A stretch of 64,000 bases of DNA, from contig CBDCXV010000011.1 of assembly GCA_965223905.1 (NCBI GenBank), forward strand, positions 1,376,001-1,440,000, given 5' to 3'. Shown piece after piece: positions 1 to 64,000 of this stretch (its first letter is position 1; every line of letters starts with the position of its first letter). The notes below the pieces were generated by a model. That model had not been told where the DNA came from and ran no database searches. It saw nothing but the letters and a program-made list of their open reading frames with translations. The translations under genes were made by a program, and so were the position numbers. The stretch is from Candidatus Latescibacterota bacterium (GTDB lineage: Bacteria > Latescibacterota > UBA2968 > UBA8231).

Positions 1-1818
1 GTCGTCCTCGTCCAGACCCAACCCACGCCGTACATGCACAGCGAATTCTTGCCCGGTGGGCGCACTTCGCGCCATGTACCGGAACCCCTCCCGCACCGTT
101 CCGCCGCCCTTCGGCTTCAGCACAATCTCCCCGCCCATCCCTTCCTGCACGTCCCAACGCTGTCCCCCAAGCGCTAAGTCACGATCCTCCGCGGGCCGTT
201 GCGCGACATGGGCGACGATCTCGCCCGTGCTGCCGTCGACCACGGGTATGCCGCCGCCGGGGGAATCGAAGTTTGCGTGCATGCCTTTGCCGCCTTCGTC
301 GAAGGCGTCACCCCATGACTCCCCAAGTGCAAGCCGCCCGTGATGTTCCACGAGGTACTCGGTGTTAACGAGACTCTCCACGATCGCTCCCGCGGTGACA
401 GCCGGTTCCTCCGGCCAAACATCGCCCGCTAGGTCGAGAAGGTCGGAACGACGCCGGCCACGCGGTCTACCCTGCGCGACGAAGCTAGCCGTCTGTTGCA
501 CGAACACCGACCACCTGCGTCCATACCCCTGGCCCTCCAAGACGCCATCGCGGGCCGAGAGCAGCATGCTGGCGAGCGCCGCTTTTTCGATTTCCCTTCG
601 CGGAAGGGCCAGAACTCGGGTGCGACCGATTCGCCGCCCCGCCCGCCCGATTCGCTGCAACAGCGAACGGGTGTCGGGTGGTGCGCCGATGAGAGCGACC
701 AAATCGACATCGCCGATGTCCACGCCGACTTCCAACGTGGTGGTAGCCACCAGAACTCCATCTCGCACCGAGGCAAAGCCGCGTTCCGCACGCTCTCGAC
801 GATCACGGGACAAGCTGCCGTGGTGGGCAAACACCTCGATTTCGCGCCGCCGAGGCAATGCACCGGAGAGGTGGGCGGAGAACGTGTCGCACAGGCGGCG
901 AGTCGGCGCGAACACGAGCGCCTTTCGCATGGACTCGCCGTGGCTGGACAGGGCCTGCCAAATCCTCCGCCCTGCACTTTTTCCGAATCCAGCGGCCGGT
1001 ACAAGGTCCAGCCGTTCCCGCAGCGTTTCGATCGTCATTGATGCTTCGAGCGGAAACCACCCTGGAGCATCCGCTGGCCCGAACACCTCGACTTCCCGCG
1101 TACCCTCAACTCGCACCACCTCCGCCTCGGGGCCGAGCAGTCGGCCTGCAAGTCCCTCCGGATCGCTGATGGTGGCGCTGCCGGCGCAGAGTTGGGGTGA
1201 AGGCGGTCCACCACCTGTCGCCAGTTCGACGTGCAGTTGTCGCAAGCGCCGAAGACGGCCCAAGAGCCAGCTGACTTGGTCGCCGCGGGCGGTTCCGTCG
1301 AACAAGTGCGCCTCGTCCACGAACACCGCCATGACTCCGGCGAGCAAGTGATCCACCACTCTACCGGCTTGCAATCGGGCGTCGCGCACCAGCATGGAGT
1401 CGAACGACTCGGGCGTGGTGACGAGCACAAACGGCGCCTTGCCCTTATCTCGGTGATCGCTGGTTTGACGTCCGCAGGCGACACCGAGCCTGTCGAGAGG
1501 CCCCTCGATTCGCGCCGTCAGGTCGTTGACGAGGGCGCGGGTGGGTGCGATGAGAAGTACACGGACACGGGGTGCGCCCCCTCGCGCTTGGTTTAGTGTT
1601 CGCGCGATCAGTGGCGCCAGAATCGCTTCGGTCTTGCCGGACGCGGTGGCCGACGCAACGAGGACGTTTCTTCCCGATCGAATCGGTGGAACCGCTCGCC
1701 GCTGGATCTCGCGGAGCTCGCGAAAGCTTCCGAAGAACGCGGTGCCGACCATTCCGAGAGACCTGACGATGTCGCTGTCACTGGTCATGATTCCCGCATT
1801 CCTCGCGTGCATCCTCAT
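1..1818 (-). CDS. Lhr/BrxHI-like SF2 DEAD/DEAH-box helicase (3' end beyond window edge)
   Basis: Not in the ORF track; translated by hand from ATG 1818 (TGATG overlap with the upstream stop; alternative ATG 1788). Motifs: Q-motif LREIQ, SATASGKTEA (I), IAPTRALVND (Ia), TTPES (Ib), VDEAH (II), SAT (III), HHGSLS, ATTTLEVGVDIGDVD (V), QRIGRAGR (VI). Open to position 1. Confidence 0.92.
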   Translation of the reverse strand, partial: MRMHARNAGIMTSDSDIVRSLGMVGTAFFGSFRELREIQRRAVPPIRSGRNVLVASATASGKTEAILAPLIARTLNQARGGAPRVRVLLIAPTRALVNDLTARIEGPLDRLGVACGRQTSDHRDKGKAPFVLVTTPESFDSMLVRDARLQAGRVVDHLLAGVMAVFVDEAHLFDGTARGDQVSWLLGRLRRLRQLHVELATGGGPPSPQLCAGSATISDPEGLAGRLLGPEAEVVRVEGTREVEVFGPADAPGWFPLEASMTIETLRERLDLVPAAGFGKSAGRRIWQALSSHGESMRKALVFAPTRRLCDTFSAHLSGALPRRREIEVFAHHGSLSRDRRERAERGFASVRDGVLVATTTLEVGVDIGDVDLVALIGAPPDTRSLLQRIGRAGRRIGRTRVLALPRREIEKAALASMLLSARDGVLEGQGYGRRWSVFVQQTASFVAQGRPRGRRRSDLLDLAGDVWPEEPAVTAGAIVESLVNTEYLVEHHGRLALGESWGDAFDEGGKGMHANFDSPGGGIPVVDGSTGEIVAHVAQRPAEDRDLALGGQRWDVQEGMGGEIVLKPKGGGTVREGFRYMARSAPTGQEFAVHVRRGLGLDEDD

Positions 1819-3155
1819 CATGCGCGTTCAGCAGGATTGCCTTCCAAGTCGGACACGACATCCAGCAGTTCAAGAGTCCCCCGTACGAATCCCCGAGGTG
1901 TTGGGTCCAAGGTCTCGTCGTGATGGTGTTCTGCGAAGCGCTCGATCCGTCGTCTTACCGCCTGCGACTCACCACTGGACGTTTGCGTCGGGTACGCGCG
2001 CGCATACAGTTCTTGCAGTCGAACCCCCAACTCTTTCGTCTGCTCCACGCTTGGCCGCGGTGCTTCTATGCGCCTCATCCCGGCGATGGAACCCACCAAG
2101 TCTTGAACGGCATCCTTCCCATCACCAACGTCGTCACTAGCGGGCGCACTCCCGAATGCGAGCAGAATCGGACAGTTTCCCCGCAGAAGATCATCAAACG
2201 CTGCCAGCAACGACCTTCGGAGCCCCTCGAATCGCGTCGCGTACTCGACATCGACTTCATCGAATATGACGGCAAGTCCCTTGGCCCCGGTCAATGCGCA
2301 GAACCCCGCCCACCCTTTCAACAGATCACAAAACCGCTCGGGACGTTCATCCAAGCGCCGAGCCTTCAAGGGCGGCAAGCTGATCCAGTAGTGAAGTTGC
2401 CTGAGCTTCTCCTTGGCCCGAGTTGGAGCCAACGTCAGCATGAAGTAGTCCTCGAGCACTTCCATGGCTTCGGGTTCGTCAAGAGCCTTCTGCGGAATCT
2501 TGAAAATGGCGTCCGCAATTCTCCAGCCCACGCTTTGCCTTACACCTCCGTAGGTACGCCGGCGGCACAGGTCTGCCAATCGGTTGCCGACTCCGCACGG
2601 CGTCACCTCGCCTGGATAACGCAGGGAACCAAGGATGGCTTCCATGAGGCCCATTGGTTCCGACAGCGTGACGCCTTCGTCGTCCAGGATGACTGTCGCC
2701 GTCGCAAGGCCTCTCTCGGCAGCCAATCTGGTCAGGAGCGTGAGGAGATGGGTCTTGCCGGCACCCCACGAACCCTCGATAAGGACGCTTTGGGGCTGAC
2801 GTCGGATGGCAGCGACAATTGCCTGCTCCATCTCGACTCGAATGTCATCGGTACCGATGCTCAACTCCTGAACATTCTCCTCTAGCACCTGCCCGAGCTT
2901 GAGGGCCAGAACTGCACGCCTTGCCGCCACGATATCCTCGGGCAAGGACGGCAGGGGCGTTCCGGCAAGAGGTGGCGGCGGTGCTTCCGGAGTCTCCTCC
3001 AACGATTCTCCAACGTCGTCAGGACGTTTCAGCTCCCGCAACGGTAACCAGGCCGCCACATAGCCGAAGTCGACGTTGACGCCCCGGTGCGAGTCGAGGG
3101 CAACTATGACGCCGTCGCCATACTGTGGGTGCCGGACGGCAATGCCCTGCCTCAA
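1818..3155 (-). CDS. BrxD/DUF2791-like P-loop ATPase with N-terminal Tudor/SH3-like domain
   Basis: 445 aa; Walker A GSWGAGKT, Walker B AVIFDEVD, ALKLGQV lead-in and C-terminal PRGFVRG of BrxD type; N-terminus VRHPQYGDGVIV. Confidence 0.75.
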   Translation of the reverse strand: MRQGIAVRHPQYGDGVIVALDSHRGVNVDFGYVAAWLPLRELKRPDDVGESLEETPEAPPPPLAGTPLPSLPEDIVAARRAVLALKLGQVLEENVQELSIGTDDIRVEMEQAIVAAIRRQPQSVLIEGSWGAGKTHLLTLLTRLAAERGLATATVILDDEGVTLSEPMGLMEAILGSLRYPGEVTPCGVGNRLADLCRRRTYGGVRQSVGWRIADAIFKIPQKALDEPEAMEVLEDYFMLTLAPTRAKEKLRQLHYWISLPPLKARRLDERPERFCDLLKGWAGFCALTGAKGLAVIFDEVDVEYATRFEGLRRSLLAAFDDLLRGNCPILLAFGSAPASDDVGDGKDAVQDLVGSIAGMRRIEAPRPSVEQTKELGVRLQELYARAYPTQTSSGESQAVRRRIERFAEHHHDETLDPTPRGFVRGTLELLDVVSDLEGNPAERA

Positions 3156-4447
3156 GGTTCAAACTCCTCATGGGCGTTAAGGGACTCAAAGGAACCCGAG
3201 TACCGCGCTATGAGTTCGTCGTCCTCAATCTCCCTCTCGCCTTCGGACAACTGGATGTCGAGCAGGTTGACCCAAGTCTTCACGAACAGTCTGCGGGCAT
3301 CGACATCGAGATTCCTCTCGGTCGCGACTCGCGCCAAGCGCCGGGCGTTGATTCGCTGTAGTCCACGATCGAATGGTTGACCGATGGCAATCGCGCCCAC
3401 TTCAATCAGCTTCTCGCCGATATTCGCCAGGAGGGGCTCCTGACTCTGTACCTTGTCGAGCGGCACCTGCGACGCGAAGTCGCTGCCCTGATCGAATGAG
3501 GCGCCCCGTACTGCGAGTCGCTGCTCCAGTGCCGGATACTTGCGAAATTCCTCGAGCACGTCCGGCGTCGCGGAGAAGACACCGAACAGTGGAACACCGC
3601 CGGACACGCCGGTCGGCGCATCCAGAATGACGCGCATTGCACCGAGGATGCGAAGGGCTGCCGCTCCCCTTCGGACCTGAAACAACGTTTCCACCTCGTC
3701 CATGAGAAGAAGTAGCCCGTGCACGCCTGCCTCTGGCAGGAACTTCACGAGGGAGAGCAACAGATTTCGACCGAATTGCCTTCTGCTGGCGGCAGGCACT
3801 CTCGCCAGATGCAACTCCTGCATTTCGCTTCGTCCAAGCGTGTCGATGTCTCCCTGCAACCAGCGCAGGGCGGCGTCTCCGACCGGCGAGTTGACACCGA
3901 CACCGTCGGCAGTCGCTTGAAGTGCTGCCGCCATCACACGCCCGAAGGCATTCTCCGGATAATCTCGCTTCTGGATGTCAGAGACCCACAATCGGAAGGC
4001 CGCGTCGACATCCGGGACGCCGCGTTGCCGAATGTCGTCCCGTTTTGCCCGGGTCGTGGCGCCGAGAAGTACCCGCAGCCCCGGCTGGTCCTGGTCGGGC
4101 AACTGCAAGTGCTTGACGAGCTCCCTGTAAACGTCGAGCGGGTTGTCCAGACTGACCCCCTCACCGCACGGGACGTAGGCGACCGCGAAGTTCTCCTGGT
4201 CGCGGGCGCGAATGCCGAGAGTGAGAAGGAAGTGCGTCTTGCCTCCTCCGTATGGCGACAGAACCAGCTTGAAGTGCGCGTCGCTTCGGCATAGGCCCTG
4301 GAGGTACCGCTTGGCAAGGCGGTCGATCCACGGATCGATGCCAACCGAGTAGCTCGGCAAGACGTGCGAAGCTTGCGTCAGTTCCGTCGGAGCCTTGCCC
4401 TCTTCTCCCAGCTTGGCCCAAAGTTGATGGGCCTCGCTTTGGTTCAT
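3152..4447 (-). CDS. BrxD/DUF2791-like P-loop ATPase
   Basis: Real start MNQSEAHQ at 4447 (ATGA overlap); Walker A SPYGGGKTH, Walker B LLLMDEVE, RWLQG, YPALEQRL, RLFVK. Confidence 0.82.
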   Translation of the reverse strand: MNQSEAHQLWAKLGEEGKAPTELTQASHVLPSYSVGIDPWIDRLAKRYLQGLCRSDAHFKLVLSPYGGGKTHFLLTLGIRARDQENFAVAYVPCGEGVSLDNPLDVYRELVKHLQLPDQDQPGLRVLLGATTRAKRDDIRQRGVPDVDAAFRLWVSDIQKRDYPENAFGRVMAAALQATADGVGVNSPVGDAALRWLQGDIDTLGRSEMQELHLARVPAASRRQFGRNLLLSLVKFLPEAGVHGLLLLMDEVETLFQVRRGAAALRILGAMRVILDAPTGVSGGVPLFGVFSATPDVLEEFRKYPALEQRLAVRGASFDQGSDFASQVPLDKVQSQEPLLANIGEKLIEVGAIAIGQPFDRGLQRINARRLARVATERNLDVDARRLFVKTWVNLLDIQLSEGEREIEDDELIARYSGSFESLNAHEEFEP

Positions 4448-5685
4448 ATCAGCCTCCCTTGGGTATCGGCAGACGCCACCTTTTGCGCGACCAGCCCGGC
4501 TGCATGCTTGACGAACTCGCGAACGCGCCCTTCGGTGATGTAGTTCGCGTACTGATTGGCGATCTCTTTCAATGAATGCGCGATGTGTCCCGCATCCGAG
4601 GGATGCAACCCCGCTGCCAATCCGATGTCGATAATGCGATCGCTCAAATCTGCAAAGAAGCGAGGGTCCTGTGGGCTGGGATCGGTCAATTCGTCGATGT
4701 TCACCCAGACCGCTCGGGGGTTGGAGGTCCCGTCCAACTCGGGTGGCCGGGCTCGTTCGATCCGCTGACAGAGCGCCCCGAGGTTCCTGCCTGCGATGTC
4801 GATGAACTCCTCCGTAACGGCGTAGTAAATCGCGCAACCGCGAAACGCGCCGGTCGCCATGTGGTCGACGAAGGTGCGGATATGTGCGAGATGCGCATGC
4901 TGGCGACGGCTGAGAATGGACCACGTACTCCGCAAGGCTGCCTCGGTCTCGTCAAAGAGCACCACCAGCCCGTTATAGCCCAACACCTGCGGGAGCGACA
5001 GCACCGAACGTAACCACACCGCCGCATTGCGTCTTACGAGCTTCCCGAGCGGTCGGGGCAGTTGCGGATGTTCCCGGTACAGTGTGCCCAACGTGACGCG
5101 GAACGTCGGCGTGCTCGCCAGAAGTGCCTCGAGCCGATCCGCCAAGTCCTCGTCACCGCCGCCGGCCACCGCCTCCGTGCAATAGGCGACGGCCAAGTTT
5201 CGGAAGTCCGGCGACAATGCGCGATCAGCTTTCAAACGTGCGATGACCTCCCGCTGCTTGATGGCGTCCAAGCCGGTAAACCGCGCTTCGATGGTCTTTG
5301 TAATCCCGGTGGCGGCGAAGAATCTGTGCGTTCCGGGCGGCGTCATGCCGGCCGCAATCGCACGGTAGGTCTCGACCAGAGACTCGAACGGCCTCTGGGA
5401 ATCCACGTATGCGGTGACGCAGCCGAACTCGCTTGCCCATTGGGCCATCGCCTTGAGGAAATGCGTCTTCCCGCGCCCGTACGGGCCGAAGATGAACTGG
5501 ATTTCCCCGCCTCCCGCGGCGATAACCGGAAGTGTCTCGCGCTTTATCCGATCCAGAGACTCGCTTAACCCGGCAGACACCCGTAGAACGGCCGCGCCGT
5601 CATCCGGCGGCGTACCCAGTTCAGCAAGATGCGCGAGCAACTCCAATGGATCGACATCCACGCCGCCTATGCCCTCTCGATCCAA
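4444..5685 (-). CDS. BrxD/DUF2791-like P-loop ATPase
   Basis: 413 aa (start may be GTG 5661); Walker A GPYGRGKTH, Walker B VVLFDETE, ALCQRI, VREFVK. Confidence 0.82.
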   Translation of the reverse strand: MDREGIGGVDVDPLELLAHLAELGTPPDDGAAVLRVSAGLSESLDRIKRETLPVIAAGGGEIQFIFGPYGRGKTHFLKAMAQWASEFGCVTAYVDSQRPFESLVETYRAIAAGMTPPGTHRFFAATGITKTIEARFTGLDAIKQREVIARLKADRALSPDFRNLAVAYCTEAVAGGGDEDLADRLEALLASTPTFRVTLGTLYREHPQLPRPLGKLVRRNAAVWLRSVLSLPQVLGYNGLVVLFDETEAALRSTWSILSRRQHAHLAHIRTFVDHMATGAFRGCAIYYAVTEEFIDIAGRNLGALCQRIERARPPELDGTSNPRAVWVNIDELTDPSPQDPRFFADLSDRIIDIGLAAGLHPSDAGHIAHSLKEIANQYANYITEGRVREFVKHAAGLVAQKVASADTQGRLI

Positions 5686-6533
5686 AGGGCGCCTAGCTGC
5701 GGGCCGCCGCTGCCGTCGCCGTCGAGCGACGGCAAGGTGACGGTTGCGCCCCTGGAGATGGACGCCATGTTCGGCCCCTGATTGCGCAGGCGTTCGCCTC
5801 GGTCAGTCTTCCACCCGTCCCGGCCGAACCGGGCGAGGTCGAAGACGAACTGCGCCATCGAATACTCGGTGAAGGACTTCGTCACCGGGCGTTTGATGAA
5901 GCGCTCGTCGCGGCTCTGCCGTGCGAGCACGAACAGTGGGTACAGAGTGCGAATGGGCACCTTGCCATCTCGGTCCTTTTCCTGCCGCCGCGCAAGGTGG
6001 ATGGCGTCCTTGATAGACTCGATGAAGTCCGGCCGTACGAAGGGAAACCCCTCTAGCTTCGACTTCTCCTGTTGGAGACGCGTGAACAAGCGCGCCCCAT
6101 CCGGCTCGTCGAAGGTCGTAAGCTCCTCACTACCCAGCCGCAACGTCACTTGCTCCAACTTGTAGCTCACTTGAAAGCCGCCGGCGAAGTCGTACTCCTT
6201 TAACCGCTTGACTGGCCAGCCGGCTTCCTTTGCGGATCGAGCCAGTTGTTCTCGACGATGCCTGAGCGCCTCGTCTCGGTTTTGAGCGAGCGCGGAGCGC
6301 TGGCCATTCAAAACTGGAATCACCTCATCAAGGTTGATCCCTTTGAGCGCCTCGATTGCTTTGTCCAGAGTAGATACTTCTCCCAGACCCCTAATCTTGG
6401 GTTTCACCAGTATGGCTACGGCCTTACTCGCCTTGTCGAGCGCCTTTTTCGTGTCCACCAGAATCTCGTGCAGACGTTCATTCGTCTCTTCGGGATCTGT
6501 TTCAAAGAGAAGCTGTTCTTGCTTGTTTGCCAT
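5667..6533 (-). CDS. Hypothetical protein heading the ATPase-helicase operon (coiled-coil N-terminus)
   Basis: 288 aa ORF with natural composition whose stop abuts or overlaps the first ATPase start. Confidence 0.75.
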   Translation of the reverse strand: MANKQEQLLFETDPEETNERLHEILVDTKKALDKASKAVAILVKPKIRGLGEVSTLDKAIEALKGINLDEVIPVLNGQRSALAQNRDEALRHRREQLARSAKEAGWPVKRLKEYDFAGGFQVSYKLEQVTLRLGSEELTTFDEPDGARLFTRLQQEKSKLEGFPFVRPDFIESIKDAIHLARRQEKDRDGKVPIRTLYPLFVLARQSRDERFIKRPVTKSFTEYSMAQFVFDLARFGRDGWKTDRGERLRNQGPNMASISRGATVTLPSLDGDGSGGPQLGALWIERA

Positions 6534-6913
6534 GCTTCGTCCGTTTCTCTGTTTCTGCAGTCCTCTCGTACGTTACGTCCGTCGAGCCATTTAAATCTTT
6601 GGGTTTTCGTTCCCGCACCAGAAATTGCTTCATCGCGATCCCGTAATCATCCTCCTTGGGCCGCATCTTCTCAATAAACTCCGCCTCCACCTGGACATGC
6701 TGCGCTCATTCCTCAGCGCACGGATATGCTAGCAGTGGGCGAGGCCCACGGTAGCGTAATGGCTACTTTCTTCGCCGAATCCTCCTGACCCCCTTAGACC
6801 GAGTTCAGGCAGGTGGGGTTGAGAGCCTGAGGGGCCTAGCCTGTTGCTAGACGCGCAAAAAGCGACGGCGCGAGTTCCGGGAAAGAAAATCTCTCCGCCC
6901 CGCGCAAATTCGC

Positions 6914-7219
6914 CTAACCAGCCCCCACCTCGAGGGTCGGTATGCCGGAGACATCCACCGTACGCTCCGCGACCGCCAGATCGTGGATGCGCTGCAGGTT
7001 CACCCAGAAGCCGGCGCCGTTGCCGAACAGCTTGCCGAAACGAACCGCCATCTCGGCGGAAACAGGCTGCTTCTCGTTCAGGATGTCGTACAGCGTCTGC
7101 CGGGATATCCCCAGCGCCTTTGCAACGGCTGTCCTGCTCATGGAGAGCGCAGGCAGTACCTCCTCGCGCAGGATCTCCCCCGGATGCACCGGATCAATGG
7201 AGGGGTGTCTTCTGATCAT
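6914..7219 (-). CDS. higA: HigA family antitoxin (HTH)
   Basis: PVHPGEILREE...ALGISRQTL...SAEMAVRFGKLFG...FWVNLQ signature. Confidence 0.93.
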   Translation of the reverse strand: MIRRHPSIDPVHPGEILREEVLPALSMSRTAVAKALGISRQTLYDILNEKQPVSAEMAVRFGKLFGNGAGFWVNLQRIHDLAVAERTVDVSGIPTLEVGAG

Positions 7220-7497
7220 CAGTGATAGTCCTCAATGTCAACGTCCGCAGCACCGTCATCGTCCCAACCGAATGTGACGCGCACATTGGCCGTCAGGCGA
7301 ACGGAGTAGCGGCCCTCACGGTCGCCCTTCAGGGGATGAAAATACGATCCAGGATAGTTTATCTGCCCGGGTCGCTCCGCCGCTTCGAGAGCCGCCATGA
7401 TCCGTCGCAGTTTCCGAGTCCACTCTGCGTTCAGACCCTTCGTTTGCCCCCTTGTCCAGTAATGCCGAAGAGCCTTGTGGCGAATGCTTCCGATCAT
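7219..7497 (-). CDS. higB: HigB (RelE/ParE superfamily) toxin
   Basis: MIGSIRHKAL...FHPLKGDREGRYSVRLTANVRVTF...DIEDYH; toxin-first order coupled to higA. Confidence 0.93.
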   Translation of the reverse strand: MIGSIRHKALRHYWTRGQTKGLNAEWTRKLRRIMAALEAAERPGQINYPGSYFHPLKGDREGRYSVRLTANVRVTFGWDDDGAADVDIEDYH

Positions 7498-7500
7498 AAC

Positions 7501-7544
7501 TCAATGATGTATTGAAGCGGTTAATTGTCAAGTGATGACTTACA
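7501..7544 (-). promoter_or_regulatory. Putative higBA promoter/operator
   Basis: TTGACA on the minus strand (7526-7531) within an imperfect palindrome TGTCAAGT..ACTTACA; second palindrome TCAAT..ATTGA just before the higB start. Confidence 0.45.
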
Positions 7545-7567
7545 GGCCGCTTGGATTCGGCTAAGCC

Positions 7568-8314
7568 TCACCCGCTCCGCCTATCCCGCCAGTACCCCTC
7601 CAGGCTGTCCCTCGGCTCCCACCCGAGAAGGCGCCGGGCCTTGCCGGCCCGCACCTGGTCCTGCGGCAGGTCCGCGGTGATGAAGAACGCCTCGCACTTC
7701 GACGGCAGGGCCTCGAGATCGGCCTCGAGGGCGCAGCGGACCGCGGCGGCCGCGTCCGGGAAGGTGACGGCGAACGGGTTCATCCGGGCTTGCGGCCCGC
7801 CGGCAGGGTGCGGCTCGCAGAACCGGGAGAAGATCAGCGTCAGGACGTGGATCGGGTGCTGTTCGGAGAACAGCCGGCAGATCTCCTGGCCCAGCGACTT
7901 GCTGAGCGCATACAGCCCGGTCCCGGGGTGCGGGGAAATCTCCTCGACGATGCCGAAGTCCCAGGAGAGGAAGCGCGGCCCGGCGAGGGTGAACCGGGGG
8001 CCGGTGTTGACGAAGCGGCGGTGCCCGGCCTCGACCGCGGCCCTGAGCGCGTTCCAGGTACCGCGCGTGTTGACGTCGAAGGCGGCGCGGCGGTCCCGCC
8101 GCGACACCGAGCAGTTGACGATGGCGTCGGTCCCCTCGGCCGCGGCCCGCACCTGCCGGTAGTCGCCGGCGTCGACCTGCATGGTCTCGTGCGGGCCGGA
8201 GACCGGCACTACGTCGGTGACGCGCAGGTCGCAGTCCCTTTCCAGCTCCCTGACGACGGGCGGCCCGAGGTAGCCGTTGCCGCCGAGAAGGAGAATTCGC
8301 GGCCTACCCGGCAA
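7568..8314 (-). CDS. NAD-dependent epimerase/dehydratase (uronate dehydrogenase-like SDR)
   Basis: GGNGYLG Rossmann motif and YALSK catalytic motif. Confidence 0.85.
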   Translation of the reverse strand: MPGRPRILLLGGNGYLGPPVVRELERDCDLRVTDVVPVSGPHETMQVDAGDYRQVRAAAEGTDAIVNCSVSRRDRRAAFDVNTRGTWNALRAAVEAGHRRFVNTGPRFTLAGPRFLSWDFGIVEEISPHPGTGLYALSKSLGQEICRLFSEQHPIHVLTLIFSRFCEPHPAGGPQARMNPFAVTFPDAAAAVRCALEADLEALPSKCEAFFITADLPQDQVRAGKARRLLGWEPRDSLEGYWRDRRSG

Positions 8315-9554
8315 AGGCGACTCCTCCCCTGTCCTCGAGCTCGGCGTAGCGCCGGGCGAACCCGGCGCTGCCGTTGTCGTCGATCACCTCGAGGCTGGAA
8401 CCGGCTTCGAAGATCGGCAGCCCGGCCTGCCGGTAGCGCCCGTGGAAGGCGCTGCGGTTGCCGGCGATCTCGACGATCTCGCCGCCGGCCCGGGTGTAGC
8501 GGTAGACGTGGCGGGGCTCCTTCACCGTCGTGTAGTCGACGGCGTATTTCTCGATCGCGGCCTCGTCGATCTCGACGCCGAGCCCGGGTCCGTCGGGAAC
8601 CGGGTAATAGCCGCCCCTCACCTGGAGCGGGGTTTCGAGCAGCTGGGACTCGTAGATGTTCATGCAGGTGATCGCCGGCCACCGCGCCTCGCTGCAAACG
8701 GAGCCCACGTGGGCGGCCCAAGCCGTGGTCAGGCCGGAGCCGACCAGCTGCAGCCAGAACGGCTTGTTGGCGGCCGCGGCCACCGCCTGCTGCTGCATGA
8801 TCTGCGCGGCCCCGCCGCCGATGATGAGGCCGTCGGCGATGTCGTCGCGGAGCATGACCATGACCGGGGGGCGGTCGACGTGCATGGCGACCGGCCGGTC
8901 GATCCGCGCCCGCAGGTGGCGGTTCCCGGCGATGTCCTCCTGCGGGATGGGGGTCTCGATCATCGCCACCTGCTCGTACTGCTCCAGCGACTTCAGCAGG
9001 GGCACGGCGTTGGCGGAGTTGACGAGGTGGCCGTTGAAGTCGAGGTCGAGCCGGAACTGCGGCGGGATCACCTGCTGTACCGCCTCGATGCAGGCGTGCA
9101 GATCCTGCCAGGGCCGTGTCTTCAGCTTGGCCGACATGTAGCCCCGGGCCACCGCGGTCTCGCACTCCCGCGCCCAGCCCTTCGGGTCCATGTCGCAGGT
9201 CCACCAGGAGATCGGGCACCAGTTGCGGACCCGGGGGCCGAGCAGGTCGCGGACCGGGACGTTCTCGTTCCTCGCCACCGCGTCGAACAGGGCGATCTGG
9301 ACGCCGCAGCCGAGGCCGTCGTTCCAGAGCAGCGAGGCGGCTTCCCTGCCGAGGATGCGGTCCTCGATGTCGTCGGGGACGCGGGCGTGGGTGGCGTTGA
9401 GGATGGTCTCCCCCCAGCCGGCGACGCCGTTGTCCAGGGTCAGGCGGCACAGCTGGACGATCCGCCACGGGGAGATCCAGTACTTCAGGTAGCGGCCGGC
9501 GTGGGCTTCGAAGGGCACGTCGAGGTGGATGAGCTCGACACGGGCCACCTTCAT
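8304..9554 (-). CDS. Mandelate racemase/muconate lactonizing enzyme family protein
   Basis: Start MKVARVEL after GGAGG; GWGE, IALFD, KLK, DFN and IETP motifs, PDGPGLGVEID. Confidence 0.88.
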   Translation of the reverse strand: MKVARVELIHLDVPFEAHAGRYLKYWISPWRIVQLCRLTLDNGVAGWGETILNATHARVPDDIEDRILGREAASLLWNDGLGCGVQIALFDAVARNENVPVRDLLGPRVRNWCPISWWTCDMDPKGWARECETAVARGYMSAKLKTRPWQDLHACIEAVQQVIPPQFRLDLDFNGHLVNSANAVPLLKSLEQYEQVAMIETPIPQEDIAGNRHLRARIDRPVAMHVDRPPVMVMLRDDIADGLIIGGGAAQIMQQQAVAAAANKPFWLQLVGSGLTTAWAAHVGSVCSEARWPAITCMNIYESQLLETPLQVRGGYYPVPDGPGLGVEIDEAAIEKYAVDYTTVKEPRHVYRYTRAGGEIVEIAGNRSAFHGRYRQAGLPIFEAGSSLEVIDDNGSAGFARRYAELEDRGGVAFAG

Positions 9555-10051
9555 TTGGGTCCTCCTGTCGCTTCGGTATATGTCACGGGACGGGTCAGGG
9601 ATCCGGCAGGGGGGATTTCCACCCTGTCGAGGCCCGGCGCCAAATGTACGCAACCGATGCCGGAAGACCGGATTAGCCAGCGGCGGGTGCCTCCCGAGCC
9701 GGCATTGCTAGAATTGAAGTCGGACGGATCAGGAGCAGGCACTCCGACCGCCGAAAATCAATGGAATTATAGAAAAATTCCTGATTCCGCTTGATGAATT
9801 TGAGTATTGGTATGCCGGTTAGCCGTAAACCATGTCCTGGTTCTGCATGGACCCGTCGGCTTCTTGACTGCACGGGACATTGACAAGAATCCCATGATAC
9901 TTGCCCCCGGAGGGGGAGCGGTCATCCTGGTCCTGCCTGCGAAGTCATGTGCACTGAATATCCCTGAGGAATCGTTGATGGTCTTGAGCGCCTACAGGTC
10001 CTATGTCAGGTCAGCGCATCAGCCTGACGGATCCTTACGACGCCTTCGTCA

Positions 10052-10081
10052 TTGACAGTTGACAGCGAAGTCCTATATATT
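10052..10081 (+). promoter_or_regulatory. Sigma70-like promoter of the low-GC islet
   Basis: TTGACA at 10052 (second copy at 10059) and TATATT at 10076. Confidence 0.45.
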
Positions 10082-10373
10082 AAAGACTGCTTGGTCCTCC
10101 TAACGTGTTGGTAGGCAATTGGTTACAACAGGAGTCCGCCATGGTGGAGCAGCCAACTACCCCAAAGGTACCCCGACTGGGAGAAGAGGAGGGAAAGCCG
10201 GAGCAGTCCATGAAGGTAAACGACAACCCCGGTTAGGTTGGCCGGGCAACCTTCGCCATGCCCGGCTTCCGGATCCGTCACACAGGATCCGAAACCAGCC
10301 GAAGGAAAAAGCCCAAGACTAATGAGGTATCATCACCTACAGTGAGACTAAATGTCAACGGAGGGATAGCAAA

Positions 10374-10913
10374 ATGGCCGAACAAGTGCAAATCCCTTAC
10401 GTCTCCGATGTCACGAGACAAACCGCTTGGGAGCAAATGTGGGACATTGATAGGTACATTCGATACTATGGTATTCTTGCGGTTCGAAATCAGCGCAAAC
10501 ATAATTGGTTGCGTCTAGGGCTGATTGTTTTTGCGACTGCCGGTAGTCTCATTGCCTTTACCGAATCCTATCTATGGCTAACTCCTATTCTCATTGGGGC
10601 AATGACAGCCGCTTATACCGTGTGGGATCAAATAGCTGCATATCAAATGAGATCACAAGCGGCTTCAACCATTAAGCGAGAGCTGAATGAGTTATCAATC
10701 CAATACAGGTCCCTGTGGAACGCCATCGAGACCTATGACATTCTTGATTCAGAAGTAAGGCGTCAACTAGTAGCATTACATGAGAAAGAAACACAGATAA
10801 CAAGCCGTGGAGATTTACAGGGGTTACATACGAATAACAGACTGAATAAAAAATGTTCCCAACAGGCATTTGACCTAATTGGCAATCAGGTAGAATCACC
10901 CAATGCCGCCTGA
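10374..10913 (+). CDS. Two-TM SLATT-like membrane protein
   Basis: 179 aa; helix, two adjacent hydrophobic segments (WLRLGLIVFATAGSLIAF; LWLTPILIGAMTAAYTVW), then helical C-terminus; low GC; GGAGG upstream. Confidence 0.6.
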   Translation: MAEQVQIPYVSDVTRQTAWEQMWDIDRYIRYYGILAVRNQRKHNWLRLGLIVFATAGSLIAFTESYLWLTPILIGAMTAAYTVWDQIAAYQMRSQAASTIKRELNELSIQYRSLWNAIETYDILDSEVRRQLVALHEKETQITSRGDLQGLHTNNRLNKKCSQQAFDLIGNQVESPNAA

Positions 10914-11043
10914 AAGAAGATTTGCGGGCCCTCCAAGACCCATTAAACCTCCTTCTGCCCCTCCACGCCCACAACCTCCTGCCAATCCTCAACCAGCGCA
11001 AAAACCTCCTCCTAAGCAGGACCCACCAAAACCGAAGGAATAA
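10903..11043 (+). CDS. 46-aa proline-rich microprotein
   Basis: Hand translation MPPERRFAGPPRPIKPPSAPPRPQPPANPQPAQKPPPKQDPPKPKE*; overlaps the end of the SLATT-like gene. Confidence 0.5.
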   Translation: MPPERRFAGPPRPIKPPSAPPRPQPPANPQPAQKPPPKQDPPKPKE

Positions 11044-11048
11044 CTGAA

Positions 11049-11324
11049 TTGGACGTAGATGACTCCAAATTAGTTCCATACATGAATGAAGTATGTGTAG
11101 GAAGGAATTGGCCGGAGAAGAAGAAGGCTCTGGAAGAGAGCGAGATAGCGGAAAGTCTTGTTGTATCGACAAGCAAATACGGGGACTGGTGCCATCTCCT
11201 GCTTATATTGAAGGATCGATCAATACGGCGTATTCGCATTCAAAGTAGTGATCTCAGTAGTGATCTCAGAAAAAGAAATGCACTTGAGTTTGTAAACGAT
11301 CTCAGGTGGTGTCTTTTGGGTTGA
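11049..11324 (+). CDS. Small hypothetical protein
   Basis: 91 aa ORF 5 nt after the previous stop (AAGGA RBS), followed by a terminator; contains a 12-bp tandem duplication AGTAGTGATCTC. Confidence 0.5.
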   Translation: MDVDDSKLVPYMNEVCVGRNWPEKKKALEESEIAESLVVSTSKYGDWCHLLLILKDRSIRRIRIQSSDLSSDLRKRNALEFVNDLRWCLLG

Positions 11325-11354
11325 TCTAATCGGCGCTTGTAGTCCCCGATCTCC

Positions 11355-11390
11355 AAAGCCCCCTCGATTTCAATCGAGCGGGCTTTTCTT
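11355..11390 (+). terminator. Intrinsic terminator (possibly bidirectional)
   Basis: Hairpin AAAGCCCcCTCGATT-tc-AATCGAGcGGGCTTT followed by TCTT, between convergent genes. Confidence 0.75.
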
Positions 11391-11508
11391 GTGCTGTTCA
11401 TTTCAACCGAGATGAGATCCTGCCGGACCCGTGACGACTGCGCCGCTCCCCACGGGACGAACATCTCCCGGTCGATCTGGTGCGCAACAGCCGTGAATGG
11501 GCACCCGC

Positions 11509-14500
11509 TCAACCGGAGGCGTCCGCTTCCCTTTCGATTGCGGCCTGCTCGATTCGCATGCGGCGGTTTCCGGTCTCGTACGCCGCCAGGCCCCGCACCG
11601 GTTCGTCGGGGCCGCGGCCGAGCCGGCCCCTGACGGTTACCCCGCCCGGCAATCGGAAGGAGTACCCGACCGGACCGTTCCCCGGTTCCGGGGATATGGT
11701 CCTTGCCGGAGGCTCCGGCCTGCCCTGGGGAATGACCCGGTAGCGTTGCCCCGCCACGGTTGCGAAACGCAGCAGGTCCCCTTCCAGCAGAGTTCCGACC
11801 CCGGCGGCCTCCCCTCTTCCTTCCGGCACAGTCACCTCAGCTGCGGAGTCTCCTTCTCCGGCCCCTGCATCGGTTTGCAGACAGGGTCCGCCCGTAGCGT
11901 CACCTTCCCCTGCCAAGGTCTCGTTGGCCGCCGCCTCCCCTTCCAGCAGGGTTTCGTCCCCGGCGGCACCCCCCCTTTCTTCCAGCAAGCTGTCCCCCGC
12001 GGCGTCCTCCCCTGCTCCGTCCGGCATGTTCCCGTCAGTTGCGGCCGCCCCTTCCCCATCCGGTATGGACCCGGCCGCGTCGGCGTCCCCGGCGGCCTTC
12101 CCTTCCCCGGCCCCGCTCAGCAGACACGGCCCACCCCAGGGATTGCGCAGGCGGCACTCCTCCCCGAGCCGCGACTCGATCTCGACGAGCTCCACCTCCC
12201 CCTTGCGGATCGACGACGTAACCAGGAAACCGCCCCGGGCCAGCAGGCGGAACGAGGCCTCCCATTCCTTCGGCCAGGCCGGAAACACGCTGATGACCTC
12301 CGGCTCCCCGGGCCGCGGGGACACGCTCTGCATCAGCCCCTGCTGCAAGGTCCCGGCCGCCATCCCGGAGGGCTCGAGGCCCATCGACTGGATCCCCTGC
12401 TCGAAGCAGCTGAGACCGTTGGCGAGGTAGGGCCTGTACACGCTGTAGTGGGCGGCGAGCAGGGCGGGCAGCTCCTCGCCGCGGCCGGCCAGGGGAAAAG
12501 CGATCGGGGTGCGCACCAGCGACGGCCGCCAGTGCCTGCCGGTCATCGCCTTGCGGTGGTTGGGGCAGAGGTCGAGCAGCCGCCGCACCATCGCCGCTTG
12601 CGCATCGTCGCCGCTTTCCAGGGTCCAGGCCTCGAAGGTCTCGACCGGGTGCGCCCAGACGTCCTCGCTCGGGAAGTCCTCCCCGGGGACGTCGATATGG
12701 CCGAGGTGGCCGGCGGCCCAGACGTCGTCGGCCAGGGTTCCGAAGGTCAGGGCCCTCGACTCCGGGTCGCTCCCCATCGGGTAGGGGGCGAGGTGCTCCA
12801 GCAGGTCCCGCCAGCGCTCCCGCAGGCCGGCGTCGACCCCGAGGATCTCCGCGGCGCGGATGGCGGGCCCGGCGATGCCGCGGATCGCCGCCAGGTCCTT
12901 GAGGCTGTCCTTCACCAGGTAGAAGGACTCCATGACGTTGGTCCCCTCCAGGTGGTAGAGGCCGTCCTCCTCCTTGACGGCGAGGTGCCGGTAGAGCTCG
13001 GCGGCGCCGCGCAGCAGCGGATACGCCCTGTCGCGCAGCCAGTCCTGGTCGCCGGTGCGGCGGTACCGCCACCAGGCGTGCAAGGCGATCTTGCTGCCTG
13101 TCGAGACGATGTGGCCAATGGCGGCGAACGGCCGCAGTCCCCGGCGCGCCTCCTCCTCCTTGTTGCCGTCGAACGCCGAGCTGTAGTAGAGGTGGGAGTC
13201 GTGCTGGCAGAGGACGCGGGTGCGCGCCGACAGGGTGCCGCTGCCGGCCCTGCCGAGGAAGTAGCCGCGGAACTCCCGGGCGCACTCTTCGGGCACCAGC
13301 ACCGGTCCGTCCGCGGGGCTGGTCTCGGGGAACAGGGCGCCTGCCGCCACCCCCCAGCGCTGCCGGGCCGCCTCCTCGCACAGGGGCAGCTGGCGCGAGT
13401 ACATGTCGAAGTAGGGCTCGCACAGGTCGACGGCGTCGGCGGCCTGGAGCGGCCGGTACATCATCTCGACGATCCAGTGCCAGAGCTGGGTGCCGAGATG
13501 GGGGATGTCCCCCTCGGTCTGGAAGATCAGTCCGGCCCCCTGCGGCACCGGACCGGGGCCGCGCGACGAGGAGGCGGCGTAGTACAGGTGCAGGGTGCGG
13601 ACGCGCTCGAGGTAGTCGGCGAAGCCGTCGTCGCTGGTCAGGTGCACGAAGGACCGCGACCAGAACCGGTGCCACCATGCCGCGTGCTCCTCCCGCAGCG
13701 ACTCCCAGGAGAGGCCGGCCGCGGCGTCGAGCAGCTCCAGGGCCTTTTCGCCGGTGCCCCCGGCGTCCGGGCCTGCTGTCGCAGCGCTGGAGACGAGCAC
13801 CGTGCGGACTCCGTTCGCCGCAGGGAGAACCAGGGTGCGCGCCTCGGGCCGGCCCTTGGAGATCGCCTCGCGCTCGTTGGTGATACCGAGCGGCTTCTCG
13901 TCCCACAGCAAGGCCGCCGGCTTCCAGGCCGCCTCGTGCGCCTCGACCCGGGGCTCGGCCCCGGGGACCGCGACCGCAACCGCGGACCCGGCGCGGTACT
14001 CCTCGTCGCGGAAGAACCGCTTCTCCTCGAACTCCTGCACCACCAGCAGCTTGCCGTCCGGGTCTGAGAACCGGTAGCGGGCCGTGTGCACCCCGGTCTC
14101 GATCTCCTCAGGGATCCAGCGCTTGGCGTTCCAGAGATTGAGGGGCGTGATCACCTCTGGAGCCCGCCACATCGACAGGGTCACGCGGATTTCCCGAGGC
14201 CGCGGGCGCCGGTCGTCGACCTCTACGGCCAGCAGGTCGCGGGCCGAGGAGAGGAAGCAGCGCACCTGCACCCCGCCGCCGGAGAGGACGCACTCGGCGT
14301 CGTACAGGGAGAGGTGCTGGCGGAAGGCATCTCCGACAGCGAACGCCTCGCCGCCCACATCCACCTCGAGGCGGGCGCAGCCGCCGCGGTAGTCGACGGG
14401 GCTGCGGTGCGCGCCGGCGTGGTTGCGGTCCGAGGAGAAGAGGTCGCGCCGGTTGAGGTGGAAGCGCACCGAGTCCGGGGTCGTCCAGACTGTCGTCCCC

Positions 14501-14742
14501 ATCATGCCGTTGCCGATCGGGGTCCCGTCGATCGACACCTCCGCGGGGCTGTGGTAGACGAGGTCGGCGCACGAGACCAGGGCGCGGTAATCGACTGCGA
14601 TCCCGTCAACCATCCGGGGTGTTCCGGGGCGGGGATACGGCTGAAGATTTACCCATCCCGGGCCCGTGGAGCTCTGGTTTTCACTTCCCCCCGGCTGACC
14701 GTGGGGCTTTGCTTCGATGGGTCGCGTGCCGTATCGGGACAT
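11509..14742 (-). CDS. GH95-like/DUF5703-type (alpha/alpha)6 glycoside hydrolase
   Basis: 1077 aa; PIGNGMMG N-terminus, H..WW..FWSRS, YPLLRGAAELY, VFPAWPKEWEASFRLLARGGFLVTS and RLRNPW typical of GH95-like C-termini. Confidence 0.7.
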   Translation of the reverse strand: MSRYGTRPIEAKPHGQPGGSENQSSTGPGWVNLQPYPRPGTPRMVDGIAVDYRALVSCADLVYHSPAEVSIDGTPIGNGMMGTTVWTTPDSVRFHLNRRDLFSSDRNHAGAHRSPVDYRGGCARLEVDVGGEAFAVGDAFRQHLSLYDAECVLSGGGVQVRCFLSSARDLLAVEVDDRRPRPREIRVTLSMWRAPEVITPLNLWNAKRWIPEEIETGVHTARYRFSDPDGKLLVVQEFEEKRFFRDEEYRAGSAVAVAVPGAEPRVEAHEAAWKPAALLWDEKPLGITNEREAISKGRPEARTLVLPAANGVRTVLVSSAATAGPDAGGTGEKALELLDAAAGLSWESLREEHAAWWHRFWSRSFVHLTSDDGFADYLERVRTLHLYYAASSSRGPGPVPQGAGLIFQTEGDIPHLGTQLWHWIVEMMYRPLQAADAVDLCEPYFDMYSRQLPLCEEAARQRWGVAAGALFPETSPADGPVLVPEECAREFRGYFLGRAGSGTLSARTRVLCQHDSHLYYSSAFDGNKEEEARRGLRPFAAIGHIVSTGSKIALHAWWRYRRTGDQDWLRDRAYPLLRGAAELYRHLAVKEEDGLYHLEGTNVMESFYLVKDSLKDLAAIRGIAGPAIRAAEILGVDAGLRERWRDLLEHLAPYPMGSDPESRALTFGTLADDVWAAGHLGHIDVPGEDFPSEDVWAHPVETFEAWTLESGDDAQAAMVRRLLDLCPNHRKAMTGRHWRPSLVRTPIAFPLAGRGEELPALLAAHYSVYRPYLANGLSCFEQGIQSMGLEPSGMAAGTLQQGLMQSVSPRPGEPEVISVFPAWPKEWEASFRLLARGGFLVTSSIRKGEVELVEIESRLGEECRLRNPWGGPCLLSGAGEGKAAGDADAAGSIPDGEGAAATDGNMPDGAGEDAAGDSLLEERGGAAGDETLLEGEAAANETLAGEGDATGGPCLQTDAGAGEGDSAAEVTVPEGRGEAAGVGTLLEGDLLRFATVAGQRYRVIPQGRPEPPARTISPEPGNGPVGYSFRLPGGVTVRGRLGRGPDEPVRGLAAYETGNRRMRIEQAAIEREADASG
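11780..12115 (-). repeat. Degenerate ~33-39-bp intragenic tandem repeats encoding an acidic G/A/E/D linker
   Basis: Units such as DGEGAAATDGNMP / DGAGEDAAGDSLL / EERGGAAGDETLL / EGRGEAAGVGTLL; GGPCL occurs twice. Confidence 0.6.
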
Positions 14743-14997
14743 TTCTAAAGGTGTTATCCTTCCTTTGGTCCGGATTGGGGAAATCGGAGTTCGGCGGTTT
14801 CGCCCCTCCAGTCACACTGAAGCGTTTTCCGGCTTGATCTTTTCCCGGAGGAGCTCGATCCGGATGCCATCCCAACTCGATCACTCCTTTCAAACAATGC
14901 CTTCTCCGGCGCAACCAAAAACCGGTCGATGGTTCCTCTGCAAGCCAGCCCGCAGGCCGGCAGCCCGGAGGGAGAACCGGCCGACAGGGACCACGCC

Positions 14998-16221
14998 ATG
15001 AACAGGGACGAGCTTCACGCCAAAGCGGTCCGCCTGGAGCGGGAGCTTCGGGAGACCCGCGAACTTCTGCGCCGGGCCTGCCACGACCCCGGTGCTTTCA
15101 CCGCGGAGCTGGTGCGCACTCGCGCCTACGCTTTCAACGCCGCACGACCGGTCGCCGAGGTGGTGAGCGGTTGTGCCGATTCCCTGGACCGGTACGGGTT
15201 CTGCGTCATCGACAAGGTGATCCCGGACGGGGAGGTGGAGGCCATCCGGGAGGAGGTGGCAGCGGCCCGGGACGTCATCTCCCGCAACATCCAGGCGATC
15301 AGAGAGCTTTCTGATAAAGATGCGCCGCCGGAAGGCGCCGTAGGGGGAGTGGAGCTGCGCCCGGTGCGCCGCCTCGGGCACCCGCCCAAACCTCCCAACG
15401 ACATCGTCCGGATGCCCCGCTTCGCCCGCCATCTGGCTTCCCCGGTTGTAACCGCCCTGGCGCGCTGCGTCCTCGACGACCACCTGCGCATCGCCCAGCT
15501 GCATCCGCGCATCGTCGAGGCGGGCAAGCCCGACGCAACCGGGGTGGCGGCCCACCGGGAACACCCCGTCGTGCGCGGATGGCACACGGACTGGCCCCAC
15601 GACCTGTCGGCCTACGGCATGGGATCTCCCCTGGAAAACGCCGGCTGCATCCGCCAGCCTTTCCCGGACGTAACCATGTGTCTGGTGATGATCTGGTATC
15701 TCACCGACGTCGATGAAAACTCCGGCGGCACCTGGGCTGTCCCCGGATCGCACAAGGACAAACGCAACCCGCGCGGCCCCGGCGACGGCATCATGGTCAC
15801 CGCTCCGATCCCCGGTGACATGCAAGTGAGGGCGAAGGCCGGATCGGTCTATATCCAGGACTCCCGTACCTGGCATGCCTCCCCCCGGTACAACCGCAGC
15901 GGCCGGGACCGGGTGGCCATGGTGACCCGCTGGTGTCCCTGGTGGTTGTCGGTCGACGACTACGCCCCGGGCGATGCCTTCAGCACCAGCATCGTCTGCC
16001 GGCCGCTCTCCCACGAGGAGTATCTCGCCCTGCCTGAGGCCCTGCGGCCGCTGATGAGGCACCTCTGTCCCGGTGAGCGGGACACCCTGCAGCAGCCGGT
16101 GCTCGACCGCTCCGAGGCGGCCCATCGTCAGAACCAGCGGGGATTCCGCCTGCTGGAGGAAAACCCGCAAGCCCTGGCACAGGCCAACGCCCACATCCGG
16201 GTCCCGGTGGAGGATCGGTGA
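14998..16221 (+). CDS. Phytanoyl-CoA dioxygenase (PhyH) family Fe(II)/2OG oxygenase
   Basis: YGFCVID, WHTD, GGTWAVPGSH, AGSVYIQDSRTWH, R of RVAM. Confidence 0.88.
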   Translation: MNRDELHAKAVRLERELRETRELLRRACHDPGAFTAELVRTRAYAFNAARPVAEVVSGCADSLDRYGFCVIDKVIPDGEVEAIREEVAAARDVISRNIQAIRELSDKDAPPEGAVGGVELRPVRRLGHPPKPPNDIVRMPRFARHLASPVVTALARCVLDDHLRIAQLHPRIVEAGKPDATGVAAHREHPVVRGWHTDWPHDLSAYGMGSPLENAGCIRQPFPDVTMCLVMIWYLTDVDENSGGTWAVPGSHKDKRNPRGPGDGIMVTAPIPGDMQVRAKAGSVYIQDSRTWHASPRYNRSGRDRVAMVTRWCPWWLSVDDYAPGDAFSTSIVCRPLSHEEYLALPEALRPLMRHLCPGERDTLQQPVLDRSEAAHRQNQRGFRLLEENPQALAQANAHIRVPVEDR

Positions 16222-16243
16222 CGCCGGGGGAGCGAGAGTGCGC

Positions 16244-16609
16244 ATGAGCCGCAAGAGCGAAACCTGCTTCGGCAGCCGGACAGCCGGGCCGCTGACCGAG
16301 TACGACTCGGAATTCGACGCCCGGGAAGCGGCCGAGTACGCCAACAGCCGCTACCGCAGGAACCTGGCCCCGTACCGGTGCGACCGCTGCGGCATGTGGC
16401 ATCTCGCACCCGGCAGCAGGAACACCCCGAGCCGGCCGTGCGGCTACTGCACCGGCAGGGACGGCCTGCCCAAGGAGTCCTACCGCAGCCGCGAGGCCGC
16501 GGCCCTCCGGGCGGAGATCCTGCGCAAGGAAGAAGGGGCTTCGCTGCAGGTGTACGCCTGCCAGTACGGCGACGGCTGGCACCTCACCGGCAGCCGCCGG
16601 CGGCCTTGA
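16244..16609 (+). CDS. Small protein with two tandem C3H zinc-finger-like repeats
   Basis: 121 aa; C...Y.S...A...YRCDRCGMWHL and C...YRS...A...YACQYGDGWHL. Confidence 0.7.
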   Translation: MSRKSETCFGSRTAGPLTEYDSEFDAREAAEYANSRYRRNLAPYRCDRCGMWHLAPGSRNTPSRPCGYCTGRDGLPKESYRSREAAALRAEILRKEEGASLQVYACQYGDGWHLTGSRRRP

Positions 16610-16646
16610 GGGGCGTCACCAAGTTTCACCGGAACGGAAAATCATC

Positions 16647-17417
16647 ATGCCCCCCGATATCGACCGCTGCGTCGAGGAAGTCCTGACCAGGGGCCACTGC
16701 CTGCTTGAGAACCAGTTTCCCCGCGACGCCGTCGAGGCCTGCCGCGCCGGGTTTCTCCCCCTTCTCCAGGAGGTGGCCCGCCGCATCCCGGAAGGGAACC
16801 GCGGCCCCAACCGCTGGGCCATCGGCCTGCCGTTCGCGCCCCCCTTCTATCACTCCGCCTTCTTTCTGGACGAGACCGTCAACCGGATCTGCAGCCGCAT
16901 CCTCGGGGACGACATGCACGTCGTCTACTACGGCACCGACACCCCGGTCGCCGGCTCGGGGTATCAGAAGGTCCACGCCGACATACCGATGCTGTTCCCG
17001 GAGGACCCGGCCCACAGGCATCCCCCCGCGACCCTGTCGGTGCGCTTCACCTTCGGCGACATGACGATGGAGAACGGGCCTTTCGAAGTGGCACCGGGTA
17101 TGCAGCACCTGCCGCGGCAGGAGACGCTCGCCCGGCTGGAATCAGGGGACCTGCCGCTCGAACCGCTGCTGCTAAAGGTCGGGGACGTGATCGTGTCGGA
17201 CGCCCGCACTCCGCATCGAGGCACCCCCAACCATACCAGCGAGCCGCGGCCGTTCGCCGTCATCGTATACAACCGCTCCTGGTACTTCACCGAGTCTATG
17301 GACGCCCGCGAGCTGGAGGCCAACGAGAAAACTCCGAGGCTCACCGAGTCCTTCTACCGGTCACTGTCGGAGAAGGAGCAGTTCCTGCTGCGCCGGCTGA
17401 GGCGGGAGCGGGAGTAG
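16647..17417 (+). CDS. PhyH family dioxygenase
   Basis: QKVHAD, ENGPFEVAPG, GDVIVSDARTPHRGTPN. Confidence 0.88.
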   Translation: MPPDIDRCVEEVLTRGHCLLENQFPRDAVEACRAGFLPLLQEVARRIPEGNRGPNRWAIGLPFAPPFYHSAFFLDETVNRICSRILGDDMHVVYYGTDTPVAGSGYQKVHADIPMLFPEDPAHRHPPATLSVRFTFGDMTMENGPFEVAPGMQHLPRQETLARLESGDLPLEPLLLKVGDVIVSDARTPHRGTPNHTSEPRPFAVIVYNRSWYFTESMDARELEANEKTPRLTESFYRSLSEKEQFLLRRLRRERE

Positions 17418-17443
17418 GTTTTTCTGAGGCGGCCCGAAGGACT

Positions 17444-18415
17444 TCAGTGGACCTTGCGGGCGCGGTAGTCGGCCATGACCTGCTCGGTGCGGCGCAGGAG
17501 GTGCTCGTCCTTCTCGCTGCGCACCGCGGTCGGGTCCATCCCCGACCAGTCGTAGTACCCCTTGCCCGACTTCAGTCCCGTGTCGCCGCGCTCGACCATG
17601 GCCCTGAGATAGGCCAGGGCTTCCTCCCAGCCCCCGAGGTGTCTCCACAGGTGGCCGGCCACGTTCACGTGCATCGCGAGCCCGTTGATGTCGCGCTGCT
17701 TGAGGGGGCCGGCGGTGGTGAACCGCGGGGCCAGGCCCAGCTCGACGGCCAGGTCGATGGACTCGGCGTCGGCCACGCCCGTGACCAGCAGGTTCACGGC
17801 TTCGCAGATCACGGCGTGCTGCAGGCGGTTGCACAGGAAGCCGGGCACGTCCTTCTCGACGCGCAGGGGGATCTTGTCCAGCCGCCGCCAGATCTCGCAG
17901 GAGCGGTCCATGGCCTCGTCCGAGGTCCTGTTCCCGCGGATGACCTCCAGGACGGGGACGATGTGGGCCGGCTGGAAGAAGTGGGAGCCGGCGATGCGGT
18001 CCGGGTGGGCCATGCGCTCGCCGAGCTGGGTGATGGGCAGGCCGGAGGTGTTGCTCGCCAGCACCGTGTCCCGGGGGGCCGCCGCGTCCATGCGCCGAAA
18101 GACCTCCTGCTTGGCCTCGAGGTTCTCCGTGATCGATTCGACGACGAACTGCGCGGTGCCGACGGCTTCCTCCAGCTCCGTGGTGGTGCGGATGCGGCCG
18201 CTCACGGCTTCGGCCGTCTCGCCCTTCAGAAGCTCGTGCCGCTGCAGGTCGCCGGCGCCCCGCCGGATGTTGTCCATGGCCTGGTCCAGGGTCTCCTGGC
18301 GCCGGCTCGCCAGCACCGTTTCCCGGCTGCCGAGGGCCAGCACCAGGGCGATCTGGCTGCCCATGAGGCCGCCTCCGACGACGGCCGACTTCTCGATAAA
18401 CAGATCCGGTTCCAT
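17444..18415 (-). CDS. 3-hydroxyacyl-CoA dehydrogenase family protein
   Basis: Start MEPDLFIEK after GGAGG; GGGLMG, ESITENLEAK, ASNTS, HFFQP, PGFLCNRLQ, KSGKGYY. Confidence 0.92.
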   Translation of the reverse strand: MEPDLFIEKSAVVGGGLMGSQIALVLALGSRETVLASRRQETLDQAMDNIRRGAGDLQRHELLKGETAEAVSGRIRTTTELEEAVGTAQFVVESITENLEAKQEVFRRMDAAAPRDTVLASNTSGLPITQLGERMAHPDRIAGSHFFQPAHIVPVLEVIRGNRTSDEAMDRSCEIWRRLDKIPLRVEKDVPGFLCNRLQHAVICEAVNLLVTGVADAESIDLAVELGLAPRFTTAGPLKQRDINGLAMHVNVAGHLWRHLGGWEEALAYLRAMVERGDTGLKSGKGYYDWSGMDPTAVRSEKDEHLLRRTEQVMADYRARKVH

Positions 18416-18447
18416 TCTCTTCCGCCTCCTTGTGCGGGTTCTCCTGC

Positions 18448-19794
18448 TCACCTTCCAGCGGCCGCCCCGCCGGCGCCGCGACCGGCGGCCGGAGCCTGGA
18501 GCGTGCCCTTGACGACATGCAGCGATTCCTCGGCCGCCTGAAGCGTGCGGTCGACGTCGCCGGCGCTGTGCGCCAGCGACAGGTAGAGCTTGCCCCCGGG
18601 GGTGACCAGGACGCCGCGGCGGATCATCTCCACGCCGAAGCGGCGGGCGGCCCCGGCGTCGGCTCTCAGCCCGTCGATGTGGTTGCGGACCGGCGCCTCG
18701 GTGAACACCGGCTGCAGCACCGGACCGTCGCCGATCACCTGAAAGGGGAGCTCCAGGCGCCGGCCGGCCTCCTCCAGGCCCTGCCGCAGGCGGTCGGAGA
18801 TCGCGAAAAGCCGCGGATAGACCCCCTCCTTCTCCAGCTCGTCCAGGGTCGCCAGGCCCGCGGCGCAGCCCACGGGATTGCCGTTCATGGTGCCGCTGGC
18901 GAAGACGTACCCGCTCTCCCCCTTGCGCCGGGGGTCGGCCAGGGCCATGACCTCCTCGCGGCCGCAGACCGCGGCGAGCGGATAGCCGCCGCTGATCGTC
19001 TTGCCGTACACGGCCAGGTCCGGGACCACGCCGTAGCGCTCCTGGGCGCCGCCCCAGGCGAGGCGGAAACCGGTGACGATCTCGTCGAAGATCAGCAGCA
19101 CGCCGTGGGACCGGGTCACCTCCCTCAACCTCTCCAGGAAGCCCGGCTCCGGGGGAATGGCCCGTTGCAGGGGCTCGACGATTACGGCGGCCAGCTCCCT
19201 TGCGTGCCCGGCCACAGTGAGGGCCGCGGCCTCTGGATCGTTGAAGGGGGAAACGAGAACGGTCCTCGATGCGGCCCCCGGGATCCCCGAGGAGTCGGGT
19301 ACGGGAGTCGGGTACTCCGCCGGGACGGAGGGGGCGGCGCTCTGCAGGGCGTAGTCGTGGGCCCCGTGCCATCCCCCCTCGAACTTGAGGACCTTCTCCC
19401 GGCCGGTGAAAGCCCGGGCCAGGCGCAGGGCGGTGAAGGTTCCCTCGGTTCCCGAGCTGCCGTAGCGCAGCAGTCCGCCGCAGGGAACGGCCTCGGTGAT
19501 GCGCCGCGCCAGGCGCAGGGCGGGCTCGTTGAGGCCGTAGAAGGTCGAACCCAGCCCCGCCTGCTCGCGCACCGCGGCGACCACCGCGGGGTGGGCGTGT
19601 CCCAGGATCAGCGGCCCCGAGCCGAGGACGTAGTCGATGTACTCCTTCCCGGCCACGTCCCAGATGCGGCTGCCCTCGCCCCGGTGGAACACCGCGGCGA
19701 CCTCGTCGGGGAGCCGGAACATCCCGAAGCAACCCCCCACCAGGACGCGCTCGGACAGCTCGATCAGACTCTGCTGCAGGCCGGCTCGCTCCAT
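18448..19794 (-). CDS. Class III PLP aminotransferase (glutamate-1-semialdehyde aminomutase-like)
   Basis: GPLILGHAHP, SSGTE, FEGGWHG, LIFDEIVTGFR, YGKTISGG. Confidence 0.9.
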   Translation of the reverse strand: MERAGLQQSLIELSERVLVGGCFGMFRLPDEVAAVFHRGEGSRIWDVAGKEYIDYVLGSGPLILGHAHPAVVAAVREQAGLGSTFYGLNEPALRLARRITEAVPCGGLLRYGSSGTEGTFTALRLARAFTGREKVLKFEGGWHGAHDYALQSAAPSVPAEYPTPVPDSSGIPGAASRTVLVSPFNDPEAAALTVAGHARELAAVIVEPLQRAIPPEPGFLERLREVTRSHGVLLIFDEIVTGFRLAWGGAQERYGVVPDLAVYGKTISGGYPLAAVCGREEVMALADPRRKGESGYVFASGTMNGNPVGCAAGLATLDELEKEGVYPRLFAISDRLRQGLEEAGRRLELPFQVIGDGPVLQPVFTEAPVRNHIDGLRADAGAARRFGVEMIRRGVLVTPGGKLYLSLAHSAGDVDRTLQAAEESLHVVKGTLQAPAAGRGAGGAAAGR

Positions 19795-19821
19795 CTGTTC
19801 ATCCCCTCCCGCGGCGGGCAG

Positions 19822-19980
19822 GCGCGACCGTTGCCCTCATCGTCTACAACCGCTCCCGGTTCATCTCGGTGCGATGAACATCCGCGAGCTCGAGGCCAAC
19901 CCCCGAGACTCAAGGAGTCCTTCTACCGGTCCCTGTCAGAGAAGGAGTATTCTGCTGCGCCGGCTAAAGCGGCAGCCGGC
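19822..19980 (+). repeat. Decayed copy of the 3' end of the PhyH gene 16647-17417
   Basis: Aligns by eye with 17243-17412 (CATCGT.TACAACCGCTCC, GAGTCCTTCTACCGGTC.CTGTC.GAGAAGGAG, CTGCTGCGCCGGCT) with several indels. Confidence 0.8.
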
Positions 19981-20018
19981 GCAGTTTCACCTGAGGATCG
20001 ATCCCTCCCCCACCCGCC

Positions 20019-21380
20019 TTACGGAGCAAACTGGTAGACAATCGGCAGCTGCGCCGGATCGGTGATCTCCGGGTCCGTGTGGTGGTAGATGTTCACGGCC
20101 CCGGTGCCGCAGTCGCCGAAGTCGTCGCAGGAGAGCGTTCCGAGGAGGCCCTCGAAGCCCTCCGTCGCCCCGATCGCCTCGCGCAGGGCGGCGCGGTCGA
20201 CGTACAGCTTGCCGTCCACGACCTCACCGACGGACTCGATGGCGCTGAAAAGCAGAGTCCCGGCGTCGTAGGAATGCACCCAGTAGGGGGTACTCGGAGA
20301 CTCGCCGTACGCAGCCGAAAACGCCTCGAGCACGTCGTCGACGCTCTTGCCGGTGGCCTCGTTGACGTTCGAGCCCACCGCCGGCTCCGGACCGGCAAAG
20401 TAGATCCCTTCCGACTGCGGCATGGCGAGGAACTCCGTCAGCAGGAGGGCCGAGCTGGTGAGGAGCGTCGCGTCCTCCAGCCCCTCGGTCTCCTGCGCCT
20501 GCTCGGCGAAGGGAGCGCCTTCTACGCTGAAGAGCGGGAAGTAGATCCCGTCCGGCTCGGCCGCGGCGAACTTCTCCAGGATGTCCGGAATGTCCATGAT
20601 CCCTTCCTCGCCTTTCTCTATCCTGGCAGCGACCGGAACCTCCCCGCCGAGAGCGCGGAACGCATTTCCGAAGGCGACGGTGAGGCCCATGGTGTAGGGA
20701 TCGCCGTCGTCCATGGTCACCACTTTTCGCAGACCGAGCTCATTGTAGGCGAAATCCGCTACCGCGTTCGCCTCGTAGAGGTCGTTGTTTGCGGTGCGGA
20801 AATAACCAGCGTGGTAGTTGGGACTCGCGTTTCCGGCGAGATCCGAGGTGAGCGCGGGGGAGGTGTTGGACGGGGAGATCATCACCAGCCCCGCCTCGCT
20901 GAACAGCGGCGAGGCCTCTACGGCCGCGCCCGAGCAGGTGGTGCCGATGACGCCGACTACCTGCCCTTCGGCGATGACCGTCTCGGCGGCCATGCGTCCG
21001 CCTTCTCCAGTGCACATGGCGTCCAGCGATTCGCCGAGGTCGACCTCGCGGCCGTGGATGTCGCCGTAGTCCTCGGCAGCCAGCTCGAGACTGTAGCGCA
21101 ACGGCACGGCAAGCCCGGGCTCGTTGGTGTGCGAGAACAGCGAACGGATCTGGATGGCTTCGCCGGCGCCGATCTCGACCGCGCCGAGGGGTCCGGCCTC
21201 GAAGGCTGGCGCTTCGGTCCGCGACTCGGCCAGACCGGCGACAGGTGCGCTCAGGGTCAGGCTGCTGCTTATGCGCTTGCCGGACGGCTCGCCCGGTGAG
21301 TTGGAGGAAACGGGATCCCGATCCGAGCAGGCGCCCAGGACCAGGAGTCCGGTGAGCAGGAAAGAAAGTGGGATTTTCAT
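20019..21380 (-). CDS. Branched-chain amino acid ABC transporter substrate-binding lipoprotein (LivJ/K-like)
   Basis: Start MKIPLSF after AGGAGG; lipobox LGAC; VIGTTCSG, ISPSNTSPALT, YFRTANND, YDA. Confidence 0.88.
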   Translation of the reverse strand: MKIPLSFLLTGLLVLGACSDRDPVSSNSPGEPSGKRISSSLTLSAPVAGLAESRTEAPAFEAGPLGAVEIGAGEAIQIRSLFSHTNEPGLAVPLRYSLELAAEDYGDIHGREVDLGESLDAMCTGEGGRMAAETVIAEGQVVGVIGTTCSGAAVEASPLFSEAGLVMISPSNTSPALTSDLAGNASPNYHAGYFRTANNDLYEANAVADFAYNELGLRKVVTMDDGDPYTMGLTVAFGNAFRALGGEVPVAARIEKGEEGIMDIPDILEKFAAAEPDGIYFPLFSVEGAPFAEQAQETEGLEDATLLTSSALLLTEFLAMPQSEGIYFAGPEPAVGSNVNEATGKSVDDVLEAFSAAYGESPSTPYWVHSYDAGTLLFSAIESVGEVVDGKLYVDRAALREAIGATEGFEGLLGTLSCDDFGDCGTGAVNIYHHTDPEITDPAQLPIVYQFAP

Positions 21381-21502
21381 GGGGTCCTCCTTTGTGAGGA
21401 ATTGGGGTGACTGCCTCGGTAATAGCACGGCAGGCCTGGAATTTTCTTCGATTTTTTTGTCCGCTGCTGTATGAGCTCGTCTGAAGTCCCCCTCTCGACC
21501 CC

Positions 21503-22855
21503 TCAAGGCGCGAACTGGTAGACCACCGACAACTGCCCCGGGTCCGTGATCTCCGGGTCCGTGTGGTGGTAAATATTCACGCCCCCGGTGCCGCAGTCGC
21601 CGAAATCGTCGCAGGAGAGCACGCCGATGAAGCCCTGAAAGCCGGACGTCGCCGCGACACCCTCGCGCAGCGCCGCACGGTCGATGTACAACTTGCCGCC
21701 CTCGGCCAACGCAACGGATTGGATGGCACTGAGCAGCACGGTCGTGGCGTCGTAGGCGTGGGCCCAGAACGGAGAGGTAGGAGTCCCGCCATAGGTAGAT
21801 TCGATCGCGTCGAGAACCGCGTCGGCGTTCTTGTTGGTCGCGGCATTGACGTTCGAGCTGTGGACGGGCTCCGGCCCTGCAAAGTAGATGCCCTCGGACT
21901 GCGGTGTGCCGAGGAATTCCGACAGGAGGAGAGCCGCGTCCGTGATCAGCGTCGCATCTTTCAGGCCGTCGACCTCCCTCACCTGCTCGGCAAATGGCGA
22001 GCCTTCCGCAATGAAGAGCGGGAAGAAGATGCCGTCCGGCTCGGCTTCGGCGAATTCCTCCAGGATGTCCGCCATGTCCGTGGTCCCCTTCTCGATCCTG
22101 GCGGTGACGGCGACCTCGCCGCCGAGCTCGCGGAACACCTTGCCGAAGGCGACGGTCAGGCCCATGGTGTACGGGTCGCCGTCGTCTATGGACACCATGC
22201 GCCGCAGACCCAGTTCACTGTATGCAAAGTCGGCCACCGCTTGCCCCTGATAGAGGTCGTTGTTGGCCGTGCGGAAATAGCCGGGATGGTAGTCGGGACT
22301 CGCGTTGCCGGCGAGGTCGGACGTGAGCGCAGGCGAGGTGTTGGCCGGCGAAATCACTACCAGCCCCGCTTCGCTGAGCAGCGGCGAGGCCGCCACTGCG
22401 GAGCCCGAGCACAAGGTGCCGATGACGCCGACTACCTGGGAGTCGGCGATGATCTGCTCGGCACTTGCGCGTCCGCCTTCCGCCGAACACCCGCCGTCTA
22501 TCGGTTCCCCGAGCTCGACCTCGCGACCGTGGATGCTGCCGAAGTCCCGGACAGCCAACTCGATGCTGTACCGCGACCACTCGGCAACCGACGGCACGAC
22601 GACGTGCGCGAGCACCGAACGGACCTGTATGGCCTCGCCGGCGCCGATCTCGACCGCGCCGAGGGGTCCAGGCTCGAAGCCGGGCGCTTCGGTTCGCGAC
22701 TCGGCCAACCCGGCGACCGGGGCGCTCAGGGTCAGGCTGCTGCTGGTGCGCTTGCCGGACGGCTCGCCCGGGGAGTTGGAGGAAACGGGATCCCGGTCCG
22801 AGCAGGCGCCCAGAACCAGGAGGCCGGTGAGCAGGAAAGAAAGGGCGAATTTCAT
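21503..22855 (-). CDS. Branched-chain amino acid ABC transporter substrate-binding lipoprotein, tandem paralog
   Basis: Start MKFALSF; same motifs; near-identical N- and C-termini to 20019-21380. Confidence 0.88.
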   Translation of the reverse strand: MKFALSFLLTGLLVLGACSDRDPVSSNSPGEPSGKRTSSSLTLSAPVAGLAESRTEAPGFEPGPLGAVEIGAGEAIQVRSVLAHVVVPSVAEWSRYSIELAVRDFGSIHGREVELGEPIDGGCSAEGGRASAEQIIADSQVVGVIGTLCSGSAVAASPLLSEAGLVVISPANTSPALTSDLAGNASPDYHPGYFRTANNDLYQGQAVADFAYSELGLRRMVSIDDGDPYTMGLTVAFGKVFRELGGEVAVTARIEKGTTDMADILEEFAEAEPDGIFFPLFIAEGSPFAEQVREVDGLKDATLITDAALLLSEFLGTPQSEGIYFAGPEPVHSSNVNAATNKNADAVLDAIESTYGGTPTSPFWAHAYDATTVLLSAIQSVALAEGGKLYIDRAALREGVAATSGFQGFIGVLSCDDFGDCGTGGVNIYHHTDPEITDPGQLSVVYQFAP

Positions 22856-22996
22856 GGGGCCCTCCTTTGGGGATAGGGTTGATGCCTCGGTTGATACACC
22901 GTAGGCCAACGGCGAAAACCGGGAGGCAAGGGATAAATAAAGACTTGAAATGCGGACGGCTTTCCAGGCTCGGAAGGTACTCTCGGCATACGTCAA

Positions 22997-23785
22997 TCAG
23001 TCCTCCGCCGAGACTATCTCTTCGAGATCGATTCGCTTACCCCGGCGTACCCCGGTAACAATCACCACATCGTCCCAGAGCGGGCGAACGATGTCGGTCA
23101 TCAATCCTTCAGGAACCAGGATTTCATGAACGGACCCATCCTCGATTACACCCGATCTTTCATTGTCTTCCCAAAAATCGAACTGCTCCTTCGGCCTGCC
23201 GAGTTTAAGCGTAACGGCGTAGCTGGCTGCACGCGGCACGGACAAAAAAATCCCAAAGTCCTCCTTCAGTCTTTTCTTGGGACTTCCGTGTTCTCGATAT
23301 GGACGTCCAAGCATGCGTTCGGCGGTACGAAGAACTAGCGTCTCGAAATCCTTAACCCGGCCTACAAATTCATCGCTGCTTGCCACACCGAAACCAACCG
23401 CTTCACCAGCGATCGACATCTGAACATCGGTTGCTTCCAGTGTCAGACCACGAAGGTCGAGATGCCTGCGGAAGTGAACCTGTTCCAGAAGATCGCGAAT
23501 CTCCTCCGCTATCTCCTCCGGGGGATCGCCTGCCAGCCCCATGGCAAGAAGCTGCTCTGCAGCCCGTAGTTCCTCGCAGTCCAGGGCGAGGGAGCCGGCG
23601 CTTCGAAAGAGAACCGACCGATCCGGCTCCAGGTTCTCATCCGTGGCGAATGCTGCCGCGCGTTCGAGTTCCATGGCCTTGCGGAATGCCTCCCGAGCAC
23701 TTGGCTGGTCTCCACTCCGGAGCCGAAATTGACCTTCCTCGGCCCATTCCATGGCCTCACGGTGAATCTTCGGAACGTTGCTCAT
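22997..23785 (-). CDS. Hypothetical protein with TPR-like helical N-terminus (possibly internally deleted)
   Basis: 262 aa; HREAMEWAE...EPDRSVLFRSAGSLALDC...PPEEIAEEIRDLLEQ; lower GC than flanks. Confidence 0.6.
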   Translation of the reverse strand: MSNVPKIHREAMEWAEEGQFRLRSGDQPSAREAFRKAMELERAAAFATDENLEPDRSVLFRSAGSLALDCEELRAAEQLLAMGLAGDPPEEIAEEIRDLLEQVHFRRHLDLRGLTLEATDVQMSIAGEAVGFGVASSDEFVGRVKDFETLVLRTAERMLGRPYREHGSPKKRLKEDFGIFLSVPRAASYAVTLKLGRPKEQFDFWEDNERSGVIEDGSVHEILVPEGLMTDIVRPLWDDVVIVTGVRRGKRIDLEEIVSAED

Positions 23786-23925
23786 CGGTCAACCATCCTC
23801 GCCAACGGCTTGCTGAATTCAACTACGACCACGATACCAGGAAGTCCTCCAGATACGGAAATCTGTCTGATTTTTTCTTGGACCCGAGCCGCGACTGTGC
23901 GAAGGTTTCCCCGGCGAATTCCCGA
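23782..23925 (-). pseudogene. 5'-truncated remnant of the partner gene of 22997-23785
   Basis: Start-less frame SGIRRGNLRTVAARVQEKIRQISVSGGLPGIVVVVEFSKPLARMVDR* begins right after the nfeD stop and ends in an ATGA overlap. Confidence 0.55.
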
Positions 23926-24435
23926 TTAGTTCGTATCGACGATGGCGACGCCGTCGCTCACCTCGATAACCAGCACGCGGTCCCCGGGATTCAGAGGGGC
24001 CTCGCCCTCGGCCCGGCGCGCCAGGAGCTCGATGGTGCGGCCCTGGAGGGTTGCGGAAATTTTCCCGGTGCCGCCCATGGCAATGGGGACGGTGACTTCG
24101 GCTTCGAGGCCGACCAGGTCGTCCCCTTCCAGGGAACTGTCCGCGGTGGAGGTGCTCAGCCGGCTGAGAACCCAGTCTCCCAGGAAGGCGCAGACTATTC
24201 CTGTGCCCAGCGCCGTGAACAACGCCGCACCCGGCCCCATCAGCTGTCTTCCGAGCATTCCGGCCAGCCCGAAGAAGAAGGCGAAGAACAACAGCGTCCG
24301 CAGCCGCAGGAAGGCCAGCGCCCTCAGCCCGTCCCCCAGGCCATCGCCGTCTCCCCCGAAAAGCGAGGCACCGACGGCGATGCCGCCGACGATCAGCCCG
24401 CTCAGGTACAGGTAGAAGAGATCCACGCTACCCAT
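23926..24435 (-). CDS. NfeD-like membrane protein
   Basis: Three hydrophobic segments plus OB-fold C-terminus LVGLEAEVTVPI...GDRVLVIEV; coupled to flotillin. Confidence 0.85.
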   Translation of the reverse strand: MGSVDLFYLYLSGLIVGGIAVGASLFGGDGDGLGDGLRALAFLRLRTLLFFAFFFGLAGMLGRQLMGPGAALFTALGTGIVCAFLGDWVLSRLSTSTADSSLEGDDLVGLEAEVTVPIAMGGTGKISATLQGRTIELLARRAEGEAPLNPGDRVLVIEVSDGVAIVDTN

Positions 24436-25708
24436 CCTGGGCCGCGGGCTGGCGGTCCGCCTTCTCGGCGATGACCGAAGCGAGGTCGACGCCGGTGGTG
24501 GCCTTGATGCTCTCGAACAGCGCCGGCGCCAGCGCACCGATCTGGTGGACGACCGCGGGCAGACCGCTCTGGCTGCCGTTTCCGGAATCGACGACGGCGA
24601 GGTGGTCGATCTTGATGTCCTTGGCCATGGAGGTGATCTGCTCGACCAGGCCCGGAAGCATCTGGATCAGCAGCAGCTCCTTGCCGTTGGAGCCGGCAAC
24701 GGTCCAGATATGGTTTTTCTGCTTGAGCACCTCGATCTCCGCGAGGCCGTTTTCGAGGATGTTGGCCGCGGCTCCCTTGGCTCGCAGCTCCGCGGAGTCG
24801 CGGTCGGCGCGTGCCGGCTCGATGACCTCGATTTCGAGCTGGCGCTTCTGCAAGGCCAGCCGCTCCTGCTCGACCTCCTGCTCGGCCTGGACCTCGGCCT
24901 TGCGGGCGATTTGCGCAGCGCGCTTCTCCGCGGCCAGGCCCTCCCCTTCCAGCTCGGCCTTGCGGACGCGGAGCAGGTTTTGCGCATCGACGATCTGGAC
25001 CTGGGCCTCGGCGTCGGCGACCTCGCCGCGGCGGCGGGCACCGGCGGACTTCTCCTGCGATTCGGCGCGGTTCTCCGCCTCGGCGATCTCGGCTTCCTTG
25101 AGGACGGCGGCCGTGCTCTTGCGGCCGATGGCGTCGAGATAGCCGACCTCGTCGGAGACGTTCTGGATCTTCAGCGTGTCGAGGACGAGGCCGAGCTTGT
25201 GCAAATCGACGTCGGCCTCGCCGATCAGCGATTCGGCGAATTTGAGGCGGTCCTCATTGACTTCCTCGGGGGTCAGGGTGGCGAGGACGCCGCGCAGGTT
25301 GCCCTCGAGGGTGTCCTTGGCAATCTCCTGGACCTCGACGAGCTGTTTGCCGAGGAAGCGCTCCAGCGCGTTGCCGAGGAGGGGCTCGTCGCCGGCGATC
25401 TTGATGTTGGCGATCCCCTGGACCGACAGCGGGATGCCCCCCTTGGAGTAGGCGTTGGTGATCGAGACTTCGAGCGGAATCGTGCGCAGGTCGAGGCGGT
25501 CGACCTTTTCGAGAAGCGGGATGCGGAAGGCGCGGCCTCCCTTGATAACGCGGTAGCCGACATCGCGGCCGTCGGAGGTTCTGCGCTTGCGGCCCGAGAA
25601 GATGATGACCTGGCTGGGTTGGCAGATGAAGAGATTCGTCGAGATGATGACGATCAGCACGACGAGCAGCGCGGCAAAAACCAGGGCGAAGGTCAGGAGC
25701 ATTCCCAT
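24428..25708 (-). CDS. Flotillin/SPFH domain protein
   Basis: N-terminal TM, TLEGNLRGVLATLTPEEVNEDR, LKIQNVSDEVGYLDAIG, AE-rich coiled coil. Confidence 0.92.
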   Translation of the reverse strand: MGMLLTFALVFAALLVVLIVIISTNLFICQPSQVIIFSGRKRRTSDGRDVGYRVIKGGRAFRIPLLEKVDRLDLRTIPLEVSITNAYSKGGIPLSVQGIANIKIAGDEPLLGNALERFLGKQLVEVQEIAKDTLEGNLRGVLATLTPEEVNEDRLKFAESLIGEADVDLHKLGLVLDTLKIQNVSDEVGYLDAIGRKSTAAVLKEAEIAEAENRAESQEKSAGARRRGEVADAEAQVQIVDAQNLLRVRKAELEGEGLAAEKRAAQIARKAEVQAEQEVEQERLALQKRQLEIEVIEPARADRDSAELRAKGAAANILENGLAEIEVLKQKNHIWTVAGSNGKELLLIQMLPGLVEQITSMAKDIKIDHLAVVDSGNGSQSGLPAVVHQIGALAPALFESIKATTGVDLASVIAEKADRQPAAQDG

Positions 25709-25844
25709 CTCGTACCTCCTTTGGGTTTGGGGACGAATGGGCAGACAATGGACCGTTAATTTACCGATGTCCTGTCGCGCTTCCGAGAACTAATTTGCCG
25801 TGCCCACGAACGCTACACTGACGTCTCAGCAAACGCGTTGAACC

Positions 25845-27606
25845 ATGCAACACCTGGCAGCATTGACCGTGCGGGAAGAGGCCGGCCTCGAGCGCCGCGC
25901 CTGGCCGCTGACCCGGGGAGTTCCCCTGCCGCAGGGAGCGGTGACCGAGCCCGGGGCCCTGCGGTTGCCGCCGCTTCCGCCTGGAGCGGCCGCGCCGCGG
26001 GGGAACGGAGATCCTCGACGAAGGGGAGCGGGCTGCCGGCTGGGCCGTGCTCGAGGGGGAGGAAGCCGGCCTCGGAGTGGCCCTGCGCCATATCGCCGAA
26101 GAGTATCCCAAGGCCCTCGGCCTGGACCCGGGGGGCATCGACCTGTTCCTGTGGAAGGACCCCGACGGCGGGCGGCTCGACTTCCGGCGGTACGCCGAGG
26201 AGGTGGCCTGGCACGAGGGGGAAGGGGTGTACAGCGACGGCCTGGGCACGGCCAAGACCTCGGAGTTCTTCCTCGACTACTTCCGCAGCGAGGACAGCGA
26301 ACAGGCACCCTCGAGGCTGGCGGCGCTGCTCGACTGGCCCCAGGCCGCGGTCGATTCCGAATGGATGGCGCGCTGCCAGGTCGCCGGCGGTTTCGCCCCT
26401 CGCGACCCGGCCTCCTTTCCACGCTCCGAGCGCATGCTCGACGCCTTCCTCGAGTGGATGGCGCGCAGCATCGAGGCCAACCGCTGGTACGGCTTCTTCG
26501 ACTGGGGAGACGTGCTGGTCGCCTGGGAGGAGTCGACCGGGGCCTGGCGTTTCCGCGGCCGCTGGGGCTGGTGCAACAGCGAGTGGGACCCGCGCCACGC
26601 CGTATGGATCCAGTACGCCCGCAGCGGGGAGGCCCGCTGGTTCCGCCTCGGCGAGGCGATGACGCGGCACTCCCTGGACGTCGACACCTGCCACTACCAC
26701 CCCTTGAGGCCCTACATGATCGGCGGTTGCTTCCGCCACAGCCTCGACCACTTCGGCGACGAGCCCTGCGCCTCGCACACCTTCATCGACAACTGGATCG
26801 ACTACTACCACCTGACCGGCGACCTGCGCACCCTGGAGGTGCTCCGCGAAGCCGGAGAGTTCTTCCTGCGCTACCGCTGGAGCGAGGACCCCCGCTTCTC
26901 CTTCAGTCTGCGCAGCATCGCCAACACCCTGCGCGGCCTGCTCTACCTGTGGGAGCTGACCGGCGAGGAGCGCTACAGGCAGCGCGCGGGCGAGGTCTTC
27001 GCGGTCGTCGCCCGCGGCCAGAACGAGGACGGCAGCTGGCACAAGCGCTTCCAGGTCTCCACCCCGGACAGGCTGCCCCGGCAGCTGCCCTGCGGCATGG
27101 CCACCGAAGGCACGACCCTGGCCGTGGAGATGGGCACCGCCGAGCCCTTCACCGGGGAGGAGCTGGCCGGCCTTTGGGGTCCCTCCGCCCGCGGCAGGAA
27201 GGTGCTGCCCCTCTCCGAGCTGAAGGGGTACCAGACCCACTACCTGATGATCGGGCTGGAGCTGATGCACCGCCTGACCGGGAGGGCCGACGTGGCCGAG
27301 TGCTACCGGCGGGCGGTGGACTGGTTCTGCGGCGGGCCGGGAGCGTTCGACGTTGAGTTCGCCTGGAAGCAGCAGTACGGCGGCATCCTGTGCCGCCACC
27401 TGGGATATGCCTGCAGAATGACGGGGGAGCGAAGCTACCTGGAGGTGGGCAGGCAGCTCCTGGTCCGCCTGGCGGAGTCGCAGGACTGGAGCGACGATCC
27501 CAGGAAGCGCGGCGCCGTGGGCCTGAGCCCGATGTACCTGAGCCTGCTGTTTTACGGGGTGCCTTACCTGCTGGGGGTGCTGCGGGAGGCGGGGCTGGAG
27601 GAGTGA
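25845..27606 (+). pseudogene. PcRGLX/exo-rhamnogalacturonan-lyase-like (alpha/alpha) protein with internal deletion/frameshift
   Basis: N-terminus LTVREEAGLERRAWPLTRGVPLPQGAV in one frame; body (WYGFFDWGD, WCNSEWD, MTRHSLDVD) in another frame from ~26047. Confidence 0.6.
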
Positions 27607-27863
27607 AACCGGCTCAGGCGAAAGTAAGACCAGCCCGGGCAGGAACCTTACGACAACGCGCTCCCCAAGGCCTTTTCAGTCGCCCAGGGTGCGGACGATT
27701 CGCCCCTGCGGGTCAACCACGTGAATCGGTTCCTGCCTGAGTCCGGCGCCGCACGACAGCGCTGGCACCGCTCGCGGGGACGGTGCCAGACGCCCCATTA
27801 GGGGGTCGTCCCTGAGACCAAAGCCACCGCCCCCAATCCAGTCGGTGCGTAACACCAGGTTGT

Positions 27864-27912
27864 AAAATGCCCCCTTTCTCGTACATTGCACGTACGAGAA
27901 AGGGGGCATTTT
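27864..27912. repeat. Perfect 21-bp inverted repeat upstream of the AAA-DUF4143 gene
   Basis: AAAATGCCCCCTTTCTCGTAC-attgcac-GTACGAGAAAGGGGGCATTTT. Confidence 0.9.
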
Positions 27913-27920
27913 TATTCATT

Positions 27921-29297
27921 TTGTATAGATCGGCTGAACGCGCTCTGGCCCAATGGTTTGCCGCCCCACAGCGAAAACCGCTGGTCATCCGCGGTGCGCG
28001 CCAAGTGGGTAAATCCACCCTGGTGCGGCAATTCGCCCAGTCCCATCGCCTGCACCTCAACGAAATCAACCTCGAGCGCCACCCAGACCTGGACCCCGTC
28101 TTCCAGACCTTGGACCTGACGCGCATCCGCCGGGAACTCGAAGGGCTGCTGGGTCAACCGCTGTTGGCATCGAACAGCGTACTCTTCCTCGACGAAATCC
28201 AAGCGACCCCCCACGCCCTGCCCGCCCTGCGCTATTTCTTCGAAGATCACCCCGAGTTGCCGGTTATCGCCGCTGGCTCCCTGCTCGAATTCGTCCTCTC
28301 GCAACACGCCTTTACCATGCCGGTAGGGCGCATTCAATACTTCCACCTGGGCCCGATGACCTTTGAAGAATTTCTCGCCGAACTGGACCCGCCCCTCTTG
28401 GCCTATCTGCAAGACTACATCCCTGAGCATTCCCTGGCCCATACCGTCCACACCCGCTTGTCGGCCTGTCAGCGGGAATACTTGCTGGTGGGCGGTATGC
28501 CCGAAGCCGTAGCCGCGTATAGCTCCACCCGCCGCTTTGCCGACGTGACGCCGGTGCATCAGTCCATCGTCGATACCTACCAGGACGATTTTGCCAAGTA
28601 CTCCTCCGCCCGGGTCCGGCTGCGCCTGCAGCGAGTCTTCAACTACGTTCCCCGGACCGTGGGTCGCAAAGTCAAATACACCCAGATCGACCGCGAGGAG
28701 ACCGCCCGCGAACTGCGGGCCGCCATCGACTTGCTGGTCAATGCCCGGGTCATTGCACCCGTCTTCCACAGTACCTGTTCCGGGGTGCCCCTCCACGCCG
28801 ATGTCGATTGGAAGACCTACAAGCTCCTCTTTTTGGACATCGGCCTGATGAACCGTCTGTGCGGCCTGGACTGGCTGGCTCTGAAGGACCTGGACGACCG
28901 CCAACTGGTCAATGAAGGAGCCTTGGCCGAACAGTTCGTCGGGCAACACTTACTCTACCTGGAAGAGGGTCGGGAAACGCCTCGTCTGAACTACTGGTTG
29001 CGGGAAGGGAAAAGTGCCAACGCCGAAGTTGACTACGCGATTGCCCGGGGGGCTTGGATCGTGCCGATCAAAGTCAAAGCCGGCACCAGCGGCACCCTGC
29101 GCTCGCTGCACCAGTTCGCCTTGGCCAAAGGGACGCGCCTCGCGGTGCGCTTCGACCTCAATCCGCCCACCGTCCAGTCCATCCGGCATCAAGTGAGCGG
29201 AACGCGGCAGCGCGTGGAAATGACCTTGCTCTCGCTGCCGCTTTACCTGGTGGGGCAACTGGGCCGCCTGCTGGACCGGCTCAGGCAGGAGCGATAA
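27921..29297 (+). CDS. AAA_14 ATPase with C-terminal DUF4143 (restriction-endonuclease-like) domain
   Basis: RKPLVIRGARQVGKS, FLDEIQ, AAGSLL, GGMPEAV, KLLFLDIGL, EVDY; likely TTG start at 27921. Confidence 0.9.
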   Translation: MYRSAERALAQWFAAPQRKPLVIRGARQVGKSTLVRQFAQSHRLHLNEINLERHPDLDPVFQTLDLTRIRRELEGLLGQPLLASNSVLFLDEIQATPHALPALRYFFEDHPELPVIAAGSLLEFVLSQHAFTMPVGRIQYFHLGPMTFEEFLAELDPPLLAYLQDYIPEHSLAHTVHTRLSACQREYLLVGGMPEAVAAYSSTRRFADVTPVHQSIVDTYQDDFAKYSSARVRLRLQRVFNYVPRTVGRKVKYTQIDREETARELRAAIDLLVNARVIAPVFHSTCSGVPLHADVDWKTYKLLFLDIGLMNRLCGLDWLALKDLDDRQLVNEGALAEQFVGQHLLYLEEGRETPRLNYWLREGKSANAEVDYAIARGAWIVPIKVKAGTSGTLRSLHQFALAKGTRLAVRFDLNPPTVQSIRHQVSGTRQRVEMTLLSLPLYLVGQLGRLLDRLRQER

Positions 29298-29389
29298 TCC
29301 AACGACAGCGGGCGGCATAGCCTATGCAGGAACCTTTTCCACGGCTAGCAACACCCGCCACGCAGCGTTACGTAGCGTTCACCTCGCGG

Positions 29390-29851
29390 CTAATCAGAAA
29401 TTACTGGTTTGAACTCTAATTCATTGAGAACAAGCACTCTCACAGCCTCTACACGCTTGAGAGCGTTATCGTTGGTTAAAAAGACCTGACAGTTCGCCGT
29501 TTTAGCAGCAGCAATTTGCAGTGCATCGGGGGTGCGTAACCCATATTGTGCCCGAAGATCAGCGGCGTACCCGGCTACCTCTGCATTGACCGGCAACGTA
29601 TAAAAGTTGGCACTGTGAAGCAATAAATCACGATATTGTTCTTTTAGATGAATTTGTCCTTGTTTCACAGGCTGAGTTAAAACTTCCGTCAAGGTAATAG
29701 CCGAGGTAAATCCTATAATGACCCTTGATCAATCCTGCGAAAAACCTCGGTAACCAGCACATCGTACTCAGGATGCGTTTCTATTAAATAGATGATGGGG
29801 GACCAATCCCAACGTCGTCACCTCGGCCAAGGCGTCGTCCAGTGGGATCAC
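29390..29851 (-). pseudogene. vapC: VapC/PIN-domain toxin, frameshifted
   Basis: MIPLDDALAEVTTLGL / PIIYLIETHPEY / TSAITLTEVL...LRTPDALQIAAA...FLTND; the first PIN Asp is lost and the frame breaks near 29800 and 29720. Confidence 0.75.
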
Positions 29852-30078
29852 GGTTGATGGTCCCATTCTTCGCGAAGACCATCGACATACGTTTGGGCAT
29901 CTATCCCTTGCCAAATCTCTTTGCCTAATCCACGCAGTTCCAGAATACTCCGGTTTTTGGGGGCCAGTGGAGCGGTGAGAGCCAAATCATGAGCCGTCAT
30001 TTCCAACAGGCGCAAGCGCTCACCGGTAGGCAACGGTTTGACATATTTTTCATAGACTTCCTCCAAGCGATCCGTCAT
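29848..30078 (-). CDS. VapB-like antitoxin
   Basis: RSILELRGLGKEIWQGIDAQTYVDGLREEWD; GTGA overlap with the PIN gene. Confidence 0.8.
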   Translation of the reverse strand: MTDRLEEVYEKYVKPLPTGERLRLLEMTAHDLALTAPLAPKNRSILELRGLGKEIWQGIDAQTYVDGLREEWDHQP

Positions 30079-30253
30079 ATCATGCTCCTTTTCCCGGTTT
30101 GACTTTCTCTTGATACGCGACACCGGAATTTAAGTTGCTTGGCGGGTGCTGTCGAGTTTCAGCAAGGTCAGGGTTCCGAGCGCCAACAAGTCACCGCTTC
30201 TCCCTAGTCCTCTGCTGCGCCGCTCCCGGTGTCGCTCAGGCCGTTGGTATCAA

Positions 30254-30650
30254 CCAAATGGTCAATGAAGGGGCCTTGGCAGAACAGTTCGTCGGGCAAC
30301 ACCTGCTCTACCTGGAAGAGGGTCGGGAAACGCCCCGGCTGAACTACTGGCTGCGGGAAGGGAAAAGTGCCAACGCCGAAGTTGACTACGCGATTGCCCG
30401 GGGGGCTTGGATCGTGCCGGTCGAAGTCAAAGCCGGCACCAGCGGCACCCTGCGCTCGCTGCATCAGTTCGCCTTGGCCAAAGGGACGCGCCTCGCGGTG
30501 CGCTTCGACCTCAATCCGCCCACCGTCCAGTCCATCCGGCACCAAGTGAGCGGAACGCGGCAGCGCGTGGAAATGACCTTGCTCTCGCTGCCGCTTTACC
30601 TGGTGGGGCAACTGGGCCGCCTGCTGGACCGGCTCAGGCAGGAGCAATAA
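30254..30650 (+). repeat. Near-identical direct repeat of the last ~400 bp of the AAA-DUF4143 gene
   Basis: Matches 28901-29297 with about a dozen substitutions by eye and no indels; ends at the same stop codon. Confidence 0.93.
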
Positions 30651-31043
30651 GGTCGCCCTGTTCCACGAATTCATCGGCGGCGTAGGCGCGTGGTCGCACT
30701 TCATCTATCAGTCGCCGATGGTGCGGTGTGATGCGCCCATGCCCAGCACCACGCCACCCATCGCGGTTGTTCCTCTTCTGCTAGAAATAGCCCTCAGCCA
30801 TCTGTCCAAATTCTCGCGATCATTTCCGGATATCCACGATGGGCGGTGGGGGCGTTCCGAACGAACTCGGCACCAGCCTCTTTGCGGAAGCGCTGCTTGA
30901 AAATGAGACAGATCGTCCATGGTGATCGAACCTCTGCCGCCGGTTGCTTCGTAGAAATTGGAATACGTATTGCCACGCCAGACGGTATTGGTCTCACCGA
31001 CATGGCTGATCCAGGATACGTCGTCGCTCCCGGAGCTTTCGAC

Positions 31044-31256
31044 GCCGCCTCGGCTATGTGCTTCAAGCTGACCGGCGAGCGGGGCTACCTGGAGGTGGGC
31101 AGGGTACTGCTGGTCCGCCTTGCCGAATCGCAGGACTGGAGCGACGATCCGAGGAAACGCGGCGCCGTGGGCATGAGCCCGATGTACCTGAGCCTGCTGT
31201 TTTTCGGCGTGCCCTGTCTGCTGGGGGTACTGCAGGAGGCGGGGCTAGAGGAGTGA
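31044..31256 (+). repeat. Diverged direct repeat of the 3' end of gene 26047-27606
   Basis: Encodes TGERGYLEVGRVLLVRLAESQDWSDDPRKRGAVGMSPMYLSLLFFGVPCLLGVLQEAGLEE*, matching the 27392-27606 tail. Confidence 0.9.
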
Positions 31257-31272
31257 GGGCGGTGCCGCCCGG

Positions 31273-32021
31273 CTACCACCTCTCTATTCCCCCCAGGAGC
31301 AGCTTCCGCTCGTCGCTGCCGCTCTCCCGCAGGGCGGTGACCCGGGGGCCGTCGAACGGCTCGCGCGATTTCATCCAGGCGTCCGGTAGCACATCAGGCA
31401 GACCCGGCGCCGGGTGCCCGAGGTATTGGCCGCGCCCCGGTGGTAGAGCCAGCCATCGAAGAGAACGGCCTGTCCGGGGCGCGCCAGAACCCGCAGCTCG
31501 TCCGGGAAGCGGGGGTGGCCTTCGGGCGGCCGGAAAGGGACGCGCTGGCTGCCGGGGAGGATGACGATGGGGCCGTTCTCCGCGGTGATTTCGTCGAGGT
31601 AGTAGCCGCAGTTGATCTGGCCGGGCAGGCTGCCGTACGGCGTGCCCGCAGGGTCCATGGGCCAGGGGCCGTCCCGGTGCCAGTCCTGGTCGAGCTCGCC
31701 GCCGATGGTAACGCGCGCCGTGGCGCTGTGGAGCTGGACGCAGGTGCCGAGGATCGCCTTGATGCGCCTGAGCACGGGCGGGTTGTCGAGCAGAAAGGCG
31801 AACCCCTCGTCCTCTTCGAGAAGCTGGTGGATGAACTGCTCGCCGCTGCGGGCGAAGGCGGTGTCGAGGGCGGTCCGCAGGATATCGACCTGCTCGGCGG
31901 TAACGGCCTCTTCCACGACCAGGTAGCCCCACTTGAGAAAGAAGGCGACCTCCCGTTCGAGGGCGGGGTCGGGATCGGGGTTGAGGCGCCGGGGAACGGG
32001 AGTAGCGGCCAATTCAGGCAA
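31273..32021 (-). CDS. PhyH family dioxygenase (1-nt frameshift near 31385)
   Basis: WGYLVVE, WHRD, ENGPIVILPGS, LYHRGAAN; natural C-terminus AWMKSREPFDGPRV... continues in another frame. Confidence 0.8.
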
Positions 32022-32799
32022 CCCCCTCGGCCACCACCGGATTGCGCAGCACGCCGATGCCCTCGATCTCGATCTCCACCACGTCGCCGGGCTGTACTTC
32101 CCCGACGCCGGAAGGGGTGCCGGTCATAATGACGTCCCCGGGCAGCAGGGTGACGGCGGCGCTGAGATACTCGATCAACTCCGCCACCGAAAAGATCAGG
32201 TCCGCGGTCGAGGTCGACTGCACGACGCGTCCGTTCAACCGTGTCGTCAGCTGCAGGTCCGAAGAGTCGAGACCGGTGGCGATCCAGGGGCCCAGGGGCT
32301 TGAAGGTGTCGAACCCCTTGCCGATCAGCAGGCAGCCGTTGTCCATCTCCGCCTTCTGGATCACGCGCTCGCTGACGTCGTTGCCGATGGTGTAGCCGAA
32401 CACGTGGTCGAGGGCCCGGTCCGCGGACACGCGGCGCGCGGCCGTGCCGATGACCGCGGCCAGTTCCCCCTCGTAGTGAACGACCCTGCCCTGCCTCGGG
32501 TAGACGATGCCGTCGCCGGGGTTGCAGACCGCGGTCGCCGGCAGCTGGAACAGGATCGGCCGATCGGGCGGGTCATGGCCGCTCTCCGCGGCGTGGGCGG
32601 CGTAGTTCAGGCCGACGCCGATCAGGCGCGGGTTCGCCACGGGGGCCAGCAGCCGGACGTCCACGAGGGCGAGCTGCCCGCCCGTGCGGCACAGCCCGCC
32701 GTACCCGGGGCCCTCCAGCAGGTCCAGCATGCCGTCGCCGGCGAGGGCCCCGTACCTCTCCACGCCTTGGTGTTCGAAGCGGGCGATTCGTTCAGTCAT
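32014..32799 (-). CDS. Fumarylacetoacetate hydrolase family protein
   Basis: GLNYAAH, HYEGELAAVIG, GNDVSER, KGFDTF, PGDVIMTGTPSGVG. Confidence 0.93.
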   Translation of the reverse strand: MTERIARFEHQGVERYGALAGDGMLDLLEGPGYGGLCRTGGQLALVDVRLLAPVANPRLIGVGLNYAAHAAESGHDPPDRPILFQLPATAVCNPGDGIVYPRQGRVVHYEGELAAVIGTAARRVSADRALDHVFGYTIGNDVSERVIQKAEMDNGCLLIGKGFDTFKPLGPWIATGLDSSDLQLTTRLNGRVVQSTSTADLIFSVAELIEYLSAAVTLLPGDVIMTGTPSGVGEVQPGDVVEIEIEGIGVLRNPVVAEGVA

Positions 32800-32952
32800 T
32801 TTCCGCCTCCTCCTTCATTAGCTGGGAGTGCCCCGGGAGGCCGGGTCGCGACACAAACCAGGGGTCTCGTGTTTTCGTCGACGAACCGGGAGCCCGACCA
32901 CGGCTACGCTTTCGGGCGAACCTCGCATCGCAGGAGCCGTCCGCGGACCGAC

Positions 32953-33261
32953 TCAACCCAATATGGAAAGAGCCAGCCACCCGAAGAACCCGGCATTCGC
33001 CGCAACCAGAGCTGTGCCCAGCTTCCTGTGGTTCCGTCGGGTAGCAACCGCTGCCACCAGGTAGACGCCGACCGGAAACAACCCCCACAGGAAGAAGCCC
33101 GGCGATGCGGCAAGGTACGCCGACGCCGGGCCGACCAGGACCGCGGCCACGAGCAGCGGCGTTGGACGCCTGCGGGCCAGTCCGAAGGAGGCCGCCAGCA
33201 CACTCAGGACCACCGCCGGCCAGAAGAGCAAGGCAGGCCAGAGCACCAGCAGGTCAGCCAT
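32953..33261 (-). CDS. Small 4-TM membrane protein
   Basis: MADLLVLWPALLFWP...; four hydrophobic stretches, 102 aa. Confidence 0.6.
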   Translation of the reverse strand: MADLLVLWPALLFWPAVVLSVLAASFGLARRRPTPLLVAAVLVGPASAYLAASPGFFLWGLFPVGVYLVAAVATRRNHRKLGTALVAANAGFFGWLALSILG

Positions 33262-33477
33262 GTAACGTGTGACGCGAGCCGCACGCGCTCGCCTGCGGCC
33301 GCCGCGCTCTCCGTGGAGCAGCGCCGAGGTCGATGCCCGCGGTTCGTCCCGAGGGGACGCCTTGCAGCGCCCGAAGCGCCGCGCGGTCTCGCGCTCCACC
33401 CAGCGTCAGGGTGTATGGAGAAGCGGTGCGTCGATCGCGACGACGACCGACCCGCGGCACCTGTAATCCGTATTCCA

Positions 33478-34839
33478 TCAGCTTCGCGCTTCTTCTGCGG
33501 ACACGCCGCGCTGGCCGCTCTCCAGCGCAGGGGCAGGTTCGATCGCCGGCGCCTCCTCCCCCGCCGCGAGCATGCGCCGGATCATCCGTTCCCGCATCGC
33601 CGCGGCCACCGCTTCATGCGACCGGAGCCCGACGAGGTTCCGCAGCTCGTAGGGGTCCGCCTCGAGGTCGTAGAGGTACTGCTCGACATACCGGTCCGAT
33701 CCCGAATCTTCGCGGCTGCTTCCGGGGGCATCCACGCCGTACTTCCAGCGCCGGGTACGGACCGCCCGCCCCACCTGCGCTTCGCTGGTCTGCACGAAGA
33801 CCTCCTCGGGCCAGCCGGCTCTTTCACCGCGCAGGAGCGGGAGAAGCGAGCGGCCCTGCATCTCGGCGGGAACCGCCAGCCCCGCGGCACCGAGAAGGGT
33901 CGGCGGTAGATCGACGAGACTGACGAGCTCCTGGATCTGCCCCCCGCCCGTGAACCCGGGGCCGTGGAACGCGGTCGGCACGCGGATCGAGCTTTCGTGG
34001 CATGAACGCTTGTACTCGTTGTTGCGCGTCTTGAAGTGGCAGCCGTGGTCGGAGGTGAACAGGAGGACGGTATTGTCGAGCAGGTCGAGGCTTTTGAGCG
34101 CGTCCAGGATCCGACCCAGCGCCTCGTCCAACCTCTTGACCATGCCGTAGTACCCGCCCAGATGCTGGTGCGCCGAGCCTCCGAGGGCGGCGAGGTCGGG
34201 CGGCATCCACCTCCCGGTGTACCGCTCCCGGTACCCGTCCGGGGGCGGATAGTCGTCGAGATGGTTCTGGTGATGCGGCTCGATGTACGAGGTGAAGAGA
34301 TAGAAGGGCTCGTTCCTGTGCCCGTCGACGTACCGGATCACGGCATCGGTCAGCGCGTCCACGCGGTAGCCGGGAAGGTCGACCGGTTGATTGTCGTTGT
34401 CGTACAGGGTGGTCTTGTACGCGTCGGAGGTGAACTCGAGGACGTTGGAGGCCAGCCAGTAGTCGTACCCGCCGCGATGCCCGGCCGGCACCGGCCCGAC
34501 GGCCTCCCTGGAGTAGAGGTGCCACTTGCCGATGTATCCGGTGGCGTAGCCGGCCTCTCCGAAGTGGTGTGCCAGGGTCTTCAGGTCCCCGGGCAGCGGG
34601 ATGCCGTTCCGGTAGCATCCGGTGCGGGTGGCGTACATCCCGGTCTGCAGGCAGGAGCGCGCCGGCCCGCACACAGGCTGGCAGGTGAAGGAGCGCCGGA
34701 CATGGGTGCCGCGCTGCGCCATGCGGTCGAAGTTGGGCGTCAGGTCGAGCGGGTTGCCGTGCAGCCCGGAGGTGTCCCACCGCTGCTGATCGGTGAAGAA
34801 GACGAGGACATTGGGTCGATTTGCTTCAGGTCGGGGCAT
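33478..34839 (-). CDS. Sulfatase (formylglycine-dependent, Cys-type)
   Basis: PNVLVFFTDQQR, CGPAR (CxPxR), GYIGKWHL, FTSDHG, LYDLEADPYE. Confidence 0.95.
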   Translation of the reverse strand: MPRPEANRPNVLVFFTDQQRWDTSGLHGNPLDLTPNFDRMAQRGTHVRRSFTCQPVCGPARSCLQTGMYATRTGCYRNGIPLPGDLKTLAHHFGEAGYATGYIGKWHLYSREAVGPVPAGHRGGYDYWLASNVLEFTSDAYKTTLYDNDNQPVDLPGYRVDALTDAVIRYVDGHRNEPFYLFTSYIEPHHQNHLDDYPPPDGYRERYTGRWMPPDLAALGGSAHQHLGGYYGMVKRLDEALGRILDALKSLDLLDNTVLLFTSDHGCHFKTRNNEYKRSCHESSIRVPTAFHGPGFTGGGQIQELVSLVDLPPTLLGAAGLAVPAEMQGRSLLPLLRGERAGWPEEVFVQTSEAQVGRAVRTRRWKYGVDAPGSSREDSGSDRYVEQYLYDLEADPYELRNLVGLRSHEAVAAAMRERMIRRMLAAGEEAPAIEPAPALESGQRGVSAEEARS

Positions 34840-35081
34840 GGCCTGCTTTTTCTCTCTATCTCTCTCTATTCGGTTTTTGGTTTCCCATCGCCTTGACGAG
34901 CTTGCCTTGGCGAGCCGGGAATCAGCGCCGACTTGCCCGTCAAGTCCAATACTTTCCTTTCTCCCGCCAGGACTTCCTCCAATTGTAATTCGAACTTTGT
35001 TTGTACCAGCGGGTTCGGTTCCGATTTTCATTTACTTCCTCCGAAGCACAGCCAGTTCTAGTCGAACTTCAGGAGACTCCC

Positions 35082-36113
35082 TTGAAAGCCGTCGTCCTCC
35101 ACAAGGCCGGTGACCTGCGAATCGAGGAGCGGGAAGAGGGCGCCCCGGGTCCCGGCGAGGTCAAGGTCCGGATGGCTGCCGGCGGCGTCTGCGGAACCGA
35201 CCTCCACTACTACAATCACGGGGGCTTCGGCACGGTGTTACTGAAGGAGCCGATGATCCTCGGTCACGAAGTCTCCGGCCATGTCGCCGCGGTGGGCCCC
35301 GGGGTTGAAGGACTCGCGCAAGGAGACCTAGTCGCGGTCTCTCCCTCGCGTCCCTGCGGGGACTGCCGCTTCTGTGCCGGCGGCCTGCACATCCATTGCC
35401 CCGACATGCGGTTCTACGGCTCCGCCATGCCGTTCCCGCACATCCAGGGGGCCTTCCGCGAAGAGCTGGTCGCCGACGCTTCCCAGTGCGTGAAGGCGGA
35501 CGGGCTTTCCGCGGGAGAGGCGGCCATGGCCGAACCCCTGTCGGTGTGCCTGCACGCAACCCGCCGGGCCGGCGAGCTGAAGGGGAAGCGGGTTCTGGTT
35601 ACCGGTTGCGGGCCGATCGGGGTGCTCTCCATCCTGGCGGCGCGCTGGGCCGGGGCTGCCGAGATCGTCGCCACCGACCTCGTCGGCAACGCCCTGAAGC
35701 ACGCGTCGATGGCGGGGGCCGACCGGGTGATCGACGTTACCGAAGCGCCCGACGGGTTGGAAGCCTACACTGCTGACAAGGGGTATTTCGATCTGCTCTA
35801 CGAGTGCACCGGTGCGGCCGCGGCCCTGTCCGGGGCCATAGCGGCGATGCGTCCGCGGGCAGTGGTGATGCAACTCGGGCTCGGCGGCGACATGGCCGTA
35901 CCGACGATGCAGATCACCGTAAAGGAACTCGACCTGCGCGGCTCCTTCCGGTTTCACGAGGAGTTCGCGACCGCGGTGCGGCTGATGCAGTCCGGGGAAA
36001 TCGACGTGAAAGCGGCGATCACCCACACCCTTCCTCTCGAGGAGGCCGAGCTCGCCTTCCGGATCGCGAACGATCGCAGCCAGGCGATGAAGACGCAGAT
36101 TGCGTTCATGTGA
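35082..36113 (+). CDS. idnD: L-idonate 5-dehydrogenase (Zn-dependent MDR)
   Basis: TTG start after AGGAG; 343 aa; GVCGTDLHYY, GHE, MRFYGSAMPFPHIQGAFRE, KELDLRGSFRFHEEF. Confidence 0.85.
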   Translation: MKAVVLHKAGDLRIEEREEGAPGPGEVKVRMAAGGVCGTDLHYYNHGGFGTVLLKEPMILGHEVSGHVAAVGPGVEGLAQGDLVAVSPSRPCGDCRFCAGGLHIHCPDMRFYGSAMPFPHIQGAFREELVADASQCVKADGLSAGEAAMAEPLSVCLHATRRAGELKGKRVLVTGCGPIGVLSILAARWAGAAEIVATDLVGNALKHASMAGADRVIDVTEAPDGLEAYTADKGYFDLLYECTGAAAALSGAIAAMRPRAVVMQLGLGGDMAVPTMQITVKELDLRGSFRFHEEFATAVRLMQSGEIDVKAAITHTLPLEEAELAFRIANDRSQAMKTQIAFM

Positions 36114-36186
36114 GGCCCGGGCCCGTACGGGTCGAGGACTGACGCGGTCAGGGTCTACGCACGGCGAGCGCCACCACGGCTATCGA

Positions 36187-37524
36187 TCACTCCACCGATA
36201 AAAGGAGCTTTTTCCAATCCGGAAACGTTCCCCGTTCAAGGAATTTCAGCAACGCCTTTCGGCCAAGCTCGTACCCTTGCTCTGCGATTTGCGCGGCCTC
36301 CTTCCGCTTCCCGCTCTTCCTGTCCCGGCCCCCATGCACGATCCCAGAACGGACACCATAGAAACGCTTCACCGCGTCGAACACTTCAACCCGAGTCTCC
36401 GGCTCGACGCCCAGAAGGTGTGCAGCCCTTACGGACAGCTTGTGGGTCAACTCGCCACCCTTCAGCTGAAACATCACTTCCAGTGCCACAGCTACATCAA
36501 GGATGCGGTCCTCCTGCCAGAAGCGCCCTCGATTGCGCCGCACCGACGAAACTAGCCGAGAGAGCGCCAGTTCCAAGAGATCACGCTTGTCCCCCCCGAA
36601 ACTGGTCCATTCGCAGAACAGGCGACGGGCCTGCGTGACATGTTCCCATTTCAGCTCCTTCACCTTCCACCAATCCGTCGACACGAACCCCACCTTGGTT
36701 CCGGGCCCGAAGTTGGGATCCACGTCCACGAAATCCGGCGCACACGAGAGAATCTCCACCACCTCGATCCGTTGCGATGTCACAAGCGATAACAGGTTGA
36801 GAAGCACTTCGTCCGCTAGACCGTTTCTCCAAGAGAATTTGACCCGTAGCGGCGGGTCATTGACGTGCTTCGACTTCCTTGGGGTCACTAGGCAAGGGCT
36901 CCAGATCATTTTTCGAAACAGTACCAAGGCTTGCATATCCCTGTAGGGTGTAACGTCATTCCAAGGCGCAGGCTCCTCTTTCTTGAGCATTCCGCGCTTA
37001 ACCGCGTCTTCATAAGACGCGAGGCCGGCGTCCGGCCCAAGCTCAACCACGCCGGTCATCACCAGTCCGCGAATTACCACAACATTGTAACCGGGCAAAC
37101 GTCCTTCCGTACCAAGCGTCAGGAATCTGTCCATTTCCTCCGCTGCTGCCTCGTCTCCCCGTCTTGCGCCGATCGTCGCTGCCCGCTGCGCCAATTGCTT
37201 CAATTCGACGCGGAAACCCTTACCAGGCATCGTCACGAACGTCGCCGCATCTTTACCCTGTCCACCAAAGACCGCACCCACCCCCGGGTGTTTCACCACA
37301 AGCTCGATCACCTTGCTTGGATCCGCGTGGATTTCCGTCAGGTATTCTTCCAGCACCGCTCGCGCTTTCACGTCCACCCGAGCGCGCTTTGCCAGCTCCT
37401 GATACTCAGCGTTACCCAGGTCAGGCAGCTCCGGACGATGTGCAGTCAGCGTCCCTGATAGCGGGCCCAACGCCTCCCCAAACGCATTGCGCCATGCTTC
37501 TCGACTTGGATCACTCACAGCCAC
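36187..37524 (-). CDS. HEPN-domain protein (ApeA-like)
   Basis: C-terminal ILDVAVALEVM...ELTHKLSVRAAHLLG...FYGVRSGIVHG (Rx4H). Confidence 0.75.
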   Translation of the reverse strand: MAVSDPSREAWRNAFGEALGPLSGTLTAHRPELPDLGNAEYQELAKRARVDVKARAVLEEYLTEIHADPSKVIELVVKHPGVGAVFGGQGKDAATFVTMPGKGFRVELKQLAQRAATIGARRGDEAAAEEMDRFLTLGTEGRLPGYNVVVIRGLVMTGVVELGPDAGLASYEDAVKRGMLKKEEPAPWNDVTPYRDMQALVLFRKMIWSPCLVTPRKSKHVNDPPLRVKFSWRNGLADEVLLNLLSLVTSQRIEVVEILSCAPDFVDVDPNFGPGTKVGFVSTDWWKVKELKWEHVTQARRLFCEWTSFGGDKRDLLELALSRLVSSVRRNRGRFWQEDRILDVAVALEVMFQLKGGELTHKLSVRAAHLLGVEPETRVEVFDAVKRFYGVRSGIVHGGRDRKSGKRKEAAQIAEQGYELGRKALLKFLERGTFPDWKKLLLSVE

Positions 37525-39432
37525 CGCGATAATCCCGGCCCGACTCTTTTAGCCACGGCCTAAGCGCTTCCCCCGAAACCCCAAGACACCAAAGTAGTAA
37601 GAGATTTGTGAAGCGCGGTGGAATCTTTCAGCACAGGTCGCACCCCTATTTTATCACGGGGAGCACCCTAAAGTTGACATCACACCCCTCTGTATCAGGC
37701 GGAAAATTGTCAACTATTGACCGCTCCTGGTAATATCTTTCATCGTCGTACTCTTACTTTTTTCCTTCACTATTGCACCTACTTTAGCATTGCTCCAACG
37801 TAACTTGCCTTGTCCTCTTCCTGAAAAAGGATGTTCCGCTTCCGCATTTCACTCTTCTCCATGCCCCACTTCCTTCGCATGGTCACGGAGGAAGTGTTCG
37901 AGACGATGTAGGACTCCAAGTGAACGTCGGGATCGCCCAGACGTTGTTCGATTTCTTTGATGGTCTCGTAGAACTGGATCTTGGGATCGCCGGGTCCGAG
38001 GTTACGGAGTCCCTTAGGGTCCACAAAGAGGACATGCTGTTGGCCGGCGGCGAGCAACCACAAGATGAAGTCGGGATGAAAGTTGCCAGCTTCGAAGAAG
38101 CCGATACCGCGGCCTTTGCTGAGGTTCCGTAGAAGGTAGAGTTCCCGGGTCTCAAAGAAGCCCTCCTCCTGGTCGTGGAACTCCTTCAGGTCCTCAACGA
38201 ATTGTCGTTCGCCTTTGTTCAGCGGTGCGGGAGTGATCTCGACGATTTTCGTATCCAAATAGAGCAATGGCTGGTAGAGGTGCTTGCCGAACCAAATAGC
38301 CTTCATGCCATGAAACTCCCAAGGCTGCAGCTCACCCTTTTGGATGGCAGTTTTTAGCTCCTCGAGCTTGGCAACAATCTCATCTTGCGATTTGTCTATA
38401 AGAATGCGGTAGTAACCCTCGTCCGGGGAATCTTTCACACCGAGGAAATTCGGATCGTCATCGTCCAGATAACGATATTCAAGGTGTGGAAGCTCCCACT
38501 CCCGCTTGCGGAAGGTGTAGTAGCGCTCGGTGTATTTCTTGAGCAGCGCAACGGCAATCTCCTCCCAGAGGTGCACCTTCTCGTAGGAATCCCCGACCAG
38601 TTCCTCTTCGGGAATCTGCAAACGATACCAGCTCTGGTCTCCAAGCAGAGCCTCAACACCTTTCCGCGTGATATTCAGATTGTACCACCCGCGCTCGGCT
38701 TTGAATCGCTCCAAATCGAAGCAGATGCGGTCGAGGTCAAGGAAGGCCACATGGAATGGTGTCAAGTGGGTTTCGTTCCGTGAGCCATGGGAATCGCCAC
38801 TGAGCAAATCAGATGACCTAATCGCCTGGATCTTTGGATACCAGTTGAGCAGTACCTGGTTTCTCTGAAGATATTCGGTACTCGAATCACTGGCTGGGTT
38901 CGGGGGGCCGACAGTCGGGACCGGCGCGAGCTTCCGGAAGGCATCGCCCAATTCGGTGCTGACGCCGTTAATCATCTTCTTAAGCCGGATCGTCTTGAGC
39001 TTCTGCTTTCCGAGGTCCTTGATTACCGGCAACAGGAACTCGATGCGGTCGTCGTTGGTGGGTAGACCTTCCTCTTCGAGGAAGTCCCGGAACTGCGCCA
39101 TGTAGTCGGCATGGATACCGAAAATCCCGAGCGTCTCAAGGACACCGATGTGTTTCGGGCGCTCAATACTAGCAGACAGATCCGTCTTGCCGCTGCGCTT
39201 GAGGCTCAGGTCGTACCCTTTGAGCCGCACTCCTCGCCCGAAGAGTTGGATGATCTGCGCGCCTTCCCCTTTGCCCACGTTCATCAGACCCATGGTTGAA
39301 ACGCGCCAACTGCTCCAGCCCTCGGTAAACTTCTTCGAGCCTATGAGCAAATGCACCGTCGATTCCGGCTGGTTGATACCATGAAATATCGATCCCGAGA
39401 ATTCGCGCTCGCCTGTGGCAAGGCCTTTCTGT

Positions 39433-40896
39433 GGGTCTATCCGGGTTTTTCAACGCCGAAACGTAAGTACGGAAAGTACCTGAGCCCTTGCTGTCCATCT
39501 GAGTACATGACAAGGCCATAGGTCGTTCCCTATGCTTGGTGTATCCCCATCAAGCACTCCCCAAGAAAGGGAAGGGAAGGCGACCTATGACCGCTATGAA
39601 GTTCGTCTCCAAGCTGTTCCAATTCAAGGGATTTCGCGCGGTGGGCGTGTGGTTCGAAGGACACGGGGAAGAAGCGGCCGTCGTGGTCGCGGTGAAGCCC
39701 CAAAGGAACGGGTGCCGGTGTCCCGAGTGTGGGCGCCGCGGCAAGATCGTACAGGTCATGGAGTTCCGCCGCTGGCGCGACGTCCGCGTTTGCGGCCGTA
39801 CCCTCTGGTTGCACCACGCCCCTCGGGAGATCCGCTGCCCGACCCACGGCCGTCGCGTCGAGGAGGTGCCCTGGGCGGCGCCCTCGGCCCAGGTCAGCTA
39901 CCGCTTCGAATACCTGCTGCTGAGGTACTGCCAGTGGATGACGCAGGCCGCCGCCGCGCGCCTGCTGGGTCTGGCCCCGTCGACCCTGTCCGACCAGCTG
40001 CACCGGCTCATCGAGCGCCGGCGTACGGGGCACCGCATCCGCCGGCTGAAGACCCTCGGCATCGACGAGATCTCCTACGCCAAGGGCCATAAATACGCTA
40101 CCCTGGTCTACGACCTGGAACGCTCCCGTGTCGTCTGGGTCGGCAAGGGCAAGGCACGGAAGACCATCGACGCGTTTTTCCGGGACCATCTCAGCGCCTT
40201 CCAGAAGGACCGCATCCGCTGGGCCTGCTGCGACCTGAGCGAGACCTTCATCGGCGCCATCCGGCAGCATGGTCCCAACGCCGAGTTGGTCCTGGACCGA
40301 TTCCACGTCGTCAAGGCCCTCAACGAAGCCGTCGACGAGGTGCGCAAGGAGCAGTGGCGGCAAGCCTGTGGCGAGGACCGCAAGCTGCTCAAGGGCCTGC
40401 GCTGGGTGCTGCTGCATCACTCCGCCCAGCGCTCGCGAAAGGATCGGCGCACGCTCCAAACCCTGGAGAAGGCCAACCGCCGCATCTACCGCGCCTGGCG
40501 CCTGAAGGACGAGTTCGAGCACTTCTGGCGCTACAAGGCGCGCTGGGCCGCCGAACGCTTCCTCAAGAAGTGGACGACGGCGGCCCTGCGCAGCCGCCTG
40601 CAGCCCCTGCGCAAGTTCGTCAACACGGTGCGCAAGCAGGCGGCCGGCATCACCGCCTTCGTCGACACGCACCTGACCAACGCCGCCGCCGAAGGGCTCA
40701 ATCGCATTATCCGCATGGTCAAGAATCGAGCCAGTGGATTTAAAACTCTGGATGCCTTTGCCGACCTGATTTACCTGTGCGTCGGAGACCTCGATATCCC
40801 TGCGCAGATTCCGGCCCGATTCCGTACAGTATGAAACCCTAAAAATCTCATTGGGGAAACGCTATAAATACCACGTTGAAAAACCCGTATATAGCC
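39433..40896 (+). mobile_element. ISL3-family insertion sequence (1464 bp)
   Basis: 23-bp imperfect IRs GGGTCTATCCGGGTTTTTCAACG / GGCTATATACGGGTTTTTCAACG; 8-bp TSD CTTTCTGT at 39425-39432 and 40897-40904. Confidence 0.95.
39587..40834 (+). CDS. ISL3-family transposase
   Basis: CPECG zinc finger, LGIDE, DRFHVVK, TNAAAEGLNRIIR. Confidence 0.95.
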   Translation: MTAMKFVSKLFQFKGFRAVGVWFEGHGEEAAVVVAVKPQRNGCRCPECGRRGKIVQVMEFRRWRDVRVCGRTLWLHHAPREIRCPTHGRRVEEVPWAAPSAQVSYRFEYLLLRYCQWMTQAAAARLLGLAPSTLSDQLHRLIERRRTGHRIRRLKTLGIDEISYAKGHKYATLVYDLERSRVVWVGKGKARKTIDAFFRDHLSAFQKDRIRWACCDLSETFIGAIRQHGPNAELVLDRFHVVKALNEAVDEVRKEQWRQACGEDRKLLKGLRWVLLHHSAQRSRKDRRTLQTLEKANRRIYRAWRLKDEFEHFWRYKARWAAERFLKKWTTAALRSRLQPLRKFVNTVRKQAAGITAFVDTHLTNAAAEGLNRIIRMVKNRASGFKTLDAFADLIYLCVGDLDIPAQIPARFRTV

Positions 40897-42853
40897 CTTT
40901 CTGTTCGCACAGTTTCACCAGCTTGGCGTCGTCGCCCACGTTGATGACACCGAAAGCTTCGTTTTCGGCGCCCAGCCGCAGGGCTACTTCGCCGGTTACG
41001 CCCCTCAGATTCTCGACGTAGAGCTGGCCCCCGCCCGGGGCGTTGAAGATCGTCGCGAGCGTTTCGTCGAAGACCTGCTCCGGCGTGAGTCCGCAGGTGT
41101 TGAGATACGCAAAGCGCCCGGCGAACAGGTTCTTACCCGTTGCGGTGACAAGGCCCTGATTGAGAACCTGTTTTATGCGCTGGATGCTTCCGGTGGGGTC
41201 TGCCACGTAATGGGCCAGGAACTGCAAGATTTCCACGATGTCCGAAGCGTCTTTCTTCGCGAGCGTCGCGGTTACCCGCCCACCAACGAAGATCCATAGA
41301 GGACTCTCGATGTTGAATGGCCGGAATGTGCTGCCTTGTTCGCGGTAGAGACGCTGCTGCTGGAAGAACGAGAGCAAGCAGGCCACGAGGTACAGCTCGA
41401 GGTGGTTCTGTTGCGTTCCCTGGTCGAGATTGAAGATCTGGTAGTCTTTGCCGAAGCCGTCTCCGTAGAAATAGCGGTACGAGTAGTCGCACAGCGTTGT
41501 TTTGGCATACAGCTCGGTAAGCCTGGGGTTGCCCTTGACCGCTTGCTCGAAGGTGGCCGAGTACTCGAACGAGAACCCTTCTTCGCACAATGCATTTCGA
41601 AAGCGCATCCATGCGCCTTCGTCTCCCCCGCTTGCGCCGCGGTGCCCTTCATCCACAAGGACCAAGTTATTCCCCTCGAAAGCGTCAATGGCGATTGTCT
41701 TATCGCCCATCTCGTCTTTAAGCTTGTGGATGTCGAGGATTTCTATCCTGTACCCACTGAACAGGCTACGGCCGTCTTTGTCGAACAGCTCAGCGTCGAT
41801 TCCCGATACTTCGAACTCGCGCAAATGCTGTTTGGAAAGTCCTTCGTTTGGAGTGAGCAAAAGGATCCGGTTCAGTTCCCTCCGCCGACAATGCAGCTCC
41901 AGAACGTGCTGGTATTGCAGGATATTGGCGTGCATCAGCAGCGTCTTACCGCTGCCGGTTGCCATCCAGAAGGCGAGCTTGTTGAGCTGCGGCCTGGCTT
42001 CAGCGGCTTCGTCTAAGGCGGCAATTTGGTCGACCTCGGACTTTTCCGCGTTGTAGGCAGCCACCTGCACGTTCAGCTCTACAAGTAGCGCCTTAGGATC
42101 GCGGAAGTAGCGGTCCAGGTAGATCTCGCTGAAAAGGAGAGTCAGGTACTGGAAGTACTTCCAAACAATTGGCTCCTCGCGGCGGGTAATCCGTCGTTCG
42201 TTCAGACGTTGCGTGTGCCTGACGATGTTCTGGTCGTACTCCAGCAGCAGCTCAGGAGGCAGTTCCTCCAAGTTGAAAAACTGTGAAGTGAGAACGTGGT
42301 GGAAACGATGGACGTTGTCCTCGTCCAGCCCTTCCAGGGCCTCGTCCCGCAGGTGTTCCGCCAGTTCCTCGAAACGCGAAACATTGAAGAGGGACAGAAC
42401 CCACTGGTTGAGCACAAGCTTGTGCGCGAATGGAACCTGAGGTCGGGTCTTGGCGCGGCGCGCCATTACACTTTCTCCATTTCGAACATCAGCCGATGGA
42501 AGTCCTCTTCGATGAGTCGCACCTTCCACAAATCATCTGGGCTCTTGAGGTTCTCCAAGTTGTTTCCCCCGTTGACATAGATGAGGTCAAATTCCCTTTC
42601 CTTGGCCGAATAGCCCTGCTTGGTGAACCACTCGTCGAGCACCAGGTTGTCGTGCTCCTGCTCGCCCGTGAGCTTCCGCCAGATGACCAGCGTCCTGCGG
42701 CGGTCGGGGGTGGTGCCGGTAACCGTACGAAACCAGTAGAGGCCATCCGTCTCCTTCTTGAGGCGGCCAAGAAGCCGCAGGCGCTCCTCGCTGTCGCGCC
42801 TGAATGTGGCACTGAAAGTCTGCGGCGCGGCGATATGCCGTACCGTGAGGCCG

Positions 42854-42888
<35 letters not shown>

Positions 42889-44088
42889 TACCTCGCGGCT
42901 CTCATCCGATCCGAGACGCTTAACCTTCAGTTTGTAGGCGTTGGGATCGGTGAATGCCTGCGTGTTGAGCAGCGACTGGCTTCCGCGCGTCTCAACATCG
43001 AGCATGTAGCGCAGGATGTATTGTTCCTTGAGACCGCCAGGACCTTGTGCTTCGGAAGAGTCGAGCAGCAGTTGCTGCTTGTCAGTACGGCGGATCTCCA
43101 GGTTATTGAGCGCGTCTTCATAGGATTCGAGGCGGACGATCTTGACTATGCGCGGGCTGCGCTCGGCTTCCTCTGGCGAAGCTAAGCGCTTTGTCTTGCC
43201 GTCCTTCCATTCCGGCGTAAACGTGACCTTTTTGATGCGCGGCAACAACACTGTTTCGAAGTAGACGCCCATCTCGACGAGGATGAACTTGCGCCGACCG
43301 CCATCTCCACGGTTTAAGTTGATGGCCGCGTGGCCAGTAGTGCCGGAACCTGCAAAGTGGTCAAGAGCAAGCAGTGAGTCGGAGGCTGTAGGAGAGAGGG
43401 AGAGAGCTCTTTCGACTAGCGACGGAGGCTTCGGGTTGTCAAATACGGAGCTACCGAAGAGCGCCTTTACAATGTTGCCTCCGTCGTCGGTTGTCCCAGT
43501 CAGCTTGTAGTGCCAAACATCCACGGGCACCATCCCTTCGGAAGCTTCAGAAAGGAACGATTTTAGCCGGGGGTATTCGTAGCTGCCGTCGAAACCCCAG
43601 TAGAGCCGATCTTCGTTGATATGTTGCCTGTGGGACTCAAGGTCGTACTTCCATGCGTGAGTGGGATGCTCAACATCATGGTTCTGGATGGGGTTATGGA
43701 TGGGGTAAACCAGATTGGGGCGCTGCTCTTTTGTGGCCGGGTTGACATAGGAAGAGCTGATCCACGGCCCCCGTGGATCGCTATCGGGGTTTGAGTAGTT
43801 GCTCTTGGACTTCTCAGTTCGAGCTTCGCGGATGACACTAAGAGCCTTACTGACTCGATAACTCAGCACAGTATCCTTCAGGCTGTAAAATCGCTTGGCA
43901 TTGTTACTGCGCGTATACCGTTTCTCCCACGCGACGTCCGCAAGAAAGTTTCCGCCACCAAACACACCATCACAGATCAACCGCAGTCGCGACACCTCGA
44001 CGTAGTCGATGGTCAAGAAAATCAAACCGGTTTCCGACAACAGACTTCGCGTGCGCGCGAGTCGGTCCTCCATCATGCTTAACCAGCT

Positions 44089-45703
44089 GTAACCGTTCAG
44101 TCCCCCTGCAGTAGTTTGCGCATGTAAAGAAATACCTAAGCGGGTTTTCGGGTTCGTCGGTATCTTCGGATTGGTTGTGTGTTGCAGATTCTCCGGATAC
44201 GAGCAACCCCATGAAGAGACCCCCTGAGGGTGCGATTTCCGAAGGCGACTTGCGTCAGCGCATTGTCCAGCTCGAGCGGATCGTGGAACAACAGACGTCC
44301 CGCATCGCCGAGCTGGAGCAGGAATTGGCCCGTCGCAAGGGGCGATCCCGCCGTGGCGCTCAAACCTCCTCGTCGGGTTCCTCCACGCGGCGTACCGATG
44401 CCTCCGGCCGTCGCCGGTCCTCGGGGCGCTCGCCGGGCGGACAGCCCGGGCACGAAGGGCACGGCCGCTCGTGGGTATCGGTCGAGCAGGTGGACGAACG
44501 GATCCCGGTCAAGCCCAGCAATTGCCACCGATGCGGGCACCGGTTGACGGGAGACGATCCCCATCCGCAGCGCCACCAGGAAGTCGTCATCCCGCCGCTG
44601 CGCGCCGAGGTCATCGAGTATCAGTTGCACACCCTGCGCTGCGCTCACTGCCACCGCCTGACCGCAGCCGGTTGGCCCGAAGGCGTGTCGCGGCACACCT
44701 ACGGTCCCAGCGTGCAAGCCTGGGTGAGCCTGCTGGCCGGGGCCTACCGGCTGAGCAAGCGCAACATCCGGGCGCTGTTGTCCGACGCCTTCGGCCTCAA
44801 GGTGTCGCTGGGTACGGTCAGCCGGCTGGAACAGGAAGTGGCCGCGGCCCTGGCGGGTGCGGTCGAGGAGGCGCGCGCCTTCGTTCGCCGACAGGGCATC
44901 GTCAACGTCGACGAGACCGGCTGGCGCCAGCGCCGCGCCAAGGCCTGGTTGTGGACCGCGGTGACCGAGGGCGTCACCGTGTTCTCCATCCGCAAAAGAC
45001 GTAACCGCGACGGGGTCGATGAGATGCTGGGTGCGGATAACCGGGCGGTGGTCGGCTGCGATCGCTATTCGGCCTACGCGCATCTGCCGCTGCGACGCCG
45101 GCAAGTCTGCTGGGCTCACCTGCGGCGCGCCTTCGAGGAGTTCGTGGCCCGGGGCGGAGAGGCCGAGCGCGTCGGTCAACACCTGTTGGACCGCAGCGAG
45201 CAGCTGTTTACCTGGTGGCATCAAGTCCGCGACGGTACCCTGTCCCGCGCCCGCTTCCAGGACTATATCGACGATTTGTGTCTGCGCTTTCGGTTTCATT
45301 TGTGCTATGGGCAGCAGTTCGCCGACGCCAAGACGGCGGCCACCTGCGCCAATCTCCTCGACCTCGGGCCGGCCCTGTGGACCTTCGCACGCCGGCCCGG
45401 CGTCGAGCCGACCAACAACGACGCCGAACGAGCCCTTCGCCATGGCGTGTTGTGGCGTCACACCAGCTTCGGCACCCACAGTGCCGAAGGCAGCCGTTTC
45501 GTAGAGCGCCTGCTCACGGTGCGCGATACCCTGCGCCAGCAGCAGCGCAACGTCCTCGACTATCTCAGGATGGCCTGTGACGCCGCCGTGTCTAAGCAGC
45601 CGGCGCCCTCGCTGCTGCCTTCAACCCACTCCCCCATTCGTTAATAGTCAACCTGCTACCATTCCGCCCCCGCCCCAACCTGCCAGGGGAACTGAACGGT
45701 TAC
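44089..45703 (+). mobile_element. IS66-family insertion sequence, single-ORF (ISBst12-like), 1615 bp
   Basis: IRs GTAACCGTTCAGT(C/T)CCCCTG; 8-bp TSD AACCAGCT at 44081-44088 and 45704-45711. Confidence 0.95.
44211..45644 (+). CDS. IS66-family transposase
   Basis: [46 protein letters not shown]. Confidence 0.95.
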
Positions 45704-47419
45704 AACCAGCTGGAATGCTGATAGCGGTCCTTGTAGAGGAAGCCGTCAACGCCCGTGTTGTAAGGTGGGTCGGCAAAGACAACGGCGGTTGCCTGACGGT
45801 AGCGCTCCGACAATGTCTCAAGTGCCTGGAAATTTTCGCTGTGGAACAGTACGCCGTCTGTTTTCTCGTCTACATCGCCCAGCGCATCGAGTAACTGCTC
45901 TGTGAAACCTGAATCGAAGTGATGTGTATCCACGACTAGGGTCGGATGCCCCTTGAGGAATTCGGCTTTGAGCTTTTTTCTGTAACCAGGCGTAGTCAGG
46001 TTTCCTTCGATTTCGTCAATCCCAAGGAGATTCACCCACTCCTCTCGCTGTGCTTCATTCTTGGCGATCTCCGCATAGAACGCCTCAGGGATGCTGCCGA
46101 CAGTAATGCAGTATCGGGTTTCAACCACGAATTTTTTCTTCAGCCACAGTTTCTTCTGGAAATCCTCAAGCTGGGCGAGGAAGTCGATGATCTTGCCCGC
46201 GATCTTGCGGATGACCTTGATCTTGGAGAGGTACTGTTCGACACGCGGCGCGGACTCGGTCTCCACGTCGTCGAGGTGCATTACTTCGTTCTTGATGTAG
46301 AAGTCCAGCTCCCGGCGAAGAAAAGTCCCAAGGTCCTTGTGGATGAAGTAGTCGAAGGTGTTGCGCGCGGCGTAGCGCTTGAGGTGCGCCTCCAAGCGGC
46401 TGTAGTCGGCTTCATCGCCGTTCGCCATGACGTGCGCCTTGCTCAGCTCGGTGGTCCATTCCATCGACACATTTCCAGTGGCTGCCAAAATGTTTCGAGT
46501 TGCGTGTTCGCTCAGGTCTTTCTGGACGGGGGGGTTTTTCTTTCCCTCGCGATCCTCCTCCGGCCAGTCCGTGATCGTTGCCGGACGGTACTCGAAGCGG
46601 ATTACCAACTCCTTGCCCTGCTCGCCGTCCTCCTCAGCGATGAAGTCATGACCTGATTCCCCCGGCTCTGCCAGGATGAACACACGGTCCTTACCCTCTG
46701 CGGCCTTGACGTTACCGTGCTCACCCTCCGCAACGTCCGCCAGACGGAAGTGCACGCGCAGGGGCTTCTTTTCGTCGTGCGGCCTCAGTCGGAAAGCGTA
46801 ATCGCGCAGGTACTCACTGGTCTTGATGTAGTACTGGTCCTTGTTGGCCCAGTGGAGCGTGACCTCCTCGCCCTCGTAGGGGATGGCGTAGACGCCCGGC
46901 TTGTAGACGCGCTTGGGGAGGAAGTCGCCCTCGGAGTAGTAGCGGCGGAAAAAACCGAACAGGTGGTCGTAGACCTCGCTCTCCAGGGCGCCGATATCAA
47001 CGGCCTCGCTCTCGAGCCGGGCGCGCAGGTCTTTGACCTTCTGTGTCGTCTCCGGATCGACGCCAAGCCCTCGCGCCTGCTCTATGGCCGTGGCCAGATC
47101 TTTCTCGATCTCAAATTTGTCGGCGGTCCTGTATTGGCCGAATGCTGCCCGCACCTGCGGCAGCAGGTCCTCGTCAAGGAACTTCGACACCTCGGCGCTC
47201 TTAGCGTGCAGTACGCGGTAGATGCCGAAGTCCAGGTCGGGCTGGTCGAGCTGGAACAGCTCCTTAAGTAGCGTCTTCAGCTTCTCGTACCGTTGGCTCA
47301 TCCGATCGGTTTCCCTTGTGGAAAGAACACTTCGACTTGGCAGCTCATGATTCTTCGGACCGACACTTAGGAAAATAACGCACCGTTTAATCGATACCCT
47401 GTCAAGTTGCAGATAGGAC

Positions 47420-47979
47420 ACACACGCCCTGAGACCGGTCTCCTCCTTGAGCCGCTCCCGCGCGTCGTTTCCGCGCGGCATGTTCTGATCCTGGCACAGC
47501 CACCAGGGGAAGTAGACGTTGATCATGCCCACCCGGGGACCGTCGCTGCGGTTGGCCCCTCCGGTGTGCCAGAGCCGGTTGTCGAACAGCAGCACGCTGC
47601 CCGCGGCACCGGTCACCTGGGTCTCTCCGGGATGGGGGATCGGCAAGTCGAGGCCGGCGGTGCGGTTGGTCGGCGCCCGGTGCCGGGAAACTCGACAAAC
47701 CCCTTCACGGAGCCCATCCGGAGGTAGGGCCCGAACACCGCCCGCATGGGGGCGAGCAGGCGCTCGTGCGCCAGATACGGGGCGAATCGCCTGGTGGTGG
47801 TTGATGCAGAAGAGGATGAACACCGATTCGGTGTTGGTCCCCCGGGTCCGGCCGAGCCGCCTCGCCGCGGTCTCCTCGATGCTCTCCCGCACCTCGGTCA
47901 CCTCGCCGGGGGGAATGATCCCCTCCAGCAGGGACCAGCCGTGCACCCGGTGCTGGAACAGTACTTCGTCGACACTCAT
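47420..47979 (-). pseudogene. PhyH family dioxygenase fragment
   Basis: MSVDEVLFQHRVHGWSLLEG...AGSVLLFDNRLWHTGGANRSDGPR; lacks the HxD region and is truncated at the R-M island. Confidence 0.7.
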
Positions 47980-48170
47980 CTGTCGCACACCGCCATGGAC
48001 TTTGAGCTCACGCGTTGGTTCGCAAGGGATCTGACTTTCTTTGAATGGCCTACCGCATCCGGGCAAACAGTCCGGGAACATGGTTTACAGTCCCGGCAAG
48101 CGGCTGTTATCGTATGCCGGCCGCCGGGGCATCCGGCCGCGCACCCACACCTGAAACAGGAGCACGCATC

Positions 48171-49110
48171 GTGAAAGTCGCTGTCTGGGGCCGTGAGCTC
48201 GAGGACTCCTACCTGAAGTTCGTCTGCCAGATCGGAGCGGACGCCGTCGACGGGTTGCCGATACCCAACGAGCCGGGGAAGGGGTATTTCGATCTCGACG
48301 AGACCCTGAAGATCAAGAGGAAGATCGCCGCCTGGGGCATGGAGATTAACCGCGTCTCCCTGCCCTACCTGTCGGAGGCCTACGTCGACGACGGCGACGG
48401 CGCCGAGGAGGAGCTGGAAAACTGCTGCCAGTCCCTGCGGGTGCTGGGGGAAGCGAAGCTGCCCCTGGGCCGCGTCGGTTTCGCCCGGGACGTGTACCCG
48501 TGGATGCGCAAGGACCACCGCGCCGTCCATCGCGGGGGGCTACGTGTACCGCGGGGAGGGCGTCAAGGAAGGCACGGTTCCGCCCTCCGCCGAGGAGCAG
48601 GAGCGCTACTGGGGCCGGGGTCTGCCACGCCTACGGCAAGCTCGTCCCGATCGCCGAGGAGTACGGGGTGCGGCTGATCATGCATCCCTCCGATCCCCCG
48701 AGCCCGGACGCCCCCTTCGGCGGCCTCGGGTTCCACCGCCTGATCGACTCCTTCCCCAGCCCCAGCGTCGGCTACCTCTACTGCTGCGGCACCCGCTCCC
48801 AGGCGGGCGGCCTGCCCCTGGTGCTCGACGAGATCCACAACTACGGCCGCAAGAACCGCATCTTCATGGGTCCACTTCCGCAACGTCCGCGGCAGCATCG
48901 CCACGGCCAACGGCTTCGAGGAGGTGCTCCTCGACGACGGCGACATGAACATGTTCAAGATCCTGCTGGAGCTCAGGCGCGTCGGCTTCGACGGCTGCCT
49001 GAATCCCGACCACTGCCCGGCCTCGAGGGGACGGCCCCGAGGCCACCCAGTCCCTGGCCTACGCGGTCGGCTACATCAAGGCGATGCTCGCCGCCCTGGC
49101 GGTGGTGTAG
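48171..49110 (+). pseudogene. Mannonate dehydratase (UxuA)-like protein with several 1-nt frameshifts
   Basis: LVPIAEEYGVRLIMHPSDPP, HFRNVRG, DDGDMNMFKIL, LNPDH, AYAVGYIKAM spread over several frames. Confidence 0.7.
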
Positions 49111-49188
49111 GGAGGGTGAAGGGGGTGCGCGCCTGAAAACCGGAACCAGCAGTAGTTTTTCCCCGCATTCCACCCCAAGGAGGGTGCC

Positions 49189-50707
49189 GTGACTGCGACC
49201 ATGACGGAACACGAGAACTACTACTTCGACGTGTGCGGCTATCTCATCGTCCGCAACGCCCTCTCCCACGTCGAGGTCGACACCTTCAACAAGGCCTTCG
49301 ACGCCGCCGTCGACGGGTCGCTGCCGGCGAGCGCCCCGTACCGCTATCCCTTCCTGCAGCTGCGCGACCACCCGGTTCTCCGGCGCTACCTCTCGGAAAT
49401 CCTCGGCGGGGAGTACTGCTGCGACGAAGGGCCGGAGTGGATCGGCGCCCCTGGGGCGGCGGCTGACGGCAGGCTATCCGGCGGCGGCGAGTGGGTCGAC
49501 TGGTCGCGCGCCTACCGGCACCAGGGAGGGGTCCGCCTCTGCCAGGGGGTGCGAGCCCTCTGGGCCCTGACCGATGTCGATCCGGGAGACGGAGGCTTCG
49601 TCCTGATCCCGGCCAGCCACAACTCGGAAGTCGAGGCCCCCGAAGACGTGCTCGGCGGGCCGACGACATGGGGCTGACCTTGCAGCCGGACCTGCGGGCC
49701 GGGGACCTGCTGCTCTGCGCCCACTCGCTGGTGCACGGGGTGCGGCCCCGGAAGGGCTCCAGGCCGGCGCGGACCCTGGCCTGGACCTACGTCCACTCCC
49801 AGGTGCGGGCCCACGACTGGAGCGGCGGCAGCGAACCGGCGCGGGACTGGCTGCCGTCGCTGACCCCGGCGCAGCGCGCCGTGATGCCCGATCCGGACCG
49901 CGACGGACTGCCCCCCCCGCCGGTCCGGACCGACGGCGAGACCTCCTGGATCGAGGAGGACGGCGACGAAATCCACCACTCCTTCGATCTACCTGCGCGA
50001 CCCCGAGGCGGAGATCGACGACAAGGAGTTCTACCACTGGGACCTGTGCGGCCACCTGGTCGTCAAGGGGGCGATGGACGCGGAGTGGCTGGCCGCGGCC
50101 AACGAGGCGATCGACCGGAACGCCGACCTCGTCAACGCCGGCCCGAGCGACGCGGCGCGGGATTCGAAGCGCCTCGCCGGCAGCCACGGCGCCTCGATGT
50201 CCGACCCCTGGCAGCTGCCCGAGCCGTACTGCGAGCCGTTCCGGCGCATGATCGCCCACCCGGCCCTGGTCCGGAGGCTGGAACTGGATCGTGGGCAGCG
50301 GCTTCGAGTGCCGCCAGTGCTCGCTGTTCGCCCACCGCAAGGGCGGGGTCGGCCACTACCTGCACAGCGGCACCGCAGAGCCCGGGGTCGGCAACCACTA
50401 CCGTTTGCGGAACGGGCGCGCCTACTGCGAGCACCTCAACGTCGCCTGGCAGCTGCGCGACGTCACCGCCGCGGACGGCGGCTTCTGCTGCATTCCGGGC
50501 AGCCACAAGGGGCGCTACCCCCTGCCCGCGGGGATCGCCTCCTGCGACGACGACCCGATGCAGGTGGTGCGCCACGTCGGCATGGAGGCGGGGGACGTGC
50601 TGATCTTCCTCGCCGGGGCGCAGACCCACGGCGCCTTCCCCTGGCGCGGGGACGCCGACCGCAGGGCGGTCTTCTTCGCCTACCGGGGCCGCAACTTCAA
50701 GCGCTGA
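49189..50707 (+). pseudogene. Double-domain PhyH family protein with 1-nt frameshifts
   Basis: Two units: YYFDVCGYLIVRNAL...GGFVLIPASH and YHWDLCGHLVVKGA...GGFCCIPGSH...QTHG. Confidence 0.7.
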
Positions 50708-50756
50708 GCGGGTTGCTTCCGGGCCGCCGGGGACGCCCCCTGTCCGAAGATCGCGG

Positions 50757-51158
50757 CTACTTGCGCGCGTCGCGCGCCATCACGTGAGAACAGGTGAGGA
50801 TGCGGCTGTCCGCGGTTACCACAGTGAGGTCGTGGACTCTCGCCGTGGCGACCAGGATGCGGTCGGCGGGATCCCGATGGAACTCGCCGGGCAGGTCGTA
50901 CGCCCCCGCGGCTATCTCGTGGGTAAGGGAAATCGTTTCCGCAAGCAGCGCCTGCAGCGACTCCGAGATCCATGTCTGCAGCCGCCCCGCCAGAGTCAGC
51001 CGCCCCGCCCAGGCGAGCTGGGCGAGTTCCAGCGACGACACCGGGGAAACGAAGAGGCTGTTTTCCTCGGCAGCGAGGGCACTCCTCGTACCGGGGCCCA
51101 GAGTTTCGGGTGACTCCTGGGTCCAGACCCACACATGGGTATCCAGCAGGAAGTTCAA
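50757..51158 (-). CDS. vapC: VapC/PIN-domain toxin
   Basis: LLDTHVWVW, SPVSSLE, HRDPADRILVATA, VTAD. Confidence 0.92.
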   Translation of the reverse strand: MNFLLDTHVWVWTQESPETLGPGTRSALAAEENSLFVSPVSSLELAQLAWAGRLTLAGRLQTWISESLQALLAETISLTHEIAAGAYDLPGEFHRDPADRILVATARVHDLTVVTADSRILTCSHVMARDARK

Positions 51159-51388
51159 CCTTCCCACTCCCAGTGGTCGGAGAAGTCGCAGTGGACGATG
51201 TCGCCGTGAATGGTCATGCGCCCGCGCAGGCTCCCCAGCTGCCGCTTGCGTGGAGTCTCCCGATAGGGATCGACCGTCGCGATGGGACGCTTCCGCAAAG
51301 TGACGACGAGGGATTCCCCCGTATCATGTACGGTCTTCAGCTCTTCGATGCACTTCGCCTTGAACTCGGAGATACCCATGGTCTTCAT
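51155..51388 (-). CDS. Phd/YefM family antitoxin
   Basis: MKTMGISEFKAKCIEELKTVHDTGESLVVTLRKRPIA; overlaps the vapC start. Confidence 0.9.
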   Translation of the reverse strand: MKTMGISEFKAKCIEELKTVHDTGESLVVTLRKRPIATVDPYRETPRKRQLGSLRGRMTIHGDIVHCDFSDHWEWEG

Positions 51389-51437
51389 GGTCGACTTTCC
51401 TTCCACCGGAACGGATTTTTGTATTCGAACATCAGGG

Positions 51438-51467
51438 AATTTACACCTGGTCAAATGACCAGGTCAA
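51438..51467 (-). promoter_or_regulatory. phd-vapC promoter with palindromic operator
   Basis: ACCTGGTCA-aa-TGACCAGGT (51445-51464) spanning a minus-strand TTGACC-N18-TAAATT. Confidence 0.7.
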
Positions 51468-51497
51468 TTACGGGCCTAGTGCTTGCGCGCCCAGGCA

Positions 51498-52634
51498 CTA
51501 TAGCCCCTCCACGGTTCCCTCGATCAGGAGGTCGACCACGGCCCGGAGGGCCTCCTCCCGCGACTTACCGGACTGCAGCGCCCTCCGGTAAGCCTCCCTC
51601 TGCAGGTGCGAGCTGGTCCCCCGCTGGAGGATCCTGCGCGCGTGTTCCACCTCGGCGACGCACTCGAACTGTTCGGCATCTTCGCGAACGAGGTCGAGGA
51701 GCTCGTCGATCAGCTGGGCATACCCCACGATCTCGCCGCGGCCGAAGTCGACCATGCCTTCGTCGAGGCCGTAGCGCTGCGCGCGCCAGCGGTTCTCCTC
51801 GACCAGGAACGGAGCGTAGATCCGCCAGCGCTGATTGTCGCGGCGGAGCCTGAAGAGCATGCGGCAGATGCAGCGAAACAGGGCTGCGCAGCAGAGCGCA
51901 TCCTCCAGCTTCGTGCAGACATCGGTGATGCGCATTTCGAGGGTGGGGAAACGGGCGTTCGGGCGCACGTCCCACCAGAGCTTCGTCGCGTCCTCGATCA
52001 GGCCGGCCGAGACCATCAGGCCGACGGTGCGCCTGAACTCCCCGTAGCTCTCGAAGCGTTCGGGCAGGCCCGTGCGCGGCAGCTCGTCGAAAACGCACAG
52101 GCGGTACGACTGCAGGCCGGTCTCGGTCCCCTCCCAGAACGGCGAAGAGGTGCTCAGCGCCAGCAGGTGCGGGAGGAAGTAGGATACCTGGTTGAGGATG
52201 TCGATCCGCAGGTCTTCGTCCTCGATGCCGACGTGGACGTGCATCCCGCAGATGAGCAGCCGCTGGGCGACGACCTGGAGGTCCTTGTGCAGGATTTCGT
52301 AGCGCGGCTTGTCGGTGTGCTTCTGGTCCCGCCAGCGGGCGAAGGGGTGCGTGGAGGCGGCTATCGGGGCGAATCCGTGACCGCCGGCGATCCCGGCCAC
52401 GGTGCGCCGCAGGTGCTTGAGTTCCTCCCCGACTTCCCGGATCGATCCGCAGACCGAGGTCCCGATCTCGATCTGGGGACGCAGGAACTCCGGGCTGAAG
52501 TGCCCGGAAAGCCGGCTCTCGAACTCCGCGATCAAATCCGGGGACGGTTCGCTGACCAGGTTCCGCGAACCCCGGTCGACGAGCAGGTACTCCTCTTCGA
52601 CGCCGATGCTGAAGCTCGGCTCCCGCAGGGACAT
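51498..52634 (-). CDS. ybdK: Carboxylate-amine ligase (YbdK/GCS2 family)
   Basis: SIGVEEEYLLVD, CGMHVHVG, ALSTSSPFW, WWDVRP, TLEMRITD. Confidence 0.9.
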   Translation of the reverse strand: MSLREPSFSIGVEEEYLLVDRGSRNLVSEPSPDLIAEFESRLSGHFSPEFLRPQIEIGTSVCGSIREVGEELKHLRRTVAGIAGGHGFAPIAASTHPFARWRDQKHTDKPRYEILHKDLQVVAQRLLICGMHVHVGIEDEDLRIDILNQVSYFLPHLLALSTSSPFWEGTETGLQSYRLCVFDELPRTGLPERFESYGEFRRTVGLMVSAGLIEDATKLWWDVRPNARFPTLEMRITDVCTKLEDALCCAALFRCICRMLFRLRRDNQRWRIYAPFLVEENRWRAQRYGLDEGMVDFGRGEIVGYAQLIDELLDLVREDAEQFECVAEVEHARRILQRGTSSHLQREAYRRALQSGKSREEALRAVVDLLIEGTVEGL

Positions 52635-52672
52635 CAGCGCACCTCGCTGTTCATGCTGCAGCCGGCAGGCAC

Positions 52673-53467
52673 TTAGAACTCGGCGATCTCCTCCGGCTCG
52701 AGCACGATCGCCTCGACCTCCGGGGCGTGCTTCTTCAGCGCCTCGAGGAAAGCATCCGGCGTCGGGTCCATGGTGTCGAAAACGCCGTAGTGCGCCGGGA
52801 TCACGTACCTCGGGTTGATCATGCCGACGGCGTACCCGGCGCTGTCCCCGCCGACCGTGAAGCCGCCCCCGCAGATATTGAGGATCGCCAGGTCCGGCTT
52901 GTAGTAGTCGCCGATCACCAGCTTGAGGTCGGAGCACAGGCCGGTGTCGGAGGAGATGTAGACCTTGAAGCCGTTCTCGAACTCGACGACGAAGCCGATC
53001 GGATCGCCGACGTCGTGGCCCTTGAGGCGGCCGTCGTCGAGCAGGACGATCTCCGAGGAGGTGTGCTCGCAGTGGACGCCGGAAACCGAGATGCCGTCGA
53101 TCGGCGGCAGGGGTCCGCGGTTCATCCCCCAGCCGTTGTTGCAGAAGTTCTCCAGGCCGGTGTGCTCGCGGATGTAGACCGCGGTCTCCACCGGCGTCAG
53201 GATGATCGGGTCGAAGCGCTCGGAGAGGGCGGCGATGTCGCCGAGGTTGAGGTGATCGAAGTGGGCGTGCGTCTGCAGGATGATGTCGACGTTGCCGAAG
53301 GCGCCCACGTCCTGCTTGTACTTGTCCGGCACCGCGGGGTTGCCGTCGGGGAAGAAGTCGTTGCCCGTGAGCCAGGGATCGACCAGCAGCACCTTGCCCT
53401 CCGGCGAGGTCAGCTTGAGGGTGGCGAAGCCGATCATCTGCACCTGGACTTTTCCGTTGCCAGCCAT
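52673..53467 (-). CDS. Metallo-beta-lactamase-fold hydrolase (UPF0173-like)
   Basis: LVDPWL, THAHFDH, HTS, SDTG, IPAHYG. Confidence 0.88.
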   Translation of the reverse strand: MAGNGKVQVQMIGFATLKLTSPEGKVLLVDPWLTGNDFFPDGNPAVPDKYKQDVGAFGNVDIILQTHAHFDHLNLGDIAALSERFDPIILTPVETAVYIREHTGLENFCNNGWGMNRGPLPPIDGISVSGVHCEHTSSEIVLLDDGRLKGHDVGDPIGFVVEFENGFKVYISSDTGLCSDLKLVIGDYYKPDLAILNICGGGFTVGGDSAGYAVGMINPRYVIPAHYGVFDTMDPTPDAFLEALKKHAPEVEAIVLEPEEIAEF

Positions 53468-53774
53468 GCCGTGTCTCCTTGCGAAATGTGATTTCCCGTT
53501 GGTCCCGTCCGCCGTGAGGTAAACAACTGCCATTCACCTGCCGGCGCTACCGCGGCCAGCTCCGACCGGAGGTGCAGCAGTTCCTGCGGCGGGTCGAGCT
53601 GCGGGCCCGGCGCAGTAACCAGCCTGCGGGAACGGCAGGAGGCGTTAGGACAGAGAGGGTCCTTTGATGTAATTCAGTCGGTCCGGCAAAACTGGTACCG
53701 GGAACCAACCCGGTCGTCCCAAGCCCGGGCGCGGTGTCCTGGGACAAGGCAGCGCATCGAAAGGGATTCGGAAC

Positions 53775-56700
53775 ATGTACCGGAACTGGTTGTTCGGAGC
53801 CGTCGCCGCAAGCGCCATCCTGCCGACGGACGGAGGGGCAGGTGAAGATTTCCTGGGCGGCAACGGCGGTTTCGAGCTGGGCGATTTCAGCTCCTGGACG
53901 GTCGTCAGCGGCCAGGGGTGGGACGTGGTGGAGTTCGATCATCCCGGCAAGAGCGGGCGCTTCTACGCCACGACCTGCAACGAGATATGGCCGGGCGACG
54001 GCGGCTGCAAGAACGGCAACGGCGAGCGCGACACCGGTGTGCTATCCTCCGCGGTCTTCACCGCTCCGGGGGGATTCCTCGAGTTCAGGATCTCGGGGTT
54101 CAACGGCCCCTCCTGCGACAACGACCTCAGCCACATCTCGCTCAGAAAAGCTTCCAACCACGAGGAGCTTCGGAAAGAGCTGCTTCCCTGCCAGAACCCC
54201 TTCAAGCGGCACCGCTGGAGCCTCGAGGACCTCGCCGGGGTGGAGGTCTATGTCCGGGTAGAGGACGCCGATGCCCAGTCCGGGTGGGCGTGGATCGCAG
54301 TGGACGGATTCCGGTTGACGAGCGAACCGCCGGACAGCCTCGCCCCGGCCGCTTCGGACAGCGCCCTTGCCCTTGCCGATCTCCAGACAGACGGGATCAC
54401 CTTCACCTCGCGTCCCGACGGCTGGCAGGGGATCTACACCATCGAGGACGGCGAGGTGAGGCCCGCTGTCCCCCACGTGGACTGGAAACTCTGGAACCCC
54501 TCCTGGTCGCCGGACGGACGGGCGCTGGCCGCGGTGTCCAATCGCTTCACGTCGAACCTGGAGATATACCTGTTCTTTTTCGACCCCGACGGCGGCGCCG
54601 CGGGGTACCGGGCTCTGACGAACCACCGCGGGGCGGACCACCAGCCTGCCTGGTCTCCGGACGGTGCTCGGATCGCCTTCGTTTCGGACCGCACCGGGGA
54701 GGGAGATCTGTACCTGGTTCCCGCCACGGGGGGCGATCCGGTTCGGCTGACTCAGGGAGCGCCGGCCTCGCATCCCAGCTGGTCGCCCGACGGCGAGCGC
54801 ATCGCCTTCTCACAGGAAGGGGACATCCGCTCCGTCGACCCCCTCACCGGAGCGGTCGCCGTGCTCTCCGACGCCCCGGAATGGGAAGCGTACCCCGCAT
54901 GGTCTCCCGGCGGAGGCCGGATCGCCTTCTCCGCCGACGGGGAGCTCGCGATCCTCGACCTGCAACAGGGAACCCGCCGCCGGATCACCCGCGGCTACTC
55001 CCACGTAGCCTTTCCGTCCTGGTCGCCGGACCAGGCCTTCATCGCCTTCTCTTCGTACCGAGAGGGCGCTTCGGATATCTATCTGGTTGAAATCGCCTCG
55101 GAGCGCATCGCCCGGATCACCCATGCCCGCGACACCTGGGGCAACAGGGAACCGGTCTGGGTTCCCGAAGACCTTGCGGCTTCCGCTCCACCAGTAAGGG
55201 TGCCGCCTCGCCATGGCAGCAGAACGAAAGTCGAGGCGACCCTCCTGGGGGATGGGGCGGCCGGGCTGACTCTCGAGTTCACCCTCGCCATCGCCGGCCG
55301 TCCCGCCGACTACGCCTGGAGCGCGGTCACCGACTCGAACGGCCGCGGGGAGCTGACCATTTCCAGCGCCAAAAGAGTGACCGGCTTCTACCACGCCCGC
55401 GCCCGCAACATGGCGGGAGAGGTGGTGGGCAGGTGGCTCGGCATTCCCCTGAACGAAGGGCGCCGCCAGGTTCTGGAGCTGACTCTAGGAGGCGGGGTAC
55501 GGGTGGTGGCGGTTGAACGGCTCAAGCCCGCGAGAGAAGAGGTGCCGCGGAAGCAGCCCGGACTGGTTGCCCACTACCCCTTCGACGGAGATGCCCGCGA
55601 CGCCAGCGGCAACGGCTACCACGGCACCATGAGGGGCCCCGTGCCCACCCGGGACCGCTCAGGCAACGATGGCGGCGCCGTTCTGTTCTACGAAACCGAC
55701 CACCGCATCGACCTTCCGCACCAGGTGCTCGACGGCCTGTTCGACGTCACCGTCTCCTTCTGGCTGAAGACCTCCAAGTCCGGAGCCCAGACGATCCTCA
55801 GCGGCGCCAACCAGAGCAACGACAACGAGCACATCGTCTTTTTCATCAGCGAAAGCCGGTTCCGCTTCTACTCGCATGGCAGGGCAAGACAGGACCAGCC
55901 CTGGTGCGACGTCGACCTCCAGCCGATCGACGACGGCGCCTGGCATCACTTCGCCGTGGTCCGCAATACCTCGGAGGGCAACGCCGACTTCTTCGTCGAC
56001 GGCGTCGGCTATACCGATCAATGCGGATACTTGGAGTACGGGAGGCTCGTCATCGATGCGGGAGGGCTCATCCTCGGCCAGGACCAGGACCGGTTGGGCG
56101 GGGGGTTCGACTCCAGCCAGGTTCTCAGGGGCATTCTGGACGACCTCAGGATTTACGCCAGGACGCTGTCGGCCGCCGACGTGCAGGCACTTATGGGGGA
56201 AAGCGCACCCCCCGAGGCCGTGAAGGAAGAGGTGCCCCGGGAGCCCGAATTGGTTGCTCACTACCCATTTGACGGAGGTGCCCGCGACGCCAGCGGCAAC
56301 GGCTACCACGGCGACATGATTGGCCCCGTGCCCACGCCGGACCGCTTCGGCAAGGAAGACGGGGCCGTGCTTTTCTCTGGAAGCGACCACCGCATCGACC
56401 TTCCGCACCAGGCGCTCGACGGCCTGTTCGACGTCACCATTTCCTTCTGGCTGAAGACCACCAAGTCCGGAGCGCAGTCCATCGTCAGCGGCGCCAACCG
56501 GAGCAACGACAACGAGCACATCGTCTATTTCCGGAACGAAAGCCAGATCCGCTTCTTCTCCCATGGCAGGGCCGACCCGAACCTGCCTGATTGTGACGTC
56601 GATATCCAGCCGATCAACGACGGCGCCTGGCATCACTTCGCGGTGGTCCGCAACGCCTCGGAGGGCAACGCCGACTTCTACTTGGACGGATTCGGCTATC

Positions 56701-57212
56701 TGGATCGCTGCGGAAACCTGGAATACCGAACGCTCCGGATCGATGCCGGAGGGCTCATCCTCGGCCAGGAGCAGGACCGGTTGGGCGGAAAGTTCGACGC
56801 CACCCAGGTTCTCAGAGGCGCGCTGGACGACCTCAGGATCTACGGCTGGGCGCTGTCGACCGCCGAGGTGCAGGCCCTCATGGATGAAAGCGCACCCGCC
56901 GCGGGCGGACAGGTGGCGTCCCATTACCTGCCGGCTTCCATCGGCCTGGAGCCCAGCTTTCCCAACCCCTTCAACAGCTCCACGCAGATCCCCTACCGCC
57001 TGGCCGGCCCAGGCCGGGTGCGACTGGAGATCTACAACGTCCTAGGCCAGCTGGTGCGCACCCTGGTGGACGAGGACCGGCCCGCCGGCTCCCACCAGGC
57101 CGGCTGGGACGCCCGCGATGGGCATGGCGCACCGATGGCCGCGGGGGTCTACCTGGCGCGCCTGCAGTACCCAGGCGGAGTGGAGACGCGGCGGCTCCTC
57201 TATCTCGAGTAA
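53775..57212 (+). CDS. Large secreted protein: N-terminal carbohydrate-binding-like domain, TolB/PD40 propeller, two LamG/pentraxin domains, C-terminal FlgD-Ig sorting-type domain
   Basis: PxWSPDG repeats; two AHYPFDG..DASGNG...WHHFAVV...LGQDQD...LDDLRIY units; FPNPFNSSTQIPY...IYNVLGQLVRTL...GVY. Confidence 0.85.
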   Translation: MYRNWLFGAVAASAILPTDGGAGEDFLGGNGGFELGDFSSWTVVSGQGWDVVEFDHPGKSGRFYATTCNEIWPGDGGCKNGNGERDTGVLSSAVFTAPGGFLEFRISGFNGPSCDNDLSHISLRKASNHEELRKELLPCQNPFKRHRWSLEDLAGVEVYVRVEDADAQSGWAWIAVDGFRLTSEPPDSLAPAASDSALALADLQTDGITFTSRPDGWQGIYTIEDGEVRPAVPHVDWKLWNPSWSPDGRALAAVSNRFTSNLEIYLFFFDPDGGAAGYRALTNHRGADHQPAWSPDGARIAFVSDRTGEGDLYLVPATGGDPVRLTQGAPASHPSWSPDGERIAFSQEGDIRSVDPLTGAVAVLSDAPEWEAYPAWSPGGGRIAFSADGELAILDLQQGTRRRITRGYSHVAFPSWSPDQAFIAFSSYREGASDIYLVEIASERIARITHARDTWGNREPVWVPEDLAASAPPVRVPPRHGSRTKVEATLLGDGAAGLTLEFTLAIAGRPADYAWSAVTDSNGRGELTISSAKRVTGFYHARARNMAGEVVGRWLGIPLNEGRRQVLELTLGGGVRVVAVERLKPAREEVPRKQPGLVAHYPFDGDARDASGNGYHGTMRGPVPTRDRSGNDGGAVLFYETDHRIDLPHQVLDGLFDVTVSFWLKTSKSGAQTILSGANQSNDNEHIVFFISESRFRFYSHGRARQDQPWCDVDLQPIDDGAWHHFAVVRNTSEGNADFFVDGVGYTDQCGYLEYGRLVIDAGGLILGQDQDRLGGGFDSSQVLRGILDDLRIYARTLSAADVQALMGESAPPEAVKEEVPREPELVAHYPFDGGARDASGNGYHGDMIGPVPTPDRFGKEDGAVLFSGSDHRIDLPHQALDGLFDVTISFWLKTTKSGAQSIVSGANRSNDNEHIVYFRNESQIRFFSHGRADPNLPDCDVDIQPINDGAWHHFAVVRNASEGNADFYLDGFGYLDRCGNLEYRTLRIDAGGLILGQEQDRLGGKFDATQVLRGALDDLRIYGWALSTAEVQALMDESAPAAGGQVASHYLPASIGLEPSFPNPFNSSTQIPYRLAGPGRVRLEIYNVLGQLVRTLVDEDRPAGSHQAGWDARDGHGAPMAAGVYLARLQYPGGVETRRLLYLE
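55540..56895 (+). repeat. Tandem intragenic duplication (~680 bp x2) of the LamG domain
   Basis: 55540-56212 and 56229-56895 share long identical stretches such as CACCGCATCGACCTTCCGCACCAGG. Confidence 0.88.
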
Positions 57213-57522
57213 GCCACCGCGGCGCTGTCAATGTCCACACCGGCCCGGTGACCGACCTGCTGCAGGGACTGCGCCGGCAGGCACCCCGCCCTGTCCCACA
57301 AATCCACTTGCCCGCTCTCCGGCTGCCCGGTCCCGTCGAGGGCCCCGGGCCTGGCGGCGTTCCGGGAATGCCAAGTGGGTTCGGAGCGATGCACCCGGTC
57401 TGCAACACCCGCCACCGGAGGGCGTGGGGGGATCGATTTTCGAGATGGTTCCGCGGCCTCCCGCAGCTATTCGGCAGCCCCAATGCATCCCCGGCCCGCC
57501 CCTCCACCCGGCTACCGCGACC

Positions 57523-59355
57523 TCAACGCAGGCGCAAGCGGGCGAGCAGGGGGTCGTGGTCGCTTGGGGCGCCGGAGAACTCGCAGTTGAGGTGGACGAC
57601 CTCGAAGCGCGGCCCGAGGTCGTGCAGGGCGCGGCTGACCAGCATGTGATCGAGCTCCTGGGAGTTGCCTTCGAAGATGTAGGAGTAGCGCTCCGTTGCC
57701 GGCAGGCCGGCGGCGAGATTGAACAGCACCTGCGGTCCGCGGCCGTAAGTGCCATCCAGGATGGCCATGGGGGTGCCGAACCGGAACTCGTTGAAGTCGC
57801 CCAGCAGCACGATCCTCGCCTCCGGGTCGGCGGCGAGCAGCCTGTCGACGTGGGCATTGAGGAAGGCCGCCTGGGCCTCGCGCTTGTCCAGCCCTCCGAT
57901 GGATGGCGGCTGCAGCGCCCCGAACAGCGGCGACGAACCCCCCCTCGAGGTGAGGTGGTTGTTGATCAGAACGACCCGTTCGCCCGCGAACCGGAAGGTG
58001 GCCTGCAGGGGCTTGCGCGCGCGCTCGAAGGCATCCTCGCCTTCGTCGTCCTCGAGGCGGAGGGAAGGCCCCACCAGCTCCACCCTTCCGGGATTGTAGA
58101 GGAAGCAGACGCGGATGTTGCCGCCGGGCTGGCCTCCGTCCTTCCCGTCCGCGGGGGGGTTGTCGAGCGCGGAATAGGCCGGCCCGCCGGCGCCGGCAAT
58201 GGCGTCGATCAGGGTCCGCAGGGTGCGGCCGGCCGCGGTGGTGCCGTCGTCGTCCGAGCCGCTGTCGTCCTGCACCTCCTGCAGGGCGAGGATGTCCGGG
58301 CTGTTGAGGTTGGCGACGATCTGTGCGGCGAGGGCGGCGAAGCGCCCGTCCGCGATATCTGCGTCCCCGTCGCCGTCCTCGGGATCGAGGTTGAGCAGGT
58401 TGAAGGAGGCGATCATCAGGTGGCTGGCGTCCCCTGACAGGGTAGCGCTCTCCCGGACCGGGGAGCCGGAGACCGGGGTGGGCGCCGTCGCCGGCAGCAC
58501 CTCGAAATTGCCGAACCGGTAGCCGACCACCCCGGTGACGTCCCCCAGCCGGTCGCCGGTGTCGACCTCCGGCATCGACCCCGGCATCAGGCTGTCGTCG
58601 ATCTGCAGGCGCTCCGGGTTGAAGTCCCCCGGGGCAATGGTGAGGCCGCCGCGGTGGTTGCGGCCGCTGGCCCCGGCCCCGAGATCGGCGACGACGTAGA
58701 TCTCGCCGAAGCGGGTGGTCGGGGCCAGGGCTTGGGCCGCGACGATGGTCACCCGCATCCCTTCGAGGCTCTCGAAGAAGTCGATGCCGTCGGAGGCCGG
58801 GTCGAAATGTGAAAAGCCGTCGTCGTCGATGGTCTCGGTAGGAGGCCGGCGGCCTGAAGCCCCGACGAAGACCGGGTCCGGCAGCGGGTTCCCCGACGAG
58901 GCCAGGGAAACCGACGGGGACCCGCCGATCTGGGTGACCGACAGGTTGTTGGTGCGGGCCCCGCCGGGAACGTATTCCCCCACCTTCCCGGCGACCGAGA
59001 CCGCGTCCCCCGCGGCGACCCGGGGCTTCTTCCGGGTGTAGACGAAGATGCCGTCGGAGGTCCGGTCGTCCCCGTCGCCGGCGGCGTCCTGCAGGTAGAA
59101 GCCGTTGGCCGCCACGGCCGTTACGACTCCCGAGGTTCGGACCCTGGCCCCGAGGTGCGGGGAGACGTGACCTGCCCCCTGGATCTCCCAAATCGACAGC
59201 ACACCACCAAGCTTCACGGTCCTGCTGCCTGCTGCGCTCGGGGTGGACGCGGTGCGGCCGCCTGCGTCCCCGTCTTTCGCTTCCCCGTAGCCGACCGGCA
59301 GGTTCCAGCCCACCCACGCCGCGGCCAGCACCAACATCCAGATTCGTCCTGTCAC
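57523..59355 (-). CDS. Secreted ExeM/YhcR-like endonuclease/exonuclease/phosphatase
   Basis: Signal peptide; OB-fold GVVTAV..NGFYLQD..SDGIFV; ASFNLLNL, LQEVQD, GDFN, LDHML, SDHDP; GTG start after GGAGG. Confidence 0.9.
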   Translation of the reverse strand: MTGRIWMLVLAAAWVGWNLPVGYGEAKDGDAGGRTASTPSAAGSRTVKLGGVLSIWEIQGAGHVSPHLGARVRTSGVVTAVAANGFYLQDAAGDGDDRTSDGIFVYTRKKPRVAAGDAVSVAGKVGEYVPGGARTNNLSVTQIGGSPSVSLASSGNPLPDPVFVGASGRRPPTETIDDDGFSHFDPASDGIDFFESLEGMRVTIVAAQALAPTTRFGEIYVVADLGAGASGRNHRGGLTIAPGDFNPERLQIDDSLMPGSMPEVDTGDRLGDVTGVVGYRFGNFEVLPATAPTPVSGSPVRESATLSGDASHLMIASFNLLNLDPEDGDGDADIADGRFAALAAQIVANLNSPDILALQEVQDDSGSDDDGTTAAGRTLRTLIDAIAGAGGPAYSALDNPPADGKDGGQPGGNIRVCFLYNPGRVELVGPSLRLEDDEGEDAFERARKPLQATFRFAGERVVLINNHLTSRGGSSPLFGALQPPSIGGLDKREAQAAFLNAHVDRLLAADPEARIVLLGDFNEFRFGTPMAILDGTYGRGPQVLFNLAAGLPATERYSYIFEGNSQELDHMLVSRALHDLGPRFEVVHLNCEFSGAPSDHDPLLARLRLR

Positions 59356-59552
59356 ATGAGCCTCCATCTCCACAGCGGCCCCGCGCAGGAACCAAGTGGA
59401 AGAAATGGGGTCCCCCAAAGTGGCAGAATCTGGGGGCCCCAATAGATTCTTGTTCCGGTTCCAACCCGGCCTGTCGACTCGTGGGATTCATCGAGGCTGC
59501 GAACCGGGACGAATGGGAACCTCCACATCATACCCCTGAACAAGGAGAACAC

Positions 59553-61364
59553 ATGAAGATTCGATTGGCGTTGCTCGCGCTCGCGATTTCCCTCTGGTCC
59601 TGTGGAGACGATGACGACGCTCCACTGGCCGCTCCGGAAGAAACGGTTCTGCGCCCGAGTGGGGAACTGATGCCCTGGGATCTTTCCGCGGTCGTGCCGA
59701 TCGACTCGGTCCGCGCCATTCCCCCGGGCACTCCCCTGTACATGCGCACCGAGTTCGCCAACGGCGAGCTTGCCGACCTCGAGATGACCTTCGTCCAGGT
59801 GGTCGACGATTTCCTGCAGCCCATGCCGGTCATCATGGTGGAATCCTCCGATCCGGTGCTGATCCAGCTCGGTGGCATCGCCCAGGGCATGAGCGGCTCC
59901 CCCGTCTTTTCCGAGCAGGGCACCATGGGGGCCATCGCCTACGGTTTCACTGCCCAGGACAACCCGCCGTTCTACTTCTTCGCCACGCCCATAGAATGGG
60001 TGATCGGCTCGCAGGGAACGGTGCCCGCGGCCAAACCCGCGGCCACGTGGGACGGGGCCCGCATCACCCCCCTGGAGATCCCCCTGGTGAGCACGGGACT
60101 CCACGGTCCGCCGCCGGCGGGAGGGGGTTCGTTTCCCCTGGGTGAGGCGGTTTCCGCCGGTCTGACCCAGGAACGCCAGGAGAGCTTCGAAGCCGGAAGG
60201 CCCCTGGCGGTCGGTCTGCTGCTCGGTGAAATGACCGGAGGCGGGATCGGAACCATTTCGTACGTCGACGGCAACCGGATATACGGGTTTGGGCATCCCA
60301 TGTTTGGAGTCGGCCCGGTTGAGCTTCCCATAATCGAGGCAAAGGTGCTCGGTGAAATTTCCAATCTCTCGGCTCCCTTCAAGTTCGCGACCCTGAACCC
60401 GACGGTGCGGGGTACCATAACCGAAGACCGATTGCCCGCGATTCGCGGCGTGCTCGACGAGGAGCCTGAGCTGGTACCGATCAGCAGCATGTACACCTTT
60501 CCATCCGGGAGCGAGCTCGAGCTCACGCACAGGATGCCCACCGTCGGTCTCGACCCGTATACCACGCTCAGTCTCCTCACGAATGCTTCTTTCGGTCCCT
60601 TGTACAACCGGATCGAAAACGACCCGGACCACAGTGTCCGCGTTACGACGAATATCTCCTTCGCCGGCACCGACTCAGTGCTTGCCCGCACCCGCCTGTA
60701 CGCCGAGCCGGATGGACGGCTTACCTCCTTGATCGGCGCTGCCTCCGGCGATTTGTCATTCGCACTCTCCGAGCTGATGACGAGGAACGATTACGCCCTG
60801 CAGGTGGCCGAGGCCGAGGTCCACGTCGAGATGATACCGGAACCTCGCTTCGCCAAGGTGGTGGAGGTCACCGCGGACACCGTGGCCGGTCTCGGGAGCA
60901 CGCTGACCATTTCCACTTCGCTGCGCGTGGGCCGGCGCCTCGACCGGGAAGTCGGGCTGGAGCTCGCCATACCGGATACGATTCCCCCCGGTTTCTACCG
61001 GCTCGAGGTCGCTTCCGCGGCCAACCTGGTGGATGACGAGGGAGGGGATTTCGGGTTCTTCGGACCGCCGGGATTCGGTTTCGGAGACGAGGGAAAGCTC
61101 GAGGATGTTTTCGTGCGTCTGAACGAACCGGACGAAAACATCGTCCTGAAGGCCCGCCTGACATTTTCCGCGCCGCCCCCTCCCCCGGAAATACCCGAGG
61201 GGGAGGCTCCCAGCGATGTTCCCGACACTGGACTGGGCGACATCCCGTTCTTCGGAGATTTCTTTCCTCCCGACGGCTCCCTGCCGACTGTTTCCACGGA
61301 GGAAGATGTGGGGCTGTATATCGAAGGCACACAGAGCATCGAGATCCAATTGACGGTGGAGTGA
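59553..61364 (+). CDS. SpoIVB peptidase S55-like lipoprotein
   Basis: Start MKIRLALL after AAGGAG; lipobox LWSC; GIAQGMSGSPV, GAIAYG, GFGHP. Confidence 0.8.
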   Translation: MKIRLALLALAISLWSCGDDDDAPLAAPEETVLRPSGELMPWDLSAVVPIDSVRAIPPGTPLYMRTEFANGELADLEMTFVQVVDDFLQPMPVIMVESSDPVLIQLGGIAQGMSGSPVFSEQGTMGAIAYGFTAQDNPPFYFFATPIEWVIGSQGTVPAAKPAATWDGARITPLEIPLVSTGLHGPPPAGGGSFPLGEAVSAGLTQERQESFEAGRPLAVGLLLGEMTGGGIGTISYVDGNRIYGFGHPMFGVGPVELPIIEAKVLGEISNLSAPFKFATLNPTVRGTITEDRLPAIRGVLDEEPELVPISSMYTFPSGSELELTHRMPTVGLDPYTTLSLLTNASFGPLYNRIENDPDHSVRVTTNISFAGTDSVLARTRLYAEPDGRLTSLIGAASGDLSFALSELMTRNDYALQVAEAEVHVEMIPEPRFAKVVEVTADTVAGLGSTLTISTSLRVGRRLDREVGLELAIPDTIPPGFYRLEVASAANLVDDEGGDFGFFGPPGFGFGDEGKLEDVFVRLNEPDENIVLKARLTFSAPPPPPEIPEGEAPSDVPDTGLGDIPFFGDFFPPDGSLPTVSTEEDVGLYIEGTQSIEIQLTVE

Positions 61365-61564
61365 CCGCCGGAGGCACCGGGGGCGGGCGGGAAGGTTGCC
61401 AATACCTCCCGCCTGGCTCCGGGCCGTCGGCCGGCAGTTCCGGGTTGGGGAAGGATTCGAAGAGGCCCGGCGCAAATCACCGGTTTCCGGGTATCAAAGA
61501 CCCGCTTCGCGGCAGGTTCCTCACCGCCTGCCACGCTGGCTACCCTCAAGCCATCCCTGCCGAA

Positions 61565-64000
61565 CTACTGCGGCCCCGCATCCCCGAACCGGGTGCGGAT
61601 GTATTCCCTGGTGTCGTCGGGTGAGAGCTTCACGGTTCCCGGGCCGCTGCGCACGAAGAAATCGCCCCCCTCCTCCTTCTCCACCCCCTTCCACCTGAGG
61701 AACACCGGTTCCGGGCTGCGCTGGCAGCTCACCGCGCAGACCCCCTTGCCGCCGACGATCTGAATCCCCGGATCGATGCAGGTTCCGGCGCGGTCGCCGA
61801 GGCCGTTGCGCACCACCTGTGCGAGATGGCGCATGAACTTGTCGTCGTTTTCGAGCCGGTCGCGTTCGATCCCGACGACGGCCCCGTCGTCGGCCACGCC
61901 GAGCAGGAGATCCCCACCCTCGGTATTGAGGAATGCGGCGATGGTCTTGAGCGCGGCGTGGGTCACCCGTTGGTCGTCCTTGCCGTCCTCCACCAGGTTC
62001 CAGCGCAGCGTGGACTTGAACTCCAGGGTCTTCGACTCACCCCTCTGGATCAGCTCCTCGGCGCTGCGGTGGCTGTGGAGGTACTGGTCGAAGAGGAGAT
62101 CCCTGATCACCTCTCCAAAGGCCCGGTCGTCGGTGATCCGCTTGTAGAGATCGAAATTGGAATCGACGATCTCCTGGATCACCTGACTGACCTTGTGGTC
62201 GAAGGTAAGCCGCACGTTGTCGCGCGTGTTCACTCTCGCCGCGGCGTCGAGGGCGGGGTCCCCTTCGAGCTTCTCCATCATCTGGCCGAGAGTGACGCGG
62301 TGCTCGGGCCCGAGCGCGAGCCCGAAGCGCTCGTTCAGCTCGGCGATGATGCGCGAAAGCGTCTCCATCTCTTCGGGCACGTGTCCGTGCGCTTCCTTCG
62401 TGCCGATGGGGTCGAGCACCCCTGCCTTGCGCTCGAGACCGATCTTGCCGCTGGCCGTCTCCTGAATCCGGTAGGACTCCATGTCGATGTTCTGCTGCAC
62501 CTCGAGGGGCAGCTCGGCCCGCTCCGGGCGCAACAGGCGAAGCAGGTGCCTGGCGAAGACGTACAGCTTCTCCAGGTCGGAATCCGAGAAAGGCAGCACC
62601 TGGGACAGAAACGCGTAGAGCCCCACGAAGTCGGTGAGCTGCCCCCGGAAATCCTGCCGCTCTTCCTCGTGCAGCTCTTTGAAGCGCTCGACGACCGGAT
62701 TCAGCAGCGGCTGCAGCTGGTCCTGCGCAGCGGTGTCATTGAAATAGAGTCTGGCGAAGCCGTCGACGTCGGCCGGAGCAAAGACCGGGAAAGCGGTCAG
62801 ACGCGTCTGGATTTCGTAGAGCAGGTTGGGATCGGTCTCTTCCGACAGCAGGGTGGTCTCGTAAGTAGGGCTCGAAGGCGGCCTTGATCCCGTCGGCCTC
62901 GTTGGCGAAGTCGAGCACCAGGGTCCCCTGCTTTCCCGCCTTTGTGCGGTTGAGCCGCGACAGGGTCTGCACCGCGTTCACGCCGCCGAGCTTCTTGTCG
63001 ACGTACATCGTGTGCAGCAACGGCTGGTCGAACCCGGTCTGGAACTTGTTGGCGACGATCAGAAAGCGGTAGTCCGGCCCTTCGAAGGTCCTGGCGGTCT
63101 GCGCCTCGGAGACCTTGTTCATGCCCGGCTCGGTGTAGGTTTCGCCCCCATCGTTTCGCCCCCATCCTTGACGGAACCGGAGAAGGCAACCAGCGCCTTG
63201 AACGGATTCCCCAGCTCCCCGAGATGCCGGTCCACCGCCAGCTTGTAGCGCACCGCGTGCAGGCGCGAGCGGGTGACGATCATCGCCTTGGCCCTGCCGC
63301 CGATCTGGTTCTGCACCTGCCCGGTGAAGTGCTCGATCAGGATGCGCACCTTCTCGCCGATGGCGTGCGGGTGCAGGTCGACATAGGACTTTAGCAGATG
63401 GGCGGCTTTCTGCTTGTCGTAGCGCGGATCCTCCTCGACCGTCTTCCACAGCCGCCAGTAGGCCTTGCAGGTGGTGTAGCTCTCCAGGACGTCGAGGATG
63501 AACCCCTCCTCGATGGCCTGGCGCATGCTGTAGAGGTGGAACGGCGCGAACGAGCCGCCGGCGCGCTTGGTTCCGAACAGCTCCAGCGTCTTGGGCTTGG
63601 GCGTCGCCGTGAAGGCGAAGGTCGACAGATTGGGCAGCCGCCCGCGCTTCTCCATCTCGGACAGGATCGCGTTCTCGAGCTCCTCTTCGGGGGTCTCCGC
63701 CCCGGATTCCTCGCTCTCCGCCTCTTCGAGCGAAGCCGGAGCCAGCACCGACTTCAGGCTCTTGGTGCTCTCCCCCGACTGCGACGAGTGCGCCTCGTCG
63801 ACGATCAGCGCGAACCGCTTGCCCGGCAGCTCGTCGATCTGTCCGGCGATCACCGGAAACTTCTGCAGCGTGGTGACGATGATGGTCTTGCCCGCCTCGA
63901 GCGCATCCCTGAGCTGGCGCGAGGTGGTGTCGATGTTCTCCACCACCCCCAGGGTCTGCTCGAACTGGCGCATGGTGCTCTGCAGCGCGCGGTCGAGCAC
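61565..64000 (-). pseudogene. hsdR: Type I restriction subunit HsdR (5' end outside window) fused to C-terminal Schlafen/AlbA_2 domain; two frameshifts
   Basis: TTLQKF, DEAHSSQ, FTATPK, QTGFDQP, VQTLSRLNR; tail GESKTLEFKS...AAFLNTEGG.LLLGVADDG...FFVRSG; 14-bp tandem duplication at 63139-63166 and an extra base near 62864. Confidence 0.88.

Follow-up and report, generated by a model that had tools for sequence, protein, structure and literature searches.

Five abutting genes at the left end of a 64,000-nt stretch of genomic DNA (the window) raise the question of whether an anti-phage system is encoded there, and of which kind. All five lie on the minus strand in the order A-B-C-D-E: an undescribed protein, three PF10923 BrxD-like AAA+ ATPases and a helicase. 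The first-pass annotation, made from the window alone, had seen in them a candidate new, stand-alone defence system.

Gene layout and insertion site

The co-directional, overlapping or abutting reading frames were found as first described (Table 1), and the junctions were confirmed, TGATG at 1818 in the letters, TTGA at 3152 and ATGA at 4444 from the ORF coordinates. The stop codon of D (TGA, 1820-1818) overlaps the ATG of E (1821-1819), with a second ATG at 1818-1816, while TTGA occupies 3155-3152 and ATGA 4447-4444. Genes A and B overlap by 19 nt with the TTG start of B or are separated by a 5-nt gap with the GTG start. The start of C was set at an internal ATG of a longer ORF (3152-4924), because C orthologues have 428-437 aa. 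Beyond the window, gene E runs on to its full length and stops 416 nt left of position 1 (G000:C11:1375584). The adjoining higBA pair of the first-pass annotation was recovered in Pfam with HTH_3 (2e-07) and HigB-like_toxin (1.8e-10).

Table 1. Features of the cassette and its island in window coordinates
Feature	Position	Strand	Description
Gene A	5667..6533	-	288 aa; family undescribed
Gene B	4444..5685	-	BrxD-like AAA+ ATPase; 413 aa (start TTG 5685) or 405 aa (start GTG 5661)
Gene C	3152..4447	-	BrxD-like AAA+ ATPase, 431 aa; best conserved of B, C and D
Gene D	1818..3155	-	BrxD-like AAA+ ATPase, 445 aa; most diverged of B, C and D; N-terminal Tudor-like domain, variable linker, AAA+ module
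N-terminal ~45 residues of D	3021..3155	-	Putative small beta-barrel of the PcrA/UvrD Tudor-like type; the Pro/Glu-rich linker behind it varies in length
Gene E	1..1821	-	BrxHI/SngC/Lhr-like SF2 helicase; first 607 of 745 codons in the window
higA	6914..7219	-	With higB a toxin-antitoxin pair; upstream of A, co-directional, same inserted island
higB	7219..7497	-	See higA
Accessory island, window part	1..7560	.	Part of the 9.7-kb island between typA and an epimerase gene

Cassette and higBA are held in a 9.7-kb insertion (window -2178 to 7560) that is missing from a genome of the same genus, G011. This genome is collinear up to L038:5821 and again from L038:15561 (window position = L038 position - 8000), with 19 bp between both stretches. 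Another genome of the genus, G012, lacks the cassette but retains a 390-bp piece of higBA at this site. The left flank carries typA, Omp85 and WD40 genes; sulfatase-fragment genes, an epimerase and an enolase-family gene also lie in the flanks. The G+C content of the cassette (0.60-0.66) was lower than that of the right flank (0.70-0.71), as had been noted from the window; the left flank has only 0.64-0.67, thus the contrast is one-sided. The order supplied 75 further genomes, none of them with protein A, and the cassette was present in two of 301 sampled Vicinamibacterales, the query genome counted; the nearest copy, with 79-89 % amino-acid identity, resides in a MAG labelled Gammaproteobacteria. 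On this comparative evidence the cassette is a horizontally acquired accessory island.

ATPases, helicase and protein A

The DUF2791 assignment of the three ATPases held: B (9.7e-22), C (2.2e-24, over residues 33-400) and D (1.3e-15) all passed the Pfam cut-off of 22.2 bits for PF10923 BrxC_BrxD, and the best PADLOC match of each was BrxD. The BrxD equivalog cut-off of NCBIfam NF033438, 350 bits, was not reached by B (61.5), C (74.2) or D (42). Compared with a bona fide plasmid-borne BREX-2 BrxD, C had 29 % identity (E 1.6e-15) and B 27 % (E 5e-12); D had no significant match to this protein. Judged by these scores, B, C and D are distant BrxD relatives and not BrxD proper. They had been described as diverged from one another with Walker A and B motifs retained, and both statements were borne out. 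B and C share 25 % identity, and in the tree B, C and D each formed one clade (SH-aLRT 100, 99 and 100) with parallel branching. The Walker A lysine and the Walker B Asp-Glu were at least 95 % conserved among 25 B, 21 C and 23 D sequences: G70-K73, D245 and E246 of B were invariant (24 sequences), and G67-T71, D250 and E251 of C (21 sequences) as well as G131, G133, K134, D299 and E300 of D (23 sequences) were conserved. Tree and alignments show three anciently diverged ATPases of the ORC/Cdc6 clade, where BrxD-type ATPases are placed according to PMC12839542, all of which keep the motifs for ATP binding and hydrolysis.

D differs from its neighbours by its N-terminus. A profile of this region from D orthologues matched the Tudor domain of the genome's own UvrD in hhalign with 94 % (E 1.5e-7) and 95 % (E 4e-8), and none of 300 random 60-aa control segments reached 50 % (maximum 2.7). 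The Pfam model PF21196 stayed below its cut-off of 23.9 bits in six of twelve D-type N-termini (12.5-18.2 bits) and had no match in the other six, the window's own D included; two further searches also missed the domain in D. In 5 of 22 D orthologues (L013, L017, L021, L022, L027) no alignment of the domain was possible. By profile comparison, the D-type ATPase probably carries a PcrA/UvrD-like Tudor domain on a flexible linker. The Tudor domain of PcrA/UvrD is reported to bind RNA polymerase (PMC5397179, PMC8318588, PMC3797733), and the Tudor-like domain of D is a possible sensor.

Helicase E matched DEAD (1.5e-29) and Helicase_C (5e-20) in Pfam and was ranked in PADLOC with BrxHI (1.9e-71) and SngC (4.8e-57), then DpdJ and DruE. 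These four families belong to a helicase clade that Tuck et al. 2024 (PMC12278908) describe as defined by antiphage functions; with them as its top four and a winged helix and following domain like those of the Lhr core, E falls into this antiphage SF2 clade, a placement made by profile ranking. The closest solved relatives by sequence, covering the motor domain only, were the Lhr structures 5v9x (1e-23) and 7lhl (6e-23). The C-terminal 334 aa were predicted (pLDDT 74.3) to fold into a winged helix resembling Hel308 (2va8_B, Z 7.9); against Lhr 5v9x_A the model reached Z 7.0 over 247 residues at an rmsd of 6.2. Sequence and predicted fold show the core of E to be Lhr-like. Neither profile searches of cassette and island nor the C-terminal fold of E revealed a nuclease or toxic-domain effector in the cassette.

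Protein A had no match in Pfam, PADLOC or NCBIfam. The TerB domain typical of Shango SngA was absent, as Pfam matched TerB nowhere in A up to E<=10 and PADLOC gave nothing at E<=0.01, in line with the first-pass statement that a TerB-like gene is missing. Its relatives form 106 clusters with 47-100 % identity, nearly all of them metagenome proteins without a name. In the AF2 model (pLDDT 88.7), three long helices at the N-terminus precede a five-strand beta meander with a helix, and a winged-helix-like domain forms the C-terminus. A Foldseek search of the PDB matched nothing, and residues 165-288 gave weak VIA matches (Z 5.5-6.1) to the winged helices of ORC1, Cdc6, Cdt1 and TubR. The model suggests a coiled-coil N-terminus and, from these weak matches, a winged-helix-like C-terminus.

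Conservation and relatives of the cassette

Near-full-length A-B-C-D-E was present in 20 of 29 loci from other genomes, in at least seven phylum-level groups, and a neighbourhood survey as proposed in the first-pass annotation thus found the order of three ATPases and helicase kept across several phyla. The other nine loci were cut by contig ends (four) or truncated or interrupted (five). Copies were often decayed or struck by transposons (L006, L009, L012, L017, L030). The survey shows five conserved co-directional genes that travel as one unit. The three-ATPase set, first taken as distinctive, is present and conserved in order, but it is not defining: a commoner cassette in 9 of 12 fetched loci has two ATPases instead of three. 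In the same gene order it encodes an A-like protein, two BrxD-like ATPases and an Lhr-like helicase. Its first protein is homologous to A over the full length (hhalign 99.9 %, E 1.9e-31) at about 23 % identity, its second ATPase groups with D (support 95) and also starts with a Tudor-like motif, and its helicase matched the E profile with 1e-83 to 1e-130. In the tree, B and C were weakly supported sisters (64), and the pair was in turn sister to the first ATPase of the smaller cassette (93), as would be expected after a duplication. B and C thus look like duplicates of that ATPase, and the five-gene form like a variant of the four-gene cassette that arose in this way. Both forms share an A-family gene, one or more B/C-type ATPases, a D-type ATPase and an E-type helicase in one direction, the traits of a family that has no name. 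One genome had two copies of the cassette, another both forms.

The presumed defence-island setting was recovered in part. As raw counts, PADLOC defence genes lay within 6 kb of 9 of the 29 loci, and 20 were without. The neighbours were HEC-01, PDC-S01/S02, PtuB, type I and III REases, RmrTA, gRAMP, MkoA-like and mad2/3/5/6 genes; in Verrucomicrobiota (L029, L030) the cassette stood back to back with mad2, mad3, mad5 and mad6/PglW-like genes. Many loci adjoin housekeeping genes (rpoA, SSB/L9, AcrB, PAS kinases). A KfrA-like plasmid protein was encoded near L011.

Shango, a validated anti-phage system whose mechanism was not established in its description (10.1101/2022.11.11.516204), has the same succession of a small first protein (SngA, TerB domain), a BrxD-family ATPase (SngB, DUF2791) and an Lhr-like SF2 helicase (SngC, DEAD/DEAH), likewise as a stand-alone operon without a nuclease. 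Besides the SngC match of E, SngB was matched by B, C and D with 4.5e-6 to 8e-5. The cassette differs in that A is not a TerB protein, in three ATPases versus one, in the Tudor-like addition to D, and in better scores of its ATPases and helicase against the BREX models. The BrxD-BrxHI dyad of BREX type 2, linked according to PMC12839542, gave the highest family scores for the three ATPases and the helicase, with genes likewise adjacent and co-directional; Rakesh and Krishnan 2026 (PMC12839542) propose BrxD as the loader or activator of BrxHI. The BREX-2 helicase has 30.5 % identity to E over the motor, BrxD is without extra domains as far as described in PMC12839542, in contrast to D, and A is added here. 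Membership in BREX type 2 was rejected: pglX, pglZ, brxC and PglW were missing from cassette and flanks, and outside B, C and D the genome is free of PF10923 genes. The first-pass annotation had likewise seen no pglX, pglZ or brxC, and the contig read leftwards gave typA, Omp85 and WD40, no BREX core genes.

In PADLOC the cassette enzymes matched only BrxD/SngB and BrxHI/SngC models; PADLOC-DB v2 holds no model for A and none specific to these ATPases or this helicase, and no published description of the five-gene cassette was found in the literature. In this respect the claim of a new system stood. The TerB-DUF2791-Lhr operons to which it had been compared, however, are the published Shango, therefore the cassette is a variant within a known kind rather than wholly new. 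Probably it stands beside the anti-phage helper modules of Shango and BREX type 2 as a relative not described so far.

A probable defence-type module and its alternatives

We regard the cassette, with a probability of roughly 0.6, as a stand-alone, horizontally mobile defence-type module of the Shango/BREX-2 BrxD-BrxHI kind. Of the earlier proposal of a stand-alone anti-phage module, the independent operon, the island, the conserved order and the defence neighbours of nine loci were observed, and the antiphage role is what we infer. Instead of immunity, the genes might serve accessory genome maintenance as a mobile counterpart of the UvrD/PcrA or Mfd pathways: an AAA+ assembly tethered to RNA polymerase would recruit the Lhr-type helicase, which would clear away R-loops, stalled transcription complexes or damaged DNA. 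In favour of this, the solved structures nearest to E are Lhr DNA-repair helicases, the Tudor-like domain of D is of the type used by PcrA/UvrD in transcription-coupled processes, no nuclease or toxic effector was found and 20 loci have no defence neighbour. We consider this rather unlikely in view of the very patchy distribution (0/75 and 2/301 genomes), the insertion island with a toxin-antitoxin pair, the frequent decay or transposon damage, the genomes with two copies or both forms, and the closest families BrxD, SngB, BrxHI and SngC, which are reported in the cited sources only from defence systems.

It is very unlikely that the ORC/Cdc6-like ATPases (clade placement of PMC12839542), the winged-helix protein and the helicase replicate the integrated mobile element itself. 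The inserted position, the faint likeness of the A C-terminus to ORC, Cdc6 and Cdt1 and the KfrA-like protein near L011 would fit, but genes for an integrase, a relaxase, partition or Rep are missing from the 9.7-kb island, A matched nothing among 72,556 plasmids, 50,697 phage records and viral contigs, and E is of the SF2 Lhr type, not a hexameric replicative helicase. A helper module left behind by a methylation system, BREX type 2 or MADS-like, whose core genes were lost or lie elsewhere, as the BREX-2 dyad (PMC12839542) and the mad neighbours of L029 and L030 might suggest, is hardly tenable: the five genome-wide PF10923 stretches all fall within B, C and D, the only PglZ-domain ORF is on another contig (C9), the island has no methyltransferase, the BrxD identities are low, and the full set occurs in 20 loci while a methylation system adjoins only two of 29.

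For the defence-type module, a working order may be sketched. B, C and D may assemble into a hetero-oligomer that works as an ATP-driven loader or switch, like the paralogous subunits of ORC/Cdc6 or clamp loaders, A may act as DNA-binding or sensing adaptor in place of SngA, and the Tudor-like domain of D may anchor the complex on RNA polymerase or a different machine that handles nucleic acids. The complex would place or activate E on foreign DNA, or on structures linked to transcription, for instance R-loops, and unwinding or stripping by E, not cleavage, would block phage replication or gene expression. Loading of MCM by ORC/Cdc6-Cdt1, as by other paralogous AAA+ loaders, offers an analogy, with paralogous ORC/Cdc6-clade subunits, a winged-helix accessory and a helicase encoded together; E, however, is a monomer-type SF2 enzyme and not a ring helicase, the winged-helix likeness of A is weak, and the assembly itself is drawn by analogy. 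More specifically, the cassette could be a transcription-coupled immune sensor with a mechanism of a new type, although we hold this to be distinctly improbable: the hetero-oligomeric ORC-like AAA+ loader would ride on RNA polymerase or dock to it via the Tudor domain of D, recognise phage transcription complexes or their R-loops together with the winged-helix protein A, and load the Lhr-like helicase that dismantles them, so that the infection would stop with no nuclease or abortive toxin involved. If this were true, it would by extension explain how Shango and BrxD-BrxHI work.

Gene content and relation to BrxD

The minus-strand cassette consists of an orphan-family protein (A), three BrxD-like AAA+ ATPases (B, C and D) and a BrxHI/Lhr-like helicase (E). 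The stop/start overlaps between its genes quoted in the first-pass annotation are present, with ATGATG around 1816-1821, TTGA at 3152 and ATGA at 4444, while the A-B junction is either a 19-nt overlap or a 5-nt gap, as set by the choice of the B start codon. The helicase gene was completed by reading the contig leftwards. Promoter-like sites (3 versus 1.9 expected) and terminator-like sites (5 versus 7.7 expected) were not above chance.

Coordinates of the cassette, the island and related features (window positions unless a contig or locus is named; L038, query locus with left flank, from whose positions 8000 is subtracted to obtain those of the window; G000, query genome, in which the window is C11:1376001-1440000)
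Feature	Position	Strand	Size or remark
A, orphan-family protein	5667-6533	minus	288 aa
B, ATPase	4444-5685	minus	413 aa
C, ATPase	3152-4447	minus	431 aa
D, ATPase	1818-3155	minus	445 aa
E, helicase	1-1821	minus	open at window edge; complete 745 aa, end 416 nt left of the edge
Inserted island	-2178 to 7560		9.7 kb; collinearity with G011 ends at L038:5821 and resumes at L038:15561
Sulfatase C-terminal fragment	-1905 to -1243 (L038:6095-6757)		220 aa
End of sulfatase gene upstream of typA	C11:1371166-1371810
Third sulfatase copy	-548 to -400 (L038:7452-7600)		about 150 bp
Orphan ORF	-1259 to -786 (L038:6741-7214)	plus	157 aa
higA/higB piece shared with G012	6960-7350 (G012:C3:2447703-2448092)		390 bp
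Second low-GC patch	9500-11500
ORF in second low-GC patch	10374-10913	plus	179 aa
PglZ-domain ORF	G000:C9:663985-664563		533-aa open frame
Cassette with MADS-component genes	L029:2218-9830		Verrucomicrobiota MAG
Cassette with MADS-component genes	L030:4046-9742		Verrucomicrobiota MAG

All three ATPases passed the Pfam cut-off for PF10923, BrxC_BrxD (E 1e-21 for B, 2e-24 for C, 1e-15 for D), and their best PADLOC match was BrxD (2.8e-17, 6e-21 and 1.2e-11 for B, C and D), with the Shango ATPase SngB weaker. On the NCBIfam BrxD equivalog they reached 42-74 bits versus a cut-off of 350, thus they are distant relatives of BrxD and not BrxD itself. The reference was a genuine BREX-2 BrxD, encoded beside annotated pglX and pglZ on a plasmid of Sphaerotilus. 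C was 29 % identical to it (E 1.6e-15) and B 27 % (E 5e-12), D had no significant match, and B and C were 25 % identical to each other. The retention of Walker A and B motifs, noticed earlier in the three window proteins, extends to their orthologues: conservation of the Walker A lysine and the Walker B Asp-Glu was 95 % or higher across 25 sequences of B, 21 of C and 23 of D. Judged by these motifs, none of the three has the look of a dead subunit. A sequence search for gene C revealed no relative of solved structure.

Most D orthologues start with about 45 residues of the pattern M..G..VRHP..G.G.V...(V)DFGY, in which His9 and Gly13 are conserved. After it comes a linker of 30-100 residues that is rich in Pro and Glu. 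The N-terminal segment was not alignable in 5 of 22 orthologues. A profile of this N-terminus matched the C-terminal Tudor domain of the query genome's UvrD/PcrA, located with PF21196, at 94 % (E 1.5e-7), and at 95 % (E 4e-8) once the sequences of the four-gene cassettes described below were included. None of 300 random 60-residue segments reached 50 % in the same set-up, the maximum being 2.7. PF21196 itself missed D in the whole-genome search and in the first hmmscan. It appeared below threshold in six of 12 N-termini (12.5-18.2 bits versus a cut-off of 23.9), alongside CarD_TRCF_RID and an SH3 family, and had no match in the other six, among them the D of the window. Several studies describe the Tudor domain of PcrA/UvrD as an RNA-polymerase interaction domain (PMC5397179, PMC8318588, PMC3797733).

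Helicase E combines DEAD and Helicase_C domains in Pfam. Its PADLOC matches were BrxHI (1.9e-71), then SngC (4.8e-57), DpdJ and DruE, and it was 30.5 % identical to the region downstream of the Sphaerotilus brxD. The best solved relatives by sequence are Lhr structures (5v9x, 7lhl), which match the motor only. The model of the last 334 residues (pLDDT 74.3) has a predicted winged helix (Hel308, Z 7.9) and aligns with Lhr 5v9x_A (Z 7.0 over 247 residues); queried as one 334-residue piece, it gave nothing in Foldseek at E<=0.001. No nuclease fold was seen in this model, searched as a whole, and its last domain (residues about 590-745 of E) may still have a known fold. Lhr prefers RNA:DNA hybrids.

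Protein A had no match in Pfam, PADLOC or NCBIfam. In its model (pLDDT 88.7), three long helices make up the N-terminus, a beta meander of five strands includes a helix, and the C-terminus is a helix/strand domain. Foldseek against the PDB returned no match at E<=0.001, and a wide VIA search gave middling matches (Z up to 7.2), in which the middle domain was likened to Mediator, T3SS-chaperone and frataxin-like sandwiches. Residues 165-288 aligned in VIA with the winged helices of ORC1, Cdc6, Cdt1 and TubR (Z 5.5-6.1). A winged-helix C-terminus of A may be taken from these models as a lead only.

The cassette had been proposed to stand alone, and the surroundings bear this out. Left of E lie typA/bipA, in convergent orientation, and genes of the Omp85, WD40 and fibronectin types, right of higBA an epimerase gene and an enolase-superfamily gene. 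PF10923 matched only B, C and D in the whole 7.9-Mb assembly, and a lone PglZ-domain ORF, probably not BREX, sits on a different contig and has no PF10923 gene as partner in the genome. Hence the objection that BREX core genes continue beyond the left window edge does not apply. A recent BREX survey treats BrxD-BrxHI, in its outline and its BrxD/BrxHI passages, solely within BREX-2 (PMC12839542).

Insertion site and distribution

The same-genus genome G011 is collinear with both flanks of the query locus and has 19 bp between the two stretches, thus the query genome carries a 9.7-kb insertion. Its contents are part of a sulfatase gene, an orphan ORF of 157 aa, the genes E, D, C, B and A, and higA and higB, identified by Pfam directly upstream of the cassette on the same strand. 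At the exact island site, G012, another genome of the genus, has just a piece of higA/higB (90 % identity); beside G000 and G012, a third genome has the site empty. The typA-epimerase junction looks like a recurrent spot of insertion and deletion. The island ends carry no tRNA and no clear flanking direct repeats.

Several smaller features accompany the island. The sulfatase fragment at its left end repeats, at 94 %, the final part of the sulfatase gene that directly precedes typA, and a third copy (76-84 % identity) follows right after the helicase stop; to judge by these repeats, recombination at sulfatase sequences may have taken part in island formation. The 157-aa ORF is convergent with the helicase and lies in a patch of 55 % G+C. 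A GIY-YIG nuclease motif, noticed by eye, had no Pfam support, and the ORF was missing from the other 29 loci, so this assignment was rejected. The second low-GC patch has a G+C content of 0.47-0.54 versus about 0.70 around it. Its 179-aa ORF weakly matched SLATT_1, a two-transmembrane effector domain (E 1e-4, below the cut-off); this ORF may be another small acquired defence-type gene.

Relatives of protein A formed 106 clusters of 47-100 % identity, nearly all of them unnamed metagenome proteins, and a protein atlas search with A likewise returned unnamed clusters only. A scan of one genome per species yielded 29 loci, all in MAGs, labelled Acidobacteriota (mostly Vicinamibacterales), Binatia, Gamma- and Betaproteobacteria, Desulfomonilaceae/Syntrophaceae, Gemmatimonadetes, Planctomycetaceae and Verrucomicrobiota. 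The first-pass annotation had suggested looking around homologs of A for a conserved order of three ATPases and a helicase, and such an order exists: in tblastn with the five window proteins, 20 of the 29 loci had the complete set, each gene at almost its full length and arranged A-B-C-D-E on a single strand, two of these loci (L002, L018) with apparent frameshifts. Four loci were cut by contig ends (L015, L019, L020, L023), five were truncated, interrupted or decayed (L006, L009, L012, L017, L030), and several of these five adjoin transposases. Each ATPase paralogue found its best tblastn match at its own position in the cassette. A tree built from 69 ATPases plus a single BREX-2 BrxD resolved B, C and D as one clade each (SH-aLRT 100, 99 and 100), with parallel internal branching. 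The split between the three genes predates the spread of the cassette, and since then they have moved as a set.

The copy nearest to that of the window (79-89 % amino-acid identity) comes from a MAG labelled Gammaproteobacteria, and the protein A profile had no match in 75 other genomes of the query's own order (completeness 58-98 %). Together, these results point to horizontal transfer. Even where it is best represented, the cassette is rare, with 2 of 301 sampled Vicinamibacterales genomes, the query genome counted. One Vicinamibacterales genome (OZ242003.1) bears two five-gene cassettes, L009 and L010, one broken by insertions. The B proteins of L013 and L015, from MAGs labelled Methylobacillus and Syntrophobacteraceae, differ very little (branch lengths 0.007 and 0.015), owing to either a very recent transfer or a binning error.

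The profile search with A retrieved 301 representative proteins at E<=1e-3, 62 of them at E<=1e-30. Its distant tail (31 weaker matches) had no Pfam family above the cut-off. The distant family shares homology with A along the entire length (hhalign 99.9 %, E 1.9e-31, 268 columns) and was present in 17 of 401 sampled Acidobacteriota genomes, a count that takes in a few genomes of the five-gene type. Twelve of these places were scanned with profiles from the A-E orthologue sets. Nine presented a four-gene cassette of an A-like protein, a B/C-like ATPase, a D-like ATPase and a helicase, and one was of the five-gene type; in the remaining two (L065, L071) the A-like gene alone was detected, which may reflect another architecture. 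Both forms occur together in one genome (G076, loci L007 and L073). When the ATPases of both forms were placed in one tree, the second of the four-gene cassette grouped with D (95) and the first was sister (93) to B plus C, whose own joining was weak (64). The simplest reading of this topology is that the five-gene form would have arisen by duplication of the first ATPase.

Defence neighbours and possible function

Greedily called ORFs at most 6 kb from any of the 29 cassettes numbered 184 at a minimum of 90 aa; the 164 of at least 125 aa were kept, 20 were dropped, and the kept set was scanned with Pfam and PADLOC (E<=1e-12 for 80 ORFs, E<=1e-15 for 84). The defence count leaves out the PADLOC matches of a ClpB-like gene in L003 and of a sigma-54 activator in L017. 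Known or candidate defence genes adjoined the cassette in nine loci, a raw count that is suggestive and not a statistical test. The other 20 loci had no defence gene within 6 kb; many of them have housekeeping genes around them, and the flanks of several are short.

Known or candidate defence genes beside the cassette
Locus	Neighbours
L002	HEC-01
L003	PDC-S02, PDC-S01
L005	PtuB
L006	PDC-S02, type III REase, TIR protein
L011	type I REase, Mrr-like gene, RmrTA
L013	gRAMP
L016	MkoA-like gene
L029	mad6/PglW, mad5, mad2
L030	mad5, mad3, mad2

In L029 and L030 the cassette stands back to back with genes for MADS components, namely a mad6/PglW-like NERD-kinase, a mad5 specificity subunit, a mad2 methyltransferase and a mad3 ATPase. 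This arrangement may be a coincidence within an island, or it may be functional and comparable to that of BREX-2 with BrxD-BrxHI.

We regard the cassette as a stand-alone defence module of the Shango or BrxD-BrxHI kind, with a probability of roughly 0.6. This reading is favored because its enzyme families are known only from defence, because the cassette is mobile, patchy and often decaying, because it shares an insertion hotspot with a toxin-antitoxin pair, and because defence neighbours occur in a third of the loci. Tuck et al. (2024, PMC12278908) assign SngC, BrxHI, DruE and DpdJ to a clade of helicases that is defined by its antiphage functions. Shango, which combines a TerB protein with one ATPase and a helicase, confers protection against several phages on P. 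aeruginosa (10.1101/2022.11.11.516204). BrxD has been proposed as loader or activator of BrxHI (Rakesh and Krishnan, PMC12839542). In the mechanism proposed here, B, C and D may form a hetero-oligomeric ATP-driven loader, for which A, taking the position of TerB, would be the DNA-binding or sensing adaptor, and the Tudor domain of D would tether the assembly to RNA polymerase. As the conserved set holds no nuclease, helicase E would act as the effector by unwinding or stripping.

Among the alternatives, an accessory role in genome maintenance is the strongest, if still improbable: the kinship with Lhr and with Tudor domains and the lack of an effector agree with it, but the patchiness and decay of the cassette do not. 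Replication of a mobile element is considerably less probable, since integrase, Rep and partition genes are missing and protein A had no match in plasmid, phage and viral-contig collections. That the cassette is an orphaned helper of BREX or MADS is the least credible explanation; the two Verrucomicrobiota loci show that it can sit beside methylation systems, but there are twenty full cassettes, mad-like genes are next door only in these two, and MADS itself is described without BrxD or BrxHI (PMC13662399).

Significance for the Shango and BrxD-BrxHI group

PADLOC-DB v2 (2023) contains no model for A and none specific to the enzymes of the cassette, and the literature on Shango, BREX-2 and related work, as far as searched, revealed no cassette in which BrxD-like ATPases number two or three. 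The family is thus invisible as a system to this database and would be missed by defence censuses of soil and sediment phyla, namely Acidobacteriota, Verrucomicrobiota, Desulfobacterota and Binatota. Shango and the BREX-2 pair BrxD-BrxHI are validated or accepted parts of defence. The five- and four-gene cassettes widen this group to a series graded by ATPase number (one, two or three), with a swappable first protein, TerB or the A family; this series and the Tudor-bearing ATPase are the most useful new features. Three leads emerge: the paralogous ATPases, all with catalytic motifs, hint at an asymmetric loader, the first protein is winged-helix-like in its model, and the Tudor domain belongs to the type by which PcrA/UvrD dock on RNA polymerase. 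Taken together, they could reveal what the whole Shango/BrxD-BrxHI group senses.
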